From sequence record MK327931.1: DNA of 64,000 nucleotides, one strand, 5' to 3'. The position numbers and the translations under genes were made by a program. Origin of the DNA: Escherichia phage vB_EcoM_G17. This document shows positions 1-64,000 of this stretch, one piece after another. Within the stretch, counting starts at the first letter, position 1, and every line of letters starts with the position of its first letter. The notes beneath the pieces are model-generated. The model saw only the letters and a list, made by a program, of their open reading frames with translations. It was not told where the DNA came from and did no database searches.

Positions 1-341
1 TTTGCAATACAATATATTCTTTCTGTATTAAGTATCTGATAACTATTCCTTGCAAGTAAGTTGTAAACATAAGAACCAGGTTTTGGTACTTTTCGCTGCA
101 ACGAGTAACATGCAATGTTTAGTTGATTTAATATAGAAATATCAGATAGAATATTGGATGGTATTTCTAATATAGTACTTTCATCTACACTATGCTCATG
201 ACCTTTGAATGAAAAATTAATAACTTCAAATCCATTATTTTTTGCATAGATAGAAAAAAGGCGGTCAGCACCTGCTGCCCCGCCACTAAAACATACATTA
301 GATAAACCTTTAATTGCTTCATCTAATTCATTCTTTTTCAT
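1..341 (-). CDS. partial CDS (5' part only; continues past window start); Rossmann-like protein with GGAAGAD motif (SLOG/DprA-like)
   Basis: ATG at 341..339; N-terminus MKKNELDEAIKGLSNVCFSGGAAGADRLF; ORF runs off window edge. Confidence 0.4.
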   Translation of the reverse strand, partial: MKKNELDEAIKGLSNVCFSGGAAGADRLFSIYAKNNGFEVINFSFKGHEHSVDESTILEIPSNILSDISILNQLNIACYSLQRKVPKPGSYVYNLLARNSYQILNTERIYCIA

Positions 342-344
342 ATT

Positions 345-1001
345 TTATTTTGCTTTACGTTCTGCAAATAGTTGTTTTACTTTCTCAATAGCTTTAGTCT
401 GTGAAATACCTTCTGGAATTTCTAGATAAATTGTTTTACTATCTTTCGGTTGTTCAACAACTTGTGTTTGCGGACGCAAGCTTGGCTCTAAATTGTATGC
501 ACGTTCATAATGTTCTTTAGCCAGTTTTTCATATTTTTGTGCATCAGTGAGAAGTTGTTCTACAATAGTAGCTTCTTCTACTTTAGTGTCCGCTTCTTGT
601 GGATTGAATGGGTTAAAGTCTTTTACTTTACCATCTTCTTGTACTTTCGCTTGATTTTCATCTAATGCTTTGTTTAGAACATCAAGAGAAATTTTATTAT
701 TACCACCAGTGTGCATATCAATGTCACAAGTACGAACGCGACGTAGATGCTGCATGTTGTGTAGAACATCTAGCATTTTGCGTCCATCGAGATAACCAAT
801 TTTATGCATTACTTCCCACAAATCAATATTAGATTGACCATGACCCATAACAATATCAGTTACTGCGTGAACATATGCTTCTGGTAGTGAATCACGATAA
901 ACGATAAGGCAGTGTTCAGGATCATCTGGTAGTGAACGCCAAACAACAAAAACACGAGAACCTGTATTACGCATTACACCAACATGACGAATAGCTGCCA
1001 T
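345..1001 (-). CDS. hypothetical protein (218 aa)
   Basis: Long ORF tightly abutting neighbours; no motif recognised. Confidence 0.6.
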   Translation of the reverse strand: MAAIRHVGVMRNTGSRVFVVWRSLPDDPEHCLIVYRDSLPEAYVHAVTDIVMGHGQSNIDLWEVMHKIGYLDGRKMLDVLHNMQHLRRVRTCDIDMHTGGNNKISLDVLNKALDENQAKVQEDGKVKDFNPFNPQEADTKVEEATIVEQLLTDAQKYEKLAKEHYERAYNLEPSLRPQTQVVEQPKDSKTIYLEIPEGISQTKAIEKVKQLFAERKAK

Positions 1002-1003
1002 AA

Positions 1004-1264
1004 TTATTCTCCTTTATCTTCTTGAGTTTCACTATCTTGTGATTCAGCTTCTTCTTTAGCTGCATCTTCTTGTGCTTTAATATCTTCAAGAGCTACATTT
1101 GCAAAAGAAACAAATTTAGATACAACTGGAGCAACCTCAACAAGTTCTTCAACTTTAAAGGTGTTTCGTGCAACAGCAGCTTCCATGATTTTTGCAGCAT
1201 TGATTAGGTCTAGAAGGGTTAGTTGAATTTGATTATTTTCTTGTTCCATTTTAATACTCTCCAT
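1004..1264 (-). CDS. hypothetical small acidic protein (86 aa)
   Basis: ORF 3 nt upstream of next gene; acidic C-terminus. Confidence 0.5.
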   Translation of the reverse strand: MESIKMEQENNQIQLTLLDLINAAKIMEAAVARNTFKVEELVEVAPVVSKFVSFANVALEDIKAQEDAAKEEAESQDSETQEDKGE

Positions 1265-1313
1265 GTATATTGGTACATTAACTATTATATCATATTTTTA
1301 TAAGTTGTCCCAC

Positions 1314-1346
1314 TTATAAAAGAAGAGAACGGAAAATTCCGTTCTC
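1314..1346 (-). terminator. rho-independent terminator after vWA gene
   Basis: Hairpin GAGAACGGAA/TTCCGTTCTC (1325..1346) followed on minus strand by T-rich run. Confidence 0.55.
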
Positions 1347-1358
1347 TTTATTTAGTAC

Positions 1359-2783
1359 TTAACTACGTTGACGCTTTTTATCAGCTTCATATTCGTAGTG
1401 TACAGTCTCACCAAATGGTGCAACTTTATTTGGGTTACTGTGAATCACGAACAGTGTTTTACAGTAGTTTGGATCACCCCATGACTGCCACGGTTCACCA
1501 TCAGTAAACATTACAAGCTGTTTAGGCTTGTAGTTGTCGTTCTTCATATGAACCCATACTGCTTCAAAGTCAGTACCACCACCACCTTTTACTGGATATT
1601 CCAGAATCTTACGTTCTTCGCCAGTTTTGTAATCCTTTACAGTATAAACTTCAGTATCAAAAGTCATGATACGAATCTTAAACTGTTTGAATTGTTTAGT
1701 GATGCCAAGAACTTCACTAATGAAATCACGAAGCATATCTTCAGAAATAGACCCAGAAGCATCTAGTGCAATCGCAATATCAATATCATCATCTGGTTTC
1801 ATCCCTGGGTAAATTGGATTACCATAGAATGAACCATTAGAACCAAAACCAGCACCCCATGAACGACGAGAAGGACTTTGATACGTTGCATCAGACTTCA
1901 ACCAACTACGAAGTGTACGTTGAAGTTTTGAACGCCAGTCAATCTTTGGTTCTTTAAAGTTGTTAATCATACGAGCGATTTCTGCTGGTGTACCACCTGC
2001 ACGTGCAGCATTCATCATTGCTGTTTTGAAATCATCCATATAATCACGTTTTTGCTGTTCACTTGAACCACCTTCTTGACCTTCTTGTGGAACGTCATGC
2101 TGGTCAATGGTAGTACCTTTTGGTTTACCCTTACCATCTTTAATATCGCCAAAAGTACCGCGATTTTTACCTTCACCTTCACCGCCACCACTTTGTGGTT
2201 GACCTTCACCTTCACCATCTTCTTTTTGTTCTTCTTCTTCAAGAAGAATGTAAATCTCTTCTGCGGTCATACCTTCATATTTTTTATCATACAACCATGA
2301 ACTTTGGATTTTTCCAATTTTCTCACGAACGATGATTTGGTTAATGGCATAATCCGCTGCACGGTTATAACGTTGTGGATCACGCATACCACGACGAAGG
2401 AAGTGATCGTAAGCACAGTGTAGAATTTCATGACAAATTACAGCAATAAGGTTTTCATCAGTCAAACCTTCAGTCATTTCTTTTAATTGTTCGTCTGTAA
2501 CTTCAGGATGCTTTTCACGAATAGCTTCTTCATATTCTTTCTTTTTAGATGGGTCTTGAATACCCATTACAAATTCTACGTTGTAGAATAGATGTTTACC
2601 ATCAACTGCTAGAGTACGACACCATGTATTATTAGGAACTGGACGTAAACGTGAAGCGAGTACACCAAAGAATGGTGCAGTTAACATCAAAGATGTACGA
2701 GCCAGAACCAGACGATCTTGACATTCTTTCTGGAGTGCCGGAGATACTTCATTGAATCTGGAAGTAGATTTGTTATCTGACAT
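1359..2783 (-). CDS. vWA domain plus HExxH metallopeptidase-like protein (phage CobT-like, partner of MoxR ATPase)
   Basis: HEILHCAYDH (HExxH) in N-terminal half; MIDAS-like DASGSIS in C-terminal half; G/E-rich linker. Confidence 0.8.
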   Translation of the reverse strand: MSDNKSTSRFNEVSPALQKECQDRLVLARTSLMLTAPFFGVLASRLRPVPNNTWCRTLAVDGKHLFYNVEFVMGIQDPSKKKEYEEAIREKHPEVTDEQLKEMTEGLTDENLIAVICHEILHCAYDHFLRRGMRDPQRYNRAADYAINQIIVREKIGKIQSSWLYDKKYEGMTAEEIYILLEEEEQKEDGEGEGQPQSGGGEGEGKNRGTFGDIKDGKGKPKGTTIDQHDVPQEGQEGGSSEQQKRDYMDDFKTAMMNAARAGGTPAEIARMINNFKEPKIDWRSKLQRTLRSWLKSDATYQSPSRRSWGAGFGSNGSFYGNPIYPGMKPDDDIDIAIALDASGSISEDMLRDFISEVLGITKQFKQFKIRIMTFDTEVYTVKDYKTGEERKILEYPVKGGGGTDFEAVWVHMKNDNYKPKQLVMFTDGEPWQSWGDPNYCKTLFVIHSNPNKVAPFGETVHYEYEADKKRQRS

Positions 2784-2799
2784 GTATATTTCCTCGTTT

Positions 2800-2838
2800 A
2801 GTTAAGATAAAAGAAGGATACCATTAGGCATCCTTCTT
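2800..2838 (-). terminator. weak terminator-like imperfect hairpin after ATPase gene
   Basis: AAGAAGGATACC..GGCATCCTTCTT imperfect stem, T-rich tail on minus strand. Confidence 0.35.
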
Positions 2839-2857
2839 GTCAACAACTCTTTGTTAA

Positions 2858-4183
2858 TTAGCCAAGAGAGCGTGCTTTACGTACAAGTTCAGAGTACTTA
2901 GCGATGAAATCTTTAAACGCTGGTACATCTTTAATGGAAATCGCAACCTTATGAAGCGTGATGGTACGAATTGCCAGTACTGCCAGTTCTGCTTGAGTTG
3001 CAGAGAAGTTATGGTCTAGGAAGGTGATGAAGTTGTTACACAGTTTACCCCATTCTTCCACTGGTAGACGTTGTTCTTGCTTCTCATTGAACAGGTCGAT
3101 AATTTTATAAACCAAGTTCAGAGTGATAAAGTAGTTCGCAGAAATATCCAGCGTTGCGTCGATTTCTTTGATTTCACCAGACAGAATAGACATAGTATCT
3201 GGTAGTTTAGCAACGTTCTCAACGTACTCAATGTATTCAGTTGCAACACCTTCACCAACACGACCAGCAATCATTGCACGGAACACTTCTTTATCAATTG
3301 TCTTAGTTTTCTTGAGATCTTCGTAGCGTGCTACTGCTTCCCATGAACGTGGAGAAGTACCACCACTGTGAGAAGGATCTTGTGGACTAAGTGTGTTAAA
3401 GTACTTAGAACCAGTGTTGTTGATGAACGCAACAGTTGCTGGGTTCAAACGTTTTGCAATCGCATAATCGTTAATCCAATCTTGATGATAAGGAATCATC
3501 TCAATGTGAGTCATACGGTCACGCAGTGGTGTAGCAAGAGAGAAAGTTACACCGCCATCAGTTTCACGGTTACCTGCTGCAAGAATCAGTGCAGTCTTAG
3601 GTAGCTTCATCTCACCAACACAACGGTCGAGGATTAGCTGATAAGACGCTGCCTGAACAATAGGCATTGCAGAGTTAATTTCGTCAAACAGAATAACACC
3701 TTTCCAATCTTCGGACAATTTCAGAACTTTAGGTGCAGCCCATACTACCGCAGTTTCAGCTACATAATCTTTTGCTTCGGCAAGCTCAGATTCTTTCAGA
3801 AGAGAACCGTCAGTTTTACGGAAAAGCTTCTCTGGTACTGGAATACCGCGAAGGTCACTTGGTTCGATTTGAGACAAACGGAAATCGATAAAGTTAGTAT
3901 CTTGGTCGATTAGTTTTGCTTCAAATGCAGCCAGTTCACGGCGTAGCTGATCAGCATTTTCAGGGTCAGCTTCGATTTGTTGTTTCATGAACTCGATTTT
4001 AGCTACGTTATCTTTACGCAGTGGGTAATTTTCATCAGCGTATTGACGAGCGATTGCAGACTTACCGATACCTGGGCTACCCCAAATCATCAGGCTATCT
4101 TGAATCATGTCAGCTAGTGCCATTGCTTCTTTAGCTTTCTTTGGAGTCAGTTTAACGTTCAGGATATCGTTTTGAGTAGTCAT
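2858..4183 (-). CDS. MoxR-like AAA+ ATPase (phage CobS-like)
   Basis: Walker A GSPGIGKS, Walker B ILFDEIN, sensor AAGNRE; visibly GC-richer codons than neighbours. Confidence 0.85.
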   Translation of the reverse strand: MTTQNDILNVKLTPKKAKEAMALADMIQDSLMIWGSPGIGKSAIARQYADENYPLRKDNVAKIEFMKQQIEADPENADQLRRELAAFEAKLIDQDTNFIDFRLSQIEPSDLRGIPVPEKLFRKTDGSLLKESELAEAKDYVAETAVVWAAPKVLKLSEDWKGVILFDEINSAMPIVQAASYQLILDRCVGEMKLPKTALILAAGNRETDGGVTFSLATPLRDRMTHIEMIPYHQDWINDYAIAKRLNPATVAFINNTGSKYFNTLSPQDPSHSGGTSPRSWEAVARYEDLKKTKTIDKEVFRAMIAGRVGEGVATEYIEYVENVAKLPDTMSILSGEIKEIDATLDISANYFITLNLVYKIIDLFNEKQEQRLPVEEWGKLCNNFITFLDHNFSATQAELAVLAIRTITLHKVAISIKDVPAFKDFIAKYSELVRKARSLG

Positions 4184-4352
4184 GTATATATTTCCTTTTG
4201 TTGGATAAAATCGTTTAAGTTTCTATTATAGCCAATCCGTGGGCAAAAGTAAAGGAACTGTGTTAAAATAATTTAACTTATCAGTTCCTTTGTTACTTCA
4301 TGAATCATCCGTGTGTTTAAAAGGTAAATCTCTTTGCTGTCTTGATGTGAAC

Positions 4353-4380
4353 ATTATATCACATCGTTTCAACTTGTCAA
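4353..4380 (-). promoter_or_regulatory. sigma70-type promoter TTGACA-16-TATAAT
   Basis: Minus strand reads TTGACAAGTTGAAACGATGTGATATAAT. Confidence 0.5.
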
Positions 4381-4446
4381 TCACTTTTTTTCTTTTTTTT
4401 TCAAACTCACATCTTGTGTCGCTTGAAAACTTTATGTCTGATGCTT

Positions 4447-4474
4447 ATTGTATCACATCATTCTATCTTGTCAA
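4447..4474 (-). promoter_or_regulatory. sigma70-type promoter TTGACA-16-TACAAT (tandem with previous)
   Basis: Minus strand reads TTGACAAGATAGAATGATGTGATACAAT; shares GATGTGATA spacer core with first copy. Confidence 0.45.
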
Positions 4475-4498
4475 CATTTATTTTTAATTCATTTTTTC

Positions 4499-4879
4499 TT
4501 ACATATGAATAGAAAATAACTGTTTAAAATCGTCACAACACAATGTTAATTCAGTTATTATCATTGCATCTGTCAGATATATGTACTGACCTTCAACATA
4601 ATAAGGTGAAGTACATATTCTGTCAAGTGATGTAAACATTATAGAACTTTTAAATTCTCTTTGCAAGGGGATTTTTGTAAATTCATAAAGATTATTTTCT
4701 TTACAAATTCCATACCCAAACTTGCTAAGACGTAAACCACCGCCAGTTCTGAAATTTTCAAAAATTGACATCAGAAGCATACGGTCTGTTATTTCTGAAT
4801 CTGATTCATGTACTTCCCTAACTTTGGAAAGTACATTATTTTGATATTCAGTACTGTTATGTGATGGTTCTGGAAACAT
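4499..4879 (-). CDS. hypothetical protein (126 aa)
   Basis: ORF on minus strand, 3 nt from next gene. Confidence 0.5.
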   Translation of the reverse strand: MFPEPSHNSTEYQNNVLSKVREVHESDSEITDRMLLMSIFENFRTGGGLRLSKFGYGICKENNLYEFTKIPLQREFKSSIMFTSLDRICTSPYYVEGQYIYLTDAMIITELTLCCDDFKQLFSIHM

Positions 4880-4882
4880 ATA

Positions 4883-5278
4883 TTAGTCTCCAACAAAACC
4901 TTGACGTGCAGCATATGATGGTGCACCAGGCTCATTATAGTGTTGTACGCCTTCTTTGTCAATTGTTGGTCCCATACCTTCAGTTCCAAAACAACCTGCA
5001 ATGGCTTCCAACACTTCTTCATCAGCAACTTCAGTACTTTCATCATTATATCGAATGTCAGACAAAATGTCACAGGCTTTTTGTAGTTTATCTACAATTT
5101 CTTTTTGGTCTTCACCAGATTTAATCTTATCAACAATATCAATAAGACATTTGGTAATATCCTTAAGAACATCAACTGCTACAACATCGGATTCAACTTC
5201 AACTGAAAAACTTTCGTCTTCATCTCTTCCGGTAATTTCGTCTAACGCTTCAACTAGTTCACGATAATTATATTGCAT
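4883..5278 (-). CDS. hypothetical acidic protein (131 aa)
   Basis: ORF tightly packed; D/E-rich. Confidence 0.5.
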   Translation of the reverse strand: MQYNYRELVEALDEITGRDEDESFSVEVESDVVAVDVLKDITKCLIDIVDKIKSGEDQKEIVDKLQKACDILSDIRYNDESTEVADEEVLEAIAGCFGTEGMGPTIDKEGVQHYNEPGAPSYAARQGFVGD

Positions 5279-5279
5279 A

Positions 5280-6260
5280 TTATTTGTCTCCTAAAAATTT
5301 CTTGTATTTTTCTTGGAGACTTTCAAAAATATCTTCTACTTCTTCATCAGAATCATCTTCCAAGTCAATGTTACCTTCAGGTGAATCATCTTCTTCACTT
5401 TCATTAACATTTAGTGGGTTATCTCCTAATGCAGTGCCTGGGAATTTTGGTTCAAATTTATGAACACGATTTTCGTTCCCTTCATTATCATAATACTCAG
5501 GTTCTGGACGATTGTCAAGATCTTCATCTACAACACGTCTCCAATAAAATTGATTGCCTTTTGCAATTACAACAAAATGGTCACCTTCAACACCATTAGT
5601 CTTTAGTTGACCATCACGAACGGCATCAGCTTCTGTATCATATGGACCATAATCAGTACTGTTAGATGGTTCTTCATCTTCAGAGATACTTAGATCTGGT
5701 AGAAATTGGGTATCTTTCATTTCTTTATCGGTAGCAGGATTACCCTCTACTGAAAAATCTTCGTCTTCTTCTTCGTTAATACCAGCAAGAGATAGCATAC
5801 GACTAAAATCGAATTCTTCTTCAATAATTTCTTCTTCTTCCTCATCGTCTTCTTCAACTGATTCTAGTTGAGGTTGACCACTAAGGTCAAGAGAAAAATC
5901 TTCTTCACCTTCTACACCTGGTTCTGAAAATTCAGCATCCATACTAACTTCATCTGTGTCAGCACCAAAATCACCAACATCAGCGGAAAGATCATCAACT
6001 GCCGCTGCTAGTGGGTCTTCAACTGAAGTTTCAATTCCACCAATTTCTTCTTCAGCACCAATAGAATCGAGATCTAGTGGAGCAATAGGTGGAAGAGATG
6101 GAGTCATAGACCCCATAGATGGTACTGGAGCGGCAACTACTGGGTCTTGACGTTCAGCTTGACCAGCAAGAGCTAACATACGTGATAGAGTTTCCAAATC
6201 ATCAGATTCTAAACCTGCGATATCGATTTTAACTTGTGCTTCATTAATTTTTTTAGCCAT
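5280..6260 (-). CDS. highly acidic protein (326 aa), D/E-rich low complexity
   Basis: Long ORF; runs such as EEDDEEEEEIIEEE. Confidence 0.6.
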   Translation of the reverse strand: MAKKINEAQVKIDIAGLESDDLETLSRMLALAGQAERQDPVVAAPVPSMGSMTPSLPPIAPLDLDSIGAEEEIGGIETSVEDPLAAAVDDLSADVGDFGADTDEVSMDAEFSEPGVEGEEDFSLDLSGQPQLESVEEDDEEEEEIIEEEFDFSRMLSLAGINEEEDEDFSVEGNPATDKEMKDTQFLPDLSISEDEEPSNSTDYGPYDTEADAVRDGQLKTNGVEGDHFVVIAKGNQFYWRRVVDEDLDNRPEPEYYDNEGNENRVHKFEPKFPGTALGDNPLNVNESEEDDSPEGNIDLEDDSDEEVEDIFESLQEKYKKFLGDK

Positions 6261-6282
6261 TTTAAATAAATCCTTTTAGTTA

Positions 6283-7800
6283 TCAATCATTATTATTTAA
6301 TGATTTTAAAATTTGCACTGTTTCATCCTTTTTACCTGAAAGTAAAATGTCAGCAGCAAGTAGAGAAACCTCATCACCACGAGTTAGTAGTACTGTGATT
6401 TTTTTAGCATAAGGTGACTCTTTAATTTTAGAAGCTAATGATTGTACATCATCACCAGCAATTGTTTCAGATTTAGTTTCTGGTTCAGAAACTTCGTCTG
6501 GTTTTTGTTCAGATTCTGGTTCTTTCTTAGGTTCTTCTTTTGATTGAATTTGCTCAGTACCAGAGTCTACTTCAGGTGTTTCATCACTTTTAACTTCTTT
6601 ATCTTGTTCATATTTGGCAAGTAATTTAGCAGCAGTTGCTTTTGGTATAAACTTACCATCAGCACTAATGAATCTGTCACCACCAACATACGAATATTCT
6701 TTGCCTTGTTTGGATTTAACTTTTGTACCGATTTTCATAGCACCGGAATTGTTATGACGGAAAATATCACGCTGTGCTGCTCGTTCAACACTTTTAGAAG
6801 CACTTGTGTTAAGTTGCTTTTTACTTTCGATATCATACCACAAGTTATTTTTCTTAGCGTATGTTTTTCCTTTAGAAGAAGTCATTCTATAACCGTCAGG
6901 AACAGTAATGCTTTCAAATTCTTCAATTTCTTCATCTGCTTCATTAATTGATTCTTTAGTTGCAAATACTGGCTGTTTAGCAGGGTGTGAAGCTTTATGT
7001 GGCTTTTCACCTGAACCAAAACGTTGCTCACTATGTTCTTGTTCACCCGTTAATGTAGGAAAATCACTTGGGTTATTCTTAACAAATTGCTGATATGCAT
7101 TAATAATTGCATGTGCATTTTGTTCTGGAATTACTACATTACCATCATTATCACAAAATTCTTTACCATTCCACTCACAACGTGTATTGCCTTGAACTAA
7201 GGTTGATTTGATTGGAATTAGTTTATTTTTAGAAGCTAACTGACGAGCAATACGCATACCTTCATCTGATAGTTTACGGGTCATTGCTGGATCAACTGCT
7301 CGTCCTGATTTCATATCAACAAAACGGTGATTCTTTGGCACAAATTTAAAACCACTTACTTCCATACCTGCTGGAATTGATATATCATCAGCATATGGTG
7401 GAAGAATGTAAAATTTTAATGCATTCCATTCTTTTTGTAGTGTTTCTTTAGAAACATTATATACTCGATGATCATCTGCCATTAATTCAGTGATGAATTC
7501 ACTTTCAGTTAATAGAATTCCATCTTTTGAATTGAAACGGTTTTCACCAATAAATGTACACTCTTTACCTTCAACAATATATTTGTTACCAATCTTATAT
7601 TCATTTGAAGCTAGATTGTGCTCGACAATCTGTTGTCGAGCACTTGCGTACATGGATGGGTATTTTCTAGGGTCTACCATTAACATATTATTGTCATTGA
7701 ACCAGAATCCTTCAAGAAATACATATTTTGCACCAGTATGTGACGTATATACATATCCATTAGGAACTGTGGTAGTTTCAGTACTGAAAAAATTATCCAT
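6283..7800 (-). CDS. hypothetical protein (505 aa)
   Basis: Long ORF, minus strand, no motif recognised. Confidence 0.6.
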   Translation of the reverse strand: MDNFFSTETTTVPNGYVYTSHTGAKYVFLEGFWFNDNNMLMVDPRKYPSMYASARQQIVEHNLASNEYKIGNKYIVEGKECTFIGENRFNSKDGILLTESEFITELMADDHRVYNVSKETLQKEWNALKFYILPPYADDISIPAGMEVSGFKFVPKNHRFVDMKSGRAVDPAMTRKLSDEGMRIARQLASKNKLIPIKSTLVQGNTRCEWNGKEFCDNDGNVVIPEQNAHAIINAYQQFVKNNPSDFPTLTGEQEHSEQRFGSGEKPHKASHPAKQPVFATKESINEADEEIEEFESITVPDGYRMTSSKGKTYAKKNNLWYDIESKKQLNTSASKSVERAAQRDIFRHNNSGAMKIGTKVKSKQGKEYSYVGGDRFISADGKFIPKATAAKLLAKYEQDKEVKSDETPEVDSGTEQIQSKEEPKKEPESEQKPDEVSEPETKSETIAGDDVQSLASKIKESPYAKKITVLLTRGDEVSLLAADILLSGKKDETVQILKSLNNND

Positions 7801-7813
7801 GTGTTGATTCTCC

Positions 7814-8356
7814 TTAAGAAAGCATACGTAACAGTTGGTCGCGTTGCTCTGGACTTAATTTTTGTAGAGCATCAGGGATACTGGAACCTTGTGCTTTTGG
7901 TTGTTCTTGTTGTGCTGGTTGCTCAGTTGAGGTCGATTGTGATGGTTGTGATTCTGAACTTTCTTCGCCACCTTGTTGGTCACGGTAGTCATTCATTATA
8001 TCACGAGCAGCATTTAATAGAGCAGTACCTACATCTTTTGGTGTAAAAGAACGACGAGGATTGTTCCCTAAATGTTTAATATCAAGATTGTTACCTTTAA
8101 AAAACTGTGCCACATCAGCGTAAGGTACTGATGGTTGAGCTTTACCATATTTACGTCCAACATAACGTTTAAACTCTGCCCATAAGCGGTTGGCTTCAGC
8201 ACCAACTTCTTGTGCACCTTGTTCAATCTGTCCACTACCAAAAAAGCCTTTTACTTTTCCTTTTGCACTATCAACTGCACTTTGTGAACGACTATAAGGA
8301 CGAGCTTCATTTAACTCATTGTCTTCATAATCTAACATTTCATTAAGTATACTCAT
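7814..8356 (-). CDS. hypothetical protein (180 aa)
   Basis: ORF, tight spacing. Confidence 0.55.
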   Translation of the reverse strand: MSILNEMLDYEDNELNEARPYSRSQSAVDSAKGKVKGFFGSGQIEQGAQEVGAEANRLWAEFKRYVGRKYGKAQPSVPYADVAQFFKGNNLDIKHLGNNPRRSFTPKDVGTALLNAARDIMNDYRDQQGGEESSESQPSQSTSTEQPAQQEQPKAQGSSIPDALQKLSPEQRDQLLRMLS

Positions 8357-8359
8357 GTG

Positions 8360-8896
8360 TTAATCCTTTTTACCAAAACCAGCACTCATATATTGAGAGT
8401 ATTTATTGTCTTTTTTCGATGCTTCAATTGCATCATCAACGGCAGTGTTTGCACGTTGTTGTCCAGCTAAGTCATAACTGTCTTCTGGTTTACCAAAATC
8501 CACTCCAATAACTGGTTCATCAACATCATCAAAATCGATATCATCTTCCAAATCAGTCATTTCAATTTGACGAGGTTCATCTTTACTACGAACACGAATC
8601 AATGCTTCTGTCATGCTTAGTAAATTGCCAATTTCATACATTAGTACATTTGATTGAACGCCACGATGACATTTAAAGTCAAACATCCAAATTTCACCAC
8701 AATCTAATTCATAGAAATCTAATGGTTTTTCCATAAAAATTGTTTTCTTTAGTGCTCCAATTTCAAACGCATCATAGCGATCCATTAGTCGCTGGGTTAC
8801 TTTACTAAGTTGCTCAGGTGTTGGTTCAACTGCAAACTTAACTCGGTATTCATAAACTGGTTTCTTTTCAGTTAGGATTTGTTGTAATCTATTCAT
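8360..8896 (-). CDS. hypothetical protein (178 aa)
   Basis: ORF, tight spacing. Confidence 0.55.
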   Translation of the reverse strand: MNRLQQILTEKKPVYEYRVKFAVEPTPEQLSKVTQRLMDRYDAFEIGALKKTIFMEKPLDFYELDCGEIWMFDFKCHRGVQSNVLMYEIGNLLSMTEALIRVRSKDEPRQIEMTDLEDDIDFDDVDEPVIGVDFGKPEDSYDLAGQQRANTAVDDAIEASKKDNKYSQYMSAGFGKKD

Positions 8897-8923
8897 TTTA
8901 ATAACTCCATAAGGTCGTTTAAG

Positions 8924-11031
<2,108 letters not shown>

Positions 11032-11042
11032 TCATTATCTCC

Positions 11043-11819
11043 TTAAAATCCTACACTACCAAAAACACGATCAATGATATCTAAACCTTGATTGACATTT
11101 TCAGGTAAAAGTGAATTAATTCTGGTACTATACATTTCTTCAATGTTATCAAATTGTATACAATTATCTGGTTTGATAGTCACTACCATTTCAACTGGAG
11201 AACTTGAACTATAGTCTAATGAATCGTATGATATGTTTTGAATAACACATCCGGTTAAAACAAAGTATTCCATAACACCAGCACTGTTATAAGAAGAACC
11301 ACCAATAAATTGATCTACTGCATTTACTAAGCCAGCATTATTTGTTGCAGCAGTTGCAGCATCTACTAGTGTATCTCTTCCTAGATTTTCTAGTGTATCA
11401 TCTGAGTTACGACCACTCAACATCTGTATAACTAAACCAAATTTATAAGAACCATAATCTTGGTCATTTCTTGAAGTTATTCTGCGTTGAAAGTCCAGTT
11501 GTTTTTGTAGTTGGCGTGATAATGCTTTTGCTGATGCATTTCCAACTGAATCACGTATAGATATAGTAATTGGTTCCCAATCATGACTACCTATATAGGA
11601 AGTATTAGTAGTAAATTGATATAGTTTATGAGTACTAAATGTTACAGTAGGTCTATCAATTTTATCAACATCTAATGCGATGTGATCACGTTCATCTATA
11701 TCAGTACCGAAATTATACACAATAACACGAAACTTGTATTTTGCTTTCGGTTGTAGCATTGAACGATTACGCCCCGATGGTAAAGGAACGCCATATTTAT
11801 TAATCATGTTATTTGCCAT
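11043..11819 (-). CDS. tail tube-like protein, paralog 2
   Basis: Paralogous to 11914..12600 (shared YGVPL, KAKYKFRVI, RDSVGNASAKAL); follows sheath gene. Confidence 0.5.
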   Translation of the reverse strand: MANNMINKYGVPLPSGRNRSMLQPKAKYKFRVIVYNFGTDIDERDHIALDVDKIDRPTVTFSTHKLYQFTTNTSYIGSHDWEPITISIRDSVGNASAKALSRQLQKQLDFQRRITSRNDQDYGSYKFGLVIQMLSGRNSDDTLENLGRDTLVDAATAATNNAGLVNAVDQFIGGSSYNSAGVMEYFVLTGCVIQNISYDSLDYSSSSPVEMVVTIKPDNCIQFDNIEEMYSTRINSLLPENVNQGLDIIDRVFGSVGF

Positions 11820-11862
11820 AGCAACCTCTTTTTATTTTATAAGGCATTATACTTTATTTAGC

Positions 11863-11892
11863 ATAAAAAAAGCCCCGAATAGATTCGAGGCT
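11863..11892 (-). terminator. rho-independent terminator after tube-like gene 1
   Basis: Hairpin GCCTCGAATCTATTCGGGGC followed by TTTTTTT on minus strand. Confidence 0.6.
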
Positions 11893-11913
11893 ATATATTA
11901 AGTTTAAATAAAA

Positions 11914-12600
11914 TTAATTTTCGTAGAAGTTACTATCTGGTAGAGTAGTACTACTAATATTAGTTTGTGCACCAGAAATAGAGGTAGCAGTTGATGGATT
12001 ACCGAAGCCACTAACTTCATCACCGAACGCTTCGCCGTTTGGACCCAATTTAGCACAACCATCTGGTTGAACAGTCATTGAAATAACTTGTGCTTCACTT
12101 GAGGAATAATCCCAATCACCAAAGTTGCTGGATTCAATAAAGCAACCTTGACATACCCAAGTACTCAATGTTCCTTCAAACAAGTTTGTTGTATTTTCAC
12201 TATTAGAACCATCAAGCTCTTGAATCCACATTTCAAATTTAAATTGTGAATCTGTCATGCGAGATTCTTGACTGTAGTAGTTAAATTCTTTACGCATTTG
12301 GTTGTATAGTGCTTTAGCAGAAGCATTACCTACAGAGTCACGGAAAGCAACATCAATTGTATCCCAAGTGTATTTCCCTTTGTAGTGTGCAGAACTGTTG
12401 TAACTATGAACAGTGACGTTTTCATGTGATACAGATACTGCCCCAACTGTATTGGTGTCTAGTGTAATCATATTACCATCATCATTAGTACCAAAACCAA
12501 AGAAAATAACACGAAATTTGTATTTTGCTTTTGGTTGTTTCATAGAGATACGACCACCGCCAGCGAGCGGTACGCCATATCGATCAAGCATTGTAGCCAT
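11914..12600 (-). CDS. tail tube-like protein, paralog 1
   Basis: Directly downstream of sheath; TWDTIDVAFRDSV..ASAKALYNQM resembles tube-protein core; strong AGGAG RBS; terminator follows. Confidence 0.55.
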   Translation of the reverse strand: MATMLDRYGVPLAGGGRISMKQPKAKYKFRVIFFGFGTNDDGNMITLDTNTVGAVSVSHENVTVHSYNSSAHYKGKYTWDTIDVAFRDSVGNASAKALYNQMRKEFNYYSQESRMTDSQFKFEMWIQELDGSNSENTTNLFEGTLSTWVCQGCFIESSNFGDWDYSSSEAQVISMTVQPDGCAKLGPNGEAFGDEVSGFGNPSTATSISGAQTNISSTTLPDSNFYEN

Positions 12601-12961
12601 TTATATTCTCCTATTATGGAATGACATCTTTATATTATTTATCTATCTGGAAGTATATTTTTAATTAACTAAAGTGTCATCAACAGGGAACCAATTAATA
12701 TTAACACAATATAAGTATCTTTTTCGTTTAGTGTGGTCAATATAGTTTACTGATATAGACCATTTTCCATTTGTGTATACTTCGTATTTTTCAATTATAC
12801 CGACAATCTTCTAAATTTTTTAAAAATATATTTAGTATGTGTATTGATTCTAACTGAGTTAAAACTATTTTACTGACATCTTGTATTGTTCTTTTTAGTA
12901 TTTCTTCCATATCCATAATGTCCCTTTATAACATCAATATAAAGGTATTTAATTTTAAACA

Positions 12962-12987
12962 ATAAAAAAGGGAACCAAAAGGTTCCC
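12962..12987 (-). terminator. rho-independent terminator after sheath gene
   Basis: Perfect hairpin GGGAACC-TTTT-GGTTCCC followed by T-run on minus strand. Confidence 0.65.
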
Positions 12988-12995
12988 TTAGTGTT

Positions 12996-15659
12996 TTATT
13001 GAGTTTTTTCGATACGGATTGGTACGTAAATGAAGTTAATACTCTTAGTTGGTTGGATTGCAATATCCATCCAAAGTTCATTACGGTCAATACGCTCTGC
13101 GGTATTGTTACTTTCATCACAAACTACTGCGAAGTTATAAAGACCCTGTTGTTGAACAATTTCAGCCAAGAAACTATTAACTACACCACTAAATTCCTGA
13201 CGAGTACTTGGAGTATTCAAACGGAATAGGAATGGTTCGGAAATAATTTCTAGTTGACGACGAATATAAACAACTAAACGAGCAACGTTAACACGACTTA
13301 GTGCAGAAGTTTGATTAGCAGATAGAGTTTTATCTCCATAAACAAGCAAACCACGGTTAGGACGCATTGCAATTGGGTTAATGTTGTTAGTATACATAAC
13401 GTCACGTTGACCTTGGTTATATACTACTGGTTGATATTCACCTTCGCTGTTGATAAAACCAGTACTTGCAGCGTTTGTTACAACACCACGAGTTGTACCA
13501 GCAGGTGGATACCATACATAACTAACACTATCACTATATGCATATGTACGCATTGCAATAGTACTACCAGGAACTGCAACTTCTTCACCATCAACGTTAG
13601 TACTTAGACACCAACCCATATACTGAGCAGCATAATCATAAGCAGTTGTGCGACCAACTGAACCGTTACTTGGTGCATTGTTAGCATTAGTAGCCCATTG
13701 TTGTACAGCACTACCGTTTCCGGTTGGATTCAAACGTGCTGGAACGTCAGTAACAATAAATGCAGTTTCTTTACGATCAGTGTTTAAAGTTACACATTCA
13801 TCAAGTGTTTCAACGTAACCAGGTACACAAATTAGGTTAAAATCAATAAATTCAGAACGAATGTCATCATTACCAATAATAACAGCAGCTAGTGCTTCAA
13901 CTACTAGTTGACGTTGTGCAGCACGACCAAATAGACCAGCACCATCAAGACTTACACCACTAACAACTTCCCATTGACCATTAACCATTTTCTTAACAAC
14001 ACCTTCAGTGTTACCTAGGTCAACAGCAAGCATACCATTTTGATATAATGCCGCAGCAGGAACTTGGCTTGGGAAATTAAAGTCTTGGAAAATCATACCA
14101 TTTAGTGTACTTTGGTCAGTACTGTCAAGTTTAACCCATTCACCATCAACGTTACGATAGAAATCATAACCATCAATGCCTTGAGACAAAGGACAAACCC
14201 AAATTAAACGGTCAGCCGCTGGTTCATCAACTTGTACATATTTGTTTTCTTCTTGTACTAGATCCCATTCATCATTAGCAACATCAGCAACATACATAGT
14301 TACAGTTAGATTATCGGAGTTCCCGAAATCATACCAGAGAGTTCCTTCTTTTGCTACACTACGTGGTACTGAATAACTAACACGGAAGTTATTAACGTTA
14401 ATTAGAGAGTAGTTGTTACTATCTACAGTTAGTTTTTGTAGTTCAGATTCAGCAAAAATATCATCACCACTTTGTGTGATTTTGAAACTGTAACCTTTTG
14501 TATTGGAAACAACTAAACCACCATTAGTTTCACGTTTAAATTTAAAACCATCGTTAATAATTTCAGCATTTGCATTTAGATTATTGATGATAGTTTGGGT
14601 ATTAATAACACCGCCTTGTGGAACTGCTAGTACTTTAACTGATTTATTCAAATAAACAAAAGTCATATAACTATCAGCACCTGCTTGTTCAATAATAGTT
14701 TCACCAAGTGGCAAAGCAGGAGCACTAATTGTTGTTAGTTTTGCACTTTGAATATAGAAAGAGAAACTCTTACTATCTTCATCAAAACGAGATGCGATAT
14801 AACTATTGTTTAGTACACCACTTTTCGCTTCAATTTCTTGGAATGAATTACCAGTATATGCTGGTACAATATTCCAAACTTGAGTTAGGGATGCATAACG
14901 TTTAATAACAAAACGAGTACCAAAATAGTTTGAACCATTTTGGGTGTAACCATCACGAATCCAAATGTTACCTTTTTCTACAGTTGAGCCAACTGGAACT
15001 TTGTTAATTGGTGATAGATAAGTTTCCATTTGCACTAGCCCAGAAGCAGAACGTTTATACATTAGCATCTGACCATTGCTTGGTTTGTAACGTAGAACTA
15101 AATCATCAACATTTAAACCTACTAGACTTACATCTTCAACTTCTTCAGCACTTACAATAGTTACTGGCTTAAGTTGCCAATCATAAAAACTGCTTGGACT
15201 ATCTTTCTTCGCTACATACGCTTCTACTTGTGATTGTGCGGTATCAAACCACAAAGTACCATTGGATACTGGGCCAGTTGGTGCTTCAGCACTTGGTGCT
15301 AGTTGTGCTAGATCGATATCAGCACGAATTACATATGCACGGTTAGTAATGCCTAGATAAGAATATACTGCATGTAGGCCATATTCGTTTAGTTCATCAC
15401 CTTGAACAACAGAACCGTTATTCATTTGAAAAATTGGTGTACCATAGGTATCAAGTGAACTTTTTTGTGATGTTAGAAGCTGTAGTTTTCCAGCGTTTGC
15501 TTTAGTAGTTCCCGCAGCTATTGCACTGCTTCCTGGGACAAGTTTGTCTTCAGCAGTAGCGATTACAAATAGTGGTACAGTGCCAGGAGCAGCAGCGGTA
15601 CTCATACTTTCATCAGTTACTGAAATGGAAACGCCAGGTGAGAGTAGATCTCCTGCCAT
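12996..15659 (-). CDS. contractile tail sheath protein (T4 gp18 family), 887 aa
   Basis: N-terminal LLSPGVSISVTDES matches gp18 LLSPGIELKETT; C-terminal VVCDESNNTAERIDRNEL..IQPTKSINFI matches gp18 C-terminus; GGAGG RBS. Confidence 0.9.
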   Translation of the reverse strand: MAGDLLSPGVSISVTDESMSTAAAPGTVPLFVIATAEDKLVPGSSAIAAGTTKANAGKLQLLTSQKSSLDTYGTPIFQMNNGSVVQGDELNEYGLHAVYSYLGITNRAYVIRADIDLAQLAPSAEAPTGPVSNGTLWFDTAQSQVEAYVAKKDSPSSFYDWQLKPVTIVSAEEVEDVSLVGLNVDDLVLRYKPSNGQMLMYKRSASGLVQMETYLSPINKVPVGSTVEKGNIWIRDGYTQNGSNYFGTRFVIKRYASLTQVWNIVPAYTGNSFQEIEAKSGVLNNSYIASRFDEDSKSFSFYIQSAKLTTISAPALPLGETIIEQAGADSYMTFVYLNKSVKVLAVPQGGVINTQTIINNLNANAEIINDGFKFKRETNGGLVVSNTKGYSFKITQSGDDIFAESELQKLTVDSNNYSLINVNNFRVSYSVPRSVAKEGTLWYDFGNSDNLTVTMYVADVANDEWDLVQEENKYVQVDEPAADRLIWVCPLSQGIDGYDFYRNVDGEWVKLDSTDQSTLNGMIFQDFNFPSQVPAAALYQNGMLAVDLGNTEGVVKKMVNGQWEVVSGVSLDGAGLFGRAAQRQLVVEALAAVIIGNDDIRSEFIDFNLICVPGYVETLDECVTLNTDRKETAFIVTDVPARLNPTGNGSAVQQWATNANNAPSNGSVGRTTAYDYAAQYMGWCLSTNVDGEEVAVPGSTIAMRTYAYSDSVSYVWYPPAGTTRGVVTNAASTGFINSEGEYQPVVYNQGQRDVMYTNNINPIAMRPNRGLLVYGDKTLSANQTSALSRVNVARLVVYIRRQLEIISEPFLFRLNTPSTRQEFSGVVNSFLAEIVQQQGLYNFAVVCDESNNTAERIDRNELWMDIAIQPTKSINFIYVPIRIEKTQ

Positions 15660-15753
15660 ATTAAATCCTCCAAAAATAATTGGTTATTCGAAATATATTC
15701 GTATAGTCTTATTTATTGAAGGATTTAATTGTCCAGTCCTTATTGTTTATAAT

Positions 15754-16380
15754 TTATGTATTAGAATAAATAATGTCCATTGCTTTTTTATGTAAATCAT
15801 CAATAGTACTGTTATTCTGTACAATTATATCAGGATTGTTTATTCCAATCCAAGCCCACTCAGATTCGTGTACTGATTCAAGTTCAACTGGTTTAATATT
15901 AATATCCCCTTTATTATAAGAGGCAGCCAAACCATACCAATGTGGTAGAACACGTTGAACTTCAATAATAGTCCCATTATTCGATCTAATCATTTTTAAT
16001 TCATTTGGAAAACGGCAATCAGTGATGATGATATTTCCATCTATGTCTTGCATTGATTTTTCTAAACTGAATACCCAAATATCATTATGAAAATACTTAC
16101 GCAAAATATTAGTACCATAATTCTGCAATACCCATCGAGGGGATACATCATTACGACCTAACTTATCACACCAGTACTGATCCGGTTCTTCACGAATCTT
16201 ACGACTTTCCTTAGTTGACCCCTCAAGCATTTCACGGTCCCATCCAAAGATGGCAGAAACTGAATCTTTTAGATTGGTTGCGAATGACATTCGTGTGTAA
16301 CCATTATTAATAAAAGATTCACCAAATGTATCTTTACCACTTCCAATAGTTCCGTTAATTGCAATTATTTGTCTTCCCAT
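15754..16380 (-). CDS. deoxynucleoside monophosphate kinase (T4 gene 1-like)
   Basis: P-loop IAINGTIGSGKDT and ITDCRFPNE matching T4 dNMP kinase motifs. Confidence 0.85.
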   Translation of the reverse strand: MGRQIIAINGTIGSGKDTFGESFINNGYTRMSFATNLKDSVSAIFGWDREMLEGSTKESRKIREEPDQYWCDKLGRNDVSPRWVLQNYGTNILRKYFHNDIWVFSLEKSMQDIDGNIIITDCRFPNELKMIRSNNGTIIEVQRVLPHWYGLAASYNKGDINIKPVELESVHESEWAWIGINNPDIIVQNNSTIDDLHKKAMDIIYSNT

Positions 16381-16398
16381 TATACTACTCCATGTATT

Positions 16399-16668
16399 TT
16401 ATATAATTTCTATTAAATCCTTTCCTACTAAACTTTCAAGTAATCCAAGAATTGACTCATTACCATAATATATAGAAACATAAGTAATAAAAAATGTTTC
16501 CCCATCATCATCACGATATATACTCGCCCATGCATTTATTCGATCTCTACCGATAACATCAATGATTGAATCTTTGATAAATTTCCAGTACTTTTCAGTT
16601 GATTCATAATCAAGCGTTGGTCTACCACAACGATATCTGTTATACGTTACATTTATGTTATTATTCAT
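16399..16668 (-). CDS. hypothetical protein (89 aa)
   Basis: ORF, minus strand. Confidence 0.5.
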   Translation of the reverse strand: MNNNINVTYNRYRCGRPTLDYESTEKYWKFIKDSIIDVIGRDRINAWASIYRDDDGETFFITYVSIYYGNESILGLLESLVGKDLIEII

Positions 16669-16712
16669 GACAAGTTCCTTTAGATTAATATTATCATTAT
16701 ATCACATAATAT

Positions 16713-16737
16713 GAAAAAAGACCCCATATAGGAGTCC
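16713..16737 (-). terminator. terminator-like hairpin with T-run
   Basis: GGACTCCTATATGGGGTC then TTTTTTC on minus strand. Confidence 0.5.
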
Positions 16738-16744
16738 TTTTAAT

Positions 16745-17551
16745 TTAACCAATAATCATACCGAGTGGTTCAGCACCATCTTGATAACGTTTCAAACGCT
16801 CTTTAAGCTGTTCTTGAAGCTGTAAACCTTCATTGCGTAAGGTATCACCATCCATAGAAAACGTTCCCTGTGGTCCAGGAAGCGATGCAAATTTAGCACG
16901 GTTACGACCCAACATAATCATTGCTTCGGATAAAGCCCAATCACGCAACCAAGGATAACTTTGCTGCCTTTGGAACAACAATGGTTCAGGAATATTATGA
17001 TAGACGTGTAATAGTACTTCTTCAGTACCACGAATATCACGATCTATAATTAATTTTTTGGTCATTGGGTTAAATTGAAATATAATATCACGACCAAACA
17101 TACGACCTACCAGTTCTTGGAACTGAAAACTAAAATCATATGTAGTTAGATCATATCCACCAGCATTTCGTGCTGAAGTCAATAAGTAAGTGTTGGTGAA
17201 TGCTAGAGAAAACGGGTCTACTGAGTTCCCACTACCAGAACTTAAGTAACCATTACCATAACGATAAATCTTTTTAACAATTTCAACTTCAGTTGGTAGC
17301 ATATATACAGATTGTGAATCATAAAATTTCATATTTAAAAATGCTTCTTCTTTAGAAGCAGAACTCCACGCTCTGTAATTCGATACCGCATTATCAATTG
17401 CAATTTCTAATTGACCATCAGTAATTTCTACCTCAACGGCCCCAGCACCCAACATTTGAGTGATAACATCTTTCAGTTTTTCACGATGGTCAAAGTTAGG
17501 AGCATCAGGGTTTCCACCCATATAATCGTAAGACATAAAAAAGCACCTCAT
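16745..17551 (-). CDS. hypothetical protein (268 aa), possibly virion or tail associated
   Basis: Long ORF two genes upstream of sheath; followed by terminator. Confidence 0.55.
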   Translation of the reverse strand: MRCFFMSYDYMGGNPDAPNFDHREKLKDVITQMLGAGAVEVEITDGQLEIAIDNAVSNYRAWSSASKEEAFLNMKFYDSQSVYMLPTEVEIVKKIYRYGNGYLSSGSGNSVDPFSLAFTNTYLLTSARNAGGYDLTTYDFSFQFQELVGRMFGRDIIFQFNPMTKKLIIDRDIRGTEEVLLHVYHNIPEPLLFQRQQSYPWLRDWALSEAMIMLGRNRAKFASLPGPQGTFSMDGDTLRNEGLQLQEQLKERLKRYQDGAEPLGMIIG

Positions 17552-17586
17552 TAATGTTTATATACATTATTTAGAGGTGCTAATAG

Positions 17587-17805
17587 TTATTTTGAATTAT
17601 ACAAGCAGTACAGGTATACCAATGGAGTAAAATGTTCGGAATCTATTATATATATTAACTGAGTAACATATATTCCATATAGATCTCGTGATTTATCTCT
17701 GTACATTAACAATGATTTATTTAAGTAAGGATCAACCCAGTACTTAATATCATTGTACTTCAACGTGTTGTTACGGTAACCTGATAGTTTTGAATTTTTA
17801 TTCAA
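17587..17805 (-). CDS. hypothetical protein (72 aa)
   Basis: Short ORF, 8 nt overlap with upstream gene. Confidence 0.4.
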   Translation of the reverse strand: MNKNSKLSGYRNNTLKYNDIKYWVDPYLNKSLLMYRDKSRDLYGIYVTQLIYIIDSEHFTPLVYLYCLYNSK

Positions 17806-18175
17806 TTTTCTTACAATTACTCAGTAAGTGAATGATATCATCAGCAGTGAATGGTCCCAATACCAGAACTTCTTCACCATTACCGAAAATGCTCAATGGC
17901 ACTGATTGTTGACCAGCTAGATATTCAATTTGTTCCAGTTCGAAAATGTCATCAGCAGCATATACTACCTGCTCCATTTCATTATCTTTAATCCATGACT
18001 GCCAATGTTCTTTAAACTTCTTAGCTTCGTATTCTTGAACATAGTTAGGTGATTCAGGGTTGTATTGATGTAACATAGTCATCCCAGCCATTACTAATTC
18101 TTTAGGGGATGGTGTAGAATCTTTCAGTACTACGATAGCTTGGATAGTTTTTACTTTAACGTCATTAGCAGCCAT
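17798..18175 (-). CDS. hypothetical protein (125 aa)
   Basis: ORF, tight spacing. Confidence 0.5.
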   Translation of the reverse strand: MAANDVKVKTIQAIVVLKDSTPSPKELVMAGMTMLHQYNPESPNYVQEYEAKKFKEHWQSWIKDNEMEQVVYAADDIFELEQIEYLAGQQSVPLSIFGNGEEVLVLGPFTADDIIHLLSNCKKIE

Positions 18176-18187
18176 TATATACCTCTA

Positions 18188-18505
18188 TTATAGAATGATT
18201 TTATTCTCAGGAACGAAAACTTTTGGAGTGTTTTCGATTGCTTTAATAGCATCAACATAAGCATCAACTAATGCAGGGTTTGCATCACTAACACTAATAA
18301 TGTTGGATTTATAAAAAATAACATTTTTCTCCATACTAACAAACTCTAGATAATCACGAAGAATGATTTCACCATTTTCGTCAGTCCCTAGTTGTGCTGG
18401 GTAGTTAACTACAACAGCTTCAGCAGAATCGGTTTGAAGAACTGCTAGTACTGGGCCAATGTTATTGATGTTTAGTAGTTTAACGGTCATAGTCATTTTT
18501 GTCAA
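18188..18505 (-). CDS. hypothetical protein (105 aa)
   Basis: ORF, tight spacing. Confidence 0.5.
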   Translation of the reverse strand: MTKMTMTVKLLNINNIGPVLAVLQTDSAEAVVVNYPAQLGTDENGEIILRDYLEFVSMEKNVIFYKSNIISVSDANPALVDAYVDAIKAIENTPKVFVPENKIIL

Positions 18506-18515
18506 GTCCTTTTGT

Positions 18516-18992
18516 TTATTTTAGAATGTATAAGTGTTTTTCTGCATTGACCAGACGGTGATCAATGATTTCTTTGATAACGTTCCAGTTACCGCCGCCC
18601 AAATCGGCTCCAATTTTCGGGAAATGTACATGAACATCTCGATCAACTTTACAAAAATAATTTAGATGTTTGAACACATCGTCAATTGCATCATAACTGA
18701 CATATTTAGCACCGTCATTACCGTACATTTTTTGGGTAATACAGTTTGCAATAATCAAATTATCGTTAATTGCTGAATATGCAATTTGTCCAATTCTAAG
18801 AAATCCCATTTCCTTTTCATATGCTTTATAATCATCATATGCCATTGGGTAGCGATTCCTTAGTTCCTTTGCGAAACCAGAACCCATCTTACCTTGAGCA
18901 TTACATCCGTGAGCAATAATATGTAATGCATTTTGATCATCGGTAACAGTACTGAATAATTCAAACAGATTACCTCGGTGTTCATGAATCAT
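18516..18992 (-). CDS. macro domain protein (ADP-ribose binding or processing)
   Basis: ALHIIAHGCNAQGKMGSGFAKEL and GADLGGG resemble macro-domain phosphate-binding loops. Confidence 0.7.
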   Translation of the reverse strand: MIHEHRGNLFELFSTVTDDQNALHIIAHGCNAQGKMGSGFAKELRNRYPMAYDDYKAYEKEMGFLRIGQIAYSAINDNLIIANCITQKMYGNDGAKYVSYDAIDDVFKHLNYFCKVDRDVHVHFPKIGADLGGGNWNVIKEIIDHRLVNAEKHLYILK

Positions 18993-19041
18993 TATATTCT
19001 CCGAAAAGAAAGGACTCTGTGGTCAGAGTCCTTATTTTAAA

Positions 19042-19299
19042 TTATTCTTCTTCACCGAAACGGATTTTCTTTAATTCTTTTCGATGCTTTCTAGCTATTG
19101 TACTTTTGTGAAGTCTATTACTGCGTTTTGTGTCTTTTGTAATGTACCATGAATCTTCTGGTGCATCATAATCACAAAATCCATCTTCCGTAATTGTTCC
19201 TAAAAATGCAGATTTTTTAGGAATATTAGTTTGAGCTTTAGCCTGAAATTGACCTTTTGCTAATTGTTCACGAAAACTGAGCATAATAGTATCTCCCAA
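19042..19299 (-). CDS. hypothetical basic protein (85 aa)
   Basis: ORF, minus strand. Confidence 0.5.
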   Translation of the reverse strand: MGDTIMLSFREQLAKGQFQAKAQTNIPKKSAFLGTITEDGFCDYDAPEDSWYITKDTKRSNRLHKSTIARKHRKELKKIRFGEEE

Positions 19300-19330
19300 A
19301 TTGTTAAGAAGAACTTTTTGTTCTTCACAT

Positions 19331-19582
19331 TTATTTAGGGTTGCCAGAAACCTTCACATGTTTGATAAATGCCAAAATATCATCTTTACTAAAAGATTTT
19401 ACAATAAATTCTACAGCCGAATCATACTGTTCTTGTTTAGATAGATATTCTTTCATTTTGTTAATTTTAATCTGGGCTTTTTCTTTAGCTATTGAAATAT
19501 CAGGAATTTTAAACTCTACTCCCAACGTATCAGCTAGTTGTTTTGCACGAGATGATACTTTTTCAATATCCATTAGTTCCAA
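19331..19582 (-). CDS. hypothetical protein (83 aa)
   Basis: ORF, minus strand. Confidence 0.5.
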   Translation of the reverse strand: MELMDIEKVSSRAKQLADTLGVEFKIPDISIAKEKAQIKINKMKEYLSKQEQYDSAVEFIVKSFSKDDILAFIKHVKVSGNPK

Positions 19583-19821
19583 CGACCTTCTTTAAGACCT
19601 TCAATAAATCCAGTACAACCACCTGGTACATAAATGTCATTTACGAAAATTTGAGGAACTTGACGAACTGGTTCACCACAAATTTCAGACAGTTTTGAAC
19701 CATCGATACCTTCAGCAACAATATCTACAAACTCCATTTCAAATTTATTTTGTTCACATACAGCTTTTGCAGTGTCGCAAAATTTACAACCAGTCTTGCG
19801 ACCATAAATTTTAACTTTCAT
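19573..19821 (-). CDS. glutaredoxin/thioredoxin-like protein (NrdH/NrdC-like)
   Basis: Redox motif CKFC near N-terminus, ~80 aa, resembles T4 NrdC layout. Confidence 0.7.
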   Translation of the reverse strand: MKVKIYGRKTGCKFCDTAKAVCEQNKFEMEFVDIVAEGIDGSKLSEICGEPVRQVPQIFVNDIYVPGGCTGFIEGLKEGRWN

Positions 19822-19822
19822 G

Positions 19823-20224
19823 TTATTTCCTTCTATTTCTTTGAAAAGCTTTAACAGCTTTAATAATACTGTTACACATTCGTTCAGTCAAATACTTTTG
19901 ACATTCTCGTACATCAATGTACATGAACTTATCCAATTCTGGATGACTCTTACCATATCTATTAGTGTAAGTACTTTTACAAACTAATTCATCTGGTATT
20001 GGTTTGTCTTTGGCAGTATAAAAGAAAAGTACTAACCTTTTTCCCTTTCTATAGGATACATCACCAAGAAACAGAAGATCATCTTCATCGATTTCGTATC
20101 CTGTCTCTTCGAAACATTCACGTACAGCAGCTTCTTTGAAAGTTTCATTACCCTCAGCTTTCCCTTTAGGTAAATCCCAATGATTCTGTCCGTGTTGTAT
20201 GTCCGATAAGTATCTGACCATCAC
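19823..20224 (-). CDS. Nudix hydrolase
   Basis: Nudix box GKAEGNETFKEAAVRECFEETG; GTG/ATG start; short N-terminus. Confidence 0.75.
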   Translation of the reverse strand: MMVRYLSDIQHGQNHWDLPKGKAEGNETFKEAAVRECFEETGYEIDEDDLLFLGDVSYRKGKRLVLFFYTAKDKPIPDELVCKSTYTNRYGKSHPELDKFMYIDVRECQKYLTERMCNSIIKAVKAFQRNRRK

Positions 20225-20296
20225 GATAAAATATTATACCACAACTATAACGCATATCTTATCTCTTTGTCATCAATCGATGTTCAGATACTAATA

Positions 20297-20324
20297 ATTA
20301 TATCAGTTATTGGTTTTTTGTCCC
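20297..20324 (-). promoter_or_regulatory. sigma70-type promoter GGGACA-16-TATAAT
   Basis: Minus strand GGGACAAAAAACCAATAACTGATATAAT between CCA gene and Nudix gene. Confidence 0.45.
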
Positions 20325-20331
20325 ACTATTT

Positions 20332-21444
20332 TTAGAACATTTGTTTGATTGCTTCGTAACGAAGTTCACAAACAAAATCACGAATTTCTGACGTTTCAAG
20401 TTCACCATCTTTGACCATTTGCTGAATATCAGGCAATTCAACATCAGTATAACGATCATAAACTTTAATAATTAGATCTTCAAGTTCTAAATCAATTTCT
20501 TTTCGCAAAATGAAGTATTCCAAAACTTTATAAAGGAATTCTTCACCTCCGTTATTTTTAATATTCATATCCAATAAAATATTACCCATTTCAATAGGGG
20601 TCTTTTTACGGAATGTTTTGATATCATCACGGAAACGTTTGATATAATTACTAAATTTAACATACTTAACTGGAACTTTAATAGCACCGTTAAGTACTGA
20701 ATCATTATTTACTTCTTCATTTTCAAGAAGAATAGACCACAGAAAATATGGTTTATATACATCAGTACAGTTATCTGAAATATAATCAATAAGGTCTAAA
20801 TTCTTTTTGGTCAAAGATGTATTAAACACCTTTTCGTAATAACCAAATTTACTTAGCGTCTTAAGGAACTTTGAAGGCTTTTCTTCAGAAAATGATTTTT
20901 CGAATTCCACAAAAACACGGTCAGGAACAAGATGATTTAGCTCACCACTATTGACCATTCCAATAGCGAGTTCCTCAGTGCTTTCATGGATAGTAAAGTC
21001 TGAATAACGAGTAGCAAATCGAGCAAGACGTAACACGCGTAATGGATCTTCTTTAAAATGGTCAGAAACATGACGTAGTATCTTGTTCTTGATATCAGCT
21101 TTACCACCGTATGGATCGATGTGAATTTGTAGTACTGGATCATACGCAATTGCATTAATTGTAAGGTCACGGCGATACAAATCTTGTTCTAGTGTTACGC
21201 CTTTTGTATCCACTTCAAAGCCACCATATCCAGTACCAGTTTTACGCTCAGTACGGGCTAATGCGTGTTCATTACCTTCTGGACTTAGATATACTGGGAA
21301 ATCCTTACCTACTTGCTTATAGCCAATACTTTGCAAGTACTTAAGATCAGATTCGGATGCACCAACAATGACATAATCTTTGTCTTTTGCACGGATGCCC
21401 ATTAAACGGTCACGGACGTAACCGCCAACCAAATACTTTTTCAT
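20332..21444 (-). CDS. cca: tRNA nucleotidyltransferase (CCA-adding enzyme/poly(A) polymerase family)
   Basis: N-terminal GGYVRD, DKDYVI and RRDLTINAIAY motifs. Confidence 0.85.
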   Translation of the reverse strand: MKKYLVGGYVRDRLMGIRAKDKDYVIVGASESDLKYLQSIGYKQVGKDFPVYLSPEGNEHALARTERKTGTGYGGFEVDTKGVTLEQDLYRRDLTINAIAYDPVLQIHIDPYGGKADIKNKILRHVSDHFKEDPLRVLRLARFATRYSDFTIHESTEELAIGMVNSGELNHLVPDRVFVEFEKSFSEEKPSKFLKTLSKFGYYEKVFNTSLTKKNLDLIDYISDNCTDVYKPYFLWSILLENEEVNNDSVLNGAIKVPVKYVKFSNYIKRFRDDIKTFRKKTPIEMGNILLDMNIKNNGGEEFLYKVLEYFILRKEIDLELEDLIIKVYDRYTDVELPDIQQMVKDGELETSEIRDFVCELRYEAIKQMF

Positions 21445-21579
21445 GTTATTCCCCCATCAACCAATCACGTAGACGTTCCCAGAAGCCTTTTGGTTGGTAT
21501 TCTGGGTATTCATATTCATCTGTGCCTTGCTCGGAAACACCCCAATCTTCTTCTAACATAGCAATCATAATGCCTCCAA

Positions 21580-22002
21580 TTAAATTAATCTATCACGTAG
21601 ACGGTCGTAATATTTTTTGTGTATAGCTAGTATACACTGATATGCAGAATAGTCAATACCAAATGTATCATCAATGAACATGTACTGATCAAGTGTTTCC
21701 GGTCCATTATCATCAACTGGTAATGTCCCTTCTTTTTTTGATAGTGTGTGCCACATCAACTCACTTTCAATATGGTGAGTTGCGTATGTCAATTCTATCT
21801 TACTTTTTCGTAGTAAAATTAACAATTCATCATTGTCGTCGAGTGCATTACGAAATTTAATACGAACTGTACCCTGGAAATTATTAGTGTACATAACACG
21901 ATGATGATTGTATGAAATCAAACCACGTCTTTCAGTACTGATTTCGTGTTCAGCAAAGTACTTTAACGTTTCATTAAATTTTGGAATTTTAGTAACGTCC
22001 AA
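21580..22002 (-). CDS. hypothetical protein, tandem paralog A (140 aa)
   Basis: Shares YMFIDDTFGIDYSAYQ-type motif with 21989..22405. Confidence 0.5.
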   Translation of the reverse strand: MDVTKIPKFNETLKYFAEHEISTERRGLISYNHHRVMYTNNFQGTVRIKFRNALDDNDELLILLRKSKIELTYATHHIESELMWHTLSKKEGTLPVDDNGPETLDQYMFIDDTFGIDYSAYQCILAIHKKYYDRLRDRLI

Positions 22003-22405
22003 TCACATAATCCTCATAAAGTTCGTATACCCTCATTATACTCTGATATGTATCAAAGTCAATACCAAAGGTATCCTCAATGAACTGATATTGCAAAAAC
22101 TCTTCCTCTGTAGCAGCAATAGGAAGAGTCCCGTTTCGTTGTTCTGTGGATTGAACATCCTCAATATACATCAACACTATACCTTCATCCAGATTTATAT
22201 CTATCATAAAAACATCTTCACTATAAAATATGTTATATGTACGGATGAAGAGATTTCCTGTTCTATCATAACTTGACACGTGTGTTTCATAATACATTTT
22301 ATCTAAACTAAAGAACAAACCTGTACTATCTGGCTTTTTAGTATTTTTTAATTTAATTTCGATAGCATCAATAATAGGTTTAATATCAAACTTTTTCATA
22401 GACAA
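21989..22405 (-). CDS. hypothetical protein, tandem paralog B (138 aa)
   Basis: Shares YQFIEDTFGIDFDTYQ motif with 21580..22002. Confidence 0.5.
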   Translation of the reverse strand: MSMKKFDIKPIIDAIEIKLKNTKKPDSTGLFFSLDKMYYETHVSSYDRTGNLFIRTYNIFYSEDVFMIDINLDEGIVLMYIEDVQSTEQRNGTLPIAATEEEFLQYQFIEDTFGIDFDTYQSIMRVYELYEDYVIGRY

Positions 22406-22581
22406 ATCTCATATCGATTAGTGTTTGGATCATAGCAATAATTATCATTAACTTTAACACCAGGTTTAAGTGTTATTGTTGTTCCTACTTCAGTACTGGG
22501 TTCTGCATCACAATAAATCATCACACCAACCCCGACTAGTAAGGATATGATACATATAACTATACATATTGTATATTCCAT
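22396..22581 (-). CDS. small membrane protein (61 aa)
   Basis: Hydrophobic N-terminal segment IVICIISLLVGVGVMIY. Confidence 0.4.
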   Translation of the reverse strand: MEYTICIVICIISLLVGVGVMIYCDAEPSTEVGTTITLKPGVKVNDNYCYDPNTNRYEICL

Positions 22582-22594
22582 ACATTTATCTCCA

Positions 22595-22990
22595 TTATAA
22601 AAAGCAATTATACAGTTTATTGTACAATATAAAAAGGTCTTTCACATTATCATAAGTAATATCAGATACATCATGAATTAATGATAACTGAAAAAATGAA
22701 GCTTCGTCTATTTCTGCTGGAATTATAACATCACCATCTTCTTCGTCCATTTTATTGGTGTAGTATTTTATGTGATCTACATTCAACTCAATAGAGAACG
22801 CAATGTTGGTTTTTGTATAATCTTCAATTAATCCAATATATTGAGATTTTTCATTAATAAAAAATCCAATCCCAACACAACGGTTATCTGGATATGGATA
22901 GTACCATCTATTAATAACTAGGTGTTCAGGTAAGTCCATATCATGTGTTGATATTAGAGATTTTACAATTTCCATCCAGGAATAATTCAT
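22595..22990 (-). CDS. hypothetical protein (131 aa)
   Basis: ORF, minus strand. Confidence 0.5.
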   Translation of the reverse strand: MNYSWMEIVKSLISTHDMDLPEHLVINRWYYPYPDNRCVGIGFFINEKSQYIGLIEDYTKTNIAFSIELNVDHIKYYTNKMDEEDGDVIIPAEIDEASFFQLSLIHDVSDITYDNVKDLFILYNKLYNCFL

Positions 22991-23004
22991 AATTAAAACT
23001 CCAT

Positions 23005-23033
23005 AAGAAAAGGGACAGAATTAATCTGTCCCT
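23005..23033 (-). terminator. rho-independent terminator after HPF-like gene
   Basis: Hairpin GGGACAG-ATTAATT-CTGTCCC followed by T-run on minus strand. Confidence 0.6.
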
Positions 23034-23043
23034 TTAGTATATA

Positions 23044-23376
23044 TTACTCTTCGTTTTCTGTCAAATCATCAAGAACTGGGTGTTCTGGATGGTTTCGGCG
23101 GTGTAATTTAATGCTTTTGTCTTTACTGAATACAGTTTCCATCTTATCAAAAGATTCAACAATTGCTTTATACAAATCAGCATCATCAGCAGTTACTGAT
23201 TTACTACCAGCAGTTAAAGTTACAGCATATTGAGTTTTATGCTCTTTCTTAACATGAACACCAATGTCTAGTACTGAAGAAGTACGGTACTTATCCAGAC
23301 TTTTTGCTTCATTGTAAATAGCATCTTGGATTGCTGGAGTGATATCAACGTTGCCTTGGATATTTAGATTTAGCAT
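23044..23376 (-). CDS. hpf: ribosome hibernation promoting factor homolog (HPF/RaiA/YfiA family)
   Basis: MLNLNIQGNVDITPAIQDAIYNEAKSLDKY aligns to E. coli HPF MQLNITGNNVEITEALREFVTAKFAKLEQY; later DLYKAI..DK as in HPF. Confidence 0.75.
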   Translation of the reverse strand: MLNLNIQGNVDITPAIQDAIYNEAKSLDKYRTSSVLDIGVHVKKEHKTQYAVTLTAGSKSVTADDADLYKAIVESFDKMETVFSKDKSIKLHRRNHPEHPVLDDLTENEE

Positions 23377-23393
23377 ACTTCACCTTCCTTTTT

Positions 23394-24320
23394 TTAGAGT
23401 GAACTTAACAACAAATCTGCTCGGTTTGTAACTTGACGATACCATAAGGAATTCATAATTTCTTTTTTAAATTTCTTAGGGTTATCATTTTTCACACTTT
23501 TCCAAAGTTTATTAAACGTTGCTAATTTATCAACACCCATTGTATAGGACATTTCATAAAGAATACGTTGTTGTTCTTTGGTCAGATTTACTGCTTCTTT
23601 TTTCTGCATCAATAATAAAAAGTCATTATATGTTCTTTTCATATCTTGCATTAAAAGTTTATTGGCTTGAGCTTTGGTAATACCGTTTCTGTACTTAATC
23701 GCATCAGATTCTTTTCTACCCAAATAATGCCCATAACCTATTGTATAATTACCTTTCATGTCCTTGTAGGGATGAAATTTAGAATTGTGGAAAGGAACTC
23801 CGACTTTCCCACCAAGTAAACGGCGTTTGTTCTTGGACTGAAATTCAATTGAACCTTCAGCTTCTTTGATGTGATTGACAATTTCTGGATCATTATAATC
23901 AAACAGTACAGTCACATCTGGTAACAATACGTTCTTCAAATCCTCTTTTGTTGGGATAAAGATACCCTGAGAAGTATGAAGAGTAGCATTTAAATTGATA
24001 TTTTTCAACAAAATAACATACTCTTCAAGTTGTACATTTTTAGGTTTAAACTTTTTAGCAATAGAATAATAACTATCACCAGGTTGAACCGTATAATGCT
24101 TCTCGCCGCGTGGAACATCCTTTGATATTTCTACCTTTGGTAATTCCTGCTTTTGAATTTGCGTAACTTGTGGTTTTAAATTGTGTACCTGACTTTCGTC
24201 CGATGATGATACACGATCATTTTGAGAAAAACCATAAAATCCAATCGCAGCGACAAGTACTGTGCAAACTAGAACACCATAAGTAGTCTTAGTTTTCAGT
24301 GCTTTTTTCGCTTGTTTCAA
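23394..24320 (-). CDS. LysM plus T4-lysozyme-like (GH24-like) domain protein with N-terminal membrane anchor; putative endolysin
   Basis: TM segment VLVCTVLVAAIGFYGF; LysM YTVQPGDSYYSIAKKF; GNYTIGYGHYLG..SLWYRQVTNRA resembles T4 lysozyme; likely TTG start at 24320 after AAGGAGG (ORF extends to 24353). Confidence 0.7.
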   Translation of the reverse strand: MKQAKKALKTKTTYGVLVCTVLVAAIGFYGFSQNDRVSSSDESQVHNLKPQVTQIQKQELPKVEISKDVPRGEKHYTVQPGDSYYSIAKKFKPKNVQLEEYVILLKNINLNATLHTSQGIFIPTKEDLKNVLLPDVTVLFDYNDPEIVNHIKEAEGSIEFQSKNKRRLLGGKVGVPFHNSKFHPYKDMKGNYTIGYGHYLGRKESDAIKYRNGITKAQANKLLMQDMKRTYNDFLLLMQKKEAVNLTKEQQRILYEMSYTMGVDKLATFNKLWKSVKNDNPKKFKKEIMNSLWYRQVTNRADLLLSSL

Positions 24321-24436
24321 AACGCCTCCTTTGTTGATTGTTAAGATGGGCAATCACAAAGATGGCAAAGAGGCCATTTGTAAAAGCCTCATCGGACTTT
24401 CTACAGTACAAAAACGTTCTTTTCAAATGTTTAAGT

Positions 24437-24464
24437 AGTATAGCATATTTTTATTTTATTACAA
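24437..24464 (-). promoter_or_regulatory. candidate promoter TTGTAA-16-TATACT
   Basis: Minus strand TTGTAATAAAATAAAAATATGCTATACT upstream of lysozyme-like gene. Confidence 0.3.
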
Positions 24465-24488
24465 GACATATTTACTGTAAAAACCACA

Positions 24489-24899
24489 TTAATCGTAGTA
24501 GGTTCTACCTACAGTGATGTGATATTTAAAGTACTTGGTTGGTAGTCCTAGTTCATTTCTAATATGTGTGATGAAATCATCTTCAAATTCAATGATAAAG
24601 AATGAACCTGGATTCTTTTTATCTTTTACTATCTCAATACAAGGATTGAACTTTATCTTTACTTTCATTCCATCGTACTTTTTCCAGTACTCTGGATTTG
24701 GTGGCACTTCACCACGAACGATACTGACATGTGCTCCCCATTGTGGGTCTTTAATATCAATATGTAAGTCAGTTCTGATGAAGTACTGGTAGTATCGAAC
24801 CAACTGTAATGGAAGTTGTAGTACTAACCAGAAGTCCTTCTTCTTTTTCATAGTGCCACGTTCTGGATCATACACCAGAGTTCCTTCCATTTCAATCAT
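24489..24899 (-). CDS. 2H phosphoesterase-superfamily-like protein (two H-x-[ST]-x motifs)
   Basis: HVSI and HITV motifs about 70 aa apart; small size (136 aa). Confidence 0.45.
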   Translation of the reverse strand: MIEMEGTLVYDPERGTMKKKKDFWLVLQLPLQLVRYYQYFIRTDLHIDIKDPQWGAHVSIVRGEVPPNPEYWKKYDGMKVKIKFNPCIEIVKDKKNPGSFFIIEFEDDFITHIRNELGLPTKYFKYHITVGRTYYD

Positions 24900-24906
24900 A
24901 TGTTAC

Positions 24907-25110
24907 CTATAAAATTACATATATGTTTTTATTTTCAATACGAACATATGTTTCCAAAACATCTTTCGGAATTTTATTACTTGTTTTGAACCATGTAGTA
25001 TTCTCTACTAAAACAAAAGTTTCACCTTCAGTTTCACCAAATGTACTTAGTGCATAAATGAAGTAATTGGGTGATGCACTACAATATATATCAGCATTAA
25101 TTTCAATCAT
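24907..25110 (-). CDS. hypothetical protein (about 67 aa from ATG at 25110)
   Basis: ORF; first ATG at 25110 (track ORF extends to TTG at 25125). Confidence 0.4.
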   Translation of the reverse strand: MIEINADIYCSASPNYFIYALSTFGETEGETFVLVENTTWFKTSNKIPKDVLETYVRIENKNIYVIL

Positions 25111-25114
25111 ACTT

Positions 25115-25246
25115 TTACACCACAATAAAACTTAATACAACAAGTGTAATAAACACACCCACAATAGCAGTCATTTCTGGGTTTGCATCATATGTATAGC
25201 GTATACATTTTAGAAAATCTTTACCAAATTTCTTTAGTCCATTCAT
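25115..25246 (-). CDS. candidate small membrane protein (43 aa), not in ORF track
   Basis: ATG 12 nt downstream of upstream stop, preceded by AGGAAA; MNGLKKFGKDFLKCIRYTYDANPEMTAIVGVFITLVVLSFIVV with C-terminal hydrophobic helix. Confidence 0.3.
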   Translation of the reverse strand: MNGLKKFGKDFLKCIRYTYDANPEMTAIVGVFITLVVLSFIVV

Positions 25247-25257
25247 ATATTTTCCTT

Positions 25258-25614
25258 TTATTTCTTGTGTAAAGGTTCATCACTTTCATAATAAATTGTA
25301 TCATTATTTCGCTCTATAGTAAAGCTCTTTTGACACAACTCTTCAGCTAAACCCTTTGCATAGTTTAATACATCTCGGTTGAGATATACTTCTTCTTTTG
25401 GAAAGCGTGGGTACTGAATAATACGAGCACACATCCCACTTTCAAGACCGCCAGTGTAGATATATTCACAGGGAATTAATTGTACACAAAAGCCATGCTT
25501 AAACGCAAATTTTCTTGTGTACTCTCTTGCTGTTTGAATATCACCAGCAATATGGATATTCCAGTACTGTGTCTCCACTGTACCTTTATCGATGTATTTC
25601 ATACTCATCTCCAA
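25258..25614 (-). CDS. hypothetical protein (118 aa)
   Basis: ORF, minus strand. Confidence 0.5.
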   Translation of the reverse strand: MEMSMKYIDKGTVETQYWNIHIAGDIQTAREYTRKFAFKHGFCVQLIPCEYIYTGGLESGMCARIIQYPRFPKEEVYLNRDVLNYAKGLAEELCQKSFTIERNNDTIYYESDEPLHKK

Positions 25615-25631
25615 TTATAGCACTAAAAATC

Positions 25632-26021
25632 TCACTTTCCCAACTCTTCTATGATTCTTTTTATTGAATCATGGTTTTCCAGACATAAAGTACTGAAATT
25701 TCTACCTGTTTTTTCATTTAGTTCGCTGATTTCAAGCATAAGATATCCATATGTAATATCTTGAACCCTACTTCGTTTTACCCTTGAGTACAGCTTGATT
25801 GGTACTGATACACGAGTATTCAAAAAGAATTCTGGCAAATCATAACGATATACCAGGTATTCATTCTTGTAACGTTTACGACTGTACGATTCGAAACACT
25901 GCGGATAACGTCTATCAAACATACTACTTCTTAGTTGAAGTATGATTGGATCTAACTTATGTGAGTAATATTTTTTGATTATTTTATCAAATCTTTTTAC
26001 ATGTCGTTTACGCCATCTCAT
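25632..26021 (-). CDS. hypothetical basic protein (129 aa)
   Basis: ORF; basic N-terminus. Confidence 0.5.
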   Translation of the reverse strand: MRWRKRHVKRFDKIIKKYYSHKLDPIILQLRSSMFDRRYPQCFESYSRKRYKNEYLVYRYDLPEFFLNTRVSVPIKLYSRVKRSRVQDITYGYLMLEISELNEKTGRNFSTLCLENHDSIKRIIEELGK

Positions 26022-26515
26022 GTTCTAACTCCTTTCAATAATACAATAGGAAAATACTGTGTATCTGTATCAGAAATACTATTACAGTACTCAATAATTT
26101 CTTGATGGAGTGTGTTTATATAAATGCTAGGATATGGAATTGGTGTTTGTATTAGTCCAGAACTATAAACACAATCAGTTCTTTGACAATCAATATAGTG
26201 TGTTGTTGGTATATCTTTACCACGTTCCTCAACTACAATTGAGTACGAGTCAGCAATAAAAATGAACGCATTGTTAATTGATACATATTGTAGGGAATAC
26301 ACATCATCATGAACTTCAATCAAAGGACCATCAAAATTCATCAATACCGAACGACGATATCCTAACACATCACTCATTGCATCGAACTGTTCTTGTGATG
26401 AAAGATAACAAAAACACGTATCACGACATACGTCAATAAAACGCTTAAATGTTTCTGTTTCTATAAGCATATAATTTTCCTTAAAAAAGACCCCACATAG
26501 TGAGGTCAAATACAT
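26018..26515 (-). CDS. hypothetical protein (165 aa)
   Basis: ORF; 4-nt start/stop overlap with upstream gene. Confidence 0.5.
   Translation of the reverse strand: MYLTSLCGVFFKENYMLIETETFKRFIDVCRDTCFCYLSSQEQFDAMSDVLGYRRSVLMNFDGPLIEVHDDVYSLQYVSINNAFIFIADSYSIVVEERGKDIPTTHYIDCQRTDCVYSSGLIQTPIPYPSIYINTLHQEIIEYCNSISDTDTQYFPIVLLKGVRT
26482..26508 (-). terminator. terminator-like hairpin plus T-run
   Basis: GACCTCACTATGTGGGGTC then TTTTTT on minus strand. Confidence 0.5.
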
Positions 26516-26740
26516 TTAATCGTTATCATCATCCAATGCGTCACGGTAAACATAATAAACATGTGCACCTAGCAGAGCAATAAGTACAATAAAGATTAAC
26601 CAGAATGGTACAAAATGCAGTACTAGTGAAAACGCCAGTACTGTAATAACCATTACAACTGAACTGAAAATAAGACTTACTGCTTTTTCAAATCCAGATA
26701 GTAATTTTTTAAAGATTTTTTTCATAAATGAATCAACCAT
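26516..26740 (-). CDS. small membrane protein (74 aa, two predicted TM helices)
   Basis: Hydrophobic stretches VVMVITVLAFSLVLHFVPFWLIFIVLIALLGA. Confidence 0.5.
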   Translation of the reverse strand: MVDSFMKKIFKKLLSGFEKAVSLIFSSVVMVITVLAFSLVLHFVPFWLIFIVLIALLGAHVYYVYRDALDDDND

Positions 26741-27083
26741 TTTTAATCCTCAAGAAAGTATGCTTACATTTTAGTTTATTACCATAGAATGAAATAGGAA
26801 CATTAAACATTTCAATCTTATCTTCTTTCAACAAACGTAGAATATCAGGATCGTTTTTTGTTTGAATGCAATGAAGACCATTAACCTGAATTTCTAAACC
26901 TTTCTTTAGATATTCATAAATTTTTTGACGACGCATCCCACCATAACTATCATTATGTACCACATCACGTAATTCTTTATATTCTTGCTTCAATGCTCGG
27001 TCTACAAGTGTTCCATCTTTCTTCCTGATCTCTGCAATACATTTATATTGATTTGAACCTCTAAGAGCCATGTTGTACCTCAT
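26733..27083 (-). CDS. hypothetical protein (116 aa)
   Basis: ORF. Confidence 0.5.
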   Translation of the reverse strand: MRYNMALRGSNQYKCIAEIRKKDGTLVDRALKQEYKELRDVVHNDSYGGMRRQKIYEYLKKGLEIQVNGLHCIQTKNDPDILRLLKEDKIEMFNVPISFYGNKLKCKHTFLRIKNG

Positions 27084-27540
27084 TAGGGTATTTTTTCATC
27101 AATTCGTGTAAACGCTGAATCTCTTGTTCTTTTTTTCTATCACTCTCGTATTTTCGAGAAAGTTTCTTTTTTGTATTTGCTTCTTCTAATCTAATATCAG
27201 TACAGAATTTGTCATTTTTAAAAAAATTGATACGCAATGCATCGAAAACAGACTTGAAATCGTTTCCTAATTCTTTAGATGTGTCAGTATGATTATGAAA
27301 ATACATATTATTTGTCATATTTACATGTTCAATTACTGCACCATTGTGCGTTACGATAAACATTATATCTCCATACTGTTCACGTGGTTCTGTACGATAC
27401 AGATATATATGTTGACGTAAATAATCTTTTAATTCATGTTCAATGCCACTTTGTTCATAACTTTGATATACTAAAACCTCACCATCAGTTGAACTGTTGT
27501 CAGATTCATATGGTTCGCGGATAATTATAAGATTATACAT
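27061..27540 (-). CDS. hypothetical protein (159 aa)
   Basis: ORF. Confidence 0.5.
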   Translation of the reverse strand: MYNLIIIREPYESDNSSTDGEVLVYQSYEQSGIEHELKDYLRQHIYLYRTEPREQYGDIMFIVTHNGAVIEHVNMTNNMYFHNHTDTSKELGNDFKSVFDALRINFFKNDKFCTDIRLEEANTKKKLSRKYESDRKKEQEIQRLHELMKKYPNEVQHGS

Positions 27541-27548
27541 ATTACTCC

Positions 27549-27830
27549 TTATACCGGAGATACGGTACTCAACATTAGTAAAGCTGTATTTTCATCAATT
27601 TCATGATAGTTGTCGCATACAAGTGTTTCCAACAAATCAGGATGATAATAATAATGTTCATAATCAGTATCATTAGGAATATGATGATATACAAATACAA
27701 TATCAAAAACATCATCATCATTTTCACACTTGAAACGCTTTAATTCATCGACACTTTCAACAAAGCCATATTCTTCAAAAGCAGTTGTACCATCTGGTAG
27801 TTTCATCCATGCACTTGCAACAATTTTCAT
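27549..27830 (-). CDS. hypothetical protein (93 aa)
   Basis: ORF. Confidence 0.5.
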   Translation of the reverse strand: MKIVASAWMKLPDGTTAFEEYGFVESVDELKRFKCENDDDVFDIVFVYHHIPNDTDYEHYYYHPDLLETLVCDNYHEIDENTALLMLSTVSPV

Positions 27831-27847
27831 AAATTTGTGAATCCTTA

Positions 27848-28432
27848 TTATTTTGTAATGTTTAGTTTAGAAACGAAGTATTCTTTGGCTTCTTCATATG
27901 TCATTGAAGTATACATAGGATTCCATTTATCGTCAATATCGATAAGTACTTTAACTTCCATTACATCTTCTGGTGTATAGAATTGCCATGTATTGTGATC
28001 TGGCTCATAGTTAGGGTCCAGTACAAAAACCGTACCATCCTGACCATAAACTTCTCCATCCTCTAATAGCTCACGGAAGAAATCTTCTCCAGTAGTTGGG
28101 TCTTCGTATGCATTATAAAAACGAAAAACAACATTCTCAACATCTGTTCGGGTAGTACCATCGTCTTCATCATATTCCACCAAACGGTCCTGATGAAATA
28201 CTAGGTCAATTGCACCAATGCGAGGTTTATTATGTGGAGTTTTGATTTCTTGCTGGGAATTGTAATCAATACGTTCAGTACTGATGAATACTCCACTAGG
28301 GGTAATTTCAATACCAGACACATTTTCTGGTGAATAGTAAGCGTCACACATGTCATCAATGTGCATGTGCTCATGATACACTTCCATTTCAGGATTCTGC
28401 AACAACAGTGCTGCTAAGTCTTTTGCTTTCAA
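27848..28432 (-). CDS. hypothetical protein, paralog of 29168..29815
   Basis: Shared N-terminus MKAKDLAALLLQNPEMEVYH vs MKSHELAKLLLSQPNLEIYH. Confidence 0.5.
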   Translation of the reverse strand: MKAKDLAALLLQNPEMEVYHEHMHIDDMCDAYYSPENVSGIEITPSGVFISTERIDYNSQQEIKTPHNKPRIGAIDLVFHQDRLVEYDEDDGTTRTDVENVVFRFYNAYEDPTTGEDFFRELLEDGEVYGQDGTVFVLDPNYEPDHNTWQFYTPEDVMEVKVLIDIDDKWNPMYTSMTYEEAKEYFVSKLNITK

Positions 28433-28821
28433 TCTACAATCTCCATAGAATTATCATCATCATAATCATCACTGGTGTACTTAGTTTTTACCTCAATACC
28501 ATTCTCATGTAGGTATGTGATAAAACCATTACCATAAACGAATTGATTATAATATGTATTTTCTTCTACATGTGCATCATAATCATCTTCATAATATGTG
28601 GGTATTGTAACATCATGACCTACACTTTGCAAGTACTGGAACAATTCTTTCAGTACTACTTCGATATCACCTTCTTCTGTGCCATAACAATATGCAGGTT
28701 CACCGTGAGTGAATTTGAAACCTTTACAGGAAACTGTATAAATGTCACTCATTTGTATACCACAATCATCACATTCATGTATAGAACAATGCTGGTGGAA
28801 TTTAATCTTTTTGATTTGCAT
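28429..28821 (-). CDS. hypothetical Cys/His-containing protein (130 aa)
   Basis: ORF; HQHCSIHECDDCG N-terminal Cys/His cluster. Confidence 0.5.
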   Translation of the reverse strand: MQIKKIKFHQHCSIHECDDCGIQMSDIYTVSCKGFKFTHGEPAYCYGTEEGDIEVVLKELFQYLQSVGHDVTIPTYYEDDYDAHVEENTYYNQFVYGNGFITYLHENGIEVKTKYTSDDYDDDNSMEIVD

Positions 28822-29161
28822 TTAGAAAATCCTGTAAAGATGTAGTAGACATTGGACTATCAGCACCATCATACCACAGTGATGTATATGGCTGAACTGA
28901 ACTAATATCAATACAGAATCCTTCACGCTCACATTTTCGAGCGAATTCTTCAGTAGTTAGTTTGTTACCAAAAGAAATCTCAAATTCATAACTAGACATA
29001 TCAATATCAGTACTGTAAATCAATGCACCATCATATGTAATATGGAGTTTAGAATCTGCGTCAAAAAGACGATCTGAAATAGCTTCATAATCATCTTCAG
29101 GAACTGCTTCAATAAGACGTGCCATTAGTCCAGATGTTACGCGGTAATCACTCATGTTCAA
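28802..29161 (-). CDS. hypothetical protein (119 aa)
   Basis: ORF. Confidence 0.5.
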   Translation of the reverse strand: MNMSDYRVTSGLMARLIEAVPEDDYEAISDRLFDADSKLHITYDGALIYSTDIDMSSYEFEISFGNKLTTEEFARKCEREGFCIDISSVQPYTSLWYDGADSPMSTTSLQDFLNANQKD

Positions 29162-29167
29162 CCTCTT

Positions 29168-29815
29168 TTATTTTTCAATTTTATCAATCATAGAAGGTGA
29201 TACTTTAACATTGAATTCAGAATCAGGAAAATCTTTAGAAAATGATTCATTTTGTTCTTGTGAAAGTTCTTTTTTCGGTGGAAATAACATTTTGGCTAAA
29301 TTTTTACCACATTCAATTGCTTCATCATATGACATATTTTCCCATGTTTCATGCCAAGTATTAGGATCATATTCTGTCAGTACTGAAATGAAATCAATAT
29401 CATCAGATGTATAACAAACAGCATGTTGATTAGAGAATTGTGTTGATTTATTTTTACCTAATAAAACAATTGGCTTTTCATAAGGAATGTTAAATACCAA
29501 CCCATATTCTAAGCTAAGAACAGTTTGAATATGTGAACCCTCCAATTTTGGAGTAATAGTACCATCCTTAAAGAAAATTTGCACATGACCCAAGAGGGGG
29601 GTTTCGTATGGTGTAAGTACATTTTCAGAAACTGATGTAGGTTTTACCGTTGTGAAAATACCAGATGGTGTAACCATTAATCTATTATCAAAATTCTGAT
29701 AATGCAAGTCACTCTCTGCATCATAATGATAAATTTCTAGATTTGGTTGAGATAGTAGTAATTTTGCTAACTCATGCGATTTCATATTATTTCTCCAAAA
29801 GAAAAGGAGAGTCAT
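29168..29815 (-). CDS. hypothetical protein, paralog of 27848..28432
   Basis: Shared N-terminal region; see paralog. Confidence 0.5.
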   Translation of the reverse strand: MTLLFFWRNNMKSHELAKLLLSQPNLEIYHYDAESDLHYQNFDNRLMVTPSGIFTTVKPTSVSENVLTPYETPLLGHVQIFFKDGTITPKLEGSHIQTVLSLEYGLVFNIPYEKPIVLLGKNKSTQFSNQHAVCYTSDDIDFISVLTEYDPNTWHETWENMSYDEAIECGKNLAKMLFPPKKELSQEQNESFSKDFPDSEFNVKVSPSMIDKIEK

Positions 29816-29827
29816 AGCGACTCTCCA
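29796..29827 (-). terminator. rho-independent terminator
   Basis: Perfect hairpin GGAGAGTC-GCTAT-GACTCTCC followed by TTTTCTTTT on minus strand. Confidence 0.65.
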
Positions 29828-29833
29828 TATAGT

Positions 29834-30274
29834 TTATTGTAAAACTTTAAGTTTGTAAAGTGTTCCTTCAACAAAACTCATAATATCTTCTAATGTGTTT
29901 ACACTGCCGTAATCACCCGATTCTTCAAGCATATCATGAATTGCTCTGCATTGCTCAACATATTCTTCAAGAATTGGTACACAATCTTCAATTGGTGTAA
30001 AACGATAACTATTACCAGTCCCAACTTGCAAAGCACCACGATTATTCATGATACCTTCAACAAATGCGTCTACATATTCTGGTAATTCTTTATATAGTTC
30101 ATCTAATTGTAAATGCTTTGTATAAAAATGACATTGTAAGTGCCAGTTATGTGCAGCAGAACTTAAAAACAAACTATTTTCAATAAAAGTTAATAGTACT
30201 TCATCATATGAATTATCTTCTTCAGTACTTCCGATAAAGTCCATTACGTGTCGTAAATCATTAATATCTTCCAT
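29834..30274 (-). CDS. hypothetical protein (146 aa)
   Basis: ORF. Confidence 0.5.
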   Translation of the reverse strand: MEDINDLRHVMDFIGSTEEDNSYDEVLLTFIENSLFLSSAAHNWHLQCHFYTKHLQLDELYKELPEYVDAFVEGIMNNRGALQVGTGNSYRFTPIEDCVPILEEYVEQCRAIHDMLEESGDYGSVNTLEDIMSFVEGTLYKLKVLQ

Positions 30275-30306
30275 AATATCTCTCCTTAGAGTTATTCTCT
30301 TATTAT

Positions 30307-30735
30307 TTAGTTAATAATAAAGGTAATTTCAGGATTCATTTCCGAAACTGCATTGCGTTTACTTCTATCCCATAGTATTCTGTTATTATACAAAGAAGAA
30401 TCACATACTACAAGTAAGCAATTTCTTAATCTACTTACAGTACTTTGATTATTTAAATCAGTTTCTGAAATAAAAAATACATTTTCAGGAACTACTAAAG
30501 GAATAGATTTATCAAAAAACAAAACTACAATAGGTCTTGTTGTATGAACTGATTTAACGAAATCCAAAATACTATTATAAAAATTAGTTTCTTTAGTAAT
30601 TACTGACGGATCTTTAATTCTTTTCAAATATTGCTGTGGTAATTGATGTTCGTCTTTTATCTGAAACTCAAAATATTCTTTGAATAACATTTGTGTTAAT
30701 TCGGATTTATCGGATATTTTCGTTGTGTTACTCAT
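30307..30735 (-). CDS. hypothetical protein (142 aa)
   Basis: ORF. Confidence 0.5.
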   Translation of the reverse strand: MSNTTKISDKSELTQMLFKEYFEFQIKDEHQLPQQYLKRIKDPSVITKETNFYNSILDFVKSVHTTRPIVVLFFDKSIPLVVPENVFFISETDLNNQSTVSRLRNCLLVVCDSSLYNNRILWDRSKRNAVSEMNPEITFIIN

Positions 30736-30873
30736 TCACTTCGTTCTCTCGTAACTCAAGAAGTCACTGCGTTTACTTCGTAAACTAGTTCCTTCTGAAA
30801 ATGATAATGTACTTTAAAAACTTGACGGGATTTGTTGAGGACTATTACATCCCCCCGCAGGGGAATGAAGGTA

Positions 30874-30900
30874 ATAAAAAAGAGACAATTAAGTCTCTCT
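30874..30900 (-). terminator. rho-independent terminator closing the non-coding locus
   Basis: Hairpin AGAGAC-TTAATT-GTCTCT followed by TTTTTTATT on minus strand. Confidence 0.55.
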
Positions 30901-31389
30901 TGACGATGATGGCATCGGATATTATCGAATTGCGAATTTCTCAAATTTTGGACGGATCTTTCTTGTACCAAAATTTAGAGAGCGAAAGCGGGTTGCTCGG
31001 TTTCTCTCTATCGCAGTCATATGCAACGGTCGCTGGTCTTTTCATCAACAGCACTCAGTACTAACTCTATTCGATCAAAGTAGTACTTGTTCTCAAATTT
31101 TGGACGCAACTTTCTTGTAAAAATTGCGTCCGCTATTCTTGAACTCCCTTAGCAAATCTGGTAAGGTGCGAACCTTATACATCTATCTAGGAACTCTCTG
31201 TATGCTTATCGGAGTTCTTTATACAGCCGTGTCGCCGTGATTCGTGGTCTTACATCGTGTTTGTTTGAATGCCAGTACTCTAACAGGTTTCTTCTGCTGT
31301 TCGCTACAACGGTAAAGCTCATCTATCCTTTACATTTTCAAGAGAAGTAGGTTCTCAGTGTCCATTTTTCAATGTCCGTTGTCATTTTC
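30874..31389 (-). ncRNA. candidate structured non-coding transcript (~0.5 kb) between promoter and terminator; function unknown
   Basis: No ORF over 40 codons with credible RBS; GC visibly above flanks; multiple hairpins including CGAAAG tetraloop stem; direct repeat TCTCAAATTTTGGACG at 30946 and 31093; bounded by promoter 31397..31424 and terminator 30874..30900. Confidence 0.3.
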
Positions 31390-31396
31390 TATATAC

Positions 31397-31424
31397 ATTA
31401 TATCATTGGAACATATAATGTCCC
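31397..31424 (-). promoter_or_regulatory. sigma70-type promoter GGGACA-16-TATAAT
   Basis: Minus strand TGGGACATTATATGTTCCAATGATATAATG; near-copy of element at 56614..56642. Confidence 0.5.
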
Positions 31425-31425
31425 A

Positions 31426-31902
31426 TTACATGTATACTTTTTTTAAATCCTTAGAACAACGATCAAAAATTGTGTTTATGAATTCAACATCTTCGATAAT
31501 ATTCGAATCGTTAGCAACATTTTCATTTCTTGTCGTGTTCCTATATGTGTGTTCAGGATGATTGTATACCACCTTGACTACATTATTTAGGTCTATAAAA
31601 TTTGACGTTTTTTGCGTATAGGAAGCCTGAAGCTTGATGAGTTTACCATCATTCTCAAGATTGGTTTTATGAATTAGTTCTTCAATGCCAGTTAAATGGC
31701 TATAGCTATCTTTTTCTTTTACAAAAGTAATAGTAACAAGAACTGCTTTCTCATCTCCCATATCGGAAATGTTTTTTACAGCACTGATAATTTCTAAGTT
31801 TGAAAAATCTAATTCTTTAAGCATTTTACAAATATTTCCACAAAGTTCGATAAGTGATAATTTCTTCTCTGGTAACAGAAACTTCATTGCACTTAACACC
31901 AT
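31426..31902 (-). CDS. hypothetical protein (start uncertain; ATG at 31824 would avoid 77-nt overlap)
   Basis: ORF; alternative in-frame ATG 31824 abuts upstream stop. Confidence 0.45.
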   Translation of the reverse strand: MVLSAMKFLLPEKKLSLIELCGNICKMLKELDFSNLEIISAVKNISDMGDEKAVLVTITFVKEKDSYSHLTGIEELIHKTNLENDGKLIKLQASYTQKTSNFIDLNNVVKVVYNHPEHTYRNTTRNENVANDSNIIEDVEFINTIFDRCSKDLKKVYM

Positions 31903-32182
31903 CAGTTTCAGTACTGAATGGTTGTACTGGTCTATCTTCTGTTAAACCTCGTTCATAAGTACAATGATAAAACTTATTTGTGCTCATGTCAAGAAATACG
32001 AGATCAAATTCTTCAGTCCACCTTCTGTGCCCTTTGCTTTCATTGCAGATGATTTTATATTTTACATCTGGTTTAAAAGTTTCAGTACTGTCATCCCATG
32101 CACCATAGTCAGTATATTCATCATTTTCATCTAACTCTGCTAGATGCCACATTAATTGTGGTAAAAAGATTTTAGATTTCAT
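31826..32182 (-). CDS. hypothetical protein (118 aa)
   Basis: ORF. Confidence 0.5.
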   Translation of the reverse strand: MKSKIFLPQLMWHLAELDENDEYTDYGAWDDSTETFKPDVKYKIICNESKGHRRWTEEFDLVFLDMSTNKFYHCTYERGLTEDRPVQPFSTETDGVKCNEVSVTREEIITYRTLWKYL

Positions 32183-32192
32183 TTATTTTCTC

Positions 32193-32222
32193 CAAAAAAA
32201 AGGACTTGAATACTCAAGTCCC
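32193..32222 (-). terminator. rho-independent terminator after HNH gene
   Basis: Hairpin GGACTTGA-GTAT-TCAAGTCC followed by TTTTTTTT on minus strand. Confidence 0.6.
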
Positions 32223-32234
32223 TATAATATCATA

Positions 32235-32891
32235 TCAATCATGTTTATTCAATTTCTTCTGTTCTTTTTTCAAAGCTTTCATATGACGACCAAACTCTCG
32301 AACATGCCATAGATGATCGGTTTCCCATAATTCTTGACGTAACCTACGTTCTTCTAGTAGTTTCGACTTGTCAATGTTATTTTTCTTTTTTTGTACATTA
32401 AAGAAATTATTCATATGTTCTTGGAGAAGATTACGACCTTTAACTTTCTCAAGAAACTCATCAACTGTTTCAGTTTTATTCGAACGTAGTTGATTACATC
32501 TGGAGCACATAGTATTAAAGTTTGACTCTAAATCAGGTCCACCCTTAGATGCCAGATGATTATGGTCAACTGTCATTAAAACTTCATAAAGACCACATAC
32601 AGCATATACATTTAAATGTGGTTTACCATATACTGGATCAGAACATAATGAACGTTCAATGCGTACTTCAGTAGCTTCAATCCCACATGCCACGCATTTT
32701 GGATTCTTAACAAAAGTAAGAACTTTTTGTGGGAAATATCGAAAAGTAATACCATTTAAAGTGTAGCGTTTCATCTTAGTACTTCGTTGATTTAATTCGT
32801 CAAGAAGTGATAATTTTGTCGTATAGTAAACATGATATTTGTTCATTTTATTCCTTGATATTGATTTTAATATCTTTACCTTGTAAATCAC
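32235..32891 (-). CDS. HNH homing endonuclease
   Basis: HNH core VDHNHLASKGGPDLESNFNTMCSRCNQLRSNK. Confidence 0.8.
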   Translation of the reverse strand: MIYKVKILKSISRNKMNKYHVYYTTKLSLLDELNQRSTKMKRYTLNGITFRYFPQKVLTFVKNPKCVACGIEATEVRIERSLCSDPVYGKPHLNVYAVCGLYEVLMTVDHNHLASKGGPDLESNFNTMCSRCNQLRSNKTETVDEFLEKVKGRNLLQEHMNNFFNVQKKKNNIDKSKLLEERRLRQELWETDHLWHVREFGRHMKALKKEQKKLNKHD

Positions 32892-33156
32892 GAATAGTTT
32901 TAATCAATGCGTCGTGTTTTAAAGCACATTCATTGTAGACTGCATCCCAACGAGTAAGTACTTTAAGAATTTCTGCACCATCATAACCTTTAAAACCATT
33001 TTTGTCAATCATAATTTTTTGTGGTAGAGGTGTATCATCATCACATCTTTCTAACAGAATTTCTTGTTTAATTGGTGCGGGGGATTGTAGTTTTACTTGC
33101 TCGGCACACCCACTTATAATTAAAAAAGAAATCATTGGAACTAATAATTTTTTCAT
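32848..33156 (-). CDS. lipoprotein, putative o-spanin (outer membrane spanin)
   Basis: Signal peptide with lipobox IISGC; immediately downstream of TM plus coiled-coil i-spanin-like gene, 4-nt overlap. Confidence 0.5.
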   Translation of the reverse strand: MKKLLVPMISFLIISGCAEQVKLQSPAPIKQEILLERCDDDTPLPQKIMIDKNGFKGYDGAEILKVLTRWDAVYNECALKHDALIKTIRDLQGKDIKINIKE

Positions 33157-33527
33157 TTGAATTTATTCCTCGCTGCTTGAGAATTTTGTTTTAGTTCATT
33201 CAGTACTTTTACACCATCTTCATCTAAACATACATTCTTATAAACTTCACGTTCTACAATAAAAGGAACCTTTGTTTCAATAACTTTAGCATTATCTTCC
33301 ATGATTTTTTTAGTTTCAAGGTAATTTTTTGCATTTTCTTGTTGCATTTTATCCAAGGCGGTATCAACTTTTTTAGCTATTTGTTGCTCTATGCTTTGTT
33401 GATATCCACTGTAATAAGTATTAGCTTCCCAACCAGCATAAGCTGAACCGCCAATTAATAATACAAAAGAAATTGGTTTCCAAAATGGAATAAGAATTTT
33501 TGAAACAATTATTTCTAACATACTCAT
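33153..33527 (-). CDS. putative i-spanin (N-terminal TM helix plus periplasmic coiled coil)
   Basis: TM segment ISFVLLIGGSAYAGW then charged helical region; paired with lipoprotein. Confidence 0.5.
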   Translation of the reverse strand: MSMLEIIVSKILIPFWKPISFVLLIGGSAYAGWEANTYYSGYQQSIEQQIAKKVDTALDKMQQENAKNYLETKKIMEDNAKVIETKVPFIVEREVYKNVCLDEDGVKVLNELKQNSQAARNKFK

Positions 33528-33580
33528 AATAATATCTCCTATAGTTGATGATATTATTTAGAGTATACAATTGTATAGTT

Positions 33581-34000
33581 TTACAACATTTTTTGAATAT
33601 GTTCTACTAGTTCATACAGCTTCGTTTCATTATTCTCGAACTTTTCATCAACTTCAACATTGAATTTTTCTTCTAGTTCCATGACCATTTCAATCCAATC
33701 AAGCCAATCAAAATTGAATTTTTCTTCGACTTCCAATTTAGTAAGATTGAAGTTCGCTGATACCTCATTCTCTGATGTATCACAGTAACGAGTAGTGATG
33801 AATTTGACAATTTCTTTTTCAACATCGTTTAATTCACGAGTTTGATATTCGGGCTGAAGATACCACCATTCTCCCTTATTAATAGATTCCAATTCTTGTT
33901 TGATTTCATGCATTACTTTATAACGGTCAGTACTTTTATCAATAGAATTTACTTCTTGGTTCAATACATGTAGTGCATTTTTAATACGTTCATTTAACAT
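33581..34000 (-). CDS. hypothetical protein (139 aa)
   Basis: ORF. Confidence 0.5.
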   Translation of the reverse strand: MLNERIKNALHVLNQEVNSIDKSTDRYKVMHEIKQELESINKGEWWYLQPEYQTRELNDVEKEIVKFITTRYCDTSENEVSANFNLTKLEVEEKFNFDWLDWIEMVMELEEKFNVEVDEKFENNETKLYELVEHIQKML

Positions 34001-34011
34001 TTTATCACCTT

Positions 34012-34043
34012 ATAAAAAAAGAGAACTCCATATGAAGTTCTCT
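34012..34043 (-). terminator. rho-independent terminator after large depolymerase-like gene
   Basis: Hairpin AGAGAACT-TCATATGG-AGTTCTCT followed by TTTTTTTAT on minus strand. Confidence 0.6.
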
Positions 34044-34074
34044 GATTATACATAATTACTTTTTCTATGTCAAG

Positions 34075-36864
34075 TTATAAATCACGGAAACGATTTGGTG
34101 TGTTTAAGCGGTACATTGAGTATAATCCCAATCCACGCATAATCTCACCTGCCCAGAAACCAAAAAACATACCATTATCAGTACCTTCTCTAACTGCTGG
34201 ACTCCATGAACCATTCATTGGAGAACCTGGACTTACAATAACATAGTTCTTTTGAAGTTCGAGAACTAAGTTATCAGCGAGTGTTGTTAGACCTTCTATT
34301 TTACATCCAGCCAATCCAGCAGCACAAGCCCCAGCTAACCACAACCCACACATATGACCTGTAAAGTCCCAATCTGGACCTTCAACTGTGCCATCTTTAT
34401 TGAAGATTGTTGGTGAACGACCATCATTATCTTTTTGAAATTGAATTAAAAAGTGAATCCAATTCTCACAAAATTCAACAAGATCTGCTGGTGGTTCAAT
34501 TCCTCTCTCTGCGAGTTCTTGCCATGCTCTGGCAGCCCCAAAGAACGCACGTGGTTCATACCCACTCCATGCTTGATCACCCCAATGTAGCATAGTAAAT
34601 GTATCTGGTTCACCATATTTTAAGTTATCCCAGCGGTTCCAAACATATGCTTGTGCACATGGACCAACAGTACCGAATTGTTGAGTAAACCATGTTTGAG
34701 AATCTTTCATAAAGCTTAACATGTTGCCTAAACGTGTGTTATCAACTGGTTGGTCTTTAAAACAATATATCACAGGATATTGATAACCTGGATACGGTAA
34801 ACCACGCCATCCTGAATACTGGTTCGCATACGGGTCAGTGATGTTAGAAAATGGTATTGTTCCTGGTGTGTAATGCAATGAGTTTAACAAATAATCCTTG
34901 ATTACACAATCCCCTAACTGTGCAGTATATGGTGATTCACCTGCAATTGTTATTGAAAATGTCATAGTATAGTCATCACCGTCAGCATCCGTGTATAATT
35001 CTGGAATGTCATTAATACAATACCAATCAATTATTGCAGCAACACCATCTACTGGGGTTGTATCAGGTAAAATAGTAATATCTTCTAGTTCACTATAAAC
35101 TGGTGCATCTGGTCTTGGGTCAGAACTTGGATGATTTGGCTGATACCCAGATAAACGTAATGTATCGGAACTTAGTGTGATTGTAGTCCATTCCCCGTGT
35201 GTTGCAGGAATCATCCACCACCATCTCCAACCATTATCATCTACAATTCTTATATTGTAATCATCTTCATATGAACGATAGGTAAAAGATTTAACTTCAG
35301 ACTTATTTGTTGCTAATAGCCAAAATCCAATAACAGCACCATCATCTTCACCACAAACTAACTGATTAATGGTATCGCGGCGTGTAACTAATATATCAGT
35401 ACTATATATCATTTCGGACGTAGCTGCACCATAAGGAACAACAATTCTACTATCAGCAATTATATAAGGGGAACCATCTGCTTTCTTTTCTCTAACAAAT
35501 GCACTTAAAGGTGTTAATGAATGTGTGATATTTTGGTCTTTACTTTCCGGTAAGCCACAACGATAACGAACAACATCATGGTCATTTTTTGTTTTTGACA
35601 ATTCCAGTACTGGTTTAAATGATAACGGCTTACCATCATCACATACACCACCATAGTCTACAAGTAATTTAGAATCAGCATTGACCCTGAACCAAATAGC
35701 TTGTTGTTCCATAGTACTTTGTGCACTTTGGTCTTGCCTGATAGTAATATATCCTAGAGAATTTCTACCAAACTTAGCAATAGCATCACTAGGATAAAAA
35801 TATTCATAGGAAATACCATCAGTGAATGGTGTGGTTACAATTGTACTTTGTCTGAAAAATTTATCTCTGGAGTCAATATCACCATAAGCATAACACGTTA
35901 GTAGTGAACATTTCCAACCCAAATAATGTTTTCTTTCTTTTGTTATTTTATATAACAAATAAGAAGCATCACTAAACCATAATTCTGCATCTGATGCGTT
36001 ATCAGCAAATTCCAAATCAATTGGAACATGAAGAGGGCGGTTGTGTTGCATTTCATTTCGTTGAATTATCACACCACCATATTCTACTGGTTGACGATTT
36101 GCAAAATTTAATTTATATACACCATTAATTGTTGTATTCTTTAATTGAACAGTTCCTTTTTCCGATTCGTCAAAACCTTCTGCTAAAATATTACCATCCC
36201 AGTCGATTTTTCTACCCATGAAATCGATAATCCAGTCAACATCATATTGTTCACCTGGTGTATCCCAATCAACACTACCATCTGGTAATAATGCTTTTAC
36301 TGACGCATTTATTTGGTTCCATGCTAAAGCACCTTTGAATGCAAATGTTACTTTATCCAAGAACTGACCATAATAAGGTGCACCATGTGGTATTTTACAT
36401 TGTCCATTTGTAAATGTAAATTCTACACCCTTGAAACCACCATGTGTAGGCCATCCATCATCAGCTAAAGGCCAGTTAGCCAATATAGGTTCTTTGGCAT
36501 TAACTATCCAGTTACATTGTAGTGGTGTAGGTGGATCTGGTAATTCACGTCCAGCATAAAAGTACTGATGATATGCGTCCCAATACCACTTTGCCTTATC
36601 TAAAAACATTGGATCATTTGTTGCCAGATACGCATAAATGTATCCTAAAATTAATAGACTTTGACCTTCTGTTGTCCCGTCACCGTTTGGTTGACCTTCC
36701 ATTGCAGAATAGTTAATAAAATGACGGTTGTTCGCCAAAACACCCTGATTATTCACCACATAATGTTGTACTGTTGGATCTATAGTATCACCAGTATTTC
36801 TTTCAATAAACTTATGATGCCCATAAAGAAGTTGTACTATATTATCAATATTATTGTTTAACAT
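34075..36864 (-). CDS. large Trp/aromatic-rich protein (929 aa), candidate carbohydrate-active tailspike/depolymerase
   Basis: Long ORF; Trp, Tyr, Gly and Pro enriched; composition unlike neighbours; last gene of nucleotidyltransferase operon. Confidence 0.45.
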   Translation of the reverse strand: MLNNNIDNIVQLLYGHHKFIERNTGDTIDPTVQHYVVNNQGVLANNRHFINYSAMEGQPNGDGTTEGQSLLILGYIYAYLATNDPMFLDKAKWYWDAYHQYFYAGRELPDPPTPLQCNWIVNAKEPILANWPLADDGWPTHGGFKGVEFTFTNGQCKIPHGAPYYGQFLDKVTFAFKGALAWNQINASVKALLPDGSVDWDTPGEQYDVDWIIDFMGRKIDWDGNILAEGFDESEKGTVQLKNTTINGVYKLNFANRQPVEYGGVIIQRNEMQHNRPLHVPIDLEFADNASDAELWFSDASYLLYKITKERKHYLGWKCSLLTCYAYGDIDSRDKFFRQSTIVTTPFTDGISYEYFYPSDAIAKFGRNSLGYITIRQDQSAQSTMEQQAIWFRVNADSKLLVDYGGVCDDGKPLSFKPVLELSKTKNDHDVVRYRCGLPESKDQNITHSLTPLSAFVREKKADGSPYIIADSRIVVPYGAATSEMIYSTDILVTRRDTINQLVCGEDDGAVIGFWLLATNKSEVKSFTYRSYEDDYNIRIVDDNGWRWWWMIPATHGEWTTITLSSDTLRLSGYQPNHPSSDPRPDAPVYSELEDITILPDTTPVDGVAAIIDWYCINDIPELYTDADGDDYTMTFSITIAGESPYTAQLGDCVIKDYLLNSLHYTPGTIPFSNITDPYANQYSGWRGLPYPGYQYPVIYCFKDQPVDNTRLGNMLSFMKDSQTWFTQQFGTVGPCAQAYVWNRWDNLKYGEPDTFTMLHWGDQAWSGYEPRAFFGAARAWQELAERGIEPPADLVEFCENWIHFLIQFQKDNDGRSPTIFNKDGTVEGPDWDFTGHMCGLWLAGACAAGLAGCKIEGLTTLADNLVLELQKNYVIVSPGSPMNGSWSPAVREGTDNGMFFGFWAGEIMRGLGLYSMYRLNTPNRFRDL

Positions 36865-36865
36865 G

Positions 36866-37402
36866 TCATACTCCTGCTCTAATCAATGCACCGTACCATG
36901 TAACTCCTTTATCGTATGTTTCTAATGAAATAATATCTTTTTCACCAATTTCATAAGAAAGAACAACTGGTCTATTATATGACCATTTAACATTAGATCC
37001 CCAATTAACGAGGTTAGACCCTGTTTGCTGAGTTAATAGGATAGTAATTGAATAAACTTCAGTAGGAGCAGCACCAATAGCAATAGTGGTATTTCTGTCA
37101 GATAAATTAATATTAAAAACTGTATTACCTGATAGGGGATTAATTAAAATATTATTAGAACTCAATACATTATATAATTTGTTACTAGCACTATCATACA
37201 ATGTTACCCATTCTGTTTCATGATTCTCATTAGTAGCTTTAGCTTTTATTTTTACATTATTTTCGGAAGAAGTCATTCCAGTCCAGCCAGAAATAATAAA
37301 AGAACTGTTTTTATTTGTTCCAAATGATGCAATTACTGAATCACTAAGAGAACTATCTTCACCGTCAATAGATCCGAGTACTGACAATGTTAAAACCATC
37401 AT
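36866..37402 (-). CDS. hypothetical protein (178 aa), possibly the C-terminal part of a frameshift-split gene
   Basis: Overlaps 37365..37565 in another frame across an A5 run. Confidence 0.4.
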   Translation of the reverse strand: MMVLTLSVLGSIDGEDSSLSDSVIASFGTNKNSSFIISGWTGMTSSENNVKIKAKATNENHETEWVTLYDSASNKLYNVLSSNNILINPLSGNTVFNINLSDRNTTIAIGAAPTEVYSITILLTQQTGSNLVNWGSNVKWSYNRPVVLSYEIGEKDIISLETYDKGVTWYGALIRAGV

Positions 37403-37565
37403 TTTTAATGTCTACACCAGTTGCACCTGAAAAATTATTTTGAAATTTAATAACTCCGGTAGTGTGGATATCTGTGAAAATTTGTTGTGCCATACTTAAT
37501 CCTTGCGTTAATTTATATTGAGTATTTATTGAGTATAATGGCATTTTTAGTACCATTATACTCAT
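37365..37565 (-). CDS. hypothetical protein (66 aa), possibly the N-terminal part of a frameshift-split gene
   Basis: Starts just after nucleotidyltransferase stop; ends inside overlap with 36866..37402. Confidence 0.35.
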   Translation of the reverse strand: MSIMVLKMPLYSINTQYKLTQGLSMAQQIFTDIHTTGVIKFQNNFSGATGVDIKNDGFNIVSTRIY

Positions 37566-37570
37566 GTATG

Positions 37571-38803
37571 TTACTTATACCATTGCATTTCTCTGATATC
37601 AATGATAATTTTTGATGCTAATTTAATGTTTGGTTTTTTGGGAAGTACTGATTTCTTATATAGAACATCACGAATGTATTGTACTTTATCATCGAAATAT
37701 TCTAATACTTCTTCATACTTCCACTTACCATTACGAATATCCATCAACATTTGTGCATCAGGTCGTTTAACTTGAATAATTCCACTCTGTAAAGCTTCTT
37801 CTGCACTATTCAAAAGTCTAATTGTGTGCATAGCATGTTTACAATCGTATCCGTGTTGTGATTCTAAAACAGCACGTTTGGCATTACGATTTTCTTTCCA
37901 TTTATGATAACTTTTCCTATTCTCACTATTCTCCTGATATTCTTTTTCGTTAAATTTTACAATTAGTTCTGGTTTGGTTTTCAACTCTTCAGTACTACGT
38001 TCTTTTGAAAAATAACGCAATGAACCATCATGGTTAATAGTGCTTTCATTAGGATTCTTAACAATCGCAAAAATGTTTTCTCCGTAATGAATTAGTTCAT
38101 AACCATTATTAAAATTCAATAAATTGAAATCACGATCAAGAATTTTTTCAGTAGTGTAGTTATGCACTAATCTTACGAAATGATATTGCTTTAATGGATT
38201 TTTCGAAACTAACTGCAATGATGTATCACGCATATATTTTTCAAAATCAATCTTTTTAGCATTAAATGGATGTAAGTTGGATGTATCTAAACGTTCAACA
38301 AGATACTGTGGGAATGAATCATACATCCACGCAAGAACCTCATCGACAGGGTGTTCTTCTAAAATCTCATTTAATCGTTTTTCAGCAATACGCTCTTTAT
38401 CCATCCAACCGTGATGATTTGTCATACGCTTAATCTGATTATATGCATATCCAGTGTATGAAAATGCAATCTTGGAACTAAGAAGTTTTTGGTTAAATGA
38501 ACGAAGATAGTCATAAATTTCAGTACTTTCCACAATGTGTTCAGGTTCAACCCAAAGTGATTCAAGAATATTAGGGTTAGCTTCAGTGTATAATTTTAAA
38601 TACTGATTCAACTCATAGAATTTAGTATCTTCTTCGCTTTTGTCAGCTACCTCTTTGACCTTATAGAAGGGTGTAAGAATAAATTCTTTATTAGCAAGAA
38701 AAATACCACGATAATCAGTATCACTTTCCGGTGTACTGGTTCCGTAGGCTTGTGACCCAGCCAAGTGTTTCACTATTGTTTGTTCAATATATTGGTTATT
38801 CAT
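37571..38803 (-). CDS. Pol-beta-superfamily nucleotidyltransferase (predicted NTase of RNA-repair-associated type)
   Basis: N-terminal hGSxAYGxxxxxSDxDxRGIF signature: LAGSQAYGTSTPESDTDYRGIF. Confidence 0.65.
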   Translation of the reverse strand: MNNQYIEQTIVKHLAGSQAYGTSTPESDTDYRGIFLANKEFILTPFYKVKEVADKSEEDTKFYELNQYLKLYTEANPNILESLWVEPEHIVESTEIYDYLRSFNQKLLSSKIAFSYTGYAYNQIKRMTNHHGWMDKERIAEKRLNEILEEHPVDEVLAWMYDSFPQYLVERLDTSNLHPFNAKKIDFEKYMRDTSLQLVSKNPLKQYHFVRLVHNYTTEKILDRDFNLLNFNNGYELIHYGENIFAIVKNPNESTINHDGSLRYFSKERSTEELKTKPELIVKFNEKEYQENSENRKSYHKWKENRNAKRAVLESQHGYDCKHAMHTIRLLNSAEEALQSGIIQVKRPDAQMLMDIRNGKWKYEEVLEYFDDKVQYIRDVLYKKSVLPKKPNIKLASKIIIDIREMQWYK

Positions 38804-39201
38804 AGATAAATTGTTAACTCCTTTAAGAAACCATTATAATAACGATTAAAGTCATGTTCTAATGTTTTATAATCATCAAAACTAAAACCTAAATTGATAA
38901 TTGTATCTTCTTGAAAGAAAGTTTCTTCATTCATACATTCAATAGGTTCGTAATTAATTCCACCTTTGAAAACTTTTGTAAAAAACATTCCATCATTATT
39001 AATTTCAACATACATAAAATTATTTTCTGGGTCACGAGGACAGACGATATTCAGTGAACTATTTCCACTTGTATTGTACTCATAAGAAATTATATCAAAA
39101 GAATCAATACCATAACACTTAGATTTTTCTTTATCGCCAAATACTTTTCTATCTGTACTCATATTGCGTATAGTGCTATAGATATCATCAACTGTAGTCA
39201 T
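38800..39201 (-). CDS. hypothetical protein (133 aa)
   Basis: ORF; 4-nt coupling overlaps on both sides. Confidence 0.5.
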   Translation of the reverse strand: MTTVDDIYSTIRNMSTDRKVFGDKEKSKCYGIDSFDIISYEYNTSGNSSLNIVCPRDPENNFMYVEINNDGMFFTKVFKGGINYEPIECMNEETFFQEDTIINLGFSFDDYKTLEHDFNRYYNGFLKELTIYL

Positions 39202-39203
39202 AG

Positions 39204-39713
39204 TTAACCACCATACTTTGACTTGTATGTTTCAAGTGATAAAGATATACGATTTTGCTTTTTAATTCTTTCATCAATATCCTTTGAATTCTTCACACTT
39301 CGGTATACGTCAGCTAATAAATTATAATCTTCTTTATTTGAGCTATGCTGTGTCCAACCTATGTCTGTTTTAATACGAACATTTGCTTTATTTGACGAGT
39401 AAAAGAAACTGAAACCATTTGACCCATCAAAAATATCAAAAGTATCTACCCAATCACCATAAGGAAAACTCATCGGGACTGACTCGTGGTCGATTGTGAT
39501 ATCCGATAAATTTTTTGAACAGTACTTCGCAAAGTGATAAACAATTGGATCACATTTAGATAATTCATATTTGTATTCAATGATAGTTTTTCTATTAGCA
39601 TCATTGATAGCATATTCTTTCATCAATGGGCTTTTTTTGATGATAAGAGTCCACAGAAACGATTCTAATCCGGTTTCATCAACTTTTTGTTTCTTTTTGA
39701 AAAATGAAATCAT
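39204..39713 (-). CDS. hypothetical protein, tandem paralog 3 of 3
   Basis: Shared motif DANRKTIIEYKYELSK with two upstream genes. Confidence 0.55.
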   Translation of the reverse strand: MISFFKKKQKVDETGLESFLWTLIIKKSPLMKEYAINDANRKTIIEYKYELSKCDPIVYHFAKYCSKNLSDITIDHESVPMSFPYGDWVDTFDIFDGSNGFSFFYSSNKANVRIKTDIGWTQHSSNKEDYNLLADVYRSVKNSKDIDERIKKQNRISLSLETYKSKYGG

Positions 39714-40231
39714 TTATATAAACCCTTAATTTTCTGTCTATTATGTATATCATTTTGCTGGATTTTCAATTTAGTAAGGTTGTTTCTTACACCTTCAACT
39801 CCACGCATTATTTGTAACATAATTAGTGATTCGTCATATGTTAGTACATTGCTATTATTATCGATATATACTTTCACTCCACTTTCAAGATAATCATTTT
39901 CTTTGGAGTTAAAGTTTCTAATAGCAAACTTAACGCCATTTGATGTATCACTGAAAACATATCGTTCCGCACCGTAGAATGTTTTTCCACGAAATAAACC
40001 GCCGTCTTCCCACTTCCAACGACTAGATTCATAATCATTAACGTAATCAATGATTAAAGAAAGTAAAGGGTGTTTGCTCAATTTATATTTTGCATCTAAC
40101 AGGATACGTCTATCATTATCTGTGGTGATAATATCCTTTAGTGAGTAGCTTTTAGATATAATTTTAAAGATAATTTCATGCCAAATTAAAGTACTGTTTT
40201 GTTTTCCAACTGATCCAAAAAACATATCCAT
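39710..40231 (-). CDS. hypothetical protein, tandem paralog 2 of 3
   Basis: Shared motif DNDRRILLDAKYKLSK. Confidence 0.55.
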   Translation of the reverse strand: MDMFFGSVGKQNSTLIWHEIIFKIISKSYSLKDIITTDNDRRILLDAKYKLSKHPLLSLIIDYVNDYESSRWKWEDGGLFRGKTFYGAERYVFSDTSNGVKFAIRNFNSKENDYLESGVKVYIDNNSNVLTYDESLIMLQIMRGVEGVRNNLTKLKIQQNDIHNRQKIKGLYK

Positions 40232-40237
40232 TCCTCA

Positions 40238-40804
40238 TTAGTATAAATCAGTAATGTCTTTGTATGCATTAATCTGTTTTTGTTGTAATGAAAGTTCATT
40301 GAGTTTAGTTACCATTTTATCTACACCAACACGTGTATAGAAAATAATAAATGAATCTAAATTGCCTAGAGTAATTCTTGAACTGAAATTTGAAAGTTTT
40401 CTTGCATAAACATAAATTTCTTCTTCACTTGGTAAACGTTTCTCAATCGGCCAGCTTTCCACACCATTCGGCTCATAATCGATTTCAAATTCAACTCCCA
40501 TCACTGTGTCTTGAATGAGATCCGTATATGAACCACCGTAAAAATACTCTCTTGGTTTGGCTCTCCAACGAGGACTAAATGGGTCAGATGCGTATTCTTT
40601 TACAAATTTGTAAAAGGACATTTTACTGAGCATATACTTCATCTCAATTAGTGCTTTGCGGTCATCATCAGTTTTAAACTCTGCTTTGAGCGATGGACTT
40701 TTACACAGTAACTTAACTAAATTGATGTACATCTTTAATGTACGTTGTTCTTTCATTTCTTTGATTTTGTGACGTTTTGGTGGCGGTAATAAAGATTTGA
40801 CCAT
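40238..40804 (-). CDS. hypothetical protein, tandem paralog 1 of 3
   Basis: Shared motif DDDRKALIEMKYMLSK; AGGAGG RBS. Confidence 0.55.
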   Translation of the reverse strand: MVKSLLPPPKRHKIKEMKEQRTLKMYINLVKLLCKSPSLKAEFKTDDDRKALIEMKYMLSKMSFYKFVKEYASDPFSPRWRAKPREYFYGGSYTDLIQDTVMGVEFEIDYEPNGVESWPIEKRLPSEEEIYVYARKLSNFSSRITLGNLDSFIIFYTRVGVDKMVTKLNELSLQQKQINAYKDITDLY

Positions 40805-40826
40805 AATTTCCTCCTATTTTTATTCA

Positions 40827-40855
40827 ATTATACACATAAAAGAAAAGCCCGTCAA
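40827..40855 (-). promoter_or_regulatory. sigma70-type promoter TTGACG-17-TATAAT driving the paralog/NTase/depolymerase operon
   Basis: Minus strand TTGACGGGCTTTTCTTTTATGTGTATAAT, then AGGAGG RBS and ATG at 40804. Confidence 0.5.
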
Positions 40856-40867
40856 TAGACGAGCTTT
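40837..40867 (-). terminator. terminator-like hairpin after tail-fibre-like gene (overlaps -35 of next promoter)
   Basis: GCTCGTCTATTGACGGGC then TTTTCTTTT on minus strand. Confidence 0.45.
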
Positions 40868-40871
40868 AAAT

Positions 40872-43601
40872 TTATTTCCAACGTGTACCTGGACCTGATG
40901 GTACACCAGTACTGGCAGGTATCGCTGAACCACGTTTCGTTGTACTTGGACGATATGTCAAAAAACGAGTTACTTTTTCTGTATCAATTGAAGTTATTCC
41001 TGAAGTTCCAGTAACTATCTTACCAATGTAAGTGCTAGTTAAAGATTCATCAATTGTTTCAGTACTAATAACATATGACGCTTTCTTAGTATTCCTGTTC
41101 ATTTGTATATACAAATAGAACGTAGTATTAGCTGGGTTACTTTTTACAGTACTTAAATCAACACTTTGTATAGGTAGTCTGTCGAAAATTCCACCTAAAA
41201 ACACCGGAACTTCACGTGTAAAGTACACTGAGAATCCTTGTGCAACGTCTTGTGATACTACCACAATCTTTTCTTTAACGCTACCATTTCCACTAATTAA
41301 ACCATCCATTTCAGCAGATGTTGTACCAAAAACGCTGAATACAGATTTGGTTTGATAGTCAGAATCTTGAAAATTGTAATATCCAAAACCAACACCAGGA
41401 ATAACACCATGTTGATATGCTGCACCAAGTTGGATGTAACTAGATGATAAAAAACGATTTGATGTTATGACACCATCTACTGTTTTAGCTATCATCATCT
41501 TAAATTGTGCATTACCTGGTTGTGAAAATTGATGAACAGCATCAACACCAATGTAACCAAATCCTGAATATTTTGCAACTGTTAGACCAGTACAACGTTT
41601 CATATATGCTTCAGTAATAATTCCTGTAACAGAACTAAGTGTCTCATATCTAGTACTTACCAATGTAGCTGAAGTTATGTTAGATCCAGATAATACAACA
41701 TCAACTTCGGCATAGATTGCATAACCTTGGTTATTGTTAAGATTATATGCTGAAACTACTGCAATGGATTTAGAAAAAGTATTATCAGGTACATAATATA
41801 ATACAATTTGTCCAGATAGTGTACCAACAATGCCAGAGTTTCCTAGATTAGCAAAAATATCTTGTTTTAATGATTCTAATACCGTTGGTTCTATTGTATA
41901 TGTTTCATCAAATTCTAAAGTATCTGGGTTTAATAATCCACCACTTGTTTTATATACACCTTCAATGAATGATGTTCCATAACATCTAACACTACCATCG
42001 GTATCAACAAGAGAAATCATAGCAGTGTATGTAAAATCATCACCTATTTGTTTACGATTAGATTGTGGTGCAAAACCATTTAATGTAGTATTATTTTGAA
42101 CTGAGTTATATTGATATGTTGGTTGTGAGCCTATTTCAGAAAAAACAGTATTATTATAATTATATGTTACATCATCATACGTACCAGAACATGCTAATAA
42201 TATTTTTCTATTATCGATGAAACGTACACCTAATAGGTTTGCACCAACAGCACTACCAAAAACTGGTAAAACGTTTGCATTTATAACGTTACTTGCGGAT
42301 CTAGTACTAGCAACCCATGAATCAAACGGTGTACCACTAACCTTATATCGTTGTAGACCATAAAATTCAGTTGAACTCCATCTAAATTTAGATGCAAATA
42401 CTAAACCATCTTTGGTTTGACATAAACCACCTGCGTTTCCTAATACACCAGCAGCAGTTGTCCCAGTAAAGTTGACCATATTGATTTCAAATGGGTTAGA
42501 AACTTGAAATCCATTATCATATGAAACTGTAGCAGGAGCACGAGCAGAACCATCTAGTGACATAGATTTTGAGTTTATATTATAAACAAAACTGATACCA
42601 GTACCATACACTGTTGAAATATATAAAGGTGTAACCATTCTATGGGTTGGGTATAAAGTTACACGTATTTTGGATAAATCAGTACTAACGTTTGCTTGTA
42701 TATTAAAGTCTGTATAATCCGAAAATTCTACACGTGAGACTGGTGATGTAACTTCGAATAATGAATCCGAGCTAGTACCAACACTATATAATCTATCAAA
42801 CACTCTTATGTTATTAGATGCAGAATAACTTGTATTTCGAACAGTTTGCCCTGATAATCCAGTAACTTTTGTTAATGATGCCATTGAGCTTGCTTTCACA
42901 TCACTTAGCTCTACTGTATAAATTGAAAGTGCTAATCCTAAATTAGAAACACTTTTATCTTTACACCAAATATATACTTTTGTTCCAACAATATGAGTAT
43001 ATATAGGCATATCATTACCAAAAGAAGTACTTGGTACTTTAGCATGAATATGTGATACTTCGTTGAATGTACCATTAGTTATAGTAAAAATATAATTATC
43101 TTCTGTACTTAAACATCCAAGCATTTCATAACCATTAGAGCCAATAAAATACTTAATATTCTCTGTACTACTCATAATTGAAGGTTTATACATTGAATTG
43201 GTTGAAATAACACTTTCTTGTGAAATCATGGTTATATTTCTGATTTCTCGTATAAATGAATAATAAAAACCTTTAGTACTACCATTGGTTCCGCTACGCA
43301 GAACAACGGCGGTTCCATCATCTTCAATAATTGTTGGCTGAACTACTTGGTCACTTGACATAGGTGTAGCACCTTCATACGACCCACTTACGTTTAATGG
43401 CAAGTAATCCATTTCTCCTACACGTGATATAGGCAACATATCTAAAATACTTTGAACTTCTGAACGCTTATATATTGGATATTGAACAATTCCAGTATTG
43501 GCATTCGGTGAGGTTCCATTAAAAGTACGCATAGCGTACCTTTGTCCAATTGCCAAGTTCCCAAGGATCTCGGCACTTCCTATAATTCGTTTTGATGACA
43601 T
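40872..43601 (-). CDS. large tail-fibre-like structural protein (about 909 aa from ATG at 43601), paralog of 44217..46913
   Basis: S/T/N/G-rich; N-terminal and C-terminal regions paralogous to 898-aa gene; start chosen by paralog alignment (ORF extends to 43691). Confidence 0.55.
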   Translation of the reverse strand: MSSKRIIGSAEILGNLAIGQRYAMRTFNGTSPNANTGIVQYPIYKRSEVQSILDMLPISRVGEMDYLPLNVSGSYEGATPMSSDQVVQPTIIEDDGTAVVLRSGTNGSTKGFYYSFIREIRNITMISQESVISTNSMYKPSIMSSTENIKYFIGSNGYEMLGCLSTEDNYIFTITNGTFNEVSHIHAKVPSTSFGNDMPIYTHIVGTKVYIWCKDKSVSNLGLALSIYTVELSDVKASSMASLTKVTGLSGQTVRNTSYSASNNIRVFDRLYSVGTSSDSLFEVTSPVSRVEFSDYTDFNIQANVSTDLSKIRVTLYPTHRMVTPLYISTVYGTGISFVYNINSKSMSLDGSARAPATVSYDNGFQVSNPFEINMVNFTGTTAAGVLGNAGGLCQTKDGLVFASKFRWSSTEFYGLQRYKVSGTPFDSWVASTRSASNVINANVLPVFGSAVGANLLGVRFIDNRKILLACSGTYDDVTYNYNNTVFSEIGSQPTYQYNSVQNNTTLNGFAPQSNRKQIGDDFTYTAMISLVDTDGSVRCYGTSFIEGVYKTSGGLLNPDTLEFDETYTIEPTVLESLKQDIFANLGNSGIVGTLSGQIVLYYVPDNTFSKSIAVVSAYNLNNNQGYAIYAEVDVVLSGSNITSATLVSTRYETLSSVTGIITEAYMKRCTGLTVAKYSGFGYIGVDAVHQFSQPGNAQFKMMIAKTVDGVITSNRFLSSSYIQLGAAYQHGVIPGVGFGYYNFQDSDYQTKSVFSVFGTTSAEMDGLISGNGSVKEKIVVVSQDVAQGFSVYFTREVPVFLGGIFDRLPIQSVDLSTVKSNPANTTFYLYIQMNRNTKKASYVISTETIDESLTSTYIGKIVTGTSGITSIDTEKVTRFLTYRPSTTKRGSAIPASTGVPSGPGTRWK

Positions 43602-43617
43602 CTTTCTTTTCCTTAAT

Positions 43618-44205
43618 TTACCAACCAATTGTACCAGTTTCTGATGGTTTTCCAGTACTGACTGGGAATGAAGAACCTTTTTGTGTAACACTAGGTCTAT
43701 ATGTACTAAATCTGGATACTTTATTAATGTTTATATTTGTAATACCACTTGTACCAACGGTCAGTGTTCCAATAAACATTATAATTTCAGATTCTTGTAT
43801 TTGTGTTGGTGATATTTTATAAATTGGTTCACCGAGAACTAACGTTGCATATACATATTGTGTTTGTGTTCCAGATGAAACAGTTGAAGCAAAAATAGAA
43901 ACTGCTGGAAATTTATAAAGATAACCACCAATAAATGATGGTATCTGTCTATTAAATGTAAGACTATAGCCTGATGAAGTAATATTTAGACTAGCGTCAT
44001 CATACAATTCTCCGTATTGTGTAAGTGGTAATCCATTGACAATAAAGTTAACTTCATCTTTGGTAATAGAGGGGAATGTACATTCCCCATTTGAATTTGT
44101 TGGGTAATAAGTCATATTATTACCTAATACACCAAGTCCAGTACTTTTACCCTGTACTGTAACTTGTTGCATTGCCTTAAGGTCTGCTCTTATTTTAAAT
44201 GCCAT
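43618..44205 (-). CDS. small structural protein carrying the shared C-terminal module alone (195 aa)
   Basis: C-terminus TVGTSGITNININKVSRFSTYRPSVTQKGSSFPVSTGKPSETGTIGW matches C-termini of both flanking large proteins. Confidence 0.55.
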   Translation of the reverse strand: MAFKIRADLKAMQQVTVQGKSTGLGVLGNNMTYYPTNSNGECTFPSITKDEVNFIVNGLPLTQYGELYDDASLNITSSGYSLTFNRQIPSFIGGYLYKFPAVSIFASTVSSGTQTQYVYATLVLGEPIYKISPTQIQESEIIMFIGTLTVGTSGITNININKVSRFSTYRPSVTQKGSSFPVSTGKPSETGTIGW

Positions 44206-44216
44206 TATGTAATCCT

Positions 44217-46913
44217 TTACCAGTTTATGGTTCCTGTTTGTGATGGTAGACCGTAGCTAACTGGGAACGATGAACCTGCTGATTCAAGTGAAGCACCAAA
44301 TATATCTAAACGTGAACGTTTTTGTATATTAATAGTTTCGATTTGAATTGCGTTAGTTTGAATAGTACCTATCCAAAAAATATTATATGCAGTTGTTCCT
44401 GTTTCGGAAATAACATCAGTAGTTATGTAGTAGTTTGCCAACCCTTGTTCTAATTTAACATATACATAAAATGTTGTATTTGCTGGATTAGATTTTATAG
44501 TTCTCAAATCAATATTTGAAACTGGTAGTGTAAAAGACTTACCTGATAGTATAACTGGTGTTTCCTCTGTAAAATAAACAATAAACCCTTGAGCAACGTC
44601 TTGTGATACTACGTTAATTGGGCTACCTTGTGGAGTCCAGTTATTATAGTCGGCTATCGTTGTTCCATATTTTTGAAATGACATTTTATTTGTATAATCC
44701 AGTGGATCAAAAATACCAAATCCAATACCAGGCAACGCAGTGGGTTGTCTTCCTTGTTCATAACTGGCATGAGAACCAGTAATAACAAAACTTGTAAATT
44801 GTGCAGTTGATTTAGTTACATATGCTCTAAATTGATGAGTTGCTGTATTTCCTATTGTTGGATGTGTTAATGGGTCAGAACCACCAATGAAGTAGAATGA
44901 ACCACCATCATAAATTGTTAACCCAACAGAAGAAGATGCAATCGAACCATTACCATTAGGTGTAAAGTTTTCACCATATGTATTTTCTAGTACTAAACGC
45001 TTAAAGGTAATAGATGTTATATTTCCAACTCTAGTATTAACGTTAACTTCAGCAATTCTAATATAGTTTTTATAGTCATTTGTTATAGTACTCAACATAA
45101 CAAAAGCCGGAATGTCAGTTTGTTGTGGAACAAATAATGTCATATCACGATAAGCTTGTGAAGATAAGTTCCAGTCACTTAGAACTTTAGCATATTCTGT
45201 ATTTCTAAAGTTATCTAGAACTGATTGTGTAACACTAATAACACCAGTACCATTTAAGTTTTTATCATATGAAAATGATTGTGAATAACGTTGACCAACC
45301 ATAAAAATACCGCCATTAGTTGTTACAGTTGAACCTGAAATACTACTAATGAAAATTCTATTATTGGCATTATCATCTACATAACCACGTTCAGTTGTAG
45401 GTTCATAACCTTGTATGGTTCCTAAAGATAATGATTTAAATGTAAAATTAGGAGTACTTTTATGAACTGCATATGATGGTCTAAACCCACCACTACCAGA
45501 CGCACGTGAATATTGTTTAGTACTATTATCTGGTAACAACTCCACACCATTAATAAATGAACCAACTGCTGAACCAAAGGATGGTCTAACAACTCCACCT
45601 TTAAAATCAGTTGATTGTACTGCACGAACGTTAATCATACTATAAACAATTTGTATAGGAAACTTTGCTTTTTGCATAAGTAATGGTTCTGCTAAGTTTG
45701 GACACACAGTACAAAAAGCTTCACCTGAACTTAAGTAAAAATAAGAACTATAAATGTTTCTTGCATTAGCATGATTATATAATGGATCATTATTTAAAAC
45801 GTTACCTGTAGGCACTAATGCAGAACCAGTATTGGTTATAACCAATGGTGCTTGATATGAACCTATGTCATTCCCAGCGTCTAGGGTGCATTGTTTAGTA
45901 CTCATATTAAATGCAAAGCTGTAGCTATGTTGTGGTCGGGCATTATATGTCGCCATTGTAAACCATGCATCACCATTCATTCTAAAACGAAAGTTCTGTG
46001 TTCCTGGTTGCTGTGCAACATACAAATCAATGGATGTCATATAAATCCCAATACCACGTAGGTTTTGTGGTACATACACATAAGGCTTATCTGCTATATT
46101 AGTTGAAGTTACTTGATTAGTAATAACCATGTTATTCTGTGCAGAATAAGTTGTATTATAGAATGTTTTTGTAGTCCATCCTGTAATACGAGTTGCCGTA
46201 TATGTTCCATTGCTAATATTATATACAACTCGGACAACAACTAACTGTAGTTGGTTATTTTCATTAAGAACACTAAAGACATAGATTGAACCATCTTCAG
46301 CCATCATTGCAAATTCTATACCACCTTCAGGGCAAATATCTGCTTGATTTACAAAAAAACCAGTATGTAATTTATCATCTAATGTACCATTAGTAATAGA
46401 AATAAACAATCCATTAGTACTGTTAGAAGTGTCTACATATCTACCGAGTAAAATATTTGGATCAGTATTGTATAAGCCAATTGCGACGCGATTTGAACCG
46501 AAAAAACCAGGCTTGTATTGACGACTGGTGTTAATTGTACGGCTCATGTCATCAACTGATAATGCGTTAGCCAAATATGAATAATATAATCCCTCAACAC
46601 TACCGTTTGTACCACTACGTAATAATACGAGTGTACCATCGTTTTCTAATAAAATTTTATTTCTACGTTGGGACTGGTTTTCAGATGCACCATTGAAATC
46701 ACCAGATACACCAGCAGGAAGATAGTTTTGTGACCCATAATGGGAAATTGGCATCATACTGACGATATCTAGTACTTCATCTCTTGAATAAGTATCTAGC
46801 TCCATATTGCCATTAGCATCAAATACTTGATCATTGATACCTTGTATTGTTCTTTTACCATTAACTGTCACATTATGTGTGACATCCAAGCCACCATATA
46901 TTTTCTTTGACAT
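44217..46913 (-). CDS. large tail-fibre-like structural protein (898 aa), paralog of 40872..43601
   Basis: Shared segments VVSQDVAQGF, TIKSNPANTTFY, PISHYG..YLP; TATAAATA motif upstream. Confidence 0.55.
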   Translation of the reverse strand: MSKKIYGGLDVTHNVTVNGKRTIQGINDQVFDANGNMELDTYSRDEVLDIVSMMPISHYGSQNYLPAGVSGDFNGASENQSQRRNKILLENDGTLVLLRSGTNGSVEGLYYSYLANALSVDDMSRTINTSRQYKPGFFGSNRVAIGLYNTDPNILLGRYVDTSNSTNGLFISITNGTLDDKLHTGFFVNQADICPEGGIEFAMMAEDGSIYVFSVLNENNQLQLVVVRVVYNISNGTYTATRITGWTTKTFYNTTYSAQNNMVITNQVTSTNIADKPYVYVPQNLRGIGIYMTSIDLYVAQQPGTQNFRFRMNGDAWFTMATYNARPQHSYSFAFNMSTKQCTLDAGNDIGSYQAPLVITNTGSALVPTGNVLNNDPLYNHANARNIYSSYFYLSSGEAFCTVCPNLAEPLLMQKAKFPIQIVYSMINVRAVQSTDFKGGVVRPSFGSAVGSFINGVELLPDNSTKQYSRASGSGGFRPSYAVHKSTPNFTFKSLSLGTIQGYEPTTERGYVDDNANNRIFISSISGSTVTTNGGIFMVGQRYSQSFSYDKNLNGTGVISVTQSVLDNFRNTEYAKVLSDWNLSSQAYRDMTLFVPQQTDIPAFVMLSTITNDYKNYIRIAEVNVNTRVGNITSITFKRLVLENTYGENFTPNGNGSIASSSVGLTIYDGGSFYFIGGSDPLTHPTIGNTATHQFRAYVTKSTAQFTSFVITGSHASYEQGRQPTALPGIGFGIFDPLDYTNKMSFQKYGTTIADYNNWTPQGSPINVVSQDVAQGFIVYFTEETPVILSGKSFTLPVSNIDLRTIKSNPANTTFYVYVKLEQGLANYYITTDVISETGTTAYNIFWIGTIQTNAIQIETINIQKRSRLDIFGASLESAGSSFPVSYGLPSQTGTINW

Positions 46914-46947
46914 TATATATCCCTTATAAATTAGATATTAGTTAATG

Positions 46948-46955
46948 TATTTATA
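46948..46955 (-). promoter_or_regulatory. T4-type late promoter motif TATAAATA
   Basis: Exact TATAAATA on minus strand about 35 nt upstream of tail-fibre-like gene start. Confidence 0.4.
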
Positions 46956-46962
46956 TACATAA

Positions 46963-46986
46963 CAAAAAAGCACCCAATGGGTGCTT
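46963..46986 (-). terminator. rho-independent terminator after nrdG
   Basis: Hairpin AGCACCC-ATT-GGGTGCT followed by TTTTTTG on minus strand. Confidence 0.6.
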
Positions 46987-46989
46987 ATG

Positions 46990-47460
46990 TTAAAAATCTT
47001 TATTTTTATATAGTATTCTTTGATTATTTGAACCACGGAAAGGTAATTTTAAATTCTTTTCGGACTCGATAAACTTACCATCAACTAATACATCTAAGTA
47101 CTGAAGTATATCTTTAGCATGATTTTTCATAATCTCATCTAAAGTATACCCACTCCAGCACCAAATAGTTTTACTAGGATAAGTTTCTTTAACTACTTTG
47201 CATAGATTTAAAACTTCATCTATATTCTTTTTCATTAATGGATCGCCGCCTAGAAGTGACAAACCACTAACATATGGTTTTTTTAGTTCCTGTAGTATAA
47301 TCTCAACTGTTTCAGTACTGAACTCTTGTCCACTTCGGTAGTCCCATGCTTCTTCATTGAAGCAACCATCACATCCGTGCGAACACCCACTAACAAATAA
47401 AGAGCAGCGAACGCCCTCTCCATTTACTAAATCATCCTTGATTATCGTCTGGTAATTCAT
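46990..47460 (-). CDS. nrdG: anaerobic ribonucleotide reductase activating protein (radical SAM)
   Basis: Radical SAM cluster motif CSHGCDGC; 156 aa; adjacent to nrdD. Confidence 0.85.
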   Translation of the reverse strand: MNYQTIIKDDLVNGEGVRCSLFVSGCSHGCDGCFNEEAWDYRSGQEFSTETVEIILQELKKPYVSGLSLLGGDPLMKKNIDEVLNLCKVVKETYPSKTIWCWSGYTLDEIMKNHAKDILQYLDVLVDGKFIESEKNLKLPFRGSNNQRILYKNKDF

Positions 47461-47764
47461 CTAATATTGCACTCACTATTTCGACAAGAACATCGCCGTG
47501 ACATGATTTTGGTTTACAGAAACAACCAAGGCGTTTCCCTGCGAGTTCAAGTAATTCATCAATCTTAACTTCTCCACAAGAAATACGTTCAATAATGTAT
47601 TCTCTGAATTTTTCAATTGATTCTTCTCTTGTACTAACAATGAATTCGGCTTTAGTTTGTTTATCTTTAATATGGGTAAATGGGTTTCCCCATTTAGACC
47701 CACGTCCAATATACACATCATACGGTTCTTTGTATTTGTTAACCACAATTGGCTTTAAATCCAT
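47432..47764 (-). CDS. DUF4326-like protein (110 aa)
   Basis: YIGRGSKWGNPF and LGCFCKPKSCHGDVL motifs as recalled for DUF4326. Confidence 0.55.
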   Translation of the reverse strand: MDLKPIVVNKYKEPYDVYIGRGSKWGNPFTHIKDKQTKAEFIVSTREESIEKFREYIIERISCGEVKIDELLELAGKRLGCFCKPKSCHGDVLVEIVSAILDELPDDNQG

Positions 47765-47772
47765 AATTTACC

Positions 47773-49578
47773 TTATTTGTGCTGAATACGCTCACAACAC
47801 TCTTGTTGTTTGCCTTTATTGAATCCACGCGAAGAAGGATTACCCAAGTAACCAGAAACACGACGAATCACTGAGATTGTCTTCTCATTACGATTATCAC
47901 ATACCGGACAGTGGAAACCATGTTTATCTACACTGAACTCACCCTGGAAGCCACATTCATAACAATGGTCAACTGGTTGGTTAATACCAAAATATGGTAT
48001 CTTAGTGTACGCATAGTTAACTAATGTTTCAAGTGCTTGAATGTTGTTTGCTAAGTTTGGAGATTCAACATAACTGATGTTTCCACCGTTACTTAGGTAA
48101 GCAAACCCTTCTTCATAACTCCATTTATCAAATGGAGAACTTTCTACCCATACTGGTTGATGGAAGGAATTTGTGATGTAATCACGTTTTAGTACTGAAG
48201 GATATTTTGCTTCAATGCAACGTGCAAATTTATAACAAAGCGACTCTGCTGGAGTTCCATATAGACTAAAAGCAATATTACTTTCTTTTTTGAACTCATC
48301 ACATTTTACTTTCATATAATTCAGTACTGACATACAAAACTCCTTACTGATAGAACCAGTGAGGATTTCTGAACATTCAACAAGACCAACATAACCAATA
48401 CTAATACTAGCATAACCATTGTAAAATAGCTTGTCAATGGTTTCTTCTGCACCTAAACGTGCTAATGCACCTTCCATGAACAAAATTGGATTCTGCTTCG
48501 CTTTAGTGCCTTTTAAACGCTCCACACGGTTCATCTGAGCACGATATGCAATATTCATGTGCTCGTCTATCTTATCAAAAAACTCTCCATCAGAAGCACT
48601 CTCAAGAGCAATTAGAGGTAAATTGATAGAAACTACGCCTAAATTGAAACGACCGTTGTATTGTTCATTTCCATTTGAATCTTCCCATTTTCCTAAGAAT
48701 GAACGACAGCCCATCGGTGTTACAGCAGTACTACTACTTCCAGTCACTTTGTGATTTAATGGAACTGAAACAAAGTCTGGGTAGATTCGTTTTGATGCAC
48801 AACGCATAGCTAACTGTTTAAGGTCATAATTACTATCATTGGTATTCATGTTTATACCATCTTGTAAAAAGAAAATTACTTTAGGAAACACTGGAGTAAT
48901 CTTATCTTTACCTAAACCATTCTCATGAACTTTTAAGTACTGTTCAGTGATTAATTTACCAAATTTAGAAGTATTAAGCCCTAAACTAAGAGAAATGAAT
49001 GCAGCTTGTCCATTAGTGCTAATCATTGAATTAGTCTGGTAAAGTAATGTTTGACATCCATCGTATACTTCTTTTCGTAATTCTTCTTCAATGAACTCAT
49101 CACTTAGATTATATTTCTTTTGTTTTTCTAACAGCTTATCCCATGACTTTTGGACGTAAGGTTCAAGACCAACGTCAATATGAGCCAACGATTGTCCACC
49201 GTACTGGGAACTGGCAACAGCTTGGACAATTTGTGTCAGTACTGTGCAAGCTACACTGAAACTTTTTGGTTCTTCAATTTTAGCACAACCAATAGTGAAG
49301 CCGTTTTTAAGCATATCAGGATAGTTAACCAAGCAACAATTGGTCAATGGGCTAATATAGTAATCTAAATCATGAATATGACCATATCCATCATTATGCC
49401 ATTGCATTAACTCGGTGGGAATAACATCTTGTGAATAATGCTTAGATAGAATACCTGCTAGTAAATCTCTATGTGTATTGACGCATTTTGCATCTTTATT
49501 AGCGTTTTCATTAGTAAGATCAGTATTACTCTGATTTAGGAAATTTGTTACATCGGTATATAATTTATCTAATTGCAT
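47773..49578 (-). CDS. nrdD: anaerobic ribonucleoside-triphosphate reductase (class III)
   Basis: C-terminal glycyl-radical motif RRVSGYLG with Cys cluster; N-terminal NENANKD..RDLLAGILSKHY matches T4 NrdD; start set at ATG 49578 after AGGAA (ORF extends to 49641). Confidence 0.9.
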   Translation of the reverse strand: MQLDKLYTDVTNFLNQSNTDLTNENANKDAKCVNTHRDLLAGILSKHYSQDVIPTELMQWHNDGYGHIHDLDYYISPLTNCCLVNYPDMLKNGFTIGCAKIEEPKSFSVACTVLTQIVQAVASSQYGGQSLAHIDVGLEPYVQKSWDKLLEKQKKYNLSDEFIEEELRKEVYDGCQTLLYQTNSMISTNGQAAFISLSLGLNTSKFGKLITEQYLKVHENGLGKDKITPVFPKVIFFLQDGINMNTNDSNYDLKQLAMRCASKRIYPDFVSVPLNHKVTGSSSTAVTPMGCRSFLGKWEDSNGNEQYNGRFNLGVVSINLPLIALESASDGEFFDKIDEHMNIAYRAQMNRVERLKGTKAKQNPILFMEGALARLGAEETIDKLFYNGYASISIGYVGLVECSEILTGSISKEFCMSVLNYMKVKCDEFKKESNIAFSLYGTPAESLCYKFARCIEAKYPSVLKRDYITNSFHQPVWVESSPFDKWSYEEGFAYLSNGGNISYVESPNLANNIQALETLVNYAYTKIPYFGINQPVDHCYECGFQGEFSVDKHGFHCPVCDNRNEKTISVIRRVSGYLGNPSSRGFNKGKQQECCERIQHK

Positions 49579-49713
49579 TGTACATTCCTTGTATTTTGAA
49601 ATCATCTGGGGGTGAAGATATTTAATATCACCAGACAACATTATAGCGTCAGAACAGGTTATTTCTCTTGACCTATATCAAGGAAAAGTCACATTGCTTT
49701 TTATTTGCACAAA

Positions 49714-49738
49714 TAGAAAAAGCACCACAAGGGTGCTT
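49714..49738 (-). terminator. terminator-like hairpin plus T-run
   Basis: AGCACCC-TTGTG-GTGCT then TTTTTC on minus strand. Confidence 0.5.
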
Positions 49739-49841
49739 TTAAAGTACTGCTAATATAACAACTGCCCAAATTAGCAGTAATACATTGGTTGGTGCGGAAA
49801 AAAGCATATATGCAGCAAGTGCACTGCAACCTATGACAAGT

Positions 49842-50078
49842 TTAGCTAGTCTCATCTGGACTCCATGTAATAGTTACTGTGAACGTCCCTTCTTGAAAAC
49901 CAAACTCATCTTGTGGGATTTGTTCAGCTAATGGGTTAAATCTTGAATCGAAGGCTTCATGCACATCTCTCTGAATATCATAGAGACTTTCACCATCGTA
50001 TTCTTTTTTAAAGATTTCATTCTGCATTGATACGTAACGACCCTCGTATTCTGTCTGGATAGCCATCAAATAGTTCAA
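49842..50078 (-). CDS. hypothetical protein (start uncertain)
   Basis: ORF overlapping upstream ORF end; in-frame ATGs at 50066 and 50027. Confidence 0.4.
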   Translation of the reverse strand: MNYLMAIQTEYEGRYVSMQNEIFKKEYDGESLYDIQRDVHEAFDSRFNPLAEQIPQDEFGFQEGTFTVTITWSPDETS

Positions 50079-50427
50079 TAAGTTGGTTTAACGCATAAGA
50101 ACTGAAGAATGGATTATTCTTTGCAATTTCTATTCGTTTTTCAATATCCATTAATATAATCTCTGGTCTACTGAAATTACCTTTACGTCTATATGTTAGT
50201 AAACGCTCTTTGTGTCCGTTGAACTGAAATTCAAAATATGTTGATGATGTATAATCACTTCCATCAGGAATCGGAATTGAGAAATCAACATTGTACTTAT
50301 AACCAAATGCAAAAAAATAACCACCATCTTCGAACGGTATAGTTGTATCATTTAGGTGGAAATCTATTTCATCTCCTAATATATCAAATATCTTGGTACT
50401 TAGAGACATAAAATCATCGGCTAACAT
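50017..50427 (-). CDS. hypothetical protein (136 aa)
   Basis: ORF. Confidence 0.5.
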   Translation of the reverse strand: MLADDFMSLSTKIFDILGDEIDFHLNDTTIPFEDGGYFFAFGYKYNVDFSIPIPDGSDYTSSTYFEFQFNGHKERLLTYRRKGNFSRPEIILMDIEKRIEIAKNNPFFSSYALNQLIELFDGYPDRIRGSLRINAE

Positions 50428-50437
50428 TTTTTTTACC

Positions 50438-50656
50438 TTATTTTATAACTCGACAGTAGTACTGAATAATGTAAGGAAATAATGGATTATTCACGTATGT
50501 AGCGAAATTAGCTATTGTAACTTTTTTATAGTACGAATTATGAATTGTTATAAGAGTGTGGGGATCTATTGATTCTCTATTAGAGAGTTCAACATAACGC
50601 CCACACTTCATATAAGCCTTACCATAATAATCGTAAATTATGTCATATTTTTCCAT
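50438..50656 (-). CDS. hypothetical protein (72 aa)
   Basis: ORF, abuts next gene. Confidence 0.45.
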   Translation of the reverse strand: MEKYDIIYDYYGKAYMKCGRYVELSNRESIDPHTLITIHNSYYKKVTIANFATYVNNPLFPYIIQYYCRVIK

Positions 50657-51016
50657 TTATTCTGGATCTTTGTTTTTATCAACTGTGTTGTTTTTATTTA
50701 AATCAATTTGTAAAGCCATTGCAGCTTCAGCATTTTCTTCATGTGTGCCATTGAATTTATACCCATTCTTAATGAGATTCACTGTGTAGTACTTATTGTA
50801 AAGAAATGCCCACACGACCATTGCAATTGTACCCACAATCCAAAATGACACTGCGTTGAGGATGAAGTAAATTACAAATGCACCGATGAACGTAATAAAG
50901 TCACCACGAAACAATGCAGGGAATGGTCCAAAGAATAGTGTTGTCCATGAGAATCCAAAGAAACCATCTTTGCGTTGTCCTACATTTTCATTTTTTAAAG
51001 AAATAGTTTTAGCCAT
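50657..51016 (-). CDS. membrane protein (119 aa, two hydrophobic helices)
   Basis: FFGFSWTTLFFGPFPALFRG and VIYFILNAVSFWIVGTIAMVVWAFL. Confidence 0.55.
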   Translation of the reverse strand: MAKTISLKNENVGQRKDGFFGFSWTTLFFGPFPALFRGDFITFIGAFVIYFILNAVSFWIVGTIAMVVWAFLYNKYYTVNLIKNGYKFNGTHEENAEAAMALQIDLNKNNTVDKNKDPE

Positions 51017-51025
51017 TTTAATCTC

Positions 51026-51250
51026 CTACTTATTATTTGGGTTTGGTATACAGTACACATATACTAGATTACTAAAGTGTTCAGTACTGGAATATTTTGC
51101 TAACTCAGTAATGTGAAAGTTCTTGTCATAAAACCTTCCACTATTGAATGTTGTTATTTGGCAACAATGTATAGGTCTGAAAATATAATAATAAAATATA
51201 TCATTTTCAACTACAACAGTATGGTTTGTATAACGCTCGATTTTCTTCAT
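51026..51250 (-). CDS. hypothetical protein (74 aa)
   Basis: ORF; 4-nt overlap with upstream deaminase-like gene. Confidence 0.4.
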   Translation of the reverse strand: MKKIERYTNHTVVVENDIFYYYIFRPIHCCQITTFNSGRFYDKNFHITELAKYSSTEHFSNLVYVYCIPNPNNK

Positions 51251-51615
51251 GTGTGGATAATTTCCTTAACCCCGTATTCCATAATTGCTAATGTGCAAAT
51301 TTCACATGGTTTGGCAGGTACAGGAATTCCATCTTTACTTATCCGTGCAATCAGTAAAGTATGAACATCAGCACGAGCAGCCAGTAAACATGAAATTTCA
51401 GCATGAAGAAACTCACCTTGCGGTCGCCCAGCACGAATGGCGAAACCCTTCTGTACTGGGTGAGTCTGTGTATAAGAATTTGTGCGAGTTGCCAGTACTC
51501 GACCTTTTTTATCCAGTGCACGAGCAATCACACGATACCGCTTGTAGTTCCCTACTTGCTCAATAGGTGGCATCCGGCGTAATTCTTCAACAAGTTTCTC
51601 CAATTTACTATTCAT
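51247..51615 (-). CDS. CDA-fold zinc-dependent deaminase-like protein (HAE...PCxxC), substrate unknown
   Basis: LHAEISCL and PCEICTLAI about 30 aa apart; Arg-rich; GC-richer codons than neighbours. Confidence 0.6.
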   Translation of the reverse strand: MNSKLEKLVEELRRMPPIEQVGNYKRYRVIARALDKKGRVLATRTNSYTQTHPVQKGFAIRAGRPQGEFLHAEISCLLAARADVHTLLIARISKDGIPVPAKPCEICTLAIMEYGVKEIIHT

Positions 51616-52238
51616 AAGTCTAAGTCTATACCCTTTTCAAGTGATTTTTCTAGAACCCAAAGTTTACATTCTTCACTCTCCAAATGTATCTTTGCCTCTT
51701 GCTGTTCTCCTATTGTACAAGACTTTATGAATGCACGCAAGGCTTGGATTGTATTTTTTAAATTTTTTATGTCATCGATGATTTTTTCTTTGGTTTCTTC
51801 ATCGATTACACATGAACTCCAACTGTGTCGTTCCTCCCAAACTGTTTTAGCGGGATTATATATTGATTGTGATGCATTGAATGAATGTATTTTATGAAAT
51901 TTATCATCTGCTTCCTGTTGGGTATAATCCCCATATGTGTTCAGAACATTTTTGTATAATTCATCAATGGCCTCTTCATACGTATCACCACCACAATCCA
52001 ATTGATAATCATGTGCTTGTACCCATTCGTCGTCTTGCTCAATATACATTGGTGAAAGAAATTCTACCCAAAATTGAGTCTTTGTATTCAATGCTTTGAA
52101 ATCTTCAATTCGATTTGTCATTGGACACACATCATGAGGTTCAATATCAATCCTAGCTGGAACCATATCTTTGTTTATGAATTTAGGATGACCCAAAATC
52201 CACCAGTACTTTTCCGATGTAGTCATAGTAATCTCCAA
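51612..52238 (-). CDS. hypothetical protein (208 aa)
   Basis: ORF. Confidence 0.5.
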   Translation of the reverse strand: MEITMTTSEKYWWILGHPKFINKDMVPARIDIEPHDVCPMTNRIEDFKALNTKTQFWVEFLSPMYIEQDDEWVQAHDYQLDCGGDTYEEAIDELYKNVLNTYGDYTQQEADDKFHKIHSFNASQSIYNPAKTVWEERHSWSSCVIDEETKEKIIDDIKNLKNTIQALRAFIKSCTIGEQQEAKIHLESEECKLWVLEKSLEKGIDLDL

Positions 52239-52272
52239 TTAAAAAGTACTGCACACGATGGCAGTACTGATG

Positions 52273-52632
52273 TTAAACGTAACGTTTCTTTTTATAATCA
52301 TACCCTACTGCTTTGTAAAAGTCAAACAAAGAAGCATGTTCAAATGTAGGTAATAGATCATATGGGTGCTGATAGTTCGCAATACCAACAATAGCCATCA
52401 TTGATTCAGCAGTTCTTACGTTATCACTATCCCATTCATCTAAACGCCAAAGTGAGCAAAGTACCTCTCGTTCATGTTGCTTACCCAGAAAGAATCCAGC
52501 TTCACGGTCACGAAATGCACCTACACTGACAGTACTTTTGTACCAGTCTTTTTCACCATATAATGGCATACGGATAATATGTTTTTCTTTAGCTTCTCCA
52601 AAGCGATGAAGAAATGCTACATAATCACTCAT
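52273..52632 (-). CDS. hypothetical protein (119 aa)
   Basis: ORF. Confidence 0.5.
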   Translation of the reverse strand: MSDYVAFLHRFGEAKEKHIIRMPLYGEKDWYKSTVSVGAFRDREAGFFLGKQHEREVLCSLWRLDEWDSDNVRTAESMMAIVGIANYQHPYDLLPTFEHASLFDFYKAVGYDYKKKRYV

Positions 52633-52799
52633 AATTTATAACCCATTACAGGTTTGGTATGATCCGGTTCGTAAGACTTTTCAGTACTGAACCCTCTGAA
52701 ATTTCCACGTCCTGGATTTGGACAAGCCATCCCTTGTATTGAATGCTTACCCTTATCTTTGCCACAATTTTTACATTTGTAGCCAATTACTTCTTTCAT
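52629..52799 (-). CDS. candidate small Cys-containing (zinc-ribbon-like) protein, 56 aa, not in ORF track
   Basis: ATGA start/stop overlaps with both neighbours; MKEVIGYKCKNCGKDKGKHSIQGMACPNPGRG... Confidence 0.4.
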   Translation of the reverse strand: MKEVIGYKCKNCGKDKGKHSIQGMACPNPGRGNFRGFSTEKSYEPDHTKPVMGYKL

Positions 52800-53044
52800 T
52801 GTGCATCCTTCGGAACAGTATTAAGACGTTTGCGATTCACAATCTTCCTGCACATGAGGTTAAGATCTTGCCCATGACGCATAGTATGACATGCGTATAG
52901 TGTTCCTTGATGATTTAGTTTTGTTAAACCTTGACGGATGATTTCAGCATCCATCTCATCAACTTTAGGAGCACAACCACAGAGAATAATGGATACAAAT
53001 ATTGTTAATGTAATGAATATATTTTTCATGATATTTTTTCTCAT
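52796..53044 (-). CDS. putative lipoprotein (82 aa)
   Basis: Signal peptide with lipobox ILCGC. Confidence 0.5.
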   Translation of the reverse strand: MRKNIMKNIFITLTIFVSIILCGCAPKVDEMDAEIIRQGLTKLNHQGTLYACHTMRHGQDLNLMCRKIVNRKRLNTVPKDAQ

Positions 53045-53421
53045 TTAGTAAAACACGAATTATTACTGATAAGTTCATCAAGTACTTTTTGTACTTCGAT
53101 AGAATTAATATCAACTTTGTAATAATTATAGTTTTTAACTCTAAAATGTTCTTTTGATATATCAACTTTAAATTCAATAATATCAAGATTACCAATAAAA
53201 TCAGACTTATCAGTTCTTAAATCCAAAATACCTAATTCCGGTTTTTGTGGTTTACATAAAATCAAACCAAATTTATTTTCTTCAAATGCCTGATTAAACA
53301 TATCATAATAATCACTAATAACAAATCTAATATTATCAGTGCTTAACTTTCCTGATTTTCCTTTTTTATAAACAGAAACAATGTTTAGTTCAAAGGTTTT
53401 ACCAAAGCGTGTGATTTTCAT
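53041..53421 (-). CDS. hypothetical protein (126 aa)
   Basis: ORF. Confidence 0.5.
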   Translation of the reverse strand: MKITRFGKTFELNIVSVYKKGKSGKLSTDNIRFVISDYYDMFNQAFEENKFGLILCKPQKPELGILDLRTDKSDFIGNLDIIEFKVDISKEHFRVKNYNYYKVDINSIEVQKVLDELISNNSCFTK

Positions 53422-54389
53422 TTTGGGCTATAACCACTTTTAATTTTAGAAATTACTTTCTTCTCGAAGAACTTACGTGCTTCTTCAATAGTTTCGAATT
53501 CTTCACCATCTGTAGTACTGGTTTTACCAATAGCACCGTACTCAATAATTACTTCACACACTGGAGCATTCAATTCAATATTATAGAATTTGTTTGAAGA
53601 ACCGTGAACATATTCCAAATGTACATTATCAGGAATGTTCTGTACATAATCATAGTTCTTGAAGATAATATCAATCATATTTTCTTCGCCGCGATCAGGA
53701 AATAGTTCAGTATTATTCAGTACTAAACGCTGTGCAGCACGGAACATATCAAAATATTGTTCGCCTTTTTTCAGTTCTTTTGTATCAGAACAGAAATGAC
53801 CATAGTATTCTACATAATCATTCCAAGGATAAATTCCTTCATCAGCAGTTTCAGACACGTAAGTTTCATCTTGTGGAACTTTAAAACCACGAGTTTTTGG
53901 ATGAGAAATTAAGCACAGTGAAATATTATGACCGATATCTGAATCATCAGTAATACTACCACCAACCATATGAACAACATTTTTAATACTTTCAAAATCT
54001 ACATCTTCAATTTCATGATACATTAAATGTTCTTCAATATTACTTACTAGTAATGAATTACCATTTCCGGCATCGAATTCAAAAATGAAAAGTTCTACAC
54101 AATCTTCTTCTTTCATTTCAATAGTATCACTGAGTTTAATATACTCATTTTTTAATTGTTCAATATTTTCATGAGAACCAAAACTATAACGTGAACTGAT
54201 ATAACTACTACCGTCCAACCATCCCATATCCCAAGGTTCTTCTGACATGTATTCTGAGCTATAGAAATCAGTCAAATCATCTCTCTGAGTACAAACCGTA
54301 AGAGAACGAACATTACTAAGACCTTGAACTTCAAGATTCAGTACTGTAGTATTGCCAATTTTTTGTTCAGAAATAATTTTAGTTTTCAT
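53418..54389 (-). CDS. WGR-domain-containing protein (323 aa)
   Basis: C-terminal KFYNIELNAPVCEVIIEYGAIGKTSTTDGEEFETIEEARKFFEKKVISKIKSGY fits WGR pattern. Confidence 0.5.
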   Translation of the reverse strand: MKTKIISEQKIGNTTVLNLEVQGLSNVRSLTVCTQRDDLTDFYSSEYMSEEPWDMGWLDGSSYISSRYSFGSHENIEQLKNEYIKLSDTIEMKEEDCVELFIFEFDAGNGNSLLVSNIEEHLMYHEIEDVDFESIKNVVHMVGGSITDDSDIGHNISLCLISHPKTRGFKVPQDETYVSETADEGIYPWNDYVEYYGHFCSDTKELKKGEQYFDMFRAAQRLVLNNTELFPDRGEENMIDIIFKNYDYVQNIPDNVHLEYVHGSSNKFYNIELNAPVCEVIIEYGAIGKTSTTDGEEFETIEEARKFFEKKVISKIKSGYSPK

Positions 54390-54602
54390 TTAAAATACCT
54401 ATTGAATTGATTTACGCCATTTGGCTAGTTTAACATTCATGTAAGTAACTCACGTTCCATCTCTTCTGAACTCATATTATCGCATTACAAAGCGAACATG
54501 TCAAGTGCACAAATGCAAAGATCTACAGCTTCACCTTTGACACCATCTTTACCTGCTTCTTTATATGATAACCCATCACGGATGTTCATATTTCATATCA
54601 TC

Positions 54603-55253
54603 CTACTTTTTCGATTGGAACAATGCAATCTGTACGCGTGTAATGAACTCACGCTCTACTTCTTCAGCACTGTGTCCTTCATATTGTGTCTTGAAAAGTT
54701 CCATTGCTTTTAGTGCCATCTGTACAGAAATGTCTGTAATACTTTCAGTACTGGTACTTTCAAATACATTTTTGAGGCTTAGTTCATCATCACTAACATC
54801 ATCAACTTCAACTGGGTTGTTGTTTTGTTCATCAATGTAACGTAAAGCTTTGTACTCTGCTTTTGTTAGATTTTCATACCAACGTGGGTGGTGGAACAAA
54901 TCATGCATTGTAACTTTTGCTGCTTCCATGAGAAGTAATAGCTCTTCATTTCTGCGAATATGTTTTTCTTCACCTTTATGATTTTTGTAAGTATATGCAC
55001 AACGCATAATGGCTAATCGAACTTCACCTGCTTTGGTGATAGTGTATGAATGTATTGCATTATCATAATCACTTTCCCATTTCTGACCAGCATATTCGTA
55101 CCAAAGTTCATTAGTTTCCCATTTAATGAAATCAAATTCTAACAAACTGTCAATCAACTTAGCCAAATTACCACTGTACTCACGGCTAATGATATTGAAA
55201 CCACCATTGTACTTTGCAAGGTACAGAATCTTTTCTTGAGTTACATTTTTCAT
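54603..55253 (-). CDS. hypothetical protein (216 aa)
   Basis: ORF. Confidence 0.5.
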   Translation of the reverse strand: MKNVTQEKILYLAKYNGGFNIISREYSGNLAKLIDSLLEFDFIKWETNELWYEYAGQKWESDYDNAIHSYTITKAGEVRLAIMRCAYTYKNHKGEEKHIRRNEELLLLMEAAKVTMHDLFHHPRWYENLTKAEYKALRYIDEQNNNPVEVDDVSDDELSLKNVFESTSTESITDISVQMALKAMELFKTQYEGHSAEEVEREFITRVQIALFQSKK

Positions 55254-55591
55254 TACATGTAATCCTTGATGTATTTTAGCAGTTTAGATTTCTCTTCGGT
55301 ACTTAATGATTTCTTGTTCATTAAGTGTTTCATTTCTTGACGTTCAATTTCTTCACATCTTTTAGATTCAGCTTCAATTCGTGTATTATATTCTTCGTCA
55401 GTTTCTTCTCTGGTCCAAATTACATTGTATCCATGAAAACCGCCGTAACCACTGTCTGGTGAAAGACTAATGTGACCGTTATATTCAGCACGATACTTAT
55501 TAAGAGTGTCAATAAAGGTATCAATGCCACACGGTTCAATTTCAATATAACCAATCACTACAGTAACGTCAATTTTGTTCATAAAGTTCAC
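55253..55591 (-). CDS. hypothetical protein (112 aa)
   Basis: ORF. Confidence 0.5.
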   Translation of the reverse strand: MNFMNKIDVTVVIGYIEIEPCGIDTFIDTLNKYRAEYNGHISLSPDSGYGGFHGYNVIWTREETDEEYNTRIEAESKRCEEIERQEMKHLMNKKSLSTEEKSKLLKYIKDYM

Positions 55592-55609
55592 CTATAAAAT
55601 TAGGGAGCA

Positions 55610-56167
55610 TTAGCTCCCTTTGTATTGATGTTTACGTTTAGTACTGTATTTCCAGCCAGTACTATGTCTTGTTCTGATATCGTCCCAATACGATGGTAAT
55701 GAACGCATCTTACGTCTTCCACGTATATCAGGTTCCCCCTCATCCTTCAGTACTGCACAAGCCATACGACGCTCTTGTTGTGTCTTAGGACGCTTGTATC
55801 GGGAGTGGTTATGTTTGTACATATACGAACGCTTATGTCGCCATTCCGTATCACGAGCTTTACGTTTATGTTCCCAGTACTCATTATAGAGTATCATGTA
55901 TTCACCCATAAGTAAATCAGGAGATACAAGTAATCCTTTTTCAGTACAAAGATAATAACCCACAAACTTTTCTGGAAACATTTCGTAATAGAAACGGTTC
56001 TTCCAAAATGTTTCACGATTCTTTTTGTTGAATTCAGCTAAATCGAATTTCATCTTACTGTGGAAACGGTCTATACCGTCATGTTCCGCAATGTACTCTA
56101 ACAGATTATCAATAATCTCAACTTTACCAGAATCGTGATACAACGTAAATGTTTGGTCAAAAAACAT
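55610..56167 (-). CDS. hypothetical protein with highly basic C-terminus (185 aa)
   Basis: ORF; R/K-rich tail. Confidence 0.5.
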   Translation of the reverse strand: MFFDQTFTLYHDSGKVEIIDNLLEYIAEHDGIDRFHSKMKFDLAEFNKKNRETFWKNRFYYEMFPEKFVGYYLCTEKGLLVSPDLLMGEYMILYNEYWEHKRKARDTEWRHKRSYMYKHNHSRYKRPKTQQERRMACAVLKDEGEPDIRGRRKMRSLPSYWDDIRTRHSTGWKYSTKRKHQYKGS

Positions 56168-56262
56168 ATGAAATCTCCTTTAAGTTAAAATAACCTAATG
56201 GAAAGTCATTCTTCCTTTAATACATGTTCTCATGATTTGTTCCTTTTGTCAAGATATAGATA

Positions 56263-56290
56263 TAAAAAATCCCTGCCAAAAGACAGGGAC
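56263..56290 (-). terminator. terminator-like hairpin plus T-run
   Basis: GTCCCTGTC-TTTTGG-CAGGGAT then TTTTTTAT on minus strand. Confidence 0.45.
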
Positions 56291-56393
56291 GAAAAACTGA
56301 AATAACACATGGAGTTCTTTTTAATTTAATAAAAAGTATTATTATTCTTATAAAAGTATTTATTAAGAACTCCACAATATGTCTTCAAATGAA

Positions 56394-56582
56394 TCAAAAA
56401 CCTTTCTGAGCTACTAGTTCACGGTACTGTGCACGAGTTAGTACACCTTGTTTGCGTAGAGCTTGAAGACCGGATAGGGTTTCACTCTTACGTTGTTCGT
56501 ACATACGTTGTTCTTTAGATTGAATAACTTTCTCTTTCTTAACTTTTGCTACTGGTTCTTTTTTCTTAGGTTGTTTAGCCAT
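56394..56582 (-). CDS. small highly basic protein (62 aa)
   Basis: ORF with GGAG RBS; K/R-rich; directly downstream of promoter/palindrome. Confidence 0.5.
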   Translation of the reverse strand: MAKQPKKKEPVAKVKKEKVIQSKEQRMYEQRKSETLSGLQALRKQGVLTRAQYRELVAQKGF

Positions 56583-56613
56583 TTTATATCTCCTTCTGTA
56601 TTATGATAACAAC

Positions 56614-56646
56614 ATTATATCATGTATGGGACATAATGTCCCATAC
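56614..56646 (-). promoter_or_regulatory. sigma70-type promoter GGGACA-17-TATAAT overlapping a 22-bp perfect palindrome
   Basis: Minus strand GTATGGGACATTATGTCCCATACATGATATAATG; palindrome GTATGGGACAT/ATGTCCCATAC. Confidence 0.5.
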
Positions 56647-56650
56647 AATA

Positions 56651-58090
56651 TTACATATTTTCTTCAGCAAATTCTGCAAGTGGTGAACGAACAACACCTT
56701 CTAGTTCGATGACACGACAACCTGCCCAATCTTTAAACTTCTCAGTTACATATGTCAAACCACTGTTAACAGGACTAATAAACTTACTGTCAATCTGACT
56801 CAAGTTACCCATAATTACTACTTTACAGTTTAATCCTGCTCGTGTCAAGATTGTTTTGGCTTGTGCAGGTGTAATGTTTTGGAATTCATCAACTACTAGA
56901 ATAGTGTTGGTGAATGAACGTCCACGTACAAAGTTTAGTGCTTTAAATTGAATAACATTACGTTTCATAATCTCTTCAATACTACCTTGAGGGTTAGCAT
57001 CATCTTTATGAAGAAACTCTAACGCGTCAATTGCGGCTCCACAGAATGGAATCACTTTTTCTGCTTCTGAACCTGGCAAGAAACCAATATCTTCAAACTG
57101 TGAGTCTTGAGTTTTAGAGAAGATGATTCGGTCGTATTTACGTTTTTCCAGTACTAATTCTAATGCAGTCGCAATCGTAATTAGTGTTTTACCAGTACCA
57201 GCAGAACCTAGCAGTACTGTTAGATGTACATCAGGATCGAGAATACTGTTGATGGCGAGTGCTTGTTGGATATTCTTTGCTTTAATATCCCATACTTTAG
57301 CACGTAAAGCTACTGATTGTCCAATATCTTGGAATACCAAAATATCTTCTGGTGTTAGTGTTCCATCATCTTCCTCAATTGCTGATTGACCTTCGTACAC
57401 AAATAATACGTCTGCATCATCATATAGATAATCCCCGATGCATAGATTTTGTGGGAGCAAATGCTCAATCAAGCTTTTGGAAATGTAATGATACAAACGA
57501 CGACCAACTTGTTCGGATTGAATATTAGTATTGGTTAAGTTGCTATATACTTCCCAAAAATTGATTTCCAAATGGTGTTGACCAATGTGAATCAAATCAC
57601 TATCACCAATAACAATATCATGGCGATAATCTTGTACCTCGACACCATAACTTAGTGCTTTGATACGCATGTTGATATCACGAGTTACCAGTACTGATTC
57701 TGTTGCTAAAGCTACCAGAATGATTTTATCATCAGGTACTGTGCTTTTGAGAAGGGTTTGAACTTTCTCTTCTGAACCTTTAGTACGAATTAGTGCTTCA
57801 GCTTCTTCGTTTGTAATAACAAACAATTTGCTATCAGGATTCATATTGGTATGAACATCAGCAATATTAACACCAGTACTACTAATCTCATCATGTGATG
57901 CATCTGCAATAATTGCTTCAATGTTACGAATAGCAACACGAGCATCGCGTGAAACATCTACATTACGACTCTTAATTGAATCCAATTCTTCCAGTACTGT
58001 AAATGGTAGAATGATTGCAGCACCATCAAAAGCAATAGATGCATTAGGGTCAGATAGTAGTACGTTTGTGTCAATTGTATATTTTTTCAT
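56651..58090 (-). CDS. phoH: PIN-domain/PhoH-like ATPase fusion protein
   Basis: N-terminal PIN (IDTNVLL); Walker A LLGSAGTGKT; Walker B VVDEFQN. Confidence 0.85.
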   Translation of the reverse strand: MKKYTIDTNVLLSDPNASIAFDGAAIILPFTVLEELDSIKSRNVDVSRDARVAIRNIEAIIADASHDEISSTGVNIADVHTNMNPDSKLFVITNEEAEALIRTKGSEEKVQTLLKSTVPDDKIILVALATESVLVTRDINMRIKALSYGVEVQDYRHDIVIGDSDLIHIGQHHLEINFWEVYSNLTNTNIQSEQVGRRLYHYISKSLIEHLLPQNLCIGDYLYDDADVLFVYEGQSAIEEDDGTLTPEDILVFQDIGQSVALRAKVWDIKAKNIQQALAINSILDPDVHLTVLLGSAGTGKTLITIATALELVLEKRKYDRIIFSKTQDSQFEDIGFLPGSEAEKVIPFCGAAIDALEFLHKDDANPQGSIEEIMKRNVIQFKALNFVRGRSFTNTILVVDEFQNITPAQAKTILTRAGLNCKVVIMGNLSQIDSKFISPVNSGLTYVTEKFKDWAGCRVIELEGVVRSPLAEFAEENM

Positions 58091-58150
58091 AAAACATCCT
58101 TGAGTTATGAGTACATCCTTGTACTCGACTAATGTTATTGACTCGGATTA

Positions 58151-58453
58151 TTACATATTTGGTTCGTATTCAACATAGCAACGTGAACCTCGAACCTTTT
58201 CTTCCCAGCACTCCTGGTAAACAAGTTGACCAATTGAAACTGGTTCTCTTGATAGTCCATTACGTACTTCACCATTTTGGGTTTTATACATAAATGAACA
58301 TTTGGACTCGCTACATTGTCCTAAACTAACAACTTCTGCGGTATTGTAGTGAATGTTGGTACGCTTAGTGTTCTCGTGATACTGTCCGAACCAAAGAACT
58401 CCTGCACCTAACAGAACAGTACAAATAAGACTTTTGATGTGTGTTTGAATCAT
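58151..58453 (-). CDS. small secreted or membrane-anchored Cys-containing protein (100 aa)
   Basis: N-terminal hydrophobic segment LICTVLLGAGVLWF; paired cysteines. Confidence 0.5.
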   Translation of the reverse strand: MIQTHIKSLICTVLLGAGVLWFGQYHENTKRTNIHYNTAEVVSLGQCSESKCSFMYKTQNGEVRNGLSREPVSIGQLVYQECWEEKVRGSRCYVEYEPNM

Positions 58454-58770
58454 AATGAGTTAAATCCATTGTTTAAGTATGTTTCAATATTAATTTTACC
58501 AACAGGATTACTACTGTGAACAAAGTACTCAAACGGTTCTTTAATATTATTATCAAACATATAATCAATAAGAAACTTAGCAAAAGAATATCCAGTCTTT
58601 TCGTCTTCGCTCACATCACCCAAGTCATGGTCGAATGATACAAATGCTGGAATTCCATTTTCAATAACATATTCACATGCACTTTTAAAGTCACGACATA
58701 CCACCATATCTTGGTTTGGATAATATAGATTTGCATCACGAATATCATCCAAAAACATTGAGTAAGACAT
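58450..58770 (-). CDS. receiver-like small protein, possibly CPR (cyclic-phosphate processing receiver) domain
   Basis: MFLDDIRD, SFDHDLGD and HSSNPVG recalled as CPR-like; recalled from memory only. Confidence 0.4.
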   Translation of the reverse strand: MSYSMFLDDIRDANLYYPNQDMVVCRDFKSACEYVIENGIPAFVSFDHDLGDVSEDEKTGYSFAKFLIDYMFDNNIKEPFEYFVHSSNPVGKINIETYLNNGFNSL

Positions 58771-58779
58771 GTTAAACTC

Positions 58780-59331
58780 CTATAGATAACTAATTAGTAA
58801 GTTTTCTTTTTGAACCAGATACTCCAATTCTTGTTTTGCTGTACCGATGAAGTTCTGTGTCATAAGATTATTATATCCCGCTTCTCGATTTTGTCCCTTA
58901 GAATAACGAGAAATATGACATAAATTTACACCAGCAACTTCTGCACTTGCATGTTTAGCATTAGTGTATCCATCTCTAATGTGTTTCAACTCGTCATAGG
59001 TTACTTCATAGCTAAAACTGTGACTGTTTGCACCTGGGTAAATTTCAAAAGTTTTGAGTGGTCGAAGATGGGAAACAAAAATATTGTAATCCATTTCTTC
59101 TTGAACTTCACGACGCAACGCATCTTCTAGTGAGATATCAGTACTTTCTACGGTTCCACCACATCCACCAAGAAGACCATCCCATCGTAATTGCAGTAAT
59201 ACTAAATTTACTTCTGGTATATCATTCAACTCATAGTTTTTGTAAGGGTTGCATTTTCTTGCAAAGAAATAACAAAATACAAAATTTGCACGTGTGCCAT
59301 ATTCACCAAAGGGAACTTCTTTAACACTCAT
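58780..59331 (-). CDS. Nudix-like hydrolase
   Basis: Nudix-box-like GGCGGTVESTDISLEDALRREVQEEMD. Confidence 0.5.
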   Translation of the reverse strand: MSVKEVPFGEYGTRANFVFCYFFARKCNPYKNYELNDIPEVNLVLLQLRWDGLLGGCGGTVESTDISLEDALRREVQEEMDYNIFVSHLRPLKTFEIYPGANSHSFSYEVTYDELKHIRDGYTNAKHASAEVAGVNLCHISRYSKGQNREAGYNNLMTQNFIGTAKQELEYLVQKENLLISYL

Positions 59332-60086
59332 TTCATACGTTCCTTAATTATAGTCTCTAGATGCGGTATTGCTTTGGTTGCTGGCTTGATAACTTTTTCA
59401 TTAAACAAAAAATCATTATCATTTTTACGAATGTTAACATTAACACTATAACATGGTAATGCTGCTGCTAATCTCGACCATACCAGTACTGTATCGCTAC
59501 TACCAATTACAATAACTGTATCATTTTCATTAAGAGATTTCAACACATTATTTCGTTCTTCGTAAATTGGTAAGCGAATACCATCAACATAACGATGATA
59601 TTCTCCAATCATTACTACATTTGGTTTAGCAAAAACATCATGTTTTGGTATGTATGGTTCGTATCCGCAGTTAATAACATTATAATCATCGGAATTGATA
59701 CTATAATTTTCAATAACTTCGCACAAGTTTCCATGAAGTTTAAGCTCATGACCACCAATACGAGTATAAAGATCGTCCATGTTAGAAGTCATATGAAGGA
59801 AGCAATCACCATATTGATCTTCTAACGATTTTATAAAATAATGCATTGCATTCGGTTCGCATTGTCCCAATTTTACACGTAATGTATTATAGAAAGAATG
59901 AACAACATGATATTTTGTAGTTAAACTAGCAATGTTACATACATCATTAATTTTAAATGTATCCCACAAACCATCATCAAATCGAAAAGGTTCCATACCA
60001 CTTTCAACAGAAAGTCCTGCACCTGATATAATCAGTAATCGCTTTTTACCTTCATTGCTTATAAATTTTTCTGATATCATATTCAA
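59328..60086 (-). CDS. Sir2 (sirtuin) family protein, no obvious zinc ribbon
   Basis: Rossmann motif GAGLSVESGMEPFRFDDGLW, TSNMDDL, catalytic-His region KLHGNL, VIGSSDTV. Confidence 0.7.
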   Translation of the reverse strand: MNMISEKFISNEGKKRLLIISGAGLSVESGMEPFRFDDGLWDTFKINDVCNIASLTTKYHVVHSFYNTLRVKLGQCEPNAMHYFIKSLEDQYGDCFLHMTSNMDDLYTRIGGHELKLHGNLCEVIENYSINSDDYNVINCGYEPYIPKHDVFAKPNVVMIGEYHRYVDGIRLPIYEERNNVLKSLNENDTVIVIGSSDTVLVWSRLAAALPCYSVNVNIRKNDNDFLFNEKVIKPATKAIPHLETIIKERMK

Positions 60087-60283
60087 TCCTTATAAAAAAC
60101 AATTAAATATATTGATAATAACAGAATGATTCCAATATGATAGGCATACATAAAATTATTATCTTTGTGATAACCATTGGATTTCAAGTCCCTATATAAG
60201 CATTTAGCATTGTTATAAATTACAACAATAGAAAAAACTATAAAAAAACTCAAAACCCATTCATAAATTGTGTATGCCATCAT
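60083..60283 (-). CDS. small membrane protein (66 aa)
   Basis: Two hydrophobic helices. Confidence 0.4.
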   Translation of the reverse strand: MMAYTIYEWVLSFFIVFSIVVIYNNAKCLYRDLKSNGYHKDNNFMYAYHIGIILLLSIYLIVFYKD

Positions 60284-60310
60284 CTATTCTCTCTTATAAT
60301 ATTAGTACTT

Positions 60311-60904
60311 TTAATATTTTAAAACATCAAACTCTTCGCTTACGCTTGTTACATTATCACTAACAATTTTAAAAATTGATTTGATACGTTCGTGTAGTGG
60401 TTTTTTAGATTCGTTCTCAACTTCAATATATGCTTGCATTGCTGCAATTGCATGATATGTCCCACTACCTACTGCGGTAATTCTTGTTTTAGGTTGTAGT
60501 ACTGAAAAGTCTTCTTGAACTTCATAGATTGTATGATTGTGGAGAATGATAAATTGTCCACCTCCTACATCTTGTGATGCATCTCGTGCACCCCATTCTT
60601 CTTTAAACATTTGACGAATAATTGGAATAACTTTAAGAACCAAATATTGTGAAAATGTTTGACTAGCATCTTGTTCAGGTAAATTAAGGTTATAATTTAA
60701 CAACTGACCCATACGAAATGATGTAGTATAACCCAATGCCATTACTTCTTTAGTTCTAGTTAGTCCATCATCATGTAACTTGATAAATTCTTTCTCGAAT
60801 ACCTTTGGCTCAGTTTGAACAGTTTTTGTAAATCCATTGCTTCCTAACTTATCCCCAGCAATAAAAGAACTTACTCCGTCAGTGTGTGCAATAATACAGG
60901 TCAT
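60311..60904 (-). CDS. HslV/proteasome-beta-like Ntn peptidase homolog (about 197 aa from ATG at 60904)
   Basis: MTCIIAHTDGVSSFIAGDKLGSNG aligns to HslV [24 protein letters not shown] with Thr after Met; ITAVGSGTYHAIAA aligns to HslV IAIGSGGPYAQAAA; ATGA overlap with upstream gene. Confidence 0.6.
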   Translation of the reverse strand: MTCIIAHTDGVSSFIAGDKLGSNGFTKTVQTEPKVFEKEFIKLHDDGLTRTKEVMALGYTTSFRMGQLLNYNLNLPEQDASQTFSQYLVLKVIPIIRQMFKEEWGARDASQDVGGGQFIILHNHTIYEVQEDFSVLQPKTRITAVGSGTYHAIAAMQAYIEVENESKKPLHERIKSIFKIVSDNVTSVSEEFDVLKY

Positions 60905-61161
60905 AAAATAGCTCCAATTGCAAATAATGTTGTGTATAAGATATAAATTAGTGCTCCTAACAACATTAGGCACACCAAGTATGAAGTTGATAGTACATAA
61001 TAAATTATTGCTTCGAATTTTGAATTGAACTTCATTGTAGTTGAATCAATAAAGCCATTACGATAATCTTTGTAAATGAAAACTGTTAGAAAAATAACTG
61101 TAGCATACATTACTACAGTAGCATAAAAAATAATAGATGTCAAGTTTTGGATGTTTGTCAT
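60901..61161 (-). CDS. small membrane protein (86 aa)
   Basis: Multiple hydrophobic helices. Confidence 0.5.
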   Translation of the reverse strand: MTNIQNLTSIIFYATVVMYATVIFLTVFIYKDYRNGFIDSTTMKFNSKFEAIIYYVLSTSYLVCLMLLGALIYILYTTLFAIGAIL

Positions 61162-61231
61162 AGTTATATAATCTCAATATAATTAATAACAAAGGAAGTA
61201 CATCATAATCATCCTGTTATTTTAATTATTT

Positions 61232-61855
61232 TTATTGTTTGACTGAACCGTAAAAAACCAGTTCTGGTTTTGTTAATATTACAACATCTTCACCACGAGA
61301 ACGACTAACTCTAAATAGAACTTCTGGTGGGATTCCATTTGCTGCATATAGTGAAAAAAGGAAACCTACCTTTGTTGCCATTTCTTCGGTAAAAGTTGAT
61401 AACTGTCTTACAGACACAAATGAATTATCACCATCAGTAACATTACTTTTAATCGAAATGTTATGAAGACCCAGTACTGAGCGATTTGTCATATATCGCT
61501 TTTCGGGAGATACACTAAAGAATACCACAGTACATGCTGAATTGCAATACCTAGAAACAATTAAATTTATCCCATTGTCTCTAACAAAGTTTGCCATTCG
61601 AATACCTGCATCAAAATCACCACCAGGAGATGTAATTGTGATGGTATCATAGTGTTCTTTATCATACAACTCTATCATACGCTTGAGTGACCCATCTGTA
61701 ATATCTGATATGAAATATACATTTCGGGTTTCAGGATTATACTTTATCACATTTTTACTTTCAATACCAGCACTGGCTGGAAAATTTATTAACAATAGAA
61801 ACATTGCTGCTTGTATCACTTCAAGCCATAGTCTTTTCATATAACAAGTCCTCAA
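61232..61855 (-). CDS. secreted ClpP/S49-like serine-protease-fold protein
   Basis: Signal peptide LLLINFPASAG; ITITSPGGDFDAGIRMANFV resembles ClpP INSPGG..AG motif; candidate Ser in CNSAC. Confidence 0.5.
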   Translation of the reverse strand: MRTCYMKRLWLEVIQAAMFLLLINFPASAGIESKNVIKYNPETRNVYFISDITDGSLKRMIELYDKEHYDTITITSPGGDFDAGIRMANFVRDNGINLIVSRYCNSACTVVFFSVSPEKRYMTNRSVLGLHNISIKSNVTDGDNSFVSVRQLSTFTEEMATKVGFLFSLYAANGIPPEVLFRVSRSRGEDVVILTKPELVFYGSVKQ

Positions 61856-62065
61856 TTTTGTTTAGGAAGATATAAATAATATAGTACTTAAACACTTAAG
61901 TCAAACTTTTTCTGTACTTAACTCAAATTTTTAAAAATAAAACTTAAGGTGTACAGTTTATAACAGATCATATCATACCACTGATGTTTTGTCAACTAGT
62001 TCATGGTGCATCTGATGTAAAAAACAAATATATTTCATACTTATATTTAAAAAAGGAAATAAAAT

Positions 62066-62443
62066 ATGAAAGCTATCGCAGCACAAGGTAAACTACCATT
62101 CAATATCGGCGGGTTTTGTGTAACCGCAGCTAATATAAACGGTGAATTGAAATATAACTTGAACATCTTTAATCAACGTTCTAGTTGTGTTTACGATCTC
62201 ATTGATACTGATTTTAATGTTTATCGTTTTGTAACTATCACTAGTTATGATAAAGATAAAATTAGATTAGATGCATCTAAAACAGCATTGGAAATTGCAC
62301 CAACTCTAGCCAAAAATACTTTTTGTATTAAGATTGACGATAGTGCATTTGCTGAATCATTCCAGTTTCATAAAATTAAATTGAGTACTGGGGCGATGAA
62401 ATATCACCCTTGGGATTTGTATTATTGCAACCTCCCAGGTTAA
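62066..62443 (+). CDS. hypothetical protein (125 aa), the only convincing plus-strand gene
   Basis: AAGGAA RBS 9 nt upstream of ATG; followed by bidirectional terminator. Confidence 0.5.
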   Translation: MKAIAAQGKLPFNIGGFCVTAANINGELKYNLNIFNQRSSCVYDLIDTDFNVYRFVTITSYDKDKIRLDASKTALEIAPTLAKNTFCIKIDDSAFAESFQFHKIKLSTGAMKYHPWDLYYCNLPG

Positions 62444-62474
62444 CAAAAAAGGAGCCTTGTGGCTCCTTTTTTTA
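62444..62474. terminator. bidirectional rho-independent terminator
   Basis: AAAAAA-GGAGCC-TTGT-GGCTCC-TTTTTTT between convergent genes. Confidence 0.7.
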
Positions 62475-62729
62475 TTCTACAGTATTAAGCTTCTGACAAA
62501 TCATATCAGCTTCTACTCGGTCTTTATAATAAATGGTAAATCCAAATCTACTTGTTACCCTTTTCTCACTACGGTGTATACAGTTTACAATATAGTACTT
62601 ATTATTTTGTGCAGAAAAACGAACTTCATAATTTCGAAAAGAAGTATTAGGTTCATCCATAGCAACTATATATAACATAAAAATAAAAAACACTGTTATT
62701 AGAAAAGCAATAATAATTATTACTGTCAT
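62472..62729 (-). CDS. small protein with N-terminal TM helix (85 aa)
   Basis: MTVIIIIAFLITVFFIFMLYIVAM; 4-nt overlap with dCMP deaminase gene. Confidence 0.45.
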   Translation of the reverse strand: MTVIIIIAFLITVFFIFMLYIVAMDEPNTSFRNYEVRFSAQNNKYYIVNCIHRSEKRVTSRFGFTIYYKDRVEADMICQKLNTVE

Positions 62730-63217
62730 TTATCAAGACCCTTATCATAAATGCAATTAACAATAATTCCAGCATCTTCCAGTACTTTAATAGCTTCTGG
62801 TGGTGTACGAGGATAATTTTTGAGATAAATTACACGTGAAATCCCACTACCTGCGATCAACTTAGAACAAGTATAACATGGTTGTAGTGTTGTGTAAAGA
62901 GTAGCACCTTGACGTTCAGTAGGAGAACTATAGAGTAAAGCGTTCATTTCAGCATGGATTTCATGAATATTACTCCACTCATGATGTTCATGCTTTGCTT
63001 CATCACTAACCCAGTCTTGAAAACGTCCATCATTGACTAAGTGTTGATTCACATCACAACAATTTGGTTGTTTTGATGGAGTACCATTGTATCCAGTACT
63101 CAATACTCGGTTATTTTTAACAATAACACAACCAACTTTTTGTGAAATACATTTACTTTCCTCAGCAACTACTTCTGCTATCTTCAACCAAGTCGTATGT
63201 TTCATTATAAGCTCCAA
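62726..63217 (-). CDS. cd: dCMP deaminase (T4 cd-like)
   Basis: HAEMNAL and PCYTCSKLI zinc motifs; N-terminal AEVVAEESKC..KVGCVIVKNNRVLSTGYNG matches T4 Cd. Confidence 0.85.
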   Translation of the reverse strand: MELIMKHTTWLKIAEVVAEESKCISQKVGCVIVKNNRVLSTGYNGTPSKQPNCCDVNQHLVNDGRFQDWVSDEAKHEHHEWSNIHEIHAEMNALLYSSPTERQGATLYTTLQPCYTCSKLIAGSGISRVIYLKNYPRTPPEAIKVLEDAGIIVNCIYDKGLDK

Positions 63218-63686
63218 TACTTAACAATGCGTTTTTACACAAATCATGAATTTTCATAACTCGAATATAGTTTAACACATCTGTTTCATTAATTTCAAAT
63301 GGTTTATCTGCATATGTAGACCACGTTTGATTTAATTCAATAACAAATGTAATTTTATCTGTATCCATAATATTATCACAAAATCTACGAAAATCTTGCT
63401 CTTCATCGGAAAGTCTGAAATTTAAATCATTTTTTAAACCATTAACTGTGAAGCAAATACCAGTACTGTAACCGATGCAAATATCTTCAATATCATATAA
63501 TCCATAAATTAATTTAGAGATAAACGTGCTATATTTGTTTCTATGATAATAGTTTAATATTTCTTGTTTAATATTAATTTCAATATCAGTAGTTTTTTGT
63601 AATGTAAGTTTAATTAATTCTAATGTCTTGATTATGTTATCTAACCAGATATTAGTATCATCTATACTTAGGTGTGTGTATTTCAT
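63162..63686 (-). CDS. hypothetical protein (174 aa)
   Basis: ORF. Confidence 0.5.
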   Translation of the reverse strand: MKYTHLSIDDTNIWLDNIIKTLELIKLTLQKTTDIEINIKQEILNYYHRNKYSTFISKLIYGLYDIEDICIGYSTGICFTVNGLKNDLNFRLSDEEQDFRRFCDNIMDTDKITFVIELNQTWSTYADKPFEINETDVLNYIRVMKIHDLCKNALLSIGAYNETYDLVEDSRSSC

Positions 63687-63945
63687 TATGTCCCTCTAGA
63701 TTCCAATCATCAACGAGTTTAGAACAAACTTCCATATGATTATAGTACTTTTCATCCAATACATACGGTTTATTATGATATTGTCGTACATCAGTGAATA
63801 TATCATAATTTCTATATATGAATGACATATTTTTATGCATTAATTCTATAGTTTTCCAAATTTTCTCAATATCATATAGAATTGTTTCTAATGACAAACC
63901 TGTTAACTTGGAAATTCTTTCAACTTTAAACCCTGATAACATCAT
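63658..63945 (-). CDS. hypothetical protein (95 aa)
   Basis: ORF. Confidence 0.5.
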   Translation of the reverse strand: MMLSGFKVERISKLTGLSLETILYDIEKIWKTIELMHKNMSFIYRNYDIFTDVRQYHNKPYVLDEKYYNHMEVCSKLVDDWNLEGHNEIHTPKYR

Positions 63946-64000
63946 AGTACTGTTGTGTTTAGTTAAGTAACTATATCCAATAGAACTATGTATTAACTCA

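Follow-up and report, generated by a model that had tools for sequence, protein, structure and literature searches.

We found that the 64,000-nucleotide window analyzed here, which comes from an Escherichia jumbo phage of the 121Q/PBECO4 type, contains a locus best explained as a self-contained two-gene operon, the jumbo-phage form of the N4 gp24/gp25 module, encoding a MoxR-class AAA+ ATPase and a putative zinc peptidase fused to a vWA domain; for this explanation as a whole our confidence is about evenly balanced. It draws support from profile identity, invariant motifs, gene adjacency, non-late expression signals, codon usage, and the phenotype of a homologue in phage Bas54, and we count against it the detection of the ATPase in virions, the structural-gene neighbors, and the identity of only ∼25% to the Bas54 homologue. 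Both ORFs lie, as originally predicted, on the minus strand, as do all features described below: the ATPase gene at 4183..2858 (441 aa), preceded by the ribosome-binding site AAGGA (4197..4193), and the zincin/vWA gene at 2783..1359 (474 aa). Between them is a terminator-like hairpin (2811..2838), a 12 bp stem followed by UUUAUCUU, which may leave the vWA gene less transcribed than the ATPase gene. Of 14 relatives, 9 have a comparable GC-rich intergenic hairpin; those whose spacer is 21 nt or shorter do not. The operon ends at an intrinsic terminator (1323..1348), which the UE-S1 annotation places at the same position, and beyond it the next genes have their own TG-extended promoter, GGGACA-16-TATAAT (1311..1284). 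In each of the 19 Rak2-like loci examined, the ATPase and vWA genes are neighbors, and in 28 of 31 bacterial or MAG loci the ATPase gene is upstream of its vWA partner and shares its strand. The genes immediately preceding the operon encode virion structural proteins in every Rak2-like phage, and a Brucella (pro)phage has the pair beside genes for a DNA ligase and a clamp. A paper on the Escherichia jumbo phage Sharanji does not discuss the operon or its promoters; the present analysis adds the autonomous operon, two covarying leader hairpins, and the non-late promoter class.

By its motifs, the first protein is assigned to the MoxR/AAA_5 class of AAA+ ATPases. It contains a Walker A motif (nt 4058..4081; G35, G38, K41, and S42), a Walker B motif (nt 3680..3697; D167 and E168), and the sensor-1 Asn and conserved Arg residues of the class. 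Across 56 homologues, G35, G38, K41, S42, E168, N205, R223, and R279 are invariant, and D167 is nearly so (≥90%). The fold is closest to solved MoxR ATPases, with two insertions specific to the jumbo-phage branch, one helical (around aa 55–95) and one forming a long beta-hairpin (around aa 117–148). The protein scored below the Pfam gathering cut-offs for AAA_3 and AAA_5 (for AAA_3, 16.7 bits versus a cut-off of 27), and the only Pfam family at threshold was the generic AAA family (21.3 versus 21.2); more distant family members do carry PF07726/PF07728, and the match to phrog_1297 was strong (E 3.2e-107). For both proteins, phmmer against PDB sequences returned nothing significant, and neither NCBIfam nor the PADLOC defense-system models gave a match.

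The second protein is, by profile homology, a putative zinc peptidase fused to a MIDAS-containing vWA domain. Its zincin-like domain (DUF2201_N; around aa 10–190, nt 2214..2756) is followed by a disordered, acidic and Gly-rich linker (around aa 185–240, nt 2064..2231) and by the vWA domain (around aa 331–465, nt 1389..1793). The HExxH motif reads HEILH (residues 118–122, nt 2418..2432) and is invariant in 51 homologues (H118, E119, and H122), as are the MIDAS residues D341, S343, S345, T404, and D428. The protein matched PF13203 (DUF2201_N) at E 2.7e-34 (119.5 bits versus a cut-off of 23.2) and phrog_1314 at E 6.9e-127. Fold searches with the full-length model found the Rossmann-like vWA fold of the C-terminal domain, and the matches listed were solely of the vWA type, the vWA domain of NorD among them. 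For residues 10–190, sequence profiles favor a zincin fold: HExxH is inside a predicted helix (109–128, pLDDT >90), and the predicted topology, strands at 47–67 followed by that helix and a second one at 136–153, fits the zincin layout. Peptidase_M48 matched weakly in 9 of 17 homologues (best E 1.9e-4), HtpX gave a local profile match of the active-site helix at 80% hhalign probability, and the minigluzincin MJ1213 matched at E 0.25. Judged by invariance, D144, E175, and the nearly invariant H127 are candidates for the third zinc ligand.

The sequence comparisons indicate that the pair is homologous to gp24/gp25 of coliphage N4 and already known in kind. N4 gp24 matched the ATPase in tblastn (E 2e-21), and gp24/gp25 of phage G7C have the same domains, with G7C gp25 (N4 gp25-like) consisting of PF13203 plus PF09967. 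Homologues were present in 617 and 815 of 50,697 phage records; those of N4, Schitoviridae, Vequintavirinae, and PA5oct-like phages share phrog_1297 and phrog_1314 (DUF2201_N plus DUF2201) with the pair described here. N4-like and Rak2-like phages have the ATPase-first gene order in common, but the Rak2-like ATPase, with its two insertions, is ∼80 to 90 aa longer than the N4 type, and the peptidase domain has an additional helical insertion as well as a long acidic/Gly linker. The genomic setting differs too: structural genes precede the operon here, and N4-like phages have the pair among middle, replication, and nucleotide-metabolism genes. The function of N4 gp24/gp25 is entered as unknown (PMC2784036). 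Iyer et al. 2021 (Viruses 13:63, PMC7824862) described the same gene pair in group 2.2 jumbo phages as a MoxR-vWA chaperone-cochaperone pair with a fused N-terminal metallopeptidase, a computational reading with which the original prediction of a regulated protease or remodeling machine agrees; promoters, leader, and codon bias are not treated there. The main text of the PA5oct RNA-seq paper makes no mention of orthologues of the pair, and we found nothing on the N4 gp24/gp25 family in the CRISPRi-ART and phage Tn-seq papers.

Two readings of what these genes are and where they came from can be set aside with some assurance. The pair had been said to be often labeled CobS/CobT, and as a cobaltochelatase it would be an auxiliary metabolic gene pair. 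The general architecture, a MoxR-class ATPase beside a vWA protein, is compatible with this, and phrog_249 ("porphyrin biosynthesis") gave a weak secondary match to a bacterial homologue of the ATPase. However, searches of Pfam, NCBIfam, and PHROGs with both proteins produced no CobS or CobT family at the thresholds used, and the partner contains a zincin-like domain, which is not known to belong to the CobT architecture. Nor does any public record name the locus CobS/CobT; the labels in use are ATPase, MoxR ATPase, N4 gp25-like, Zn-dependent hydrolase, and (wrongly) HNH endonuclease. We therefore give a cobaltochelatase next to no credence. The second reading, recent horizontal acquisition of the ATPase gene from a GC-richer donor, starts from base composition. 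The elevated GC attributed to the pair holds for the ATPase gene, whose GC of 0.423 is second among 94 ORFs (mean 0.332, SD 0.037) and whose GC3 of 0.344 is likewise an outlier in the window (mean 0.230, SD 0.059), but only in part for the vWA gene (GC 0.392, with an ordinary GC3 of 0.242); the rise in GC3 is limited to the Escherichia/Klebsiella/Salmonella-type clade, which would suit a recent arrival. Codon-usage analysis pointed elsewhere. Both genes, and above all the ATPase gene, are built of E. coli optimal codons: Fop for the ATPase gene was 0.656 (z +2.84), above that of any other ORF of 100 codons or more, CTG made up 41% of its Leu codons compared with 4% elsewhere, and TTA, ATA, AGA, and GGA were avoided completely. 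TCT and ACT were enriched, and T-ending optimal codons (TCT, ACT, CGT, and GGT) were favored, which indicates translational selection rather than base composition. Since the ATPase gene is also orthologous and syntenic in 19 of 19 Rak2-like loci, we rejected horizontal transfer as the source of its GC and consider such an origin very improbable.

The tandem promoters and long leader that had been proposed upstream of the ATPase gene were both borne out. P1 (4380..4353) is TTGACA-16-TATAAT with a TG before the -10 element, and the 25 nt upstream of it are an A-tract (4405..4381); P2 (4474..4447) is TTGACA-16-TACAAT, again with TG before -10, and its upstream 25 nt are A-rich and UP-like (4499..4475). 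These are the only matches to TTGACA-N16-TAYAAT in the 64 kb, where 0.08 would be expected, and two or more matches occurred in none of 100 shuffles. The leader extends 170 nt from the -10 element of P1 and 264 nt from that of P2. Both promoters are kept in Asteriusvirus genomes down to 87% nucleotide identity (four genomes for P2, in which its -10 is TATAAT). The P1 spacer includes TGAAACG, and the P1 -10 is flanked by the palindrome GATGTGA-N8-TCACATC. At the equivalent site, relatives have TGAAAC(G/A)-N15-TGgTATAAT (GAP32-type and Erwinia-type) or GGGACA-N16/17-TGaTATAAT; in the CBB paper, the TGAAAC(G/A)-type motif is tied mainly to DNA-synthesis genes (PMC5259590). The late-type motif ATAAATA is upstream of the tail-sheath gene and neighboring structural genes and absent upstream of the operon. 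From these motifs, we assign the operon promoters to the sigma-70 or "TGAAACG" type, a non-late class, and the products would probably be made before, or independently of, late gene expression. The host-type promoters, the lack of ATAAATA, and the optimal codons together suggest that the products are abundant by way of unmodified host machinery.

Downstream of P1 and P2, the leader contains two predicted hairpins. HP1 (4251..4291; AAAGGAACTG...CAGTTCCTTT, then ACUUUUG) looks like an intrinsic terminator and is conserved in 14 Rak2-like lineages, with compensatory changes at 3 of 9 pairs; HP2 (4231..4244) is a short stem capped by a conserved (C/U)GGA loop and changes on both sides at 2 of 4 pairs. 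Their combined covariation score was reached by none of 500 shuffles. An Rfam scan of 2700..4600 gave no family match, and we took its sole sub-threshold match, to a miRNA, as noise. A weaker promoter-like site, TTTACT-17-TATAAT (10/12; 4225..4253), overlaps the 3′ arm of HP1, with a predicted leader of ∼35 nt; a Klebsiella relative has TTTACT-17-TATCAT at the equivalent place. We also considered an 11-codon ORF (MIHEVTKELIS) as a leader peptide and dropped it because it has no convincing ribosome-binding site and no counterpart in the short leaders of relatives.

We were concerned that a terminator-like hairpin 3′ of strong promoters could mean that most transcripts end before the ATPase gene. 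The main product of P1 and P2 would then be a short RNA from the leader, either a small RNA or an attenuated transcript, that ends at HP1, and the ATPase would be expressed by read-through or from the weaker promoter at 4253..4225. Consistent with this, HP1 follows the predicted start sites at a distance of ∼55 to 150 nt, both hairpins covary over the 14 lineages, and the promoter-to-terminator order is conserved. The U-run after HP1 is short in this phage, however, a promoter between HP1 and the ATG is missing from most relatives, Rfam recognized no family, and the codon optimization of the ATPase gene argues that it is highly translated; we therefore regard a predominantly leader-RNA output as rather unlikely, and it is in any case compatible with the operon explanation. 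A separate question is whether the pair serves virion morphogenesis. On the model of the MoxR-vWA system of Acidianus two-tailed virus, Iyer et al. 2021 proposed, from comparative genomics only, a role in virion assembly (PMC7824862), in which the pair would act as a chaperone in head or tail assembly and the fused peptidase would trim structural proteins. The operon lies where the block of structural genes ends in every Rak2-like phage, which fits this proposal, as does the identity of our ATPase to phAPEC6 gp265c, which was detected by MS in purified virions (six peptides, 19% coverage; PMC7247149). The same MS list also includes thymidylate synthase, SSB, and topoisomerase, which makes carry-over of the ATPase plausible, and the peptidase partner, gp264c, is not on it (PMC7247149). 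In the GAP32 annotation, genes 206–208 are virion structural proteins and 210/211 are not so labeled. The promoters are of the sigma-70 or "TGAAACG" rather than the late type, N4-like phages have the pair in their middle-gene region, and a knockout of the Bas54 homologue still grows on its laboratory host. We consider a morphogenesis chaperone possible but doubtful.

The claim that the pair has no demonstrated role is partly outdated, given the phAPEC6 virion MS and a genetic requirement reported for a Bas54 homologue. The MoxR ATPase bas54_0063 of this Vequintavirus, the only member of the ATPase family with a reported phenotype, is needed to overcome the predicted host defense system DS-28 (preprint 10.1101/2025.11.20.689424), and its knockout was plated on the laboratory host and is therefore viable there. 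Our comparison used the same-numbered ATPase of Bas58, which we assumed from the gene number to be the orthologue; it aligns almost end to end with the window ATPase at ∼25% identity (E 4e-33), and the Bas54 type does not have the jumbo-specific insertions. In Vequintaviruses the ATPase and DUF2201 genes are ∼3.6 kb apart on opposite strands, and HIDEN-SEQ flagged the ATPase alone and not the DUF2201 gene, so the pair may not always act together. The second DS-28 gene, bas54_0140, probably corresponds to Bas58 gene 0140. The latter belongs to the early-gene region and encodes a hypothetical protein of 108 aa, which we rejected as a canonical vWA or peptidase partner because it is too short. 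The "anti-sigma factor" gene beside the DUF2201 gene in rV5-type phages is not an ATPase homologue.

The operon products can be compared with better-studied systems. In CbbQ-CbbO and NorQ-NorD, a hexameric MoxR motor of the CGN subfamily is joined to a MIDAS vWA adaptor that engages a client protein. The pair here has the same motor-plus-adaptor logic, but CbbO and NorD lack a peptidase domain and serve Rubisco and NO reductase as clients, and sequence similarity is too low to reach the Pfam AAA_3/AAA_5 cut-offs. FtsH and M48 (HtpX-type) proteases share the concept of an AAA+ motor coupled to an HExxH zincin. Here, motor and putative protease are separate polypeptides that the vWA domain would bridge, no transmembrane segment is apparent by eye, and alignment of the zincin-like domain is confined to the active-site helix region. 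In the mechanism we propose, the gp24-like ATPase, presumably a hexameric ring, would pull on or remodel proteins with energy from ATP; the vWA domain of the gp25-like protein would use its metal-ion site (MIDAS) to bind the ATPase, an acidic residue of the target, or both; and the fused N-terminal zincin-like domain would then cleave the engaged protein, so that the two proteins would together form a split ATP-dependent protease or remodeler with substrate selectivity. Transcription would start at the two near-perfect host sigma-70 promoters, with their UP-like tracts and extended -10 elements, run through the conserved two-hairpin leader, and end at the terminator after the second gene, and the intergenic hairpin may reduce vWA-peptidase output relative to the ATPase. 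The likeliest role for the pair would be as an accessory remodeling and cleavage device acting on host proteins, in counter-defense or takeover, or on selected phage proteins; that of the core head-maturation protease is less likely. A bolder version seems improbable to us as it stands: an ATP-dependent proteolytic counter-defense machine, expressed very early from host-type promoters with host-optimal codons and with the ATPase perhaps also in the virion, in which motor and adaptor capture a host immune protein and the fused zincin-like domain destroys it. The need for the Bas54 homologue against DS-28 hints at such a target.

Of the conserved phage gene pairs that lack an assigned function, the N4 gp24/gp25 module is one of the more widespread, and the evidence for high-level, non-late expression presented here favors one published idea over the other. 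The map of the operon, with its promoters, structured leader, and terminators, provides a practical guide for placing mutations and reporters. If the pair is a targeted ATP-dependent protease, it would give these phages a protein-degradation arm for takeover and counter-defense or for virion maturation; if it is a counter-defense machine, it would represent a new mechanistic class of phage anti-defense, common to N4-like, rV5-like, and Rak2-like phages.

Nearly all genes of the window lie on the minus strand, and two of them encode a 441-aa MoxR-class AAA+ ATPase (4183..2858, -) and a 474-aa partner in which an HExxH domain is fused to a vWA domain (2783..1359, -); intergenic sequence of 315 nt precedes the ATPase gene, and 74 nt separate it from the vWA gene. 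Over the 3.4-kb region, identity was 100% to Escherichia phage Sharanji and 99.9% to 121Q, phAPEC6, and SP27, all jumbo myophages of the 121Q/PBECO4 type; phAPEC6 is placed in Asteriusvirus, as are several other relatives. The original prediction had described a MoxR ATPase paired with a vWA/HExxH protein, and this was confirmed by Pfam matches and by invariant Walker, HExxH, and MIDAS residues. Among ATPase homologues, G35, G38, K41, and S42 of Walker A and E168 of Walker B are invariant, D167 of Walker B is nearly so, and sensor-1 N205 and the arginines R223 and R279 are again invariant. Two insertions set the ATPases of the Rak2-like jumbo-phage lineage apart from shorter relatives of some 360 aa: a helical hairpin that follows the Walker A helix, and a long beta-hairpin spanning about aa 117-148. 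In the partner, H118-E119-x-x-H122 and the MIDAS residues D341, S343, S345, T404, and D428 are invariant among homologues, and Pfam identified DUF2201_N ("putative metallopeptidase"; E 2.7e-34) and the DUF2201 vWA-like domain (E 7e-21). The two genes lie side by side in 19 of 19 Rak2-like loci, and in 28 of 31 bacterial or MAG loci the ATPase is upstream of its partner on the same strand. An isolate locus from Brucella pecoris is probably (pro)phage DNA, because a DNA ligase of phage type and a clamp flank the pair there. We regard the identity of the domains, the conservation of catalytic and metal-site residues, and the gene linkage as shown.

Profile evidence was consistent with a zincin fold for the N-terminal domain of the partner. 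In the structure model, residues 10-190 form this domain with high prediction confidence, in the predicted order of three strands, the HExxH helix, and a helix with invariant N140, D144, and N148; both fold searches with the full-length model were dominated by the vWA domain. Peptidase_M48 was weakly matched by 9 of 17 homologues (best E 1.9e-4), and others matched PhageMetallopep, SprT-like, M56, or YgjP. The family profile touched the minigluzincin MJ1213 at E 0.25, and its own active-site helix aligned with E. coli HtpX at 80% hhalign probability.

Of 50,697 phage records searched by tblastn, 617 held the peptidase-vWA protein and 815 held the ATPase, with carriers that include Rak2-like and PA5oct-like jumbo phages, Bacillus phage G, Vequintavirinae, and Schitoviridae. 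In N4 itself the genes are gp24 and gp25, whose function is listed as unknown (PMC2784036). Iyer et al. 2021 had described exactly this pair in group 2.2 jumbo phages as a MoxR-vWA chaperone and cochaperone, noted the N-terminal metallopeptidase, and suggested that the pair acts in virion assembly and in proteolytic processing (PMC7824862). The PHROG assignments were phrog_1297 for the ATPase (E 3e-107) and phrog_1314 for the partner (E 7e-127). The phrog_1314 label, "HNH endonuclease," is a mislabel of a protein with no HNH domain, and it is widespread as an annotation of the DUF2201_N plus vWA protein (GenBank PBECO4, GAP32, JP4, BF17, and others); some Vequintavirus records have, where the match lies, a feature named "anti-sigma factor." In phAPEC6, the identical genes are labeled gp265c "MoxR ATPase" and gp264c "N4 gp25-like protein." The CobS/CobT label, which according to the original prediction is common for such pairs in phage annotations, did not hold up: there was no CobS or CobT family match in Pfam, NCBIfam, or PHROGs at the thresholds used, and no public record among the matches listed gives it to this locus.

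The predicted GC elevation of the ATPase gene proved real (GC 0.423, rank 2 among 94 ORFs; GC3 0.344 versus an ORF mean of 0.230 +/- 0.059). The vWA gene (GC 0.392) is raised solely at codon positions 1 and 2, both well above ORF means and partly accounted for by a Gly/Glu-rich linker, with an ordinary GC3 of 0.242. Codons that are optimal in E. coli are unusually common in the ATPase gene. Compared with other long genes, it favors CTG for Leu (41% versus 4%), AAC for Asn (85% versus 35%), ATC for Ile (46% versus 14%), TCT for Ser (67% versus 22%), and ACT for Thr (72% versus 47%), and TTA, ATA, AGA, and GGA are at 0% (versus 18-34%). Several of these favored codons end in T, and the signal is therefore codon selection, not base composition. 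Its frequency of optimal codons (Fop 0.656, z +2.84) is the highest among ORFs of at least 100 codons, where the vWA gene ranks fifth (0.579). The GC3 rise is common to Klebsiella-type (0.38) and L010-L012-type (0.35-0.38) orthologues and is missing from those of GAP32, Erwinia, and Yersinia type (0.15-0.28), with synteny kept throughout. From these comparisons, we take the GC rise to reflect translational selection that acted, within the enterobacterial clade, on an ancestral gene; recent transfer is contradicted by the codon pattern and conserved synteny. Other compositional outliers were a 122-aa ORF with the highest GC in the window (51247..51615, -; 0.431), a 136-aa ORF (24489..24899, -; GC3 0.358), and, in L010-L012, the small ORF directly upstream of the ATPase (counterpart of 4499..4879), with GC3 of 0.43-0.49 versus 0.21 in Sharanji.

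Two tandem TTGACA-16-TA(T/C)AAT promoters had been predicted before the ATPase gene, and both were found: P1 (4380..4353, -; TATAAT) and P2 (4474..4447, -; TACAAT), each with a TG extension and an A-rich upstream tract. They are the sole TTGACA-N16-TAYAAT matches in 64 kb, where 0.08 were expected, and the extended motif TTGACAAG...GATGTGATAYAAT that they have in common has no other match in the window, even at 3 mismatches. Asteriusvirus genomes with nt identity as low as 87% keep both, and a Klebsiella relative has one perfect and one degenerate copy. More distant relatives have different -35 elements at the same position and always an extended -10: GGGACA-N16/17-TGaTATAAT in L010-L012, and TGAAAC(G/A)-N15-TGgTATAAT, overlapping the stop codon of the upstream gene, in the GAP32, Erwinia, and Yersinia type. 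In phage CBB, RpoD-like promoters with UP elements form the early class, the TGAAACG variant is mostly upstream of DNA-synthesis genes, and ATAAATA marks the late class (PMC5259590). In the window, ATAAATA has 8 copies on the coding strand and 2 on the opposite one; it precedes the tail-sheath gene (15660..15753) and gene 11914..12600 but not the ATPase/vWA operon. The operon therefore appears to be a non-late transcription unit, despite its place behind structural genes.

Sigma-70-like sites matching at least 11 of 12 positions numbered 17 in the window (shuffles, 5.0 +/- 2.2), 16 of them on the coding strand and 6 within 1.2 kb (4353..5518, -), four of these inside coding sequence (4626, 4962, 5073, and 5518). 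Other gene starts (1284..1311, -; 16669..16744, -) also have the extended -10 motif TG(T)GATATAAT, as GGGACA-16-TATAAT directly 3' of the operon terminator at the former and as ...TGTGATATAAT... upstream of 16399..16668; these sites are probably one phage promoter class. A palindrome, GATGTGA-N8-TCACATC (4346..4367, -), brackets the P1 -10 hexamer and is kept in four Asteriusvirus genomes; its half-sites resemble those of CRP (TGTGA/TCACA) but with N8 spacing, and an operator function is possible. In 64 kb, the T4-type late-promoter octamer TATAAATA has only two matches (46948..46955, -; 61871..61878, +) versus 10.5 +/- 3.5 in shuffles, a scarcity that suggests selection against stray late promoters.

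Downstream of the promoters, two hairpins were present in 14 of 14 compared lineages: the terminator-like HP1 (4291..4251, -), whose 3' arm overlaps a weaker promoter-like site, and HP2 (4244..4231, -), with a conserved (C/U)GGA loop. Together they had 92% of cells paired (slid controls, 18-53%), double changes at five pairs, and a covariation score of 0.302 versus 0.107 in shuffles, a value reached by 0 of 500 shuffles; no Rfam family matched this leader. GGA motifs also occur upstream of HP1 and in the RBS, and with the HP2 loop they are reminiscent of binding sites of the CsrA type. A terminator-like hairpin follows the vWA gene (1348..1323, -). In 9 of 14 lineages, another separates the two genes and could raise the ATPase-to-partner ratio, which would agree with a hexamer whose adaptor is sub-stoichiometric. 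The anatomy of promoters, leader, and terminators is, like the codon bias, established from the sequence.

CbbQ-CbbO and NorQ-NorD are established systems, and by analogy the ATPase ring would bind the vWA adaptor, whose MIDAS would engage an acidic residue of a client protein for the motor to remodel. The strictly conserved HExxH domain, fused to the vWA domain, may add cleavage, and the pair would then act as a split ATP-dependent protease.

A role for the pair in virion morphogenesis has been proposed, and it would suit the position of the operon after structural genes. Upstream, 4883..5278 (-) and its neighbors to about 16 kb are virion proteins, including phrog_14971 ("virion structural protein") and counterparts of phAPEC6 gp267c, 268c, 270c, and 273c-280c, all MS-detected, among them tail sheath and a neck protein. 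Virion MS of phAPEC6 also found the ATPase (gp265c, 49.5 kDa; 6 peptides, 19% coverage) and did not detect the partner, gp264c (PMC7247149). [quoted passage not shown] The GAP32 annotation marks the three upstream genes as virion structural proteins and leaves the pair unmarked. With the published proposal, the operon position, and the phAPEC6 MS hit as its main support, we consider morphogenesis a possible role, though less likely than not.

In the transposon screen of the HIDEN-SEQ preprint, the MoxR ATPase of Vequintavirus Bas54 (bas54_0063) was needed against DS-28, a defense system predicted in a clinical strain of E. coli; the knockout was viable on the laboratory host, since the mutant was plated, and the DUF2201 gene was not flagged (10.1101/2025.11.20.689424). 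The ATPase that bears this gene number in Bas58 could be aligned almost end to end with the window ATPase (25% identity, E 4e-33), and in Bas54/Bas58-type phages the DUF2201 gene is 3.6 kb away on the other strand. Based on promoter class, host-optimal codons, N4-type genome context, and the Bas54 phenotype, we give roughly even chances, identity and mechanism included, to a pre-late accessory function, either counter-defense or the processing of host or phage proteins. This function and morphogenesis are not strictly exclusive.

The finding is in kind already known, since the pair, its domain architecture, and the idea of a remodeling protease can be found in published work and in GenBank entries that annotate identical sequences. 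What is new here is codon optimization as the explanation of the ATPase GC rise, the conserved two-hairpin leader before the ATPase gene, an autonomous operon with a non-late-type promoter, and the link of the pair to the Bas54 anti-defense phenotype.

What the first reader, a model, noticed from the sequence alone, without database searches (positions are those of the whole stretch)
18516..21444. Contiguous block of macro domain, glutaredoxin, Nudix and CCA-adding enzyme genes
Four enzymes acting on nucleotides, ADP-ribose and tRNA 3' ends are clustered under GGGACA/TATAAT-type promoters. A phage CCA-adding enzyme can restore tRNA 3' ends removed by host tRNA-targeting nucleases, and macro plus Nudix can reverse or dispose of ADP-ribosylation products. 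This looks like a tRNA/ADP-ribose repair toolkit, though each part is individually known.
Basis: partly seen in the sequence, partly recalled or inferred. Interest (0 to 1): 0.5.

Follow-up and report, generated by a model that had tools for sequence, protein, structure and literature searches.

The report
Known phage accessory genes; frameshifted Nudix
The four enzyme genes are real, but they are already-annotated accessory genes of a known jumbo coliphage rather than one repair kit; the only new point is that the Nudix gene is split by a conserved one-base frameshift that still looks functional.

Summary
The window is Escherichia phage Sharanji (Asteriusvirus, 121Q/PBECO4 type; 100% identity). 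All four genes sit on the minus strand and are already annotated in more than 30 GenBank records. Profile searches uphold all four domain calls.

The block is not contiguous and is not one unit. Two conserved unknown ORFs separate glutaredoxin from macro. Only one GGGACA/TATAAT promoter lies inside, upstream of Nudix. A strong terminator isolates macro.

Each gene has a simpler known reading:
- CCA enzyme: has no HD domain, and four of the phage's seven tRNA genes lack an encoded CCA.
- Nudix: T4 NudE family.
- Glutaredoxin: GrxA/NrdC-like.
- Macro: homologue of T4 Tk.4/AdfM, an anti-DarTG2 factor.

The gene order holds only within RaK2-like jumbo phages. It is absent around CCA genes of four unrelated phages.

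Two things go beyond the annotation:
- The Nudix gene carries a fixed one-base insertion (ACA ACA C GGA). Both halves are under purifying selection, and the shift falls at CGG, the phage's rarest codon. This makes it a candidate programmed +1 frameshift.
- Nudix and glutaredoxin are fused in-frame in a sister lineage.

The parts
20332..21444 (-). Class II CCA-adding tRNA nucleotidyltransferase, 370 aa. Head and neck domains are conserved; the C-terminal half is divergent and has no HD domain.
   Evidence: Pfam PolyA_pol 7e-19 and PolyA_pol_RNAbd 6e-8. NCBIfam NF008137 matches residues 1-207 only, 274 bits against a cutoff of 451. PHROG 2244 7e-116. Solved CCA- and A-adding enzymes 5e-21 to 1e-14. 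Motifs GGYVRD, DKD, RRD and EDPLR are read directly from the translation. No histidine occurs after about residue 170. The ATG lies one base after the stop of the upstream ORF.
20297..20324 (-). Promoter-like site GGGACA-N16-TATAAT (TGATATAAT), the only one of this class inside the block, upstream of the Nudix gene.
   Evidence: 5 matches in the window, all on the minus strand, against 0.08 expected. The element is conserved in position across Asteriusvirus and recognisable in Munch. The class is absent from the 1-50 kb early region, where TTGACA-type sites abound.
20193..20255 (-). Nudix (NudE-like) gene, segment 1: ATG plus 20 codons in frame 0 (MRYSCGIIFYRDGQILIGHTT). If read on in frame 0, it stops at 20166-20168.
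   Evidence: Translations. This segment aligns to the N-terminal 21 residues of intact homologues and to residues 5-23 of a solved Nudix enzyme. Among core Asteriusvirus, 7 of 8 substitutions are synonymous in this frame. pN/pS is 0-0.14. A purine-rich Shine-Dalgarno-like stretch upstream of this ATG is conserved.
20186..20198 (-). Invariant shift site ACA ACA C GGA CAG, with one extra base relative to intact homologues (formally the C at 20192). The frame-0 codon is CGG and the +1 codon is GGA.
   Evidence: Alignment of 11 phages. Viral-contig and metagenome relatives. CGG is the rarest sense codon, 4 of 17,503. tblastn needs two pieces in Asteriusvirus only.
19823..20191 (-). Nudix gene, segment 2 (+1 frame): 122 codons plus stop, carrying the Nudix box GKAEGNETFKEAAVRECFEETGY.
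   Evidence: Pfam NUDIX 1e-12. PHROG 1185 2e-53 for the reconstructed protein. T4 nudE 37% identity, 6e-12. pN/pS 0.07-0.12.
19573..19821 (-). Dithiol glutaredoxin (82 aa, active site CKFC). Its ATG lies one base after the Nudix stop.
   Evidence: Pfam Glutaredoxin 2e-8. NCBIfam GrxA 1e-18, 67 bits, below the cutoff of 84. It is fused in-frame to the Nudix in six protein clusters of a sister lineage.
19331..19573 (-). orf80a, 80 aa, unknown function. Its start overlaps the glutaredoxin stop (TAATG).
   Evidence: No Pfam or NCBIfam hit. PHROG 34640, unknown function. Present at this position in all RaK2-like relatives examined. Unrelated to the YqeY-like gene at the same place in Eneladusvirus.
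19042..19284 (-). orf80b, 80 aa, unknown function. Very highly conserved small basic protein; last gene before the terminator.
   Evidence: 48 protein clusters, all at least 54% identical, from long (about 350 kb) contigs. PHROG 15319, unknown. The AlphaFold model has low pTM (0.35) and only a confident long basic C-terminal helix.
19010..19033 (-). Intrinsic-terminator-like hairpin (10 bp, 5 GC pairs, followed by a T-rich tail) separating the Nudix operon from macro.
   Evidence: Terminator scan; sequence.
18516..18992 (-). Stand-alone macro domain protein (158 aa) of the Tk.4/AdfM family.
   Evidence: PDB 2fg1/2afc 1e-15, SCO6735 2e-11, Poa1p 3e-6, DarG 0.0045. NCBIfam DarG 4e-8, far below cutoff. 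PHROG 335 1e-45. RB32 Tk.4 30% identity, E 1e-12, with shared HGCN..MGSG and P[KR]IGA.G.GNW motifs. Family present in 2,130 phage records.

Best explanation
The region is a conserved syntenic stretch of RaK2-like jumbo phages. It holds several independent T4-type accessory genes rather than one repair system.

(1) The cca gene ends an upstream operon and encodes a class II CCA-adding enzyme without the HD phosphohydrolase domain. Its most likely job is completing and maintaining the 3' ends of the phage's own tRNAs. Four of these seven tRNAs (Thr-UGU, Asn-GUU, Ser-ACU, Gly-UCC) have no CCA in the gene. General 3'-end repair comes as a by-product.

(2) A GGGACA/TATAAT promoter drives a four-gene operon, nudE-like Nudix, glutaredoxin, orf80a and orf80b, closed by a terminator. 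Nudix and glutaredoxin probably act together, since they are always adjacent, one base apart, and fused in a sister lineage. In core Asteriusvirus the Nudix reading frame is broken by a fixed one-base insertion. I infer that full-length enzyme is made by +1 ribosomal frameshifting at ACA-CGG-A. Under this model the ribosome stalls on CGG, which is the phage's rarest codon and is read by a scarce host tRNA. The +1 codon GGA is then read by tRNA-Gly(UCC), which the phage itself encodes.

(3) Downstream of the terminator, the macro gene is a homologue of T4 Tk.4/AdfM. It most likely removes ADP-ribose placed on phage DNA by DarT2-type defence toxins.

Shown here: gene content, synteny, the frameshift, the selection pattern, tRNA 3' ends and homologies.

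Inferred: all enzymatic activities, the operon structure and the frameshifting itself.
For: - Identity and annotation.
- Domain calls.
- Transcription signals.
- Synteny in Asteriusvirus, Alcyoneusvirus, Eneladusvirus, phage Munch and uncultured relatives. No such linkage around CCA genes of phages F99, Asswx_1, XacN1 and PVP-SE1.
- Phage tRNAs and their 3' ends.
- No HD domain; no histidine in the C-terminal 200 residues.
- Frameshift present in five Asteriusvirus sublineages down to 82% nucleotide identity, and in an independent metagenome contig; absent in all other relatives.
- Purifying selection on both halves.
- CGG rarity.
- CGG as a proven +1-prone A-site codon in E. coli (yehP, GGT CGG C, confirmed by mass spectrometry): PMC2790909.
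- Nudix-glutaredoxin fusion in six diverged clusters.
- Macro homology to Tk.4 and its function in T4.
- No block protein among the 62 virion proteins of the 98%-identical phage phAPEC6: PMC7247149. The gene numbering there is inferred from gene order.
Against: - No activity has been measured for any of these proteins in this phage group.
- The host already has a CCA enzyme, so the phage copy is not strictly required for CCA-less tRNAs; T4 manages without one.
- Frameshift mechanism: the P-site tRNA-Thr cannot re-pair in the +1 frame (ACA to CAC). No Shine-Dalgarno-like stimulator lies upstream. The predicted local RNA structure (z -2.7) has no covariation support.
- The selection test on the N-terminal segment rests on only 8 substitutions.
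- Similarity of macro to T4 Tk.4 is only 30%, and substrate specificity in macro domains is not predictable from that.
- Promoter and terminator are consensus matches, not mapped transcript ends.
Confidence: 0.6

Rival explanations
1. One reading: the four enzymes form one counter-defence toolkit. The CCA enzyme rebuilds tRNA 3' ends clipped by host nucleases. Macro strips ADP-ribose from modified targets. Nudix destroys the released ADP-ribose or ADP-ribose-derived signals.
For: - The gene order is conserved across several genera.
- Macro family member T4 AdfM counters an ADP-ribosylating defence.
- T4 NudE hydrolyses ADP-ribose in vitro (PMC9503650).
- Defence by cutting tRNA CCA tails now exists (Cas12a3), and its authors say viral counter-measures are unknown (PMC12851939).
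- Ribosome- and tRNA-related genes sit nearby: HPF at 23044-23376, and a YqeY-like gene in Eneladusvirus.
Against: - The genes lie in separate transcription units, with a terminator before macro.
- There is no co-occurrence outside this one lineage.
- In T4 the homologous nudE and tk.4 genes are unlinked.
- Cas12a3 also removes the discriminator base (ACCA), which a CCA-adding enzyme cannot restore.
- The enzyme lacks an HD domain for healing cyclic-phosphate ends.
- Glutaredoxin and two unknown ORFs are unexplained.
- With about 17% of genes annotated (PMC7247149), my own rough estimate is that runs of 4 annotated genes in 6 would occur several times per genome by chance.
Confidence: 0.12
2. 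The Nudix-glutaredoxin operon is nucleotide-pool housekeeping rather than ADP-ribose handling. Glutaredoxin would reduce the phage ribonucleotide reductase, as T4 NrdC does. The Nudix would clean or balance nucleotide pools, alongside the nearby dNMP kinase.
For: - The glutaredoxin is GrxA-like, and phage Munch annotates its orthologue as NrdC.
- A dNMP kinase lies at 15754-16380.
- The phage encodes ribonucleotide reductases (PMC7247149).
- The best solved Nudix relatives are Ap4A hydrolase and RppH/MutT-type enzymes.
- The Nudix-glutaredoxin fusion argues for a shared process.
Against: - The only characterised family member (T4 NudE.1) prefers FAD, Ap3A and ADP-ribose, not dNTPs.
- The reductase seen in the window is the anaerobic NrdD/NrdG type, which by general knowledge does not use glutaredoxin.
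- No direct evidence links Nudix and reductase.
Confidence: 0.2
3. The Nudix frameshift is not recoded. The gene is an inherited pseudogene, or it makes only an N-terminally truncated protein from the internal GTG/ATG (20224/20221), for example from a leaderless transcript started at the TGGTATAAT extended -10-like element inside the gene.
For: - All public annotations call the 132-aa ORF.
- A perfect TGnTATAAT lies about 8 nt upstream of GTGATG.
- There is no slippery P-site re-pairing and no supported stimulatory structure.
Against: - Both halves show pN/pS of about 0.1 or less across lineages that all carry the insertion, so it is not a decaying pseudogene.
- Substitutions upstream of the shift are synonymous in frame 0 but mostly amino-acid-changing in the annotated frame.
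- The missing 21 residues align to N-terminal residues 5-23 of a solved Nudix enzyme. By general knowledge of the fold these are core strands.
- There is no Shine-Dalgarno sequence before the internal start, whereas the ATG at 20255 keeps one.
- The internal -10-like element is broken by synonymous changes in phage A4.
Confidence: 0.3

Closest known systems
T4 Tk.4 / AdfM (anti-DarT factor, macrodomain)
   Same: Stand-alone phage macro domain of about 155 aa. 30% identity over 123 residues (E 1e-12) with shared HGCN..MGSG and PxIGAxxGxGNW motifs. Same PHROG family. Detectable similarity to the DarG macro domain.
   Different: Only distantly related in sequence. Different genomic context: next to neck and tail genes here, next to tk/vs/regB in T-even phages. 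Anti-DarTG2 activity is untested in this phage group.
T4 NudE.1 (gene e.1) Nudix hydrolase
   Same: About 37% identity over about 116 residues (E 6e-12). Same small single-domain architecture. Located a few genes from a phage lysozyme, as in T4. The lysozyme linkage is also noted in PMC9503650.
   Different: Here the gene needs a +1 frame change after codon 21. It is always followed by a glutaredoxin gene and is fused to it in a sister lineage. Substrates are untested.
E. coli Cca (multifunctional CCA addition/repair protein, NF008137)
   Same: Residues 1-207 (head and neck, motifs A-E) match strongly, at 274 bits.
   Different: The C-terminal half does not match. It has no HD domain and no histidines, and the score is below the equivalog cutoff. 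The 'multifunctional CCA protein' and 'phosphatase' labels in several GenBank records are therefore not supported.
E. coli GrxA / T4 NrdC glutaredoxin-type reductants
   Same: 82-aa thioredoxin-fold protein with a CxxC site (CKFC). GrxA profile 1e-18.
   Different: Below the equivalog cutoff. Its partner enzyme is unknown. The tight coupling to, or fusion with, a Nudix is not a feature of GrxA or NrdC.
+1 frameshifting at a CGG A-site codon in E. coli (yehP, GGT CGG C; compare prfB)
   Same: A rare frame-0 CGG followed by a Gly codon (GGN) in the +1 frame. The host has a single scarce cognate tRNA for CGG. The site is conserved among strains (PMC2790909).
   Different: The P-site codon is ACA, with no +1 re-pairing. 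There is no upstream Shine-Dalgarno-like element. Frameshifting here would be needed to make the only functional product. The phage supplies the tRNAs for the P-site codon and the +1 A-site codon. No product has been observed.
Sirtuin-Nudix-cREC-PIN neighbourhoods of jumbo phages (Iyer et al. 2022, PMC9503650 section 3.7.3)
   Same: A published prediction of an NAD/ADP-ribose-linked RNA-repair module in this very phage group, with Serratia phage BF as the example.
   Different: That module is a different locus of this window (56651-60086) with a different, Nudt16-like Nudix. The flagged block is not part of it.

Membership tests
Class II CCA-adding tRNA nucleotidyltransferase | Pol-beta-type head domain with GGxVRD and DxD catalytic motif (motif A) | tested here: met
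   LVGGYVRDRLMG and KDKDYV in the translation; Pfam PolyA_pol 7e-19.
Class II CCA-adding tRNA nucleotidyltransferase | Motif B (RRD) and motif D (EDxxR) that select ribonucleotides and C/A | tested here: met
   YRRDLTINA and FKEDPLRVLRLARF read from the translation. Assigning these motifs to function rests on established knowledge of the family.
Class II CCA-adding tRNA nucleotidyltransferase | Closer to CCA-adding enzymes than to poly(A) polymerase or A-adding enzymes | tested here: met
   NCBIfam CCA models 274, 235, 205 and 197 bits, against PcnB 91 and A-adding 60 bits.
Class II CCA-adding tRNA nucleotidyltransferase | CCA addition to tRNA in vitro | not testable with these tools
   Needs a biochemical assay.
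Multifunctional CCA addition/repair protein (E. coli type, NF008137) | C-terminal HD phosphohydrolase domain and full-length score above the curated cutoff | tested here: not met
   Match covers profile positions 1-207 of 409 only, at 274 bits against a cutoff of 451. No HD Pfam hit. No histidine after about residue 170.
Nudix hydrolase, T4 NudE clade | Nudix box Gx5Ex7REUxEExGU | tested here: met
   GKAEGNETFKEAAVRECFEETGY, with Cys and Tyr at the two hydrophobic positions. Pfam NUDIX 1e-12.
Nudix hydrolase, T4 NudE clade | Sequence homology to T4 nudE (e.1) | tested here: met
   tblastn to T4 MT984581.1 67063-67443: 36.9% identity, 6e-12. 1,283 phage records in the family.
Nudix hydrolase, T4 NudE clade | One uninterrupted reading frame | tested here: not met
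   One extra base after codon 21. Frame 0 stops 8 codons later.
Glutaredoxin (GrxA / NrdC-like) | Thioredoxin fold with a CxxC active site; profile match | tested here: met
   CKFC at residues 12-15. Pfam Glutaredoxin 34.6 bits against a cutoff of 22.9.
Glutaredoxin (GrxA / NrdC-like) | GrxA equivalog score | tested here: not met
   67.3 bits against a cutoff of 84.
Macro domain, Tk.4/AdfM family | Macro fold, shown by sequence match to solved macro domains | tested here: met
   2fg1/2afc 1e-15, 5e3b 2e-11, 6lfu 3e-6. Pfam Macro itself is below the gathering score, 16.4 against 22.
Macro domain, Tk.4/AdfM family | Homology to T-even Tk.4 | tested here: met
   RB32 Tk.4 E 1e-12, 30% identity. 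Shared motifs. PHROG 335 1e-45.
Macro domain, Tk.4/AdfM family | Protection against DarTG2; removal of ADP-ribose from thymidine in ssDNA | not testable with these tools
   Shown genetically only for T4.
DarG antitoxin (NF048014) | Macro domain plus a C-terminal DarT-binding domain; equivalog score | tested here: not met
   32.9 bits against a cutoff of 250. The 158-aa protein covers only profile positions 18-139 of 338.
Programmed +1 ribosomal frameshift | Both reading-frame segments under purifying selection in lineages that share the shift | tested here: met
   pN/pS 0-0.14 upstream and 0.07-0.12 downstream. 7 of 8 upstream substitutions fall at third codon positions of frame 0.
Programmed +1 ribosomal frameshift | Conserved shift site with a slow (rare or stop) frame-0 A-site codon | tested here: met
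   ACAACACGGACAG is invariant in five sublineages and one metagenome contig. CGG occurs 4 times in 17,503 codons. The phage has no tRNA for CGG.
Programmed +1 ribosomal frameshift | P-site tRNA can re-pair in the +1 frame | tested here: not met
   ACA to CAC gives no standard pairing with anticodon UGU (read from sequence).
Programmed +1 ribosomal frameshift | Stimulatory element (upstream Shine-Dalgarno-like sequence or downstream structure) | tested here: inconclusive
   No Shine-Dalgarno-like run upstream. The local fold has z -2.66 but a covariation term of +0.52, with only 2 pairs showing a compensatory change.
Programmed +1 ribosomal frameshift | Trans-frame protein product observed | not testable with these tools
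   Needs mass spectrometry, a reporter assay or ribosome profiling.
Single functional operon or 'toolkit' | Co-transcription of all members | tested here: not met
   There is an internal promoter before Nudix and a strong terminator before macro. These are consensus predictions only.
Single functional operon or 'toolkit' | Recurrent co-occurrence in unrelated genomes | tested here: not met
   Linkage is seen only in RaK2-like phages. It is absent near CCA genes of four unrelated phages, and nudE and tk.4 are unlinked in T-even phages.

The most novel reading that the evidence does not exclude
In core Asteriusvirus phages the NudE-type Nudix hydrolase would be made only through a programmed +1 ribosomal frameshift at ACA-CGG-A. 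The stall codon CGG is the phage's rarest codon and is read by a scarce host tRNA. The P-site codon (ACA) and the +1 A-site codon (GGA) are read by tRNAs the phage itself encodes. Nudix output would then be set by the balance between host and phage tRNAs, acting as a built-in timer or sensor of translation state. If so, this would be a new natural +1 recoding site in an E. coli phage, and an example of phage tRNAs tuning recoding.
Probability: 0.4. Interest if true: 0.6.

Novelty: already known. Interest (0 to 1): 0.3.

Why it matters
As flagged, the block adds little. The genes are annotated in dozens of records. The macro and Nudix counter-defence idea is published. The macro family's anti-DarTG2 role has been shown in T4.

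Three side results are useful:
1. Several GenBank labels ('multifunctional CCA protein', 'phosphatase') overstate what the CCA enzyme can do.
2. The CCA enzyme has a testable housekeeping role, because most of the phage's tRNA genes lack CCA. This should be controlled for before it is claimed as a counter to tail-cutting defences such as Cas12a3.
3. The conserved frameshift in the Nudix gene, and the Nudix-glutaredoxin fusion in a sister lineage, are concrete and cheap-to-test leads. One concerns +1 recoding in E. coli. The other concerns the still unknown in vivo role of the widespread T4 NudE family.

Tried and rejected
- **Quadruplet-decoding or otherwise odd phage tRNA as the cause of the frame change.** ARAGORN places the anticodon at the usual position (33-35) in all seven tRNAs, and none reads CGG.
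- **A wider recoding habit.** I scanned the window for other CGG sites with the same two-frame geometry. The two hits (37376, ACT CGG A; 33450) look like ordinary gene junctions. For 37376, no homologue in the phage collection spans the junction. 33450 was judged from the ORFs alone.
- **A conserved RNA structure at the shift site.** The single sequence folds somewhat better than shuffles, but there is no covariation support.
- **Transcriptional slippage.** There is no homopolymer run at the site.
- **Virion packaging of macro and Nudix, as proposed in general by Iyer et al.** None of the genes between the neck protein and the second lysozyme is among the phAPEC6 virion proteins. The gene numbering is inferred.
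- **orf80a as a remnant of the YqeY-like gene found at that position in Eneladusvirus.** No similarity.
- **orf80b structure.** The model is too poor (pTM 0.35) to justify a fold search.
- **Linkage of CCA with Nudix, glutaredoxin or macro in unrelated phages.** None found.
- **Internal extended -10 (TGGTATAAT) as a promoter for a truncated Nudix.** Synonymous changes in phage A4 disrupt it.

Full report
**Identity of the window.** Window 18000-22000 is 100% identical to Escherichia phage Sharanji (OR545507.1, 350 kb, Asteriusvirus). It is 96-99% identical to 121Q, PBECO4, phAPEC6 and about 15 further records, and 80-90% identical to 14 more. All genes in the region are on the minus strand. 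In GenBank the four flagged genes already carry the names CCA tRNA nucleotidyltransferase, nudix hydrolase, glutaredoxin and macro domain protein. The Sharanji paper lists the CCA protein among translation factors without further analysis (PMC11895373).

**Check of the observation.**
- The CCA enzyme (20332-21444) hits PolyA_pol and its RNA-binding domain, the phage tRNA nucleotidyltransferase PHROG at 7e-116, and solved CCA- and A-adding enzymes.
- The Nudix ORF hits NUDIX at 1e-12, and the 82-aa ORF hits Glutaredoxin at 2e-8.
- Macro reaches only E 0.009 with Pfam Macro, below threshold. It matches solved macro domains 2fg1/2afc at 1e-15, SCO6735 at 2e-11, yeast Poa1p at 3e-6 and DarG weakly. 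It also matches NCBIfam DarG at 4e-8 and PHROG 335 at 1e-45.
- So the domain calls stand.
- The block is not contiguous. Two conserved ORFs of unknown function (19331-19573 and 19042-19284) lie between glutaredoxin and macro.

**Transcription signals.**
- GGGACA-N14-19-TATAAT occurs five times in the window, always on the minus strand, against 0.08 expected.
- It is absent from the 1-50 kb early region, where TTGACA-type sites are common.
- A comparable divergent promoter (odd -35 with a classic -10) was predicted for the related phages CBB and GAP32 (PMC5259590).
- Only one such site lies in the block, at 20297-20324 in front of Nudix.
- The CCA start codon lies one base after the stop of the upstream ORF, so cca belongs to an upstream unit.
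- Nudix, glutaredoxin and orf80a are separated by one base or overlap (TAAcATG, TAATG). orf80b follows after 46 bases.
- Then comes a 10-bp hairpin with a T-rich tail at 19010-19033. Macro lies beyond it.
- These are consensus predictions, not mapped transcript ends.

**Synteny.** The order lysozyme, HPF, ..., CCA, Nudix, glutaredoxin, orf80a, orf80b, macro, two ORFs, neck protein, dNMP kinase, tail sheath is kept in many relatives.
- It holds in Asteriusvirus, RaK2 (Alcyoneusvirus), Yersinia fHe-Yen9-04 and Serratia BF (Eneladusvirus), Salmonella phage Munch and uncultured relatives.
- Eneladusvirus has an extra YqeY-like gene after glutaredoxin.
- CCA homologues occur in 487 phage records.
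- In four unrelated carriers (Vibrio F99, Aeromonas Asswx_1, Xanthomonas XacN1, Salmonella PVP-SE1), no Nudix, glutaredoxin or macro homologue lies within 3.5 kb.
- In T-even phages the homologous nudE and tk.4 genes are unlinked.
- The linkage is therefore one inherited arrangement, not a recurrent association.
- Macro and Nudix domains are present in 56% and 45% of jumbo phages (PMC9503650).

**CCA enzyme.**
- The N-terminal 207 residues match the E. coli-type CCA model at 274 bits, far above PcnB (91) or A-adding (60) models. The match stops at profile position 207 of 409 and stays below the cutoff of 451.
- The catalytic and nucleotide-selection motifs (GGYVRD, DKD, RRD, EDPLR) are present.
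- No HD domain is found, and the last 200 residues contain no histidine. The 'multifunctional' and 'phosphatase' labels in some records are therefore unsupported. The enzyme could not heal 2',3'-cyclic phosphate ends.
- The window has no tRNA gene. The genome has seven, at 93.7-98 kb.
- Four of them (Thr-UGU, Asn-GUU, Ser-ACU, Gly-UCC) are followed by CAAA or CATA instead of CCA. Three (CAU, Arg-UCU, Ser-UGA) encode CCA.
- Phage tRNA maturation is thus a direct, sufficient reason for the gene.
- A counter-defence role is not excluded. Cas12a3 shows that tRNA-tail cutting is used in immunity, and its authors state that viral counter-measures are unknown. However, that nuclease also removes the discriminator base (PMC12851939), which CCA addition cannot restore.

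**Macro.**
- The family is present in 2,130 phage records, including T-even tk.4.
- Against RB32 Tk.4 the window protein gives 30% identity over 123 residues (E 1e-12), with shared HGCN..MGSG and P[KR]IGA.G.GNW motifs.
- T4 tk.4 was recently named adfM. It was the single conditionally essential gene on a DarTG2 host, a clean knockout was sensitised, and its model resembles the M. tuberculosis DarG macro domain (bioRxiv 10.1101/2025.11.20.689424).
- By homology, the best reading is an orphan-antitoxin-like enzyme that removes ADP-ribose from phage DNA.
- It is not a DarG equivalog. It scores 32.9 bits against a cutoff of 250 and lacks the C-terminal domain.

**Nudix gene: the frameshift.**
- The reconstructed protein belongs to the T4 NudE family (37% identity to T4, 6e-12; 1,283 records). 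The T4 enzyme hydrolyses ADP-ribose, FAD and Ap3A (PMC9503650).
- The annotated ORF starts at an internal GTG with no ribosome-binding site.
- Upstream, ATG 20255 has a conserved purine-rich leader. It opens MRYSCGIIFYRDGQILIGHTT and then runs into a stop after eight more codons. The Nudix box lies in the +1 frame.
- Intact homologues read MRYTCGIIFYRDGQILIGHTTGQEHWDLPKGK continuously.
- The difference is one extra base in ACA ACA C GGA CAG (window 20186-20198; formally the C at 20192).

**Nudix gene: distribution of the frameshift.**
- The insertion is present and the 13-nt site is invariant in Sharanji/121Q/PBECO4, UE-S1, Ecwhy_1, JNE01 and A4, which are sublineages down to 82% nucleotide identity. 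It is also present in an independent metagenome contig.
- It is absent in EJP2, Munch, Eneladusvirus, RaK2 and nine uncultured relatives.
- tblastn needs two pieces only in Asteriusvirus.
- It is therefore an ancestral, fixed change and not a sequencing error.

**Nudix gene: evidence that it is still read across the break.**
- Among the frameshifted genomes, 7 of the 8 substitutions in the 63 nt upstream fall on third positions of frame 0 and are synonymous. The eighth is Ile to Val. In the annotated frame, most of the same changes alter amino acids.
- pN/pS is 0-0.14 upstream and 0.07-0.12 downstream.
- The upstream 21 residues align to residues 5-23 of a solved Nudix enzyme.
- The substitution pattern confines the frame change to the invariant stretch of about 16 nt.
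- The frame-0 codon there, CGG, is the rarest sense codon in 75 ORFs of the window (4 of 17,503).
- The phage has no tRNA for CGG, but it encodes tRNA-Thr(UGU) for the preceding ACA and tRNA-Gly(UCC) for the +1 codon GGA.
- In E. coli, CGG has one scarce cognate tRNA. It was identified as a +1-prone A-site codon, and a GGT CGG C shift in yehP was verified by mass spectrometry (PMC2790909).

**Nudix gene: evidence against programmed shifting.**
- The P-site tRNA cannot re-pair.
- No Shine-Dalgarno-like element lies upstream.
- The local fold (z -2.66) lacks covariation support.
- No odd tRNA exists.
- Two other CGG junctions in the window are ordinary gene boundaries.
- I rate recoding at about 0.4. 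It is untested.

**Nudix and glutaredoxin.**
- In phage EJP2 the two genes form one 225-codon ORF with both Pfam domains.
- The protein database holds six 90%-identity clusters of this fusion. They are 76-100% identical to one another, and their linkers differ but stay open.
- Together with the invariable adjacency, this argues that these two proteins work together.
- What they do jointly is unknown. Nucleotide-pool metabolism and ADP-ribose or FAD turnover are both possible.

**Unknown ORFs.** orf80b is among the most conserved small proteins of the group. It has 48 clusters, all at least 54% identical. Its model is poor (pTM 0.35), with only a confident long basic helix. Its function is unknown.

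**Packaging.** In the virion proteome of phAPEC6 (98% identical here), nothing was detected between the neck protein gp280c and gp306c. The second lysozyme Gp293 was explicitly absent (PMC7247149). By gene order this range covers the block, so these proteins are probably not injected.

**Verdict.**
- The unifying interpretation is not supported, apart from the macro domain's link to ADP-ribosylation reversal and a possible downstream role for the Nudix.
- The block is already known and ordinary.
- The frameshifted but selected Nudix gene and the Nudix-glutaredoxin fusion are the only points that go beyond existing annotation.

Noticed in passing
window 56651-60086 (minus strand): A second ADP-ribose-related cluster: Sir2 (59328-60086), a Nudt16-like Nudix (58780-59331), cREC (58450-58770), a 100-aa ORF, and a PIN+PhoH protein (56651-58090). 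[quoted passage not shown] This locus, not the flagged block, fits the published repair-module prediction.
   Followed up: partly
window 1284-1311, 20297-20324, 31397-31424, 56614-56642, 58870-58897 (all minus strand): GGGACA-N14-15-(T)GATATAAT promoter-like class. There are five copies against 0.08 expected. None occurs in genome positions 1-50 kb or 100-140 kb, and one occurs in 84-100 kb. One copy lies inside the Nudt16-like gene just upstream of cREC. This may be a phage-specific, possibly middle, promoter class.
   Followed up: partly
L015 (Sharanji record 95,373-95,561), outside the window: Unusual phage tRNAs. One is a 92-nt tRNA-Ser with anticodon ACU, in a phage that also encodes a tRNA adenosine deaminase (PMC11895373). 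Another is a 90-nt 'tRNA-Met' (CAU), much longer than the 73-77-nt phage tRNAs.
   Followed up: no
L012 4048-4725 (phage EJP2) and proteins P0049-P0054: In-frame Nudix-glutaredoxin fusion protein (225-227 aa) kept in six diverged clusters of a sister lineage.
   Followed up: yes
window 21580-22002, 21989-22405, 22595-22990 (minus strand): Tandem paralogous ORFs of about 135 aa directly upstream of cca. They share a C-terminal motif (GTLP...QY.FI.DTFGID..YQ). The first two match at E 9e-12; the third is weaker. They have no known domain.
   Followed up: partly
window 23044-23376 and 23394-24353 (minus strand): A ribosome hibernation factor homologue (HPF/RaiA, Pfam 3e-10) lies next to a LysM-lysozyme, a few genes upstream of cca. 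The arrangement is conserved in relatives.
   Followed up: partly
L006 4686-5093 and L007 4723-5130 (Eneladusvirus): A YqeY-like (GatB C-terminal-like) protein is inserted right after glutaredoxin in Eneladusvirus (Pfam YqeY 9e-7 for the BF copy). It is annotated there as 'tRNA amidotransferase'.
   Followed up: partly
L018 (IMGVR_UViG_2030936005_000022): The macro homologue is split into two ORFs (127 and 72 aa) in this uncultured relative. This is either a frameshift or an assembly error.
   Followed up: no
window 20228-20236 (approximate, minus strand): A perfect extended -10 element (TGGTATAAT) lies inside the first Nudix segment, about 8 nt before the annotated GTG/ATG start. It is encoded by the conserved Cys-Gly-Ile-Ile codons and is broken by synonymous changes in phage A4, so it is probably incidental.
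   Followed up: partly
window 37365-37402 (minus strand): A 66-aa ORF ends at ACT CGG ATC TAT TGA, overlapping the start of a 178-aa tail-fibre-like ORF in the +1 frame. The heptamer resembles the Nudix shift site, but no homologue spans the junction.
   Followed up: yes

Follow-up and report, generated by a model that had tools for sequence, protein, structure and literature searches.

The window analysed here, a stretch of 64,000 nucleotides, was a 100% match to the genome of Escherichia phage Sharanji (OR545507.1, genus Asteriusvirus, 350,079 bp), window position 1 corresponding to position 239,631 of that record. Sharanji belongs with the jumbo phages of the 121Q/PBECO4 type and is not T4-like. 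The 136-aa open reading frame that the earlier note had placed on the minus strand at 24489..24899, with an ATG start, was recovered exactly. It is Sharanji_gp427, deposited as 'hypothetical protein', and it lies within a long minus-strand gene array. No paralog of gp427 and no T4-Acb1-like or ThpR-like protein was detectable in the Sharanji genome, and neither the Sharanji paper nor the fEgEco12 paper discusses gp427. The features of the locus, in window coordinates, are as follows:

24905..24909, minus: stop codon (TAG) of gp428, the preceding gene, which overlaps an AGGT Shine-Dalgarno-like element (read from the sequence)
24489..24899, minus: gp427 coding sequence, 136-aa 2H phosphoesterase; ATG start, TAA stop at 24489-24491
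24720..24731, minus: catalytic motif 1, H57-V-S59-I (residues 57-60, in predicted strand 56-62), followed by R62-G63
24510..24521, minus: catalytic motif 2, H127-I-T129-V (residues 127-130, in the last strand, 126-132), followed by G131-R132
23394-24353, minus: LysM-lysozyme, downstream of gp427
23044..23376, minus: ribosome hibernation factor (S30AE/HPF; PF02482, E 3.3e-10), syntenic in the Rak2-like clade
20332..21444, minus: gp419, CCA-adding enzyme without an HD domain (PolyA_pol and PolyA_pol_RNAbd only), putative partner of gp427
19823..20224, minus: Nudix hydrolase (PF00293, E 1.1e-12), syntenic
18516..18992, minus: Macro-domain protein (Macro, E 0.009; NCBIfam DarG, E 4e-8)
17798..18175, minus: PTH2-like protein of 125 aa, deposited as 'hypothetical protein' (phmmer E 1.3e-15 to a PTH2-annotated gene of locus L056)
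16745-17551: neck protein gene, adjoining the PTH2-like gene

Translation of gp427 was assigned to M1, because conserved residues precede M4 ('IExEG' consensus, 20 homologs) and because the AGGT element lies upstream, 5 nt before the ATG. The overlap of this element with the gp428 stop implies that gp427 is co-transcribed with the upstream minus-strand array. Promoter-like and terminator-like sites between 23300 and 26100 occurred at chance level, being no commoner than in shuffled sequence. Among the ten ORFs upstream of gp427, the only Pfam-recognisable gene (29834-30274, minus) encodes a 146-aa DUF5856 protein (E 1.9e-28) with a weak ferritin-like signal.

Catalytic motifs and predicted fold

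Both motifs named in the earlier note, HVSI and HITV, were read directly in the sequence at the spacing of 70 residues given there, motif 2 lying 9 residues from the C-terminus. By our own estimate, two H-x-[ST] motifs would arise in 136 aa by chance with a probability of roughly 5%, and the pair alone was not considered significant; it is their conservation across homologs that marks the motifs as real. H57, H127 and T129 were invariant in 20 homologs, and S59 was at least 90% conserved. In a broader set of 64 representatives (25-54% identity), the invariant columns were H57 and H127 only, position 59 was S or T and position 129 was T or S in 64/64, and the flanking residues were retained in most sequences (R62 in 47/64 and G63 in 59/64 after motif 1; G131 in 59/64 and R or K at position 132 in 51/64 after motif 2). 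Most of the 64 sequences thus carry Arg or Lys five residues after each motif histidine.

The AlphaFold2 model of gp427 (20-sequence alignment; mean pLDDT 90.5, pTM 0.83) contained seven strands and two helices in the bilobed alpha+beta arrangement of the 2H fold, with each motif histidine within a strand. Superposition on known 2H enzymes implies that H57 and H127 of the model are juxtaposed across the cleft. The fold comparison that had been proposed alongside structure prediction was run with this model and gave the following scores:

Acb1 (phage FBB1): 7.2
MHV ns2: 6.8
Usb1: 6.4 and 6.1
Penguinpox cGAMP PDE: 6.0
Archaeal LigT (PH0099): 6.0
Deinococcus CPDase: 5.8
YjcG: 5.7
ThpR: 5.6
CNPase: 5.6
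AKAP18: 5.1
Plant Appr>p CPDase: 4.9
ASCC1: 4.5
Rotavirus VP3: 4.0

Foldseek searches of the PDB and BFVD returned weak 2H matches (E at least 0.008), one truncated ortholog excepted. Sequence searches of the PDB, whether with gp427 alone or with the profile of 64 sequences, gave nothing relevant and no sequence-related solved structure. Given the confident model and the conserved motif residues, the assignment to the 2H phosphoesterase fold made from the sequence holds: gp427 is a genuine 2H phosphoesterase and, as a predicted 2H enzyme, is probably enzymatically active.

Family distribution and relation to characterised 2H enzymes

The sole Pfam match of gp427 was PF22547 (2H-SAK; E 1.4e-5, 25.8 bits against a gathering threshold of 27), in an alignment covering residues 89-136 only, the C-terminal third. 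PF22547 was matched by 52/64 relatives at E<=0.01 and never better than E 1e-8, which places the gp427 clade at the periphery of that family. Most database homologs nevertheless carry a precomputed PF22547 tag, and the UniRef name of the ortholog in Yersinia phage fHe-Yen9-04 follows it. PF22547 is a computationally defined family for which no characterised member was found, and the literature search yielded no paper mentioning 2H-SAK or PF22547 and no characterised member of the gp427 family. NCBIfam had no match for gp427, and PHROGs assigned it to phrog_12204, function unknown. The name 'Swiss Army Knife', which reportedly goes back to Burroughs and Aravind in 2016, presumably implies an association with RNA-end-processing modules (phosphatase, kinase, ligase). 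Unlike 2H-SAK, members of the gp427 family are stand-alone proteins of ~140 aa rather than parts of multidomain repair proteins; the 150 top representatives contained one fusion, 2H-YqeY, and none to a phosphatase, kinase or ligase.

At E <= 1e-3 an exhaustive profile search recovered 1,098 clusters, most of them stand-alone proteins of 130-170 aa. Homologs were present in 76 GenBank phage records, nearly all from phages of 320-600 kb with hosts in Escherichia, Klebsiella, Salmonella, Erwinia, Yersinia, Serratia, Vibrio, Ralstonia, Agrobacterium and Bacillus, and at 35 IMG/VR loci, where the full-length contigs measured 296-608 kb. When 185,579 species genomes were scanned, four MAG contigs matched and no clear cellular homolog was found at that search sensitivity. 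The family is nearly confined to phages of at least 300 kb and is almost a signature of such phages, whose genomes hold hundreds of unannotated genes; its roughly 1,100 clusters include no tested member. The 2H superfamily itself is well known, 2H enzymes have previously been noted in jumbo phages, and the orthologs of gp427 are Pfam-tagged; what is added here concerns conflicting published annotations, a layout that may be permuted, and the pairing with a CCA enzyme that has no HD domain.

Acb1 of T4 and of Erwinia phage FBB1 (PDB 7T26/7T27) is an anti-CBASS nuclease whose hallmarks are a C-terminal lid (residues 145-152, with W147), a glutamate (E141) contacting the ligand adenine, and the nucleobase-stacking residues Y12, W74 and F107 (Hobbs et al., 2022; PMC9117128). 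Membership of gp427 in the Acb1 family was considered and rejected. PF23474, which is carried by all 68 detectable T4 Acb1 homologs except one 99-aa fragment, gave no match for gp427 (E<=10) or for its 64 relatives (E<=0.01) in a Pfam copy that holds higher-numbered models. Reciprocal HMM searches, in which each family recovered all of its own members, scored the gp427 family against Acb1 at a near-noise 5-13 bits. Since only 9 residues follow H127 in gp427 (family median 9, range 6-28; 39 in T4 Acb1), the lid and E141 of Acb1 are without counterpart there. The gp427 family is also basic (median pI 9.3), whereas T4 Acb1 is acidic (pI 5.1). PF23474, the HMM scores, the missing lid and E141, and the difference in charge thus fail to support Acb1 membership. 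The two groups further differ in genome size, Acb1 homologs lying on T4-like contigs of 160-180 kb and the gp427 family in phages of at least 300 kb, and gp427 appears to have its two half-domains in the reverse order to Acb1. In alignments with a probability of only 43-59%, Acb1 G10-x-Y12 aligned with the conserved G98-x-F100 and Acb1 Y110 with W54, and W74 and F107 had no clear counterpart. A substitute lid might conceivably be provided by a conserved, lower-confidence N-terminal loop, Y10-D-P12-x-R14.

The comparison bears on published labels. Bacillus phage G gp116 (locus L003, 6001-6405), called the anti-CBASS nuclease Acb1 on HHpred evidence (PMC12484599, 2025), belongs to the gp427 family (phrog_12204) and lies outside PF23474, so that remote fold similarity is the only basis of the published label. 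It conflicts with the assignment to RNA-end healing made in a jumbo-phage survey by the Aravind group, whose example 2H accession, QDH83605.1, is not the phAPEC6 ortholog. Calling every small 2H protein Acb1 would overstate the anti-CBASS capacity of phage genomes, and settling the function of the gp427 family matters because the counting of anti-defence genes in phage genomes depends on such labels.

The LigT/ThpR families (PF02834, PF13563) did not match gp427, and 1/64 relatives matched LigT_PEase (E 0.0012). Against ThpR, the gp427 family gave an hhalign probability of <2% and HMM scores of 2-3 bits, with a narrow ThpR profile (>=73% identity) built from close relatives only, which makes the comparison with the Acb1 profile not strictly fair. 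ThpR (PDB 4QAK), a bacterial RNA 2',3'-cyclic phosphodiesterase, is a cellular protein, not phage-encoded, of 176 aa with 51 residues after its second histidine; gp427 has 136 aa and 9 residues, respectively. An arginine stands five residues after the motif histidine in gp427 as in ThpR, H57...R62 aligning with H125...R130, and R130 of ThpR has a catalytic role.

In native order, the gp427-family profile aligned to the Acb1 profile over 35 columns only. The last strand-helix-H127xT unit of the family paired with the first strand-helix-H44xT unit of Acb1, and the first motif segment, PxWGaH57ISViR62GE, paired with the second motif of ThpR, PFHPH125ITLLR130D. When residues 93-136 were placed before residues 1-92, the Acb1 alignment reached 96 columns with both histidines in register, and its probability rose from 43% to 59%. 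These profile alignments, together with the abrupt C-terminus of gp427 and its two extra N-terminal strands, suggest that the gp427 family has the usual 2H order in circularly permuted form. Because the 2H fold is an internal duplication, a swap of lobes and a permutation look alike at the sequence level; the apparent permutation would also be something to watch for when 2H enzymes are annotated from structure.

Conserved gene neighbourhoods

A fixed gene island is common to the Rak2-like clade (53-61% identity) and to lineages at about 50% identity. Its order is RNA ligase (PHA02142 OB and PF09414), [HAD hydrolase, PRTase_3], DUF2828/DUF7788, 2H, lysozyme, ribosome hibernation factor, CCA, Nudix, glutaredoxin, YqeY, Macro, PTH2 and neck. 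Sharanji retains the 2H, lysozyme, HPF, CCA, Nudix, glutaredoxin, Macro, PTH2-like and neck protein genes; the ligase, HAD, PRTase, DUF2828 and YqeY genes of the island were not detectable anywhere in its genome. The lysozyme and HPF genes follow gp427 immediately, and the position of HPF is conserved across Rak2-like jumbo phages. The PTH2-like protein had no direct Pfam match at E<=0.01; the PTH2-tagged gene of L056 that it resembles occupies the same island position, and by this likeness the Sharanji gene would be another translation-rescue gene. In Rak2-like phages a protein of about 510-530 aa with DUF2828, which we take to be TROVE/Ro-like (RNA quality control), and DUF7788 is encoded immediately upstream of the 2H gene and beside the PHA02142 OB-fold RNA ligase; literature searches on DUF2828 found nothing. 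Its gene was located at:

L002 (Serratia phage BF_0180), 4987-6513
L056, 6222-7814
L058, 6214-7803

The best curated match of the Macro protein was the DarG antitoxin macrodomain in NCBIfam, at a score far below the model cutoff. The DarG macrodomain is a DNA ADP-ribosyl glycohydrolase, and from this resemblance the Sharanji Macro protein could counter DarT-type DNA ADP-ribosylation rather than being an Appr-1''-p phosphatase. In Bacillus phage G and Atu_ph07, too, the 2H gene has a Macro gene 3-5 kb away.

Outside the island, the 2H gene of L037, L040 and L042 abuts or overlaps a His_Phos_1 phosphatase gene, and a gene with an RNA-ligase domain follows:

L040, 9989-13160 (also in L037 and L042): 2H, His_Phos_1, HNH homing endonuclease, unknown, RNA-ligase adenylyltransferase, AAA ATPase

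EF-Ts is encoded 1.1 kb upstream of this string and tRNA genes lie within 600 bp; the arrangement resembles a heal-and-seal cassette split by a homing endonuclease. Clustering showed L037, L040 and L042 to be one lineage, so the ligase and His_Phos_1 neighbours were down-weighted: the ligase/phosphatase strings represent two lineages, not six, with RNA ligase linkage in two and His_Phos_1 in one. YqeY, a proven cis-acting tRNA affinity enhancer and the partner in the single fusion, is encoded 0.4 kb away from the 2H gene in Atu_ph07; in L046 the distance is 1.9 kb. A tRNA gene lay within 1 kb at 5/21 non-redundant loci, and one family member is nested in a tRNA array:

L052 (MAG contig CAYXQY010000017.1), 8001-8372: 2H gene within an array of 19 tRNA genes

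The 2H gene here follows one tRNA gene at a distance of 39 bp and has another beginning at its stop codon, and it is presumably co-transcribed with the tRNAs. ARAGORN gave two tRNA calls with 4-base anticodons in the array. Proximity to tRNA genes was down-weighted because T4 acb1 also adjoins the T4 tRNA cluster, and the chance estimates for neighbourhood linkage in general are rough.

In 5 of about 19 lineages the 2H gene had a CCA gene within 10 kb; in Sharanji the two are 3 kb apart. The Sharanji CCA enzyme gave no HD-domain match at E<=1; its 51% identity with E. coli Cca is confined to residues 1-207, beyond which the two diverge completely, and the HD domain of E. coli Cca spans residues 229-328. 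The HD domain is also absent from the 2H-linked CCA enzymes of Serratia phage BF, Vibrio phage 2.275.O and L034. From their domain content, the label 'multifunctional CCA protein', which implies phosphodiesterase and phosphatase functions, is not justified for any of these enzymes.

Genes for RNA repair were found elsewhere in the Sharanji genome:

OR545507.1, 314853-315785 (L049, 11854-12786): gp516, T4-type PNKP (AAA_33 kinase and HAD_PNKP, E 8.5e-44)
OR545507.1, 316882-318024 (L049, 13883-15025): gp521, T4 Rnl1-type RNA ligase with the Rnl1 C-terminal domain

The deposited name of gp516, 'zeta toxin', is a mislabel. Judged by their domains, gp516 and gp521, 1 kb apart, would form a complete anticodon-nuclease repair pair. 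gp427 is neither fused nor adjacent to these genes, from which it is separated by about 52 kb.

Candidate functions of gp427

The best explanation, to which a probability of about 0.5 was assigned, is that gp427 acts as an RNA/tRNA 2',3'-cyclic phosphodiesterase within a translation-rescue island. An RNA-end role is favoured by the gene context, namely the ligase, HPF, CCA, Nudix, YqeY, Macro and PTH2 genes of the island, the His_Phos_1 string, the YqeY fusion and the tRNA arrays, and it is from this context that we infer substrate, product and pathway partners. gp427 would be a small, basic, stand-alone, metal-independent 2H phosphoesterase in which the strands bearing H57/S59 and H127/T129 are predicted to face each other across the cleft, while R62 and R132, five residues after each histidine, may help to hold the phosphate, like R130 in E. 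coli ThpR. Its substrate would be the 2',3'-cyclic phosphate that remains when metal-independent host defence nucleases cut tRNA or another translation RNA, and opening of the cyclic phosphate would be the first healing step. The PNKP phosphatase (gp516) and the Rnl1 ligase (gp521) could then reseal an anticodon-loop break; alternatively, the phage CCA-adding enzyme could rebuild a damaged 3' end after the gp427 step. Should gp427 act on RNA ends, its family would be a marker of a translation-rescue island, comprising CCA enzyme, HPF, PTH2, YqeY and ligase, with which large phages maintain functional tRNAs under host attack.

T4 Pnkp and Rnl1, like the CPD of Trl1, serve the same purpose, the healing of anticodon-nuclease breaks with 2',3'-cyclic phosphate and 5'-OH ends. 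In the fungal and plant tRNA ligase Trl1, a 2H CPD domain performs the step proposed for gp427; in T4, the HAD phosphatase of Pnkp carries out 3' healing without a 2H enzyme. The presence of Rnl1 and PNKP in Sharanji accordingly cuts both ways: the phage invests in tRNA repair, and a 2H enzyme is not strictly needed for repair of the anticodon loop, which tempers confidence in the RNA-end role.

That Acb1 is the nearest characterised relative of gp427 by both structure and profile leaves room for an immune-signal nuclease as the main rival, which would cleave cyclic oligonucleotide second messengers (CBASS, type III CRISPR and related 2'-5'/3'-5' signals) and so block abortive infection, as an analogue of T4 Acb1 in jumbo phages without canonical Acb1. 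The gene neighbours, however, point to repair of cut tRNA ends and not to destruction of alarm nucleotides, and such an activity was judged rather unlikely. The neighbouring Macro and Nudix genes could be read differently, as parts of a pathway in which the 2H enzyme opens the cyclic phosphate of Appr>p (ADP-ribose 1'',2''-cyclic phosphate) or a related ADP-ribose derivative, Macro removes the 1''-phosphate and Nudix splits ADP-ribose. This pathway is very unlikely on several counts: Macro was never adjacent to the 2H gene, its likeness to the DarG macrodomain suggests an anti-DarT role and not Appr-1''-p processing, and no KptA/Tpt1 source of Appr>p appears among the Sharanji annotations. The published sirtuin-2H-Nudix-cREC-PIN locus was also considered as a setting for gp427 and set aside, for in Serratia phage BF it is a different locus, about 70 genes from the gp427 ortholog. 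Highly improbable, finally, is a nuclease that, like Usb1 or ns2, would trim or cleave host RNA 3' ends or 2'-5' linkages in host shut-off or in the remodelling of tRNA and rRNA ends. gp427 has no sequence-level affinity to either family, and linkage to RNA ligase, phosphatase, CCA and PTH2 genes fits restoration better than destruction.

The proposed RNA 2',3'-cyclic phosphodiesterase activity could also be tied to the CCA-adding enzyme, a link drawn from the loss of the HD domain and the proximity of the genes. Work by Yakunin and colleagues in 2004 reportedly found 2',3'-cyclic phosphodiesterase, 2'-nucleotidase and phosphatase activities in the HD domain of E. coli Cca. Their presumed role is to clean up damaged tRNA 3' ends ahead of CCA rebuilding, and by analogy a separately encoded 2H enzyme could supply the 2',3'-cyclic phosphodiesterase lost with the HD domain, although the metal-dependent HD domain and the metal-independent 2H enzyme have unrelated folds and mechanisms. 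In its fullest form, which was considered distinctly unlikely, the gp427 family would be a circularly permuted, jumbo-phage-specific 2H branch that replaces the HD activity in trans and forms, with the HD-less CCA enzyme, YqeY, HPF and PTH2, an unrecognised module for tRNA 3'-end and translation rescue. Such a module would counter host nucleases that cut tRNA acceptor ends, and would be distinct from the T4-type anticodon-loop Pnkp/Rnl1 pathway also present in Sharanji. The HD-less CCA enzyme and the 2H enzyme would make a simple, testable division of labour.

Follow-up and report, generated by a model that had tools for sequence, protein, structure and literature searches.

The window analysed here (64,000 nt) derives from a PBECO4/121Q-type jumbo coliphage (Asteriusvirus), a member of the ~350-kb "RaK2-like" jumbo myoviruses. 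Between two protein-coding genes it contains a gap that holds a putative promoter, a large structured RNA and a terminator-like hairpin, all encoded on the minus strand together with both flanking genes (Table 1). The RNA measures ~515 nt up to its U-tract, and ~675 nt when the 3' hairpin module and tail of the conserved unit are included. A first-pass annotation had described the gap as GC-rich and free of any credible ORF, and both descriptions held. Its GC content is 0.40, against 0.25-0.33 in the flanking genes, and, in the window copy, no ORF on the RNA strand is longer than 38 codons and each frame has 8-15 stops. The locus is 100% identical to those of Escherichia phages SHEFM2K, BF17, and Sharanji, 99.6% identical to that of PBECO4, and 95% identical to that of 121Q.

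Table 1. Coordinates of the features at and around the RNA gene, 5' to 3' along the RNA strand (positions in the window unless another record is named)
Feature	Position	Strand	Elements and basis
Flanking gene	31426..31902	minus	158-aa ORF
Promoter (putative)	31397..31424	minus	-35-like GGGACA (31419-31424), 16-nt spacer, extended -10 TGATATAAT (31397-31405)
5' domain	31191..31390	minus	Helices 1-6; RNAalifold and pair counts
Variable 5' hairpin, 5' domain	31359-31377	minus
Helix H2	31323-31347	minus
Invariant AGAUGAG	31318-31324	minus
Helix H3	31303-31318	minus
Long-range helix H4	within 31286-31301	minus	Pairs with 31217-31231
Helix H5	31280-31287 with 31235-31240	minus	CCUGUUAG with UCACGG
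Helix H6	31191-31217	minus
Conserved junction	31144..31187	minus	GAUAGAyrUAUAAGG-loop-CCUUACCA...GCUAAGGGAG, with hairpin UAAGG/CCUUA; near-invariant in alignment A1
Peripheral insertion hairpin 1	31090..31132	minus	CGGACGCAA...UUGCGUCC; holds direct-repeat copy 1 (31090-31119)
Hairpin H8 (helix 7)	31058..31086	minus	Loop AUCGAAU (31069-31075), 5' strand of the pseudoknot
Hairpin H9 (GCUG...CAGC)	31032..31052	minus	4-6 bp stem, sequence differing by clade
Invariant core	30978..31031	minus	GACCGUUGCA (31022-31031) and GAUAGAGAGAAACnGAGCAACCCGCUUUCGnUCUC (30978-31012); invariant columns of A1
Peripheral insertion hairpin 2	30939..30981	minus	Holds direct-repeat copy 2 (30938-30967)
3' pseudoknot strand and hairpin	30901..30942	minus	AGAAAUUC, pseudoknot partner AUUCGAU (30924-30930), hairpin GAUG...CGUC (30901-30918); helices 7 and 11
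Intrinsic-terminator-like hairpin + U6	30876..30901	minus	-10.8 kcal/mol, z = -4.1
Post-terminator 10-bp hairpin	30845-30869	minus	UUCAUUCCCC-UGCG-GGGGGGAUG; fixed stem, variable tetraloop; -13.8 kcal/mol
18-nt block	30823-30840	minus	CCUCAACAAAUCCCGUCA (consensus CCUCAACAAAUCyCGUCA); unique in window
Tail	30716..30822	minus	AT-rich spacer, then covarying hairpins (phages and islands)
C(GAA)G triloop hairpin	30771-30785	minus	Only such hairpin within 64 kb
Tail hairpin	30727-30757	minus	Loop AACGAAGUGA
Tail end	30716-30724	minus	AACGAAAAU
Flanking gene	30307..30735	minus	142-aa ORF
Promoter-class copies	58870-58897, 56614-56642, 31397-31424, 20297-20324, 1284-1311	all minus	Each on the coding strand
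ORF calls over the RNA gene	SHEFM2K (L002) 1957-2523; 121Q (L001) gene 516; fHe-Yen9-04 (L004) g347/g348		SHEFM2K call by PHANOTATE

A promoter scan recovered the near-consensus promoter proposed earlier (GGGACA-16-TATAAT) and added a TG extension to its -10 element; transcription would start at ~31390. The extended -10 (TGnTATAAT) was kept in nearly all homologues, the exception being uv22, which has CCTATAAT. GGGACA-N12-17-(TG)ATATAAT, with its unusual -35-like hexamer, is a recurrent phage promoter class represented five times in the window versus 0.26 expected. The terminator proposed at the 3' side of the gap likewise stood: its stem (helix 12) carried double changes in 4 of 5 pairs and its T-tract was invariant. 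A simple terminator scan did not include this hairpin in its output. Both assignments draw on sequence and conservation, and we refer to the two elements as putative.

Using the gap sequence as query, we found homologues at 67-72% DNA identity across genera, with conservation confined to the gap. They occurred in Cronobacter phage GAP32, Pectobacterium phage CBB, Yersinia phage fHe-Yen9-04, Serratia phage BF, Erwinia phages, Salmonella phages Munch and 7t3, Xanthomonas phage XbC2, and others, at loci mostly annotated "none". Klebsiella phages RaK2 and K64-1 carry a far more divergent full-length copy (nhmmer E = 4e-41); the invariant core, whose 16-mer is unique in the window, was the only segment of the RNA that blastn detected in RaK2. 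Every RaK2-like jumbo phage examined had a homologue.

An exact-pattern scan of IMG/VR revealed two copies in single genomes, and a B-type query recovered a second copy from each of the genomes listed. These copies, A and B, point the same way at a distance of ~80 kb, and their mutual identity is 65-72%. The window carries the A copy only; apparent evidence for a second paralogue within it, in the form of extra BLAST "places", came from an internal repeat matching itself. Neighbouring genes differed between contexts. A copies occupied at least two gene contexts with unrelated downstream genes, and B copies were flanked by the genes for endonuclease VII and the baseplate hub, with the genes downstream convergent to them.

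Several smaller observations concern these contexts. The A and B copies of one phage lineage (L013/L014, L015/L016) clustered together rather than with same-type copies elsewhere, and the B-type pseudoknot sequence was nonetheless common to several lineages. Taken together, these patterns hint that the paralogues have undergone partial gene conversion, or that duplication has happened repeatedly. An HNH homing-endonuclease gene (32235..32891, minus strand) lies ~1 kb, or three genes, from the RNA gene, and free-standing endonucleases could partially explain the varied A-copy contexts among genera. Within RaK2 and KP13-7, the RNA gene sits directly downstream of a phage sigma factor (RaK2 ORF244, L068 221-1117). 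This adjacency was rejected as a general trait: it did not recur in other clades, and Munch_274, at the same position, is unrelated.

The homologues gave no sign of a protein-coding past. No ORF position was common to them, and variable columns were spread evenly over the three codon positions (81 of 136, 86 of 141, and 81 of 138), indicating no codon periodicity. Indel lengths were mostly not multiples of three, with 364 leaving a remainder of one, 92 a remainder of two, and 62 none. Across the RNA gene, several public records annotate short "hypothetical protein" ORFs (23-62 codons), almost certainly in error.

The scans for known RNA families that had been suggested with the first-pass annotation were all negative. 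Rfam 15 returned no match at the gathering threshold across the whole window, and at E < 10 nothing fell inside the RNA body for the window copy and seven divergent homologues; the families covered include GOLLD, ROOL, RNase P, tmRNA, group I/II introns, 6S, and HEARO. ARAGORN predicted no tRNA or tmRNA gene in the window, in line with the earlier failure to fold a tRNA from the gap, and none in 18 homologous loci. These results indicate a new RNA family, and we found no description of it in the literature. A 2023 catalogue of viral structured-RNA candidates holds only unnamed motifs of 29-151 nt, which could include a fragment of it (PMC10690425).

Evidence for a conserved RNA structure came from alignment A1, which contains 22 distinct sequences. 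It combines long invariant blocks (GACCGUUGCA; GAGCAACCCGCUUUCG) with hairpins whose arms vary by clade. RNAalifold predicted 83 pairs, two helices among them long-range, with compensatory changes in 28. For a 70-pair subset, 97.1% of cells across the 22 sequences were paired, versus 83.8% after column shuffling and 36-45% in a slide control that moved the 3' partner by 1-3 columns. Both sides had changed in 28 of 70 pairs, versus 7-11 when slid. The covariation score was 0.385, versus 0.02-0.07 in controls, and was reached by none of 500 shuffles. The window copy itself folded at -150.9 kcal/mol (z = -4.3). Frequent G-U pairs fix which strand is the RNA.

Tertiary organisation is indicated by a 7-bp pseudoknot, in which the H8 loop AUCGAAU (31069-31075) pairs with AUUCGAU (30924-30930). 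Complementarity was 7 of 7 in five sequence versions (48 loci), and three more compensated versions were recognised by eye in RaK2, L033, and L055. The A and B copies themselves differ here in a compensated manner, with (N)UCGAAU/AUUCGA(N) in A versus AUUGUAU/AUACAAU in B. This loop-strand pairing is read here within one molecule; it may form in cis or between molecules. MAFFT misregistered H8, H9, and the UAAGG/CCUUA hairpin, and H8 and H9 were checked through independent folding. Independent folds of 20 diverse homologues gave the same three-hairpin layout ahead of the invariant core, with differing arm sequences. UAAGG/CCUUA had UGAGG/CUCA variants among homologues (by eye).

Compensatory changes among relatives had been named in advance as a check on the idea of a structured noncoding RNA rather than a degraded gene. 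The covarying pairs and pseudoknot, together with the lack of 3-nt periodicity and of a shared ORF, strongly support that interpretation at the level of comparative sequence. The individual motifs singled out at first reading fared less uniformly. The hairpin GGACGCAA/TTGCGTCC is present in the sequence. So is GAACTC/GAGTTC, which covaries strongly (helix 6, double changes in 6 of 6 pairs); over helices 1-6 of the 5' domain, both sides had changed in 21 of 30 pairs. The supposed CGAAAG tetraloop was a reading of the wrong strand, as the RNA strand gives GCUUUCG within an invariant block. The direct repeat exists, but at 30 nt with a spacing of 152 nt (30938-30967 and 31090-31119) it is longer than the 16 nt, ~147 nt apart, first reported. 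Its role had also been misjudged: it is a duplicated peripheral stem-loop that occupies two insertion sites in some clades and none in others. The columns of insertion hairpin 1 are missing in GAP32, CBB, Yen9-04, and Kaldavass, and insertion hairpin 2 is missing in most B-type copies.

The 3' boundary originally drawn at ~30874 proved too short, as conservation continues beyond the terminator to ~30716. The CCCC-GCAG-GGGG hairpin noted previously is real and belongs to this region (30845..30869), outside the interval first delimited. Nearly all tail hairpins are perfect Watson-Crick palindromes, whereas the RNA body is rich in G-U pairs. The post-terminator motif was considered as a genome-wide promoter or signal and rejected on account of its single occurrence in the window. 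The annotated ATG of the 142-aa ORF (30735) falls in the loop of the conserved tail hairpin at 30727-30757, and the true start or translational control of this ORF may depart from the annotation.

Copies of the RNA also occur in bacterial chromosomes. Among one-per-species bacterial and archaeal genomes there was no true match and a single chance match, and no copy was found in plasmids. Six pattern matches with 27-29-nt gaps, which gave the appearance of a remote family, were unrelated GC-rich coding sequences. A complete chromosomal copy, 76% identical, was present in 2 of 5,426 complete E. coli genomes. Host-RNA mimicry was rejected, since there was no similarity to E. coli core genes and the only E. 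coli matches were these island copies. Both (L070/L071) lie in a ~10-kb island at ffs that contains an integrase split by IS3, a DuOB-DUF488-mSLOG/DUF4326 operon, a DUF2188 gene, and a resolvase. DuOB (E = 1e-58) and DUF488 (E = 1e-69) matched PADLOC candidate PDC-M45, and DUF2188 matched PADLOC candidate PDC-S16. The RNA is intact though the integrase is broken. After the RNA tail, the island has ~700 bp of further non-coding DNA with repeated TTATCGATCGTT / AACGATCG motifs (L070 15900-15975) that resemble iterons or operators.

A second group of islands, in Enterobacter and Klebsiella (L072-L077, L038-L041), was identified through a metagenome scan and a look-up via a 165-aa neighbour protein. 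These islands occupy several chromosomal sites and share a core of a large serine recombinase, the RNA, the 165-aa protein, a CI/LexA-type repressor, a wHTH protein, and two small membrane or secreted proteins. The cargo varies (RT+STM3845, a 1,056-aa SIR2 protein, or HNH+DUF6998) and is followed by a resolvase. The RNA was present in every such island found (E <= 1e-96). This small integrative island family, with which the E. coli ffs island and its DUF2188 cargo can be grouped, is apparently undescribed. The two island proteins tested for phage homologues, hyp118 and the 165-aa protein, had none.

Island copies keep the whole unit, including the post-terminator module (30823..30869) and the tail. 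A neighbour-joining tree, drawn without bootstrap support, places them next to Eneladusvirus-type B copies, and this nesting within phage diversity favours capture from phage. With the unit captured intact, the RNA is a likely point of pressure in the conflict between phages and their hosts or satellites, in which it probably matters.

Several known systems offer partial parallels. ROOL and GOLLD are large ornate RNAs, common in phages and prophages, that form Rfam families and often lie beside tRNA genes. The RNA described here resembles them in size class (0.5-0.8 kb), in being phage-borne, free-standing, and heavily structured with long-range pairings, and in having a function likewise unassigned. 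It differs in its lack of any sequence or structure match to them, its enterobacterial jumbo-phage hosts, its two paralogues per genome, its capture by islands, and the absence of adjoining tRNA genes (ARAGORN, window and 18 loci). ROOL and GOLLD assemble into homo-oligomeric cages through intermolecular kissing contacts. RNase P RNA M1 is also pseudoknotted (~400 nt), and contains AACAGAGAGCAAACCGCC, similar to the invariant AACAGAGCAACCCGCU of the phage RNA. However, the look-alike motifs stand in a different order and no Rfam RNase P model matched at E < 10 in eight homologues; we take the resemblance as chance. By description only, the locus can be likened to the ORF-free 0.5-1 kb gaps of other large lytic phages in which RNA-seq revealed abundant noncoding RNAs of unassigned role, namely the ~800-nt RNA of ICP1 (PMC7567579) and ncRNA001-004 of PA5oct (PMC7318152). 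PA5oct is a distant relative of the RaK2-like clade, and its ncRNA loci contained no homologue of the RNA family (nhmmer best E = 3).

On sequence and comparative grounds, the identity of the locus as a free-standing gene for a large pseudoknotted noncoding RNA of a new family is secure. Regarding its role, we propose with moderate confidence, and by analogy, that this compactly folded RNA, here the A paralogue, acts in trans. Host RNA polymerase would transcribe it from the sigma-70-type phage promoter, and the long-range helices and loop-to-strand pseudoknot would impose a defined tertiary structure in which the invariant purine-rich junctions may form a binding or active surface. It could then be the RNA subunit of a ribonucleoprotein or the scaffold on which one is built, or it could assemble from RNA alone, as ROOL and GOLLD do. 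Three features favour a trans-acting folded RNA: its junctions are invariant, it does not depend on gene context, and its pseudoknot is specific to each paralogue. The islands would have acquired a B-type copy from phage and kept it intact, where it may titrate the partner of the RNA and so interfere with the phage, or exploit an infecting jumbo phage. The conservation past the terminator in every context, comprising the G-rich hairpin, the 18-nt block, and the tail, is not obviously explained by a purely trans-acting RNA.

That same conservation is part of the case for the main rival, an RNA-primed cis-acting replication origin, which we judge to be unlikely. The transcript would form a hybrid with the template close to the U-tract and the G6 hairpin and serve as primer for DNA synthesis. 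Each of the two copies would be an origin, and RNA-only islands would be minimal satellites replicated and packaged by the jumbo phage. Plasmids bearing T4 oriF or oriG are replicated and packaged upon T4 infection. ColE1 RNA II and the T4 oriF-oriG transcripts are likewise promoter-driven, ~0.5 kb long, and have a G-rich element near the 3' end, and T4 has more than one such origin per genome. The G-rich hairpin, AT-rich spacer, and near-perfect Watson-Crick palindromes past the terminator would suit an origin, as would two copies per genome in one orientation ~80 kb apart, the position of B copies beside recombination and replication genes (gp46/47-like, EndoVII), and the uptake of the whole unit by islands without replication or packaging genes of their own. 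However, the transcript would meet a canonical terminator before the supposed RNA-DNA transition, with a covarying hairpin and invariant U6-7 in nearly all members; L033 is the exception to the order of terminator before G-rich hairpin. Unlike the ColE1 and T4 transcripts, the phage RNA has no antisense RNA I-like partner, and its tertiary structure is far more conserved, with invariant junctions and a pseudoknot beyond the needs of a primer. Iterons and a conserved unwinding element are absent from it, no GC-skew turning point was seen (a weak test in T4-like phages), and the RNA persists beside the broken integrase of the E. coli island.

An anti-defence or mimic RNA appears quite improbable. 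On this view the phage RNA would disarm an immune factor of the host, much as the pseudo-ToxI RNA of phage PhiTE neutralises ToxN, with the island copy as the cognate cellular RNA or as a counter-decoy. The family is indeed common to phages and to islands with candidate defence genes, and the island order of RNA, terminator, and same-strand protein gene is that of type III toxin-antitoxin loci. Unlike ToxI-like RNAs, the phage RNA lacks tandem repeats, having only two 30-nt repeats, 152 nt apart, in some clades, and the phages have no conserved toxin-like protein downstream or adjacent to it. The nesting of island copies within phage diversity argues against a cellular-antitoxin origin, and both paralogues are kept in every phage, whatever the host.

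We consider it very unlikely that the RNA is a cis-regulatory leader (a riboswitch or attenuator, for instance) that governs terminator read-through into the downstream gene. The window, GAP32-type A copies, and the islands all have promoter, structured RNA, terminator, and gene in an order that would fit, and the GAUG and CGUC motifs have possible alternative pairings. However, B copies are equally conserved and face convergent genes, which shows that the RNA is not a leader there; downstream genes are unrelated between contexts, and ~500 nt far exceeds known leaders. A decayed protein-coding gene or chance intergenic sequence, suggested by the short ORFs that some pipelines call here (PHANOTATE in SHEFM2K; 121Q gene 516), has a negligible likelihood given the absence of a shared ORF, of codon periodicity, and of indels in multiples of three, and given invariant 16-20-nt blocks across genera with compensatory pairing.

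A broader and rather doubtful proposal, distinct from the trans-acting role favoured above, makes the RNA the handle that links a new class of minimal satellites or defence islands of Enterobacteriaceae to RaK2-like jumbo phages. The phage would depend on an essential replication or assembly RNA, acting in cis or trans, held as two orthogonal paralogues. The islands, with a recombinase, a CI-like switch, and defence cargo but without replication or packaging genes, would carry one stolen copy. An infecting jumbo phage might then amplify and package the island, or its RNA-dependent step might be poisoned. If true, jumbo phages would have their first described satellites, with an RNA-based mechanism of hijacking or immunity. 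Few large, intricately folded RNAs lack an assigned function, and new biology has followed from each. This family occurs in widespread jumbo phages, several of them under development for therapy, whose records almost all leave the RNA unannotated. The question is directly testable in E. coli K-12, a host of Sharanji, whose locus is 100% identical.

Beyond the RNA itself, the only further link between islands and phage was a weak DUF4326-domain match in the window. The DUF4326-like domain is encoded at 47459-47776 (minus strand) and shares 41% identity over 109 aa with the mSLOG+DUF4326 protein of the PDC-M45-like operon in the E. coli island; by sequence similarity, a candidate defence component may have its phage counterpart here.
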